From assembly GCA_038143065.1 (NCBI GenBank), contig JAYQLI010000031.1:1-17445 (forward strand): DNA of 17,445 bases, read 5' to 3'. Below, in pieces: positions 1 through 17,445 of the stretch (within the stretch, counting starts at the first letter, position 1; the number at the start of each line of letters is the position of its first letter). Below the pieces are notes generated by a model, which was given only the letters and a program-made list of their open reading frames with translations, did not search any database and was not told where the DNA came from. Both the position numbers and the translations under genes were made by a program. This DNA comes from Rhodospirillales bacterium (GTDB taxonomy: Bacteria > Pseudomonadota > Alphaproteobacteria > Bin95).

Positions 1-161
1 TTACTTTATAGTTTGAAAAGTATTCCAAAATTAATTTTCAAAAGGTGAAGAGCTTTAATAGAGATTTATTTCCGGCAATGTATGGCTCCATGTTTTCCAA
101 GTGAATTCAATATTTTGTTTCAACGAACCTAACTTTTCTCAGTTTTCTACATTGGTCGAAA

Positions 162-217
162 TGGGCTCAAAGCAGCACTTCGCTGCATGATCATCTAACG
201 ACTGCTGCGCGGACAAA
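162..217 (+). repeat. Intergenic palindromic repeat, copy 1
   Basis: TGGGCTCAAAGCAGCACTTCGCTGCATGATCATCTAACGACTGCTGCGCGGACAAA is identical to 5191-5248 except for two 1-nt indels. It contains the hairpin GCAGC-ACTTC-GCTGC. A second related unit follows (TTCGCTGC at 179 and again at 225, 46 bp apart). Confidence 0.93.
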
Positions 218-377
218 GTGTGAATTCGCTGCGGCTGCACCATGGTCCGCTTTGATTGCCAGATCTATTGGATGCGAAAATTGGTTGGTTTGACCATACC
301 CGCACGAAACGGGTCGTCATCCATGGTTCCGCTGGAGTATCAAGAGACAGCAATAAGAGAAATTGGACTAGCCCGAA

Positions 378-1301
378 ATGATCAAGCCCACACCTCTGAC
401 TTTAGATCTGAATTCAACTATCATGCTGTTGCTGTTGGCAGCCGTTTGGGGAGGTTCGTTTTTCTTTGGAGAAATTGCTCTGCGTGAGGTTCCGCCGCTC
501 ACCATCACCCTTCACCGGGTCGCGTGGGCATTGCCAATACTGGCGTTGATTGTTCTCTTCAAAGGAATTTCCGTTCCGCGTTCCCCAAAAATTTGGGGAG
601 CTTATCTAGTAATGGGTGCCCTCAACAACACTATTCCGTTCTCACTGATATTTTGGGGACAGACGCAGATTGAGAGCGGGCTGGCGTCCATTCTCAACGG
701 GACGACTGCTATGTTTGCAGCGGTTGTAGCTGGGTTATTACTTCGCGAAAGAGCCTTTGACTGCAAAAGATAATTGGTGCTGCTTTGGGCATTGCCGGGG
801 TGGCTTTCATAATGGGTCCAAGCGCTTTGACCGACTTTAACCCAAGCAATCTCGCTCAACTTGCCATACTTGGCGCAACTCTCTCTTACGCGTTTGCCGG
901 TGTCTGGGGAAAGATCGCGCTTGCTGGTCAACCGCCACTCATGAACGCATTTGGTATGTTGACCGGTAGCACTCTGTTGATAATCCCAATTGTCATTGTG
1001 TTTGATGGCCCACCAAATCTAGAACTCTCAGCAAGCGTCTGGGGCGCTCTGATTGGGATGGCTGCTTTGTCGACTGCACTTGCATATGTGCTCTACTTTG
1101 CCATTCTAGTACGAGCTGGGGCCGCCAATCTTTTAATGGTCACCTTGCTCATTCCACCATTCGCCATTGGACTTGGTGTTTTGTTTCCTTGGTGAACAAA
1201 TGGGACTGGAAGCGTGGATTGGTTTTGCAATTATTAGCTTAGGTTTTGCCGTGACAGATGGGCGCTTGTTTTCGATCTTTTCCAGAAACTCTATAACCTG
1301 A
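378..1301 (+). CDS. EamA/DMT family transporter (frameshifted in read)
   Basis: ORFs 378-773 and 785-1195 plus a tail to TGA at 1299-1301 join into a ~10-TM protein. DMT motifs: LAAVWGGSFFF, IPFSLIFWGQTQIESGLASILNGT, STALAYVLYFAILVRAGA, VTLLIPPFAI. Confidence 0.9.
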
Positions 1302-1337
1302 CCAGCAATTAGTTCAGATTATAACATTTGGTAAAGA

Positions 1338-1358
1338 GGGCTCTAATCTGCCATTTGC
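1338..1358 (+). repeat. Partial copy of the boundary repeat
   Basis: GGGCTCTAATCTGCCATTTGC matches the start of the 11754 copy (GGGCTCTCGGCTGCCATTCGC) at 17/21 positions. It lies between the DMT gene and the AT-rich pstS upstream region. Confidence 0.55.
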
Positions 1359-1575
1359 CCAAATCCTGCGCAGGCACTGTAACGCTTTTGGACCGAAATA
1401 TCTCGCCTATCTAATATCTAGAATCACACGCACTGGCCTTTGGGAAAGCTATCCAAGTTATCAAAGCTTTGTTGAAATTTTATGGCGTCATAAGCTTTAT
1501 AAAACCTACAATAAAATTACTAACCTGATCACAATAGAATTATCTTAAAAATCAAGTAGTTTTGCTTTAAACAAA

Positions 1576-1615
1576 CGTTCATCAAACTTTTACAAAACTG
1601 TCATTTCAATTTTAC
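1576..1615 (+). promoter_or_regulatory. Tandem Pho boxes (PhoB sites) upstream of pstS
   Basis: Four heptamers at exact 11-bp spacing: CGTTCAT (1576), CTTTTAC (1587), CTGTCAT (1598, consensus) and ATTTTAC (1609), with A/T-rich 4-nt spacers, ~80 bp upstream of pstS. Confidence 0.8.
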
Positions 1616-1697
1616 AAACCTTTATTAGCCAGCGGGTATTCGAGCAATCGGCTCGCGTCTGTTTAAAAGTCTATAACAAGGAATGATTTGACCCCTT

Positions 1698-2704
1698 TTG
1701 AAAATAGCAGTCTCAACATTAACTGCAGTTTCATTATCAGCGAGTTTTGCTTTTGCTCGCGATAACGTACATGCGGCAGGTTCATCAACGGTGCTACCTT
1801 ACGCCGCAATCGTCGCTGAAGCTTTTGGAGAAAATTTTGATTCTCCTACACCGCTGATCGAGTCTGGTGGTTCTGGAGCGGGTCGTAAAAAAATGTGCGA
1901 AGGGGTTGGCGCCAATACAACAGATATTGCGAACTCATCCAGCCGGATAAAGCAGAGTGACATAGATAATGCACATCAGGTGTGACCGATATTATGGAAG
2001 TGCGTATTGGGTACGATGGCATAGTATTCGCAAGCCGTTTGGAGACCAAAGGTTTTGAAAACCTAACACCGATGCACATTTATTTGGCGGCAAGTGACAA
2101 GTCTAATGCATCTAATTGGCAAGCCATAGATCCTGCTATGCCAGACCGTGAAATCATGTTGTTTATCCCAGGAACAAAGCATGGAACTCGTGAAGTATTT
2201 GAGAAGAAAGTAATGTTGGCAGGCTGTAAGAAGGCCGGTTCTTATGATTTGTTCTTCAAACAGAATGGCGGAGATAAAAAGAAGGCCGAGAAAGAGTGCT
2301 TCAAAGTTCGCACCGACGGTCGTTCTGTAGATATTGACGGCGACTATACCGAGACTTTGGCACGTTTGGCATCAAATCCAAACGGCATTGGTGTTTTCGG
2401 TTTAAGCTTTCTATTGAATAATACTGACACGATATATGCAGCAAAGATAAATGGAGTTGAAGCTTCAACGGAGACCATTGCAAGTGGTGTCTATCCAGTG
2501 TCTCGCCCTCTGTATTTTTACGTCAAAATGCAACATTTGGGAGTGATCCCAGGATTGCAGGAATATGTTGATTTCTTCGTTAGCGATGAAATCGCAGGTC
2601 CAGACGGCCCACTGTCTGAATACGGCTTGGTTTCCGATCCTAAATTGGCGGCTACTCAAGCCATGGTTGCAGACGGTGGAACTAAAATGGGTCCGTTGAA
2701 TTAA
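1698..2704 (+). CDS. pstS: Phosphate ABC transporter substrate-binding protein PstS (one frameshift near 1980)
   Basis: Signal peptide (…ASFAFA-RDNV). PstS motifs: AGSSTVLPYA, ESGGSGAG, DIANSSSRI, EVRIGYDGIVFA, KHGTREVFE, YPVSRPLYFYVK. ORFs 1698-1985 + 1982-2704. Start codon approximate. Confidence 0.92.
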
Positions 2705-2725
2705 TCGAAACAAGATTACTGAAGT

Positions 2726-2762
2726 GAGCGCGCTGTACAGAGTGCGCTCTTTTCGTTTGTTC
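2726..2762 (+). terminator. Intrinsic terminator after pstS
   Basis: Stem GAGCGCGCT / AGTGCGCTC (one G-U pair) with a 6-nt loop, followed by TTTTCGTTTGTTT, about 20 nt after the pstS stop. Confidence 0.8.
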
Positions 2763-2852
2763 TAAACTGAATATTTCTTTCTAGGTCCAATTCGGGACCC
2801 AAAAGCCGGTATTATAGCTAATGAAGCTCAACGTTGATGAAAAGTTAAGCCG

Positions 2853-3840
<988 letters not shown>

Positions 3841-3844
<4 letters not shown>

Positions 3845-5094
3845 GAGACACTCCGGCGCGGCCCAAGGGTCTGTCTGCCTATATCGCAACGGTGGCCTAT
3901 TGGGCTTTCATGCTGACCGATGGTGCTTTGCGGATGCTGGTGCTGCTGACTTTCACGCTTGGGTTTTCGCCGGTGCAACTGGCATACTTATTCGTGCTTT
4001 ACGAAATCGCAGGCATGGTCACTAACATTTGTGCAGGATGGATCGCTGCAAGGTTCGGGCTGACATCGACACTTTTTGCAGGTCTTGGCTTGCAGGTTTT
4101 GGCGTTGTTGGCCATGGCGCAACTTGATCCTACATGGGTGGTCGGCGCGTCGGTTGTCTACGTGATGCTGGTCCAAAGGCGCGAGCGGTATGGCAAAGGA
4201 CCTTGCCAAGATGTCATCCAAGTCTGCCGTCAAACTGCTTGCGCCGTCGGGTGACGGAGGCCTGTTCCGCTGGGTCGCCATCCTTACCGGTTCAAAAAAC
4301 ATGGTGAAGGGGTTGGGCTTTCTTCTCGGGGCTTCACTGCTGGCCACGCTAGGCTTTGTCTGGTCGATGCTTGGGATGGCCGCTATTCTGGTTGTAATTT
4401 TGCTCGTTATCCTGATTGCCATGCCCGCCGGTCTGCCTAAGGGCCGCAAGGGCGTCAAGTTTTCTGAGGTATTTTCAAATTCGACTAACGTGAATTGGCT
4501 CAGTGCCGCTCGGGTGTTCCTGTTCGGCGCGCGCGACGTCTGGTTTGTTGTTGGCATCCCGATCTATTTTTATGCGGTCCTTTCGGACGGTACAACCGCG
4601 GGAAATCGCACAGCCTTCTTTCTGATCGGCACGTTCATGGCATTTTGGGTGATCCTCTATGGCTTGATACAGGCCAACGCCCCGCCATTTTGCGTGCAAG
4701 GACGCGGCCCACAGATGAGCTGATAAAAGCCGCACGCGATTGGGCGTGGAGCCTCGCCGCAATTCCGGCCATTCTAACAGGCATTGCGATCATCGCGGGC
4801 GAGCCGCAGCTTTGGTTGACGATCAGCCTCCTGGCAGGGCTTCTGATCTTCGGCATTGTTTTCGCGGTGAACTCATCACTTCACTCCTACCTCATTTTTG
4901 CTTTTCACCAAGGCAGAGCGGGTTACGATGGATGTAGGCTTCTATTACATGGCCAATGCGGCGGGCCGTCTGGCAGGAACGTTATTATCCGGCCTTACCT
5001 ATCAGATTGGTGGGTCCATTGATGCTGCGGCGTAGCGGCGTTCATGGTTGCGCTTTCGGCAATGATGGTTGGGTTTCTGACGCCAGAGCGTTAG
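3841..5094 (+). CDS. arsJ: Organoarsenical efflux MFS transporter ArsJ (frameshifted in read)
   Basis: ArsJ signature segments: [102 protein letters not shown]. Located directly downstream of gap. Confidence 0.93.
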
Positions 5095-5190
5095 TATCCA
5101 TCATCATTGTGGCTATCGGTCCAAGATAGATAACCAGCAAACAGTTTTTCGGGAAAGCTGGCATTAATGCATCGCGCAGCATTCAGCTTT

Positions 5191-5248
5191 TGGGCTCAAA
5201 AGCAGCACTTCGCTGCATGAGTCATCTAACGACTGCTGCGCGGACAAA
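5191..5248 (+). repeat. Intergenic palindromic repeat, copy 2 (direct repeat of 162-217)
   Basis: TGGGCTCAAAAGCAGCACTTCGCTGCATGAGTCATCTAACGACTGCTGCGCGGACAAA. Same orientation as copy 1, between the convergent ends of arsJ and the SBP56 operon. Confidence 0.93.
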
Positions 5249-5337
5249 CCGGGCTTGTGCAAACGCAGCATTTTCTGGCTTTCGCAGCGGTGAATTTACG
5301 GCGATTCAATAGACATTGCCAAAGCGTTCATTGGGCA

Positions 5338-6019
5338 TCATTGATGACCTAAAAATGCAGAATAAACGCCAAATGCCCCGACAGTAATTAGGCTGAGCGC
5401 CCAAAGTAAATCAAGATTGAACCAACTTTTGAAATACAAACCAAACCAAGTGTAGACAAGATCGCAATCGCAGCACCTGCAAAAAGTCATCGCAAAGGTG
5501 TGGGTTGCGGCCACTAAAAAGGCTGTCGTTATATTGTTGCTCATGAGCACTTGTGCAGCGGCATGACCTGTTTCTGACACACTTTCGCCCAGCACTAAAA
5601 GCCGCAAATACCAAGATAAATAGGCACCAGCATTAGTCCCGCACCATGGGCAGTGGCGGCCAGAAACGACCAGAGCCCTAGCTTGGCAGGATGGATGCGG
5701 GCTAGAATTTTCAGGTGTCGCCGATTGATCAAAAGATAGATCCCCATCGCAATCACTAGCGCGCCTGCACCCATCCGAATTTCACGCTCGTTATTGACTA
5801 AGAAATACATCATTGAAAACGGCAGCAAGATGACAATCATCGCCAGAAAATGACCAGTCGCAAGCATTGCACTGGCTTTGATCATGGCGCTTTTCTTGCG
5901 TTCGAAAATAGAGCCGCTGGGAGCAGCCAGAGGCCATCCCCATACCAGGGTTTACGCCATGGTATATACCCGAAAAAATGACGGCCCGCCAAAGGGGCCG
6001 TCGCAGTCATGGTTTCCAT
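5338..6019 (-). CDS. Conserved His-containing integral membrane protein encoded directly after SBP56 (frameshifted in read)
   Basis: ATG at 6019 lies 3 nt after the SBP56 stop. Joined frames give …SGIYHGVN-GMGWPLA…GHFLAMIVILLPF…FLAATAHGAGLMLVPIYLGIC…GHAAA…THTFAM…SWFNLDLLWALSLITVG, about 6 hydrophobic segments. ORFs 5595-5885 and 5338-5607. Confidence 0.8.
5971..6002 (-). terminator. Terminator-like hairpin just after SBP56, inside the 5' end of the membrane-protein gene
   Basis: Perfect 8-bp stem GACGGCCC (5980-5987) / GGGCCGTC (5995-6002) with a 7-nt loop, followed on the minus strand by ATTTTTT. Confidence 0.5.
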
Positions 6020-6022
6020 ATT

Positions 6023-7432
6023 TTATACAGAGGGGTAACAGAAACTATCGGTGGAACAATCGCCGCCTTCCAGACGAATTTGGTGGGCCCGGGTGTTCTC
6101 TGGGAAGTCAATGTAGAAGTCAGGATCAAGGGCAAAACTGCCATCTTCTCCAACATTCGCCATCACCATTTGCCCGCCTTCCTGATGCGGATAGAACTGG
6201 TTGTCCCATGAAGAATAAAGCGAATTTGTCCAATACACTCTTTTCCGTCGCGGCTGATCTCGACCATTTGCGGTCCGTAGATAACCTCCTTGCCGTTAGG
6301 GTGCTTATGTTCGGTGGCGATACCGCCAAGTTGCACCTTACCGTTGAGCACGGGGTTCATTGGATCAGATACATCATATTGATGCATCTCGCCCAAGCCC
6401 CAACAGGCGACATAAAGGTATTTATCGTCAAGGCTCAGGTCGATATCAGTGACCAAGGGTGGCACGGCTCCGAAGCCTTTAAGCAAATCAGGAAGGTTTT
6501 CTGGATCTTCCGGGCGTGGATCGATCGTGATCGTCTTCTTGGATTGCCACACACCATCATCACCACGCCACCAGGTAAAAATCGCGCCTTGTAAGTTTGT
6601 TGTATCAACCACGACACCGCAGAACCCATAAGATTTGGTCGGATCATGGGCAGGGCGGATCTCTAACGCCATCTGGTAGTTTTCACCGAAATCCATCGTT
6701 TGGATGTTTTTGCGTGCGCGCAGATCCCAGAAGTGGATCGAGATGGCCGTATTTGTTTGACAGTAAATCTTCTGGTACAACGCCATTTTCATATTGGGGC
6801 GGCAGACCTCATTCAGATACTGACCATATAGTCTTGTGGCAGGTTCCACCAGAAATCGTAATGTTTGTCTTGTGCACCGCGATCCATTTCGTAGCGACCG
6901 ATAATTTCAAATGTTTCACAATCCATGATGAAAATACCGGGAGGGGCCGTCTGTGCCATCAGCTCCGCCTCCACCAAGAGTTGATACATAAATCCCTTCA
7001 GGCCCACAATGAATTGTATGGGGACGCGAATACCCTGTCTTTTCGAACAGTTCTTCCGGTTCAATAATTTTTATGAATATGAGCCTTTAGTGGATCTTTG
7101 ACATCAAAGATAAAAATACGCGACGAGCGAATGCCTGGTACGATCAGATAGCGGCGTTCTAAAAATGCATGGCCCGATAAGGGCGACAGAGATGATGAAC
7201 ACGCGTTCCAGCCAAAGTGGTGAAATTCGTCCCCAGTGGTTTCAGTCATCACCTTATGAACAATCTCGCCATAGGTTTTCGACCCTTTGCGCAGGTCAAT
7301 AACGGCTAGTCCATCGTGTTGATCAGCGTCTTTGCCCAGCATTACCGTAAATGCAAAATTTTCAGGTGGTGCTTGCATCGCTAGTTTTGCGGATGCATGA
7401 AATGTTGGATCCGGCTTCATCGGTTTATTCAT
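6023..7432 (-). CDS. Selenium-binding protein SBP56/SELENBP1 family, methanethiol oxidase-like, no signal peptide (frameshifted in read)
   Basis: Fragments 7061-7432, 6813-7064, 6163-6849 and 6023-6238 join to ~465 aa. SELENBP1-like motifs: GDEFHHFGWNACSS, SSRIFIFDV, YSRPHTIHCG, HYDFWW, LEIRPAH, TDIDLSLDDKYLYVACW, GPQMVEISRDGK, GGDCSTD. RBS GGAGG upstream. Confidence 0.93.
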
Positions 7433-7497
7433 CGATCTTCCTCCCTAAGTTATTCCCCGCTCATTGGGGTTTGATACATCATTTCCGCGGTTCCTCA

Positions 7498-8256
7498 TTA
7501 GACCTCGGCCACGTTGCATAGTTGAATGGCACCGCCGATCTTTGTTGCAAGCTGTGTCAGCTGACGGCCGATATTATGTCTGTAATCTGTGCCGAACCTG
7601 CGTACGGGTCCGACTGCGCCGACGCTAAAGGTGGCACCGATATTCCCGATTGTTATTGGGGCGGCAACGCTTGAGATGCCAATGTCAATCTCTTGATCGC
7701 AATCGGCAAAACCTTGCTTTCGGATGATATCGAACTCTGCAAGCAGGTCTTCTCGCGTCGCCTTTGTGTGGTCTGTATAGGCTTGAAGACTTCCTTGCAA
7801 AATTTTGTCTTGAAAGTTTTGTTCTGTGAAGGCTGCGATTGCCTTTGAACAAGAACAGGCATGCATCGGGCGTTCACCAAGCCCCTGGATGGATGAAGGC
7901 ACGGGCGGGATCGTCCGGTGTTTCGACATGAATAATTTCCACTTTGCCATCTCGGAAGCGTGCCAGAAACACAGTTTCATTGAATTTGGTAGCGGCCACT
8001 TTGAGAAGGGCGCCACAAACTTTGCGGCGCACATCCACTCGGATTTTCCCAATGAACAATGCGGATCAGCCGTTCACCAATCACATAGCGCCGTCTTGTT
8101 TGGTTGCCTTCGATCGACCTTTGTTGCTGTGTTTGCATCAAGCGATCGCAGGTTGGCGGCAGCCCGCACTTGCTATCTGCGCTTCGGTTGCGCTGATCGG
8201 ACGACCGACGACGGCGACATTTCAAAAAACAAATGAATAAGACGTTCTAGATGCAC
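7498..8256 (-). CDS. IclR family transcriptional regulator (frameshifted in read)
   Basis: N-terminal HTH (…GLPPTCDRLMQT…) and IclR effector domain (RPMHACSCSKAIAAF, LQAYTDHT, IRKQGFADCDQEIDIGISSVAAPI, SVGAVGPVRRF). GTG start at 8256 is inferred. Confidence 0.88.
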
Positions 8257-8279
8257 CTTCAAAGGTACCTATTGAAATA

Positions 8280-8304
8280 TGAGACACTTTCTCAGATGAT
8301 GAGA
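8280..8304. promoter_or_regulatory. Candidate IclR operator in the divergent intergenic region
   Basis: TGAGA-CACTT-TCTCA-GATGA-TGAGA: three alternating half-sites with 5-nt spacers in the ~90-bp gap between the IclR gene and frmA. Confidence 0.55.
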
Positions 8305-8347
8305 GCCAGATCATGGAAAAAATCAAGCAATTTTGCTAAGGAGAAAA

Positions 8348-9455
<1,108 letters not shown>

Positions 9456-9457
9456 AA

Positions 9458-10329
9458 ATGCGGCAGTCCTCTCCCGAGGTGCATACGTTCTTTGATGAAG
9501 CCACGAACGCGGCTTGCCATATCGTAAAAGACCCAGCTTCAAACGCTGTGGCGATTATCGATTCCATCTTGATTTTGACGCCGCAGCTGGCAGTATCGAA
9601 ACGACCCATGCCGATAAGCTGATCGATGAAATCACGCGAAATGACTGGCAGGTCGCTTGGATACTCGAGACCCATGTGCACGCCGATCGCCTGTCTGTTG
9701 CACCCTACCTGGCCGAAAGCTGGGTGGCAAAAATTGCGATAGGAGCCAATATAACCGCCGTTCAAAAAGTTTTGGCCAAGACAATGCAGGTACCGCACCG
9801 AATTTGAGATGGACGGCAGCCAATTCGACAGATTGTTCGCAAATGGGGATATTGACATCGGTAACCTTAATGTCTCAGTGATGCACACGTCGCTGGGCAT
9901 ACGCCTGCCTGTATAACCTACGTCATCGGCGATGCTGCCTTTATCGGTGACACGTTGACTATGCCCGATTTTGGCTGCCGCTCGTGCAGTTTCCGGGCGG
10001 GTCTGCAACCAATCTTTATGCTTCTATCCAACGCATATTAAAGTTGCCTGAAGAGACGCGCTTGTTCTTGTGCCACGACTACAAAACCAAAACGCGTGAG
10101 ACGTTCTGCTGGCAAACAACAGTAGCAGAACAAAAAGGCAAAAAACGTTCATGTCGGTGGTGGCAAATCCGAAAAAGAATTCGTTGACTTTCGGACCAAG
10201 CGGGATGCGCAATTGGCAATGCCGAAACTTATCATTCCATCAATTCAAGTGAACATGAATGCAGGCCACATGCCTGCCGCTGATATGGACGGAGACGTCT
10301 ACCTGAAAGTGCCAATTAACAAACTGTAA
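9458..10329 (+). CDS. pdo: MBL-fold persulfide dioxygenase (PDO/Blh, ETHE1-like; frameshifted in read)
   Basis: Motifs: FFDEATN, IIDSILDFD, WILETHVHAD, GHTPAC, AAFIGDTL-MPDFG-AR--FPGG, TRLFLCHDY, RDAQLAMPKLIIPSIQVNM, YLKVPINKL*. Starts 2 nt after the frmA stop. Confidence 0.88.
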
Positions 10330-10364
10330 AGCTCGTTAGGGCAAGGGTTGAGGCCCCTAATATA

Positions 10365-11578
10365 ATGGCAGATCATCAAATACTTATCGTAGGTGGCGGA
10401 GCCGCGGGTATCGCAACGGCAGCCAGCCTGCATAAACGGGACGCGTCTCTGGATATAGCTATTATCGAGCGCTCAACGACCCATTACTACCAGCCAGGCT
10501 GGACCATGGTGGGTGCGGGCGTTTTCAAAAGAAGAAACGGCACGATCCACGGCCAGTGTCATGCCTTCTTATGTGACACAAATAAGAGGGACCGTTGCAT
10601 CGTTTCAACCAGATGAGAATAGCGTCAGGCTTGAAGATGGAAAGGTGCTTACTTACGGCTCTCTCGTAGTGGCGGCGGGGCTTAAGCTAGATTGGGCTGC
10701 GATTGAGGGGCTTGAGGAAGCGCTTGGTCGAAACGGTGTGACCTCGAACTACCGATATGATCTTGCACCCTACACATGGGAACTGGTTCAAAAAATGCGC
10801 GGGGAAAAAGCTATTTTCACCCAACCGCCTATGCCGATCAAATGCGCAGGCGCGCCGCAAAAAGCAAATGTACTTGTCATGCTCAACCTGGATGCAGGTG
10901 GGTAAAATCAAAGATATCGATGTGTCATTCTCGCAATGCAGGGCCGGTCCTCTTCGGCTGCGCGATTATGTGCCTCCGCTAATGGAATATGTTGACCGCT
11001 ACGGTATAAATCTCGACTTTGGGGTATAATCTGGTGAAGGTCGACGGCCCCAATCAGATAGCAACCTTCAAGGTGGCCAAAGAAGGCGAAGACCCGCGGC
11101 TGGTAGAGCGCAAATTTGATATGCTGCATGTCTGTCCACCCCAATGCGCGCCAGACTTTATCAAAGACAGCCCCCTTGCAAACGAAGCTGGCTGGATGGC
11201 TGTTGACCAATCGACGATGCAAAGCACTATCGCCCCAAATATCTTTGGCCTTGGGGATGTGACCTCAACCCCAAATGCCAAAACAGCAGCCGCCGCGCGT
11301 AAACAAGCCCCAATTGTGGCTGACAATCTGATTGCGCAGATGAAGGAAGCTGCGATGCCGCAAGCCTATGATGGGTATGGATCGTGCCCGTTAACCGTCG
11401 AACACGGCAAAATTATTTTGGCAGAGTTCGGTTATGGTGGAAAACTCATGCCCAGCTTTCCGTGGGACAGCACAAAGCCAAGGCGCGCCGCATGGTTCCT
11501 AAAAAGTCAGTTCTGCCCTGGATCTATTGGAATGCCATGTTGAAAGGCAAAGAATGGCTGGCAAAAACGACCTCTTAG
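10365..11578 (+). CDS. sqr: Sulfide:quinone oxidoreductase, type II-like flavoprotein (frameshifted in read)
   Basis: Motifs: IVGGGAAG, HYYQPGWTMVGAG, NGVTSNY, redox cysteines in IKCAGAPQK and YDGYGSCPL, FGLGDVTSTPNAKTAAAARKQAP, LAEFGYGG, YWNAMLKGKEW. Confidence 0.9.
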
Positions 11579-11753
11579 ATTAGCGCTTTAAGGGTTGTCA
11601 TGTTCGAATTCGTCCGAAAAACGCTATGGACGTTTAAAAGTATTATGCGAGCCAAATGAACGATGGGCTCTAACGCGGTAGTTTGACATGACAACACGCG
11701 AATACAAAATTTTAGGTGCTGCGAGCGCGCAGCACGTGGGCGAATTCGCAGTA

Positions 11754-11810
11754 TGGGCTCTCGGCTGCCATTCGCTGCGTGATCACATCTAACGGCTACT
11801 ACGCAAGGAC
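11754..11810 (+). repeat. Diverged copy 3 of the boundary repeat
   Basis: TGGGCTC-TCG-GCTGCCA-TTCGCTGC-GTGATCA-CATCTAACG-GCTACTACGCAAGGAC shares TGGGCTC, TTCGCTGC, CATCTAACG and GGAC in order with copies 1 and 2. Further fragments: ATGGGCTCTAA at 11663 and AAAAGCAGCCGTTCG at 11921. Confidence 0.8.
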
Positions 11811-12054
11811 CTAGCCGACCTTGCGTACTATTGAGATCGACGGCCGGTTTCGGTGCATCGCGACCCCGCCGATGAATTCGGTTCGAGATTGATCCGGTGT
11901 ATGCATCGCGTCAAACTAGCAAAAGCAGCCGTTCGAGCAAATTTTAGCGAAATTCACCTTCAGATGATTGAGTTGCAGGACAAAGTTGCGGTTTGCGAAG
12001 CCTAAACTAGCAGCTGCTTTGCTCGTGTAGGCCATCGCCAGAAGCCATCCTTCA

Positions 12055-12432
12055 TCAAAGCGTCCAGCATTGGACAGTCTGCGGTGCCGTCATCGCAGTT
12101 CTTGGAGAGCTCAAGAGCGCTTCTCTGAGGCGCATAAGGTTCTCAATCTTCGCGTTTATCTCACCCAAATGGTTCTCGGCCATGGTTCTCACCTCACCAC
12201 AGGATCGGTCATACTGCGGAGTGAGGGATAAAAAGGTCTGTATGTTCGAGATCGGAAAACCCAGATCGCGACACCGGCGCACGAACCTGAGTTTGGCGAT
12301 TTCGTCGGACGAGTATAACCGACGCCCACCAGCGGAGCGTCCGGGCTTTGGGACAATCCCCTCTCGTTCATAGTAGCGGATCGTTTCGATGTTCACGCCG
12401 CTTTGTTCCGACGCTTTGCCGATGGTGAACAT
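12055..12432 (-). CDS. merR: MerR family metal-responsive regulator
   Basis: Motifs: MFTIGKASEQSGVNIETIRYYEREGI, GRRLY, LRFVRRCRDLGF, DRSCGEV. The C-terminal CDDGTADCP lies in an adjacent frame, so the 3' end is approximate. Divergent from merT. Confidence 0.88.
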   Translation of the reverse strand: MFTIGKASEQSGVNIETIRYYEREGIVPKPGRSAGGRRLYSSDEIAKLRFVRRCRDLGFPISNIQTFLSLTPQYDRSCGEVRTMAENHLGEINAKIENLMRLREALLSSPRTAMTAPQTVQCWTL

Positions 12433-12437
12433 TTTGC

Positions 12438-12468
12438 TTGCTCCTGTAGTCACTACAGGAAGTAGAAA
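12438..12468 (+). promoter_or_regulatory. MerR-type promoter/operator for merT-merF-GDCCVxC
   Basis: -35 TTGCTC (12438), 19-bp spacer, -10 TAGAAA (12463). Perfect dyad TCCTGTAGT-C-ACTACAGGA at 12442-12460. Confidence 0.88.
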
Positions 12469-12474
12469 AGCAAA

Positions 12475-12861
12475 ATGGATTTGAATGCAAATCAACAACC
12501 GGTCGCGAACTCTGGCGTTGCTTCCAAGCTTGTGATGCCCTTCGCAGCACTTCTGGCGCTGTTGTCGGCGTCGTGCTGTGTTTTGCCTATCGGCCTTTCG
12601 ATACTGGGCCTAGGTGGTTCATGGCTCGCCATGCTCGGGCCATTCGTCGCTTACCGGGACTTCATTCTTGTCGGCGTCGCGATTGCACTCGTTTGGGCAT
12701 GGTATCGGGTGCTTCGGCGCAGGCCATGTGCAACGCGCAGGCAGTCCACAATCGTCTGGACTACAGTCGCGTCCATCGCCTTTCTGGTCGCGCTATCTTC
12801 GCCCATGTGGGAGGCGTCTGCACAGCGTTTTATGTGGGATTTGCGGAGATCGACACAATGA
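12475..12861 (+). CDS. merT: MerT-family mercuric ion transport protein
   Basis: Intact 128-aa ORF with LSASCCVLPIGLSILGLGGSWL…PFVAYR, three TM segments and a loop Cys. Confidence 0.85.
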   Translation: MDLNANQQPVANSGVASKLVMPFAALLALLSASCCVLPIGLSILGLGGSWLAMLGPFVAYRDFILVGVAIALVWAWYRVLRRRPCATRRQSTIVWTTVASIAFLVALSSPMWEASAQRFMWDLRRSTQ

Positions 12862-13060
12862 AGAACAAACTATTGGCCCTAGAGTGGGTGGCACGATCTT
12901 GGCCGCGCTCTGTTGCTTCACACCGTTACTGCCGGTCGTACTGACTGCGCTTGGTCTGACGGGCTTGCTTGGTGTCGTCTACAGCGATGCGATCTTGCCG
13001 ATATTGGCCGGATTTCTAATTCTGATAGGGTACGCTATGGCGACAGAAGAAACAAAAGCC
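12858..13060 (+). CDS. merF: MerF-family mercury transport protein (frameshifted in read; 3' end uncertain)
   Basis: ATGA overlap with merT. Joined frames read MKNKLLAL-VGGTILAALCCFTPLLPVVLTALGLTGLLG…DAILPILAGFLILIGYA-WRQKKQK. Confidence 0.8.
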
Positions 13061-13262
13061 GTGCTGCAATCTACTCTCACATGTCCAAATTGTGGACACG
13101 CTGAGACCAGACTATGCCGACAGATGCTTGCCAGTGGTTCTATGAATGCAAATCATGTCAGACCGTCTTGAAACCGCTTGAGGGGGAGATTGCTGCGTCT
13201 ATTGTTCTTACGCAACTGTTCCATGCCCACCGATTCAAAAAGGTAAGTCCTGCTGCCCCTAG
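13037..13262 (+). CDS. GDCCVxC-domain small Cys-rich protein (frameshifted in read)
   Basis: Joined frames read MATEETKAVLQSTLTCPNCGHAET-TMPTDACQWFYECKSCQTVLKPLEGDCCVYCSYATVPCPPIQKGKSCCP*. Confidence 0.85.
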
Positions 13263-13328
13263 GGGCGATTCAGGCCTCGCGCAGCTGAAGGGTCAACGAA
13301 CCTCCGAAAAGCTTCTTAGCGAGGCGGC

Positions 13329-13875
13329 TCAGATAAAACGACGGGTTGACGCCATATACTCGTCAAAATCAGACCCGTATTGCTTCTTGAGCCACGGTTC
13401 TTCCGCGAATGGCGCAGCTACCAAAACCAAGATCGAAGCCGTTCCAACAATGAGCGTTGTTGGTGTTGCAGTAAGGATCAACCAACCTCCTACAATCGCG
13501 ATATCGGCCATGTACTGAGGATTGCGAGTAGCGATACATGCCAGCGGTCCTCAGCGTGCCTTTCGCGCCGCCCGTTTGTGGCACCCGAAATGCGAGACTT
13601 CAAACCAGACTACGATATTGCCGAACACAATGAGCGGTATCCCAACCCCGAAACGCAGCCAGGTGGGAAACGCCAGATCACCCCAGCCCAAGACGCCAAG
13701 CATGATCAGAATGCCAAACAACGAAAACGTTGGCACCCAGACCAGAATTGGTGTGATCGACGTAGCGCTTGGGTGGCCAGATACGACGCGCGGGGAAAGC
13801 GATTGACCAAAGGATCGAAGCAAGTGTCACCGCAGCAATTCCCAGACCTAAGTAAATCAAGATGACTTCTATCAT
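13329..13875 (-). CDS. Isoprenylcysteine carboxyl methyltransferase / PEMT-like membrane protein (frameshifted in read)
   Basis: MIEVILIYLGLG…RRIWPP…LRTAGMYRYS-NPQYMADIAIVGGW…PFAEEPWLKKQYGSDFDEYMASTRRFI. The G-Y-Y-S-R-N-P-Q-Y and EE-L---YG--Y----RF patterns are family hallmarks. Confidence 0.8.
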
Positions 13876-14787
13876 TATCTGTCTCTCATGCCCATAGAGC
13901 TGCGCCCATCGTGTGCATTCCCCGATCCTCCACTCCGAGAGTGGAGTGCTGGATGCCGAACTTTTCGGCGAGGGCGCGCTTTCACTGCCGCTTTGATCCT
14001 TTCGCCCGACGCGCCACCGAGCCGCGTCACGACATGGCAATCCACGCGTCGTTCTCTTCCATCTGCCACAGATGAACGTGAGCTGGACATCATGGACCCC
14101 GTCGACCTCCCTGATTGCAGCAGCAACGGCATCATTGTCGATGTCGGGTGGGCTACCTAGCATCAGGATGCCGGATGGGTTTGCCGATTTCAGTGAAGGC
14201 GAGATAAAGTAGGTAGAGCGCGATGCCGATCGTGATCGCCGGATCGACCCACCACATGTTATAGAGCAGGATGAGCGAGCCGCCGATAATTACGGCAACC
14301 AGAAACTGCCGTCTGACGGGGCTATCAGGAAGAGCGCCGGATGTTCACGCTGCCCTTTGCATGGAATAGTCGTTCAGCGCTATTGGCGTGTCTACGGCAG
14401 CGCCACCGATCCCAGGATCACCACGGTCCAACCGGCCACTTCGGTCAGTTCGATCATGCGCATTCCGCCCTCGTAGATGAGATAGAACCCAACGAGGATG
14501 AGGGTGGTAGTTGATCAAGGCAGCCACAACTTCGATCCGGCCATAGCCGAATTTTCATGCGCCCGTCCGCAGGGCGTCTTGCGATTTTTCCGAGCTGCAA
14601 AAGCGATCACCAAGGATGCCATGTCGGAGAAATTGTGCAGAGCATCCGCAATAAGCGCGAGGCTGCCCGACAAGATCCCGCCGACGATCTGCGCGACCGT
14701 CAGAAGTGCGTTGGCCCAGATCGCGATTGAGACACGGCGGTCCCCTGACGCGGGATCAATATGCGCGTGACCGTTATCATGAGGCAT
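13875..14787 (-). CDS. Cation diffusion facilitator (CzcD/ZitB-like) transporter (heavily frameshifted in read)
   Basis: MPHDNGHAH…AQIVGGILSGSLALIADALHNFSD…AALIN…WVDPAITIGIALY…LGSPPDID…IREVDGVHDV. The central region 14160-14500 is very noisy. Confidence 0.85.
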
Positions 14788-15550
14788 GACGCGATTCCTC
14801 GTGTTTATGATTGGGCAACGCCAAGCCAGGTATTTGCGGCACATTGCCTGATCTGATCCGGCGCACGCGGGCGTTCATCAATGGCGGACTATATGGCGAT
14901 ACAATATGCCTTTTACGAAGCTAAACGACTGCTGATGAGCGGCGTAGAATTCGTCGGGCGCGTCGAAAATACCAAAGTCCTGGGCAATACCGGTTTCTTG
15001 GATGTAGGTATCGCCACCCGTCCACTCTCTACAGGGAGCCTGCAGGCAGTCGGTGCCTGCCCCGTAACCGCAGAGGCTGGGTGAATCGGTAAATGTGGAT
15101 TGGAGCGCCGATAGAAACTCTGCATCCAGAATAAACCCTTCGAGGTTCGCCCAACCCGTCTCGGTCTGCACCTCAACCCATGAGTGGATTAGATCTCATT
15201 GGGGGGAGGGGGTAGACGATTTCTGGCACAACACCCCGCTGCATTTCTTTTGTGGATCGTGAACCCGTGAAGGCGGCACCGCACACCGACCGCGCGCAAC
15301 AAAGCCATAAGTAACGTGCCCTTGGTATTGCATTGACCAAAACCGTCAGCGAGTACGCCTGCCGCCGGGATATCGTCTGCGCGGTTACCTAAAGGCAACT
15401 TCGTTGCGGACGAAATCGTAGACCGCGCCGATCCGGTCATGCTGAAAAGGGCTTTCCACCCTCGGTCCTCGATCAGTTGTGCAATCGACGGGTGGTTGAA
15501 GTTCAGGATTGGGTTGCTGCTAACAACGGATCATCAGCGCTCATTTTCAT
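14777..15550 (-). CDS. Transglutaminase-like domain protein (frameshifted in read)
   Basis: RBS GAGGAG. MKMSADDPLL…NFNHPSIAQL…VYDFVRNE…ADDIPAAGVLADGFGQCNTKGTLLMALLRAVGVRCRLHGF…IHSWVEV…WANLEGFILD. The stop overlaps the CDF start. Confidence 0.8.
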
Positions 15551-15583
15551 CTCCTCGAATCGCCTTTGAGATAGATGTAATTG

Positions 15584-15607
15584 CTACACCAGTGACTTTA
15601 GGTTCAA
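15584..15607 (-). promoter_or_regulatory. Degenerate MerR-type promoter/operator for the transglutaminase-CDF operon
   Basis: Minus strand reads TTGAACCTAAAGT-C-ACTGGTGT. It has the same -35 as the 16183 promoter and the same AGT-C-ACT core as the 12442 operator. The -10 is unclear. Confidence 0.5.
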
Positions 15608-15648
15608 GGGTTCTTTTCGTTTTGGTAGCTTGAGAGCCGTGGAAACGG

Positions 15649-16078
15649 TTAAGCCCCAATTTCATCGTGGTCGGTCAGACACTCTGAGTGATCGCGCAAG
15701 ACCTCGAGAACCTTGCAGTCCGCCGTATTGCCTCCGCTGCATTCGTGGATCATGCGCTTCAACTCTGTGCGTAGCGCTTTCAGCCGATCCATCCTTAGTT
15801 CTACCTGTTTGAGTTGCCGCCGGGCGATGGAATCCGCCTCATGGCAGGAGCGGTCGGGATTATCACTGAGATCCGAGAAGCTCGCGGATCGCTTCAAAGG
15901 GGAAACCCCAACTGGCGTGCGTGCCGGATAAAAGGACAAGGGTCAACTTCCCGCATCCCGTAGCGCCGCTGCCGCCTTCGGTGCGACCTGGTTCGAGCAT
16001 CAGGCCGATCTGTTCGTAATACCGGACAGTCTGAACTTTTGTTCCGGTCTTCTTTCCCAAACTTCCAATTGTCAGCAT
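15649..16078 (-). CDS. MerR family regulator, Cd/Pb/Zn-responsive type (frameshifted in read)
   Basis: MLTIGSLGKKTGTKVQTVRYYEQIGLM…DLSDNPDRSCHEADSIAR…HECSGGNTADCKVLEVLRDHSECLTDH. Three conserved Cys plus a His/Cys tail. RBS GGAGG. Confidence 0.9.
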
Positions 16079-16182
16079 GTGACCTCCATATCTATAGCGT
16101 TGGTAGCTATAGCTATTGGCATCCGCAAGCCAGCACGGTAATCACAGATCCGTGACACGCTGCCGCAATGCCGAAATACAAC

Positions 16183-16213
16183 TTGAACCTCTAGCAGCTA
16201 GAACATTTAGAAC
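16183..16213 (+). promoter_or_regulatory. MerR-type promoter/operator for sco-dsbB-dsbA
   Basis: -35 TTGAAC (16183), 19-bp spacer, -10 TAGAAC (16208). Dyad TCTAGC-A-GCTAGA at 16190-16202. Confidence 0.82.
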
Positions 16214-16250
16214 GCTTTAAAAATGGGCGGAATCGGGCGCAATACAACCA

Positions 16251-16849
16251 ATGAAATTTTCTACGTTACAAAAAATGCTTTGGGGACTTACCGCGATCGT
16301 GGCTGTTTGGGTTCCATTTTTTTGCAGGTTTCTATCAGAGAGGAACAGCGCGCTGATGCGCCCGCGTTCCAAGCCGACTTCGAACTGACCGATCACCGAG
16401 GCATAGTTCAGACGGACGAAGATTTCGCGGGGCGCTGGTTGCTCGTCTTCTTCGGCTTTGCGAATTGCCCCGATGTGTGCCCCACGACTATGGCCGAGGT
16501 TGCCGCCGTCATGGATGCGCTCGGCTCTGACGCGGCCCAAGTCCAGCCTCTCTTTATTTCAATTGATCCCGAACGTGATACGCCCGAACAACTCGCAGAG
16601 TTCGTACCGGCGTTTGGCGCAAACATCATTGGGCTGACCGGTACGGCCAATCAGATCAAGCGAACATCTGAAACCTTCCGTGTGTACTTTGAGAAAATCG
16701 AGGAAGCGGCATCGCCCGACGGATACACGATGGGGCATTCGTCTCAGCTGTTCCTCTTTGATCCGCAAGGCGGATATGTGGGGGCGTGGGTCTACGGCAC
16801 ACCGGCAGAGGAAATCCTTGCCGATCTGAAGGCGCGGATGTCGATATGA
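16251..16849 (+). CDS. SCO1/SenC family copper chaperone
   Basis: Motifs: FELTDHRG, FFGFANCPDVCP (CxxxC), FISIDPERDTPE, GLTG, YTMGHSS. The likely true start is ATG 16251 (MKFSTLQKMLWGLTAIVAVW, membrane anchor) with one frameshift into ORF 16223-16849. Confidence 0.92.
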
Positions 16850-16857
16850 GACGGGTG

Positions 16858-17273
16858 ATGTCAAAAAGAGACGGCTTTGACCGCCGCGTGGATCGTCGCT
16901 TTGGGGAGTTCGCTGGCCGTGCTCTTTATAGGTGAGGTTCTGGGGCAGGCTCCGTGCAATCTGTGCTGGTTTCAGCGTGCGTTTATGTTCCCTCTGGCCG
17001 TCGTGTTGGGCCTCGGTCTCTGGTGGGATGATCACCGGGTCGGTCGCTACGGTGTTGCCGCTCGCCCTTGGTGGGGCCGCCATCGCACTCTGGCATCTGG
17101 GCCTTTATATCGGGCTCCTCCCGGAGCGTATCCAACCCTGCACTGCGACCGGTCCGTCCTGCACCGATGACAATCAGGTCTTCCTCAGCGTCCCAATCCC
17201 ACTTTTGTCGTTGGTCGCCTTTGGGCTGATCGCGATCCTGTCCATTTTCTCCCTGAAGGAGCAGCGCACATGA
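16858..17273 (+). CDS. dsbB: Disulfide bond formation protein B (DsbB/BdbC-like; one frameshift)
   Basis: PCNLCWFQRAFMFPL, a second Cys pair PCTATGPSC, and four TM segments. ORFs 16877-17170 + 16932-17273. Confidence 0.88.
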
Positions 17274-17445
17274 AAAACAAATCAGTCGTTCTATCGGTCC
17301 TAATCGTTGGCCTTGCGATCTTTGCCGCCGCCGTTTGGTACCAAACCCGCCCTGCGCCGGTTGCTCAGGTCGAACCTGTCCAGCCCGAAATTGCAGAGGC
17401 ACTGATCCGGTCCTACTCTCCTATCCTTGGCCCCGAAGAGGCCCC
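17270..17445 (+). CDS. DsbA/BdbD-like thioredoxin-fold protein, 5' part (runs off window)
   Basis: ATGA overlap with dsbB. MKNKSVVLSVLIVGLAIFAAAVWYQ…LIRSYSPILGPEEAP: an N-terminal anchor plus the SP-LG---AP motif that normally precedes the DsbA domain. The CxxC is not within the window. Confidence 0.7.
   Translation, partial: MKNKSVVLSVLIVGLAIFAAAVWYQTRPAPVAQVEPVQPEIAEALIRSYSPILGPEEA

Follow-up and report, generated by a model that had tools for sequence, protein, structure and literature searches.

The locus and its genes

The window, a 17,445-nt stretch of DNA from an assembly assigned to a Rhodospirillales bacterium, contains a block of six genes (Table 1). As read from the frame pieces of the window, an IclR-family regulator, an SBP56-family protein and a membrane protein are encoded on the minus strand, divergently from frmA, pdo and sqr, a content and order that had been proposed in a first-pass annotation and is borne out by Pfam matches in the pieces (SBP56, IclR_C, ADH_N/ADH_zinc_N and Lactamase_B) and by tblastn searches with the intact Ruegeria atlantica orthologues of all six genes. 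The searches cover residues 5-405 of 406 for sqr, 1-290 of 290 for pdo, 1-370 of 370 for frmA, 34-252 of 252 for iclR, 3-465 of 465 for the SBP56 gene and 11-223 of 223 for the membrane gene. The tight spacing noted earlier is also confirmed by the coordinates, with 2 nt between the end of frmA (9455) and the start of pdo (9458) and 35 nt between the end of pdo (10329) and the start of sqr (10365); iclR and frmA are separated by 91 nt. None of the six reading frames is intact, each being interrupted by frame changes or stops, from 2 up to 6 or more per gene. As for the repeats said to bound the block, the left copy is readily recognized, and the right copy is present but diverged.

Table 1. 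Features of the cassette and its borders
Feature	Position	Strand	Basis or remark
Whole cassette			6.4-kb accessory block with an RlMTO-type methanethiol oxidase gene
Left copy of the ~57-nt intergenic repeat	5191..5248	.	56 of 58 identical to 162-217, E 8e-17
Membrane partner gene	5338..6022	-	tblastn with R. atlantica protein, residues 11-223; broken by frame changes
SBP56-family methanethiol oxidase, leaderless RlMTO-type clade	6023..7432	-	PF05694, 91% identity to P0001, motifs
IclR-family regulator, GTG start	7498..8256	-	IclR_C 54.3 bits; start by alignment A3; broken
Palindrome TCTCATCATCTGAGA, putative IclR operator	8290..8304	.	In the 91-nt iclR-frmA intergenic region; exact match in window
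frmA, S-(hydroxymethyl)glutathione dehydrogenase (class III ADH)	8348..9455	+	ADH_N, ADH_zinc_N pieces; broken
pdo, MBL-fold persulfide dioxygenase (type II-like)	9458..10329	+	Lactamase_B piece; broken
sqr, sulfide:quinone oxidoreductase, mitochondrial SQOR-like (type II)	10365..11578	+	Rossmann piece, tblastn 5-405; broken
Right, diverged copy of the ~57-nt repeat	11755..11800	.	Just right of sqr; 85% identical to C13:3749-3791

Outside the block, the window carries a pair of GAPDH-like and ArsJ-like genes, a MerR gene, a MerT-like piece, a cation-efflux gene and a SCO1-DsbB pair. The claim that no sco gene is adjacent holds for the immediate neighbourhood, but a SCO1/SenC gene (169.8 bits) is located at 16223-16849, 4.6 kb to the right of sqr and 9 kb from the SBP56 gene; the scanned frame pieces, which make up part of the window's frames, showed nothing resembling mauG.

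A leaderless SBP56 enzyme outside the canonical MtoX clade

The SBP56 protein, of approximately 467 aa, is spread over at least four frame pieces that match PF05694 with 223.5, 109.9, 76.4 and 35.5 bits (gathering score 34 bits) and jointly cover model positions 2-453; the motifs GWNACS, HTIHC and GGDCS are readable in these pieces, and the read-through is 91% identical to the homologue P0001. The stop codon of iclR (7498) is separated from the SBP56 start codon, an ATG at 7432, by only 65 nt, which leaves no room for a signal peptide. Furthermore, the alignment with 467-aa homologues begins at residue 1, and the highest 12-residue hydropathy within the first 40 residues is 0.68 versus 1.76-2.68 in three MtoX-type proteins, so that the earlier statement that this protein lacks a signal peptide stands.

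Could the enzyme nevertheless be a canonical MtoX, of the kind known from Hyphomicrobium sp. VS and Ruegeria pomeroyi (SPOA0269; Eyice et al., 2017, PMC5739008)? The two share the Pfam family and the reaction class, an upstream IclR gene (39-46% identity between the window-type regulator and that of the R. pomeroyi mtoX operon) and frmA in the cluster, whereas the signal peptide, the TCQSPYM cysteine motif and the downstream sco1/senC and mauG are found with canonical MtoX only. On the MtoX equivalog model NF052453 (cut-off 650 bits), the orthologue from R. atlantica reaches 127.4 bits and the window pieces 35 and 31.5 bits. TCQSPYM, present in R. pomeroyi MtoX and in two further proteins (from G025 and G033), is absent from the tested members of the window's clade. 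Given these scores, the missing signal peptide and the missing motif, we reject the canonical MtoX identity. A branch of length 2.97 with 100/100 support separates the two clades in the tree, in agreement with the first-pass placement of the protein outside canonical MtoX. Among 80 loci of close relatives, the R. pomeroyi-type SCO occurs in none, the window-type SCO1 occurs in one, and two have a weakly MauG-like peroxidase (29-31% identity) at a distance of 4.5-7 kb, so the asserted lack of linkage to sco or mauG extends to the clade. The prediction that mtoX-targeted surveys could miss such an enzyme is borne out as well: MtoX exceeds the cut-off in 2 of 151 Roseobacteraceae genomes, as against 33 of 151 that carry the window's SBP56 clade.

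In the tree, which was built without RlMTO itself, the SBP56 read-through is placed with 100/100 support inside a clade of 18 rows, together with Ruegeria proteins of RlMTO cysteine numbering (Cys76, Cys140 and Cys456 in the 466-aa members). RlMTO, from Ruegeria lacuscaerulensis, is described in passages of Cao et al. (2024, PMC10936201) as a 'cluster 1' Rhodobacteraceae methanethiol oxidase that consumed methanethiol after purification from E. coli without MauG or SCO. The likeness consists in the same SBP56 clade, the leaderless N-terminus and the common GWNACS, HTIHC and GGDCS motifs, and the link rests on these motifs and on the numbering of the Ruegeria homologues, which are 70-74% identical to the largest window piece. 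Judged by sequence, then, the clade members are signal-peptide-free methanethiol oxidases of the kind tested in 2024, with the activity itself taken from passages of PMC10936201. Because an enzyme of the same type has been purified and shown to consume methanethiol, the clade can hardly be called largely uncharacterised, as had been done at first; indeed, a methanethiol oxidase role was proposed for it still earlier, in passages of Wirth et al. (2020, PMC7157515).

Methanethiol consumption by the purified protein is reported, in the same passages of PMC10936201, for RlMTO and RdMTO. The accounts of the sulfur product conflict: these passages give sulfane sulfur and no H2O2, and those of Schlemminger et al. 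(2026, PMC13603461) give H2S plus H2O2 for RdMTO. According to the latter, RdMTO and human SELENBP1 are likewise leaderless, copper-dependent SBP56 thiol oxidases. They have the HH, HxxH and C-terminal GGDC motifs in common with the window's clade but differ in forming a separate branch, in a GPGY-type N-terminus and in a Cys spacing of 61/305. The closest solved structure is the cytoplasmic SBP56 of Sulfolobus tokodaii (PDB 2ECE; 558 bits, residues 4-465 aligned), which differs in being an archaeal protein of no tested function. The best explanation, which we hold to be probable as a whole, is that the window encodes a leaderless, cytoplasmic enzyme, with the RlMTO-type identity, the membrane partner, the chemistry and the copper supply considered jointly.

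A histidine-rich membrane partner

The membrane protein that follows the SBP56 gene has approximately 223 aa in relatives, with six predicted long helices and six invariant histidines (22, 57, 102, 125, 148 and 169 in alignment A1, R. atlantica numbering). It lies directly after the SBP56 gene in 79 of the 80 loci. The 33 of 151 Roseobacteraceae genomes, the family of R. atlantica, that encode it are the identical set to the carriers of the SBP56 clade, and all 35 copies in these genomes adjoin an SBP56 gene; the pair is also found on Rhizobium and Phaeobacter plasmids. By comparison, SBP56 of the RdMTO/SELENBP1 type occurs in 20 of the 151 genomes, and the partner adjoins it in none. In the passages of PMC10936201, neither a membrane partner nor the localisation or gene neighbourhood of RlMTO is mentioned, and the terms 'signal peptide', 'periplasm' and 'cytoplasm' do not occur in its text. 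An RlMTO-type enzyme constantly accompanied by an unnamed histidine-rich membrane protein looks new.

The partner has no Pfam or NCBIfam match and no transporter relative detectable by sequence, and a Foldseek search of the PDB found nothing better than E 0.2. The ESM feature neighbours, DsbD_2/NicO clusters at 0.88-0.89, serve as a lead only, and we rejected the assignment to DsbD_2/NicO-like (LysE-type) membrane proteins, there being no family-model or solved-fold match.

The modelled complex of enzyme and partner supports their binding to each other: it scores 0.61, the median of three runs (0.00, 0.62 and 0.61), and the best of three control complexes reached 0.00. Of 80 solved complexes, 58 attain this mark, as do 2 of 110 mismatched pairs, a calibration that holds roughly, since our own alignments were used. 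At least 2% of contacts are common to the runs, the partner pLDDT is at least 64, and the predicted interface is formed by an invariant NPGMGW loop and K/R-rich loops, with 7 K/R versus 0 on the opposite side. The single run that scored 0.00, the lack of a detectable transporter relative and the in vitro activity of RlMTO in the absence of the partner (passages of PMC10936201) count against the preferred explanation.

The partner is likely to be a copper-delivery protein for the SBP56 enzyme. A different reading, in which it exports sulfite or polysulfide, or passes the enzyme's electrons into the membrane as a redox partner, draws on a faint TauE match (E 1.6, in 1 of 30 members), on four invariant histidines in transmembrane helices that could bind haem, and on the passages of PMC10936201 that report no H2O2 with these enzymes. 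We consider this reading unlikely, given that the pair is retained in 79 of 80 loci irrespective of a nearby pdo, that invariant His and Met residues occupy mid-helix positions fitting an ion path, and that neither Pfam nor Foldseek against the PDB detects a sequence or fold relative of either kind.

Product removal, control and function

The main frmA pieces share 83-94% identity with the orthologue from R. atlantica, which, being intact where the window gene is in pieces, was scored in its stead and reaches 598.4 bits on TIGR02818 (cut-off 543.95 bits). With 376, 352 and 340 bits to PDB 9g8t, 4efz and 4ysk and 397 bits to the dioxygenase part of Blh, the pdo orthologue falls with the type II persulfide dioxygenases, to which the pdo product is assigned by these comparisons. 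Likewise, the sqr orthologue matches human SQOR structures with 334.7 bits (E 8e-99), compared with 51 bits to 3hyv and 75 bits to FCSD, so that the product is predicted to be a type II SQR rather than a type I SQR or FCSD.

The two main pieces of iclR are 62-74% identical to the R. atlantica regulator. The palindrome TCTCATCATCTGAGA is kept in all 11 aligned intergenic regions, and of 15 strict matches across the 80 loci, 14 fall immediately before iclR, shuffled DNA giving 2. We infer that the two arms of the cassette are co-regulated.

We think it probable that the cassette is an accessory unit in which a leaderless cytoplasmic RlMTO-type oxidase with a dedicated membrane partner operates under IclR control, while frmA-pdo-sqr removes its products. 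The SBP56 enzyme would convert methanethiol to formaldehyde and reduced sulfur (H2S and/or sulfane sulfur); FrmA would take up formaldehyde as the glutathione adduct, and SQR and PDO would carry sulfide via glutathione persulfide to sulfite. The partner would dock from the cytoplasmic side on the active-site face of the enzyme and would most likely supply copper, by analogy with the role of SCO1/SenC for periplasmic MtoX, and the arm comprising IclR and the enzyme would share the 91-nt control region with the frmA-pdo-sqr arm. The description of this module as self-contained was too strong, because a search of the whole assembly for an S-formylglutathione hydrolase found none, the highest score being 20 bits (cut-off 281.7).

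The frmA-pdo-sqr neighbourhood, originally taken as strong context evidence for the reaction, turns out to be a rare one. Linkage is found in 12 of the 80 loci for frmA, in 3 for sqr and in 2 for pdo, and the full layout recurs in R. atlantica (1 of 80) but not in the other 79 loci. Most clade members would then work without a nearby pdo or sqr, which counts against the main reading. Product-removal genes beside an MTO have already been described for canonical mtoX: frmA lies in the R. pomeroyi operon, and pdo-sqrB-sulP lies beside MTO in Methylophaga thiooxydans (passages of Kroeber and Schaefer, 2019, PMC6548844). The Methylophaga mto clusters resemble the present one in that sulfur-product removal adjoins the oxidase; they differ, according to these passages, in encoding a periplasmic MtoX with sco1/mauG, tlpA and sulP, and in having no frmA and no 6-helix His-rich partner.

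Might the enzyme instead detoxify thiols or chalcogens in general and not be dedicated to methanethiol, with the cassette a response to sulfide, thiol or metalloid stress within a resistance island? The metal- and arsenic-type genes that flank it in the window would fit, as would the acceptance of other alkyl thiols by RdMTO (passages of PMC13603461) and the fact that pdo-sqr pairs are general sulfide detoxification genes. We regard this as quite unlikely: an IclR of the same type and frmA belong to the proven R. pomeroyi mtoX operon, the 12 of 80 linkages of frmA point to a one-carbon product, and the flanks in the 80 relatives are variable and do not consist of metal genes. A methanethiol oxidase cassette remains our preferred interpretation, its function in the source organism being a prediction from available sequence that holds no intact frame.

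Broken frames and provenance of the contig

The frameshifts and stops in all six genes look like long-read indel errors, since it is mostly in indels that short-read contigs of public runs depart from the window: the comparison counts 47 gaps alongside 41 substitutions in 5233-8861 and 38 gaps alongside 39 substitutions in 8834-11778. The rpoB gene on the best contig is likewise frameshifted, and ORFs of at least 200 aa cover a fraction of 0.17 of the window's contig versus 0.75 of contig C35. True pseudogenes in a decaying island would also have every gene broken, and one break, an in-frame TGA at a conserved Trp of SBP56, is a substitution; such decay is nonetheless highly improbable, considering that the breaks are evenly distributed along the whole contig and many small contigs, that near-identical short-read contigs differ mainly by indels, and that all catalytic motifs are retained, while the 91% identity to relatives equals that seen between intact ones. 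Both arms of the cassette are covered by contigs that two studies' RNA libraries yielded; such libraries can hold DNA.

A more involved question is whether the contig is chimeric or mis-binned, with the cassette derived from a Rhodobacterales-like organism instead of the assembly's genome. The closest proteins are from Rhodobacterales, the host RpoB shares only 76-78% identity with that of named Rhodospirillales, and the SBP56 clade was not found in the 8 same-genus genomes searched. The depth in run X1 (DNA) is 31-50 over the module and 90-156 over the flanks, and in run X3 it falls from 44-132 in the left flank to 12-45 (mostly 12-17) in the module and 0-9 in the right flank, although depths are summed over all organisms of a run. 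The right segment correlates in tetranucleotide composition with Rhodobacterales flanks (r 0.89) rather than with C35 (r 0.19). Short-read contigs start or stop at the left repeat, and public-run contigs end or change context at 11754-11785, at the right one; none of the 32 listed contig pieces (a further 341 exist), which start or stop there, crosses either repeat. The window's match to contig C13 of the same assembly ends at 5238, within the left repeat. Still, we find a foreign origin of the cassette somewhat doubtful, as all three parts sit on a single long-read contig, the left part shares 94.6% identity with C13, and the tetranucleotide profile of the module fits both C12 and C13 (r 0.90).

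Gene content and reading frames of the cassette

The window is the entire contig C31 (17,445 bases) of an assembly of 4.63 Mb in 52 contigs, and the longest reading frame anywhere in it encodes 247 aa. Pfam recovers SBP56 as four minus-strand pieces, the IclR C-terminal domain, and alcohol-dehydrogenase and metallo-beta-lactamase pieces on the plus strand; tblastn queries drawn from Ruegeria atlantica CECT 4292 (locus L040), where the orthologues are intact, covered each of the six cassette genes nearly end to end, in several frames. The content and order of the gene block described in the first-pass annotation are thereby borne out, and its gaps of 2 nt (frmA-pdo) and 35 nt (pdo-sqr) were measured at the same values, but the frames are broken and a SCO1 gene in the window had been overlooked. 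Nor can the module be called self-contained, given that S-formylglutathione hydrolase was not found in the assembly (best score 20 bits). Rfam and tRNA scans of the window gave no match.

Features of the window and copies of its intergenic repeat
Feature	Position	Strand	Evidence
~57-nt intergenic repeat	162-217		
PstS-like gene, GAPDH-like gene, ArsJ-like transporter	1457-5238		
~57-nt intergenic repeat (break point relative to contig C13)	5191-5248		
Membrane gene (partner)	5338-6022	minus	tblastn
SBP56	6023-7432	minus	Pfam + tblastn
iclR	7498-8256	minus	Pfam + tblastn
frmA	8348-9455	plus	Pfam + tblastn
pdo	9458-10329	plus	Pfam + tblastn
sqr	10365-11578	plus	tblastn
~57-nt intergenic repeat, diverged	11755-11800		
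MerR, MerT-like piece, cation-efflux gene, transglutaminase-like gene, second MerR, SCO1/SenC, DsbB	right of cassette		
~57-nt intergenic repeat, other contigs of the assembly	C13:3736-3792; C23:16987-17014		

Could the broken frames stem from sequencing error? Reading frames of at least 200 aa cover 0.17 of the window contig versus 0.75 of the 2.86-Mb contig C35; the cover is equally poor on many other small contigs of the assembly, and a frameshift is also present in rpoB on C35. The window or part of it is present in 20 of the 24 public runs listed (11 studies), with 0.65-0.66 of its sampled words present in DNA runs and 0.44-0.50 in six RNA runs. When contigs from four of the runs, two of DNA and two of RNA, were aligned to the window, small indels turned out to be about as frequent as substitutions: short-read contigs differ by 47 gaps and 41 other letters over 5233-8861 and by 38 gaps and 39 other letters over 8834-11778, and an RNA-library contig by 11 gaps and 15 other letters over 5707-7527. 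Such indel-rich differences appear to follow the pattern of long-read indel errors, and we infer that the frames are intact in the short-read contigs of the public runs. All catalytic motifs of SBP56 are present across the window pieces, and at 91% identity the read-through matches P0001, an intact homologue of 467 aa. Stretches of the window that lack cover in some runs, and between-gene depth ranks, were left out of the evidence.

An SBP56 clade of published activity

The N-terminus of the window SBP56 (MNKPMKPDPTF...) begins 65 nt past the IclR stop and is devoid of a hydrophobic stretch. The best protein matches are 466-467 aa long and come mostly from Rhodobacterales; 585 relatives were confirmed in a scan across 185,579 species genomes, and the best 80 of them (81-93% identity) supplied the loci compared here. 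The clade is rejected by the NCBIfam equivalog for MtoX, the canonical periplasmic type (127 bits against a cut-off of 650), and in a maximum-likelihood tree of 35 rows the window protein falls inside an 18-row clade with 100/100 support, separated from the Ruegeria pomeroyi MtoX group by a branch of 2.97 changes per site. The nearest solved structure is the Sulfolobus tokodaii SBP56 (2ECE, 558 bits).

Cao et al. 2024 (PMC10936201) divide 57 Rhodobacteraceae methanethiol oxidases into two clusters, with R. pomeroyi MtoX among the 8 members of cluster 2, which carries the motif TCQSPYM, and report that two enzymes, RdMTO and RlMTO, purified from Escherichia coli, consumed methanethiol. Their RlMTO mutants were C76S, C140S and C456S; in the window's clade, the Ruegeria proteins of 466 aa have cysteines at exactly these positions, 76, 140 and 456. 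In agreement with that paper, R. pomeroyi MtoX carries Cys28, and the spacing reported for RdMTO (82, 143, 448) matches a second leaderless branch, of which genomes G008 and G053 are the representatives here. The same-genus SBP56 in G008 was considered as a relative of the window's and rejected, being of the RdMTO-like type in another gene context. This only same-genus SBP56 (locus L017, G008:C74, 9000-11178) is of the GPGY type and is followed by a 121-aa ferredoxin-like and a 154-aa CoA-binding-like protein, both judged by eye.

Wirth et al. 2020 had proposed that these non-MtoX homologues oxidise methanethiol in R. lacuscaerulensis (PMC7157515), and Schlemminger et al. 2026 describe RdMTO as copper-dependent, with H2S, H2O2 and formaldehyde as products (PMC13603461). 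Thus, the second, MauG-independent methanethiol sink that had been put forward as new is already in print (PMC10936201, PMC7157515, PMC13603461): the nature of the clade was read correctly but late, because its activity had been published, and the key argument for it, the neighbouring frmA-pdo-sqr, rests on a rare linkage. Among 151 Roseobacteraceae genomes sampled, the leaderless clade outnumbers canonical MtoX by 33 to 2, a count that lends support to the published argument that methanethiol sinks are underestimated by surveys based on MtoX alone.

Product-removal genes and a putative shared operator

The window was compared with all reading frames of the 80 loci, and then by tblastn with R. 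atlantica and R. pomeroyi proteins; upstream flanks could be evaluated in 78 loci for at least 900 nt, in 70 for at least 2100 nt and in 64 for at least 4300 nt. An IclR neighbour occurs in 33 of the 80 loci, frmA (at least 78% identity) in 12, sqr in 3 and pdo in 2; a weak MauG-like peroxidase accompanies 2, a window-type SCO1 one and an R. pomeroyi-type SCO none. The complete layout was found again in a single locus, that of R. atlantica CECT 4292, a cultured strain in which the same six genes are intact. When the module DNA was searched for in 40 relatives, only frmA matched (64-69% identity). Product-removal genes beside canonical MtoX are already known as an idea and are not new here: the R. 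pomeroyi operon runs IclR, mtoX, SCO, cytochrome c peroxidase, frmA, and the mto clusters of Methylophaga thiooxydans carry pdo, sqrB and sulP (PMC6548844). Variant layouts exist: locus L028 has sqr alone divergent from iclR, and L087 places pdo and sqr on the downstream side of the partner gene. One Ruegeria atlantica genome (G061; contigs C47, C49 and C4) encodes SBP56 three times, twice paired with the partner and once as the RdMTO-like type; frmA-pdo-sqr adjoins the C47 pair only.

Identity between the window IclR type and the IclR of R. pomeroyi is 39-46%. In all 11 aligned loci the intergenic region between iclR and frmA contains a palindrome, TCTCA-N5-TGAGA, which recurs upstream of iclR in loci without frmA; therefore the two arms of the cassette plausibly share one putative operator.

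A putative membrane partner of SBP56

The new lead, and one worth following, is an obligate membrane partner. A gene for a 219-231-aa membrane protein lies 0-25 nt after SBP56 in 79 of the 80 loci, the contig ending in the 80th. Among 151 genomes of the R. atlantica family the partner occurs in 33, and exactly these 33 have this SBP56 clade, with all 35 copies adjoining SBP56 (the genomes are kin, so these counts are not independent); beside the RdMTO-like SBP56 it occurs in 0 of the 20 genomes carrying that type. Plasmids of Rhizobium leguminosarum and Phaeobacter piscinae carry the pair too, with the partner listed there as a "hypothetical protein". The pairing is older than the core clade, since divergent SBP56 copies keep a divergent partner directly downstream (G064:C110 and G084:C192; ~630 bits to the SBP56 reference and 85-110 bits to the partner alignment).

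The partner family is large, with at least 8000 scored candidates, all passing E 0.001; among the 120 matches listed, those with a name are nearly all "hypothetical protein", and Pfam domains are absent from every one. Searches of Pfam and NCBIfam, with the partner alone and with 30 members, gave no match, and no literature on the partner or the gene layout was found in a search of mainly open literature that included the text of PMC10277263, PMC10936201 and PMC5739008. Across the 30 members 75 positions are invariant, among them (R. atlantica numbering) His22, 57, 102, 125, 148 and 169, several Met and the loop YHG-NPGMGW. The AlphaFold model has six long helices (pLDDT 73.7, pTM 0.71), for which Foldseek returned no PDB match at E 0.001 or better (best E 0.2); ESM features point weakly to DsbD_2/NicO clusters (0.88-0.89).

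A model of the SBP56-partner complex, for which both alignments were used, scored 0.61 (median of runs at 0.00, 0.62 and 0.61), and the best of three controls scored 0.00; in calibration, 58 of 80 solved complexes and 2 of 110 mismatched pairs attained the mark for this score. Contact agreement between the runs is at least 2%, and partner pLDDT is at least 64. This prediction supports binding of the two proteins but does not prove it. On the enzyme side the modelled interface comprises the N-terminus, the loops after GWNAC and HTIHC, and the C-terminal FCYPSV beside GGDC; on the partner side, residues 26-41, 101-112 and 189-202, which fall in and beside the three loops assigned to the cytoplasmic side, these holding 7 K/R versus 0 on the other side. 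A cytoplasmic SBP56 would, according to this model, be docked on a dedicated membrane protein. The most likely role of the partner is copper hand-over; alternatively, it could be an exporter or a redox partner.

Methanethiol occupies a central position in the marine turnover of DMSP, DMS and methionine. We suggest, tentatively and as a possibility that falls somewhat short of probable, that RlMTO-type oxidases are two-component enzymes in which a partner with six invariant histidines, from an undescribed family, docks on the active-site face of a cytoplasmic beta-propeller. There it would import copper or pass it on to the enzyme, or complete the catalytic cycle in some other way. In that case RlMTO-type activity and products would be understated or distorted when the soluble protein is assayed by itself, and the sqr-pdo linkage would also argue that sulfide is a real in vivo product. 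Such a partner would provide a hypothesis, open to test, for the metal supply of a cytoplasmic copper enzyme and may also account for the disagreement between groups over the products.

Origin and surroundings of the cassette

The host is an uncultured marine alphaproteobacterium, its RpoB being at most 78% identical to those of named Rhodospirillales. The left flank of the cassette (window 1457-5238) is 94.6% identical to G000:C13:1-3792, on another contig of the same assembly; the two differ by 161 mismatches, transitions for the most part, and by 30 gap openings. Past the shared repeat C13 continues with unrelated genes, unlike the window. The presence of this block twice in the assembly could reflect two strains or a duplication. 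The repeat contains an internal GCAGC...GCTGC hairpin and sits at segment borders, and contigs of the public runs change context there. None of the 32 short-read contig pieces listed (of 373) crosses either flanking repeat; the pieces start or stop there. DNA depth in the public runs differs among left flank, cassette and right flank, and in run X3 the segment 11751-17445 is almost absent while the cassette is present. With a GC of 0.551 and tetranucleotide correlations of 0.19 to C35 versus 0.89 to Rhodobacterales flanks, this right segment is compositionally foreign. Repeat borders, uneven depth and the foreign right segment therefore mark the cassette as accessory, and it was probably acquired from Rhodobacterales-like donors; its flanks were not conserved in the 8 same-genus genomes searched. 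That the contig is instead chimeric or mis-binned we regard as unlikely, if by no means negligible. A joint from 5187 to 11754 in run X1, considered as a cassette-free "empty site", was rejected, the match being ~7 letters at a contig end.

Two further observations concern the surroundings. In tetranucleotide use contigs C12, C13 and C33 resemble one another (r 0.94-0.97) more than C35 (0.81-0.86), for which two populations, a difference between replicons or an effect of error profile could be responsible; contamination of the assembly is given as 5.53%. A copper or thiol-redox cluster missing from the first-pass annotation occupies window 15649-17445: after a minus-strand MerR-family regulator come, on the plus strand, SCO1/SenC (169.8 bits), a DsbB-like gene split between two frame pieces, and a gene with an open end.
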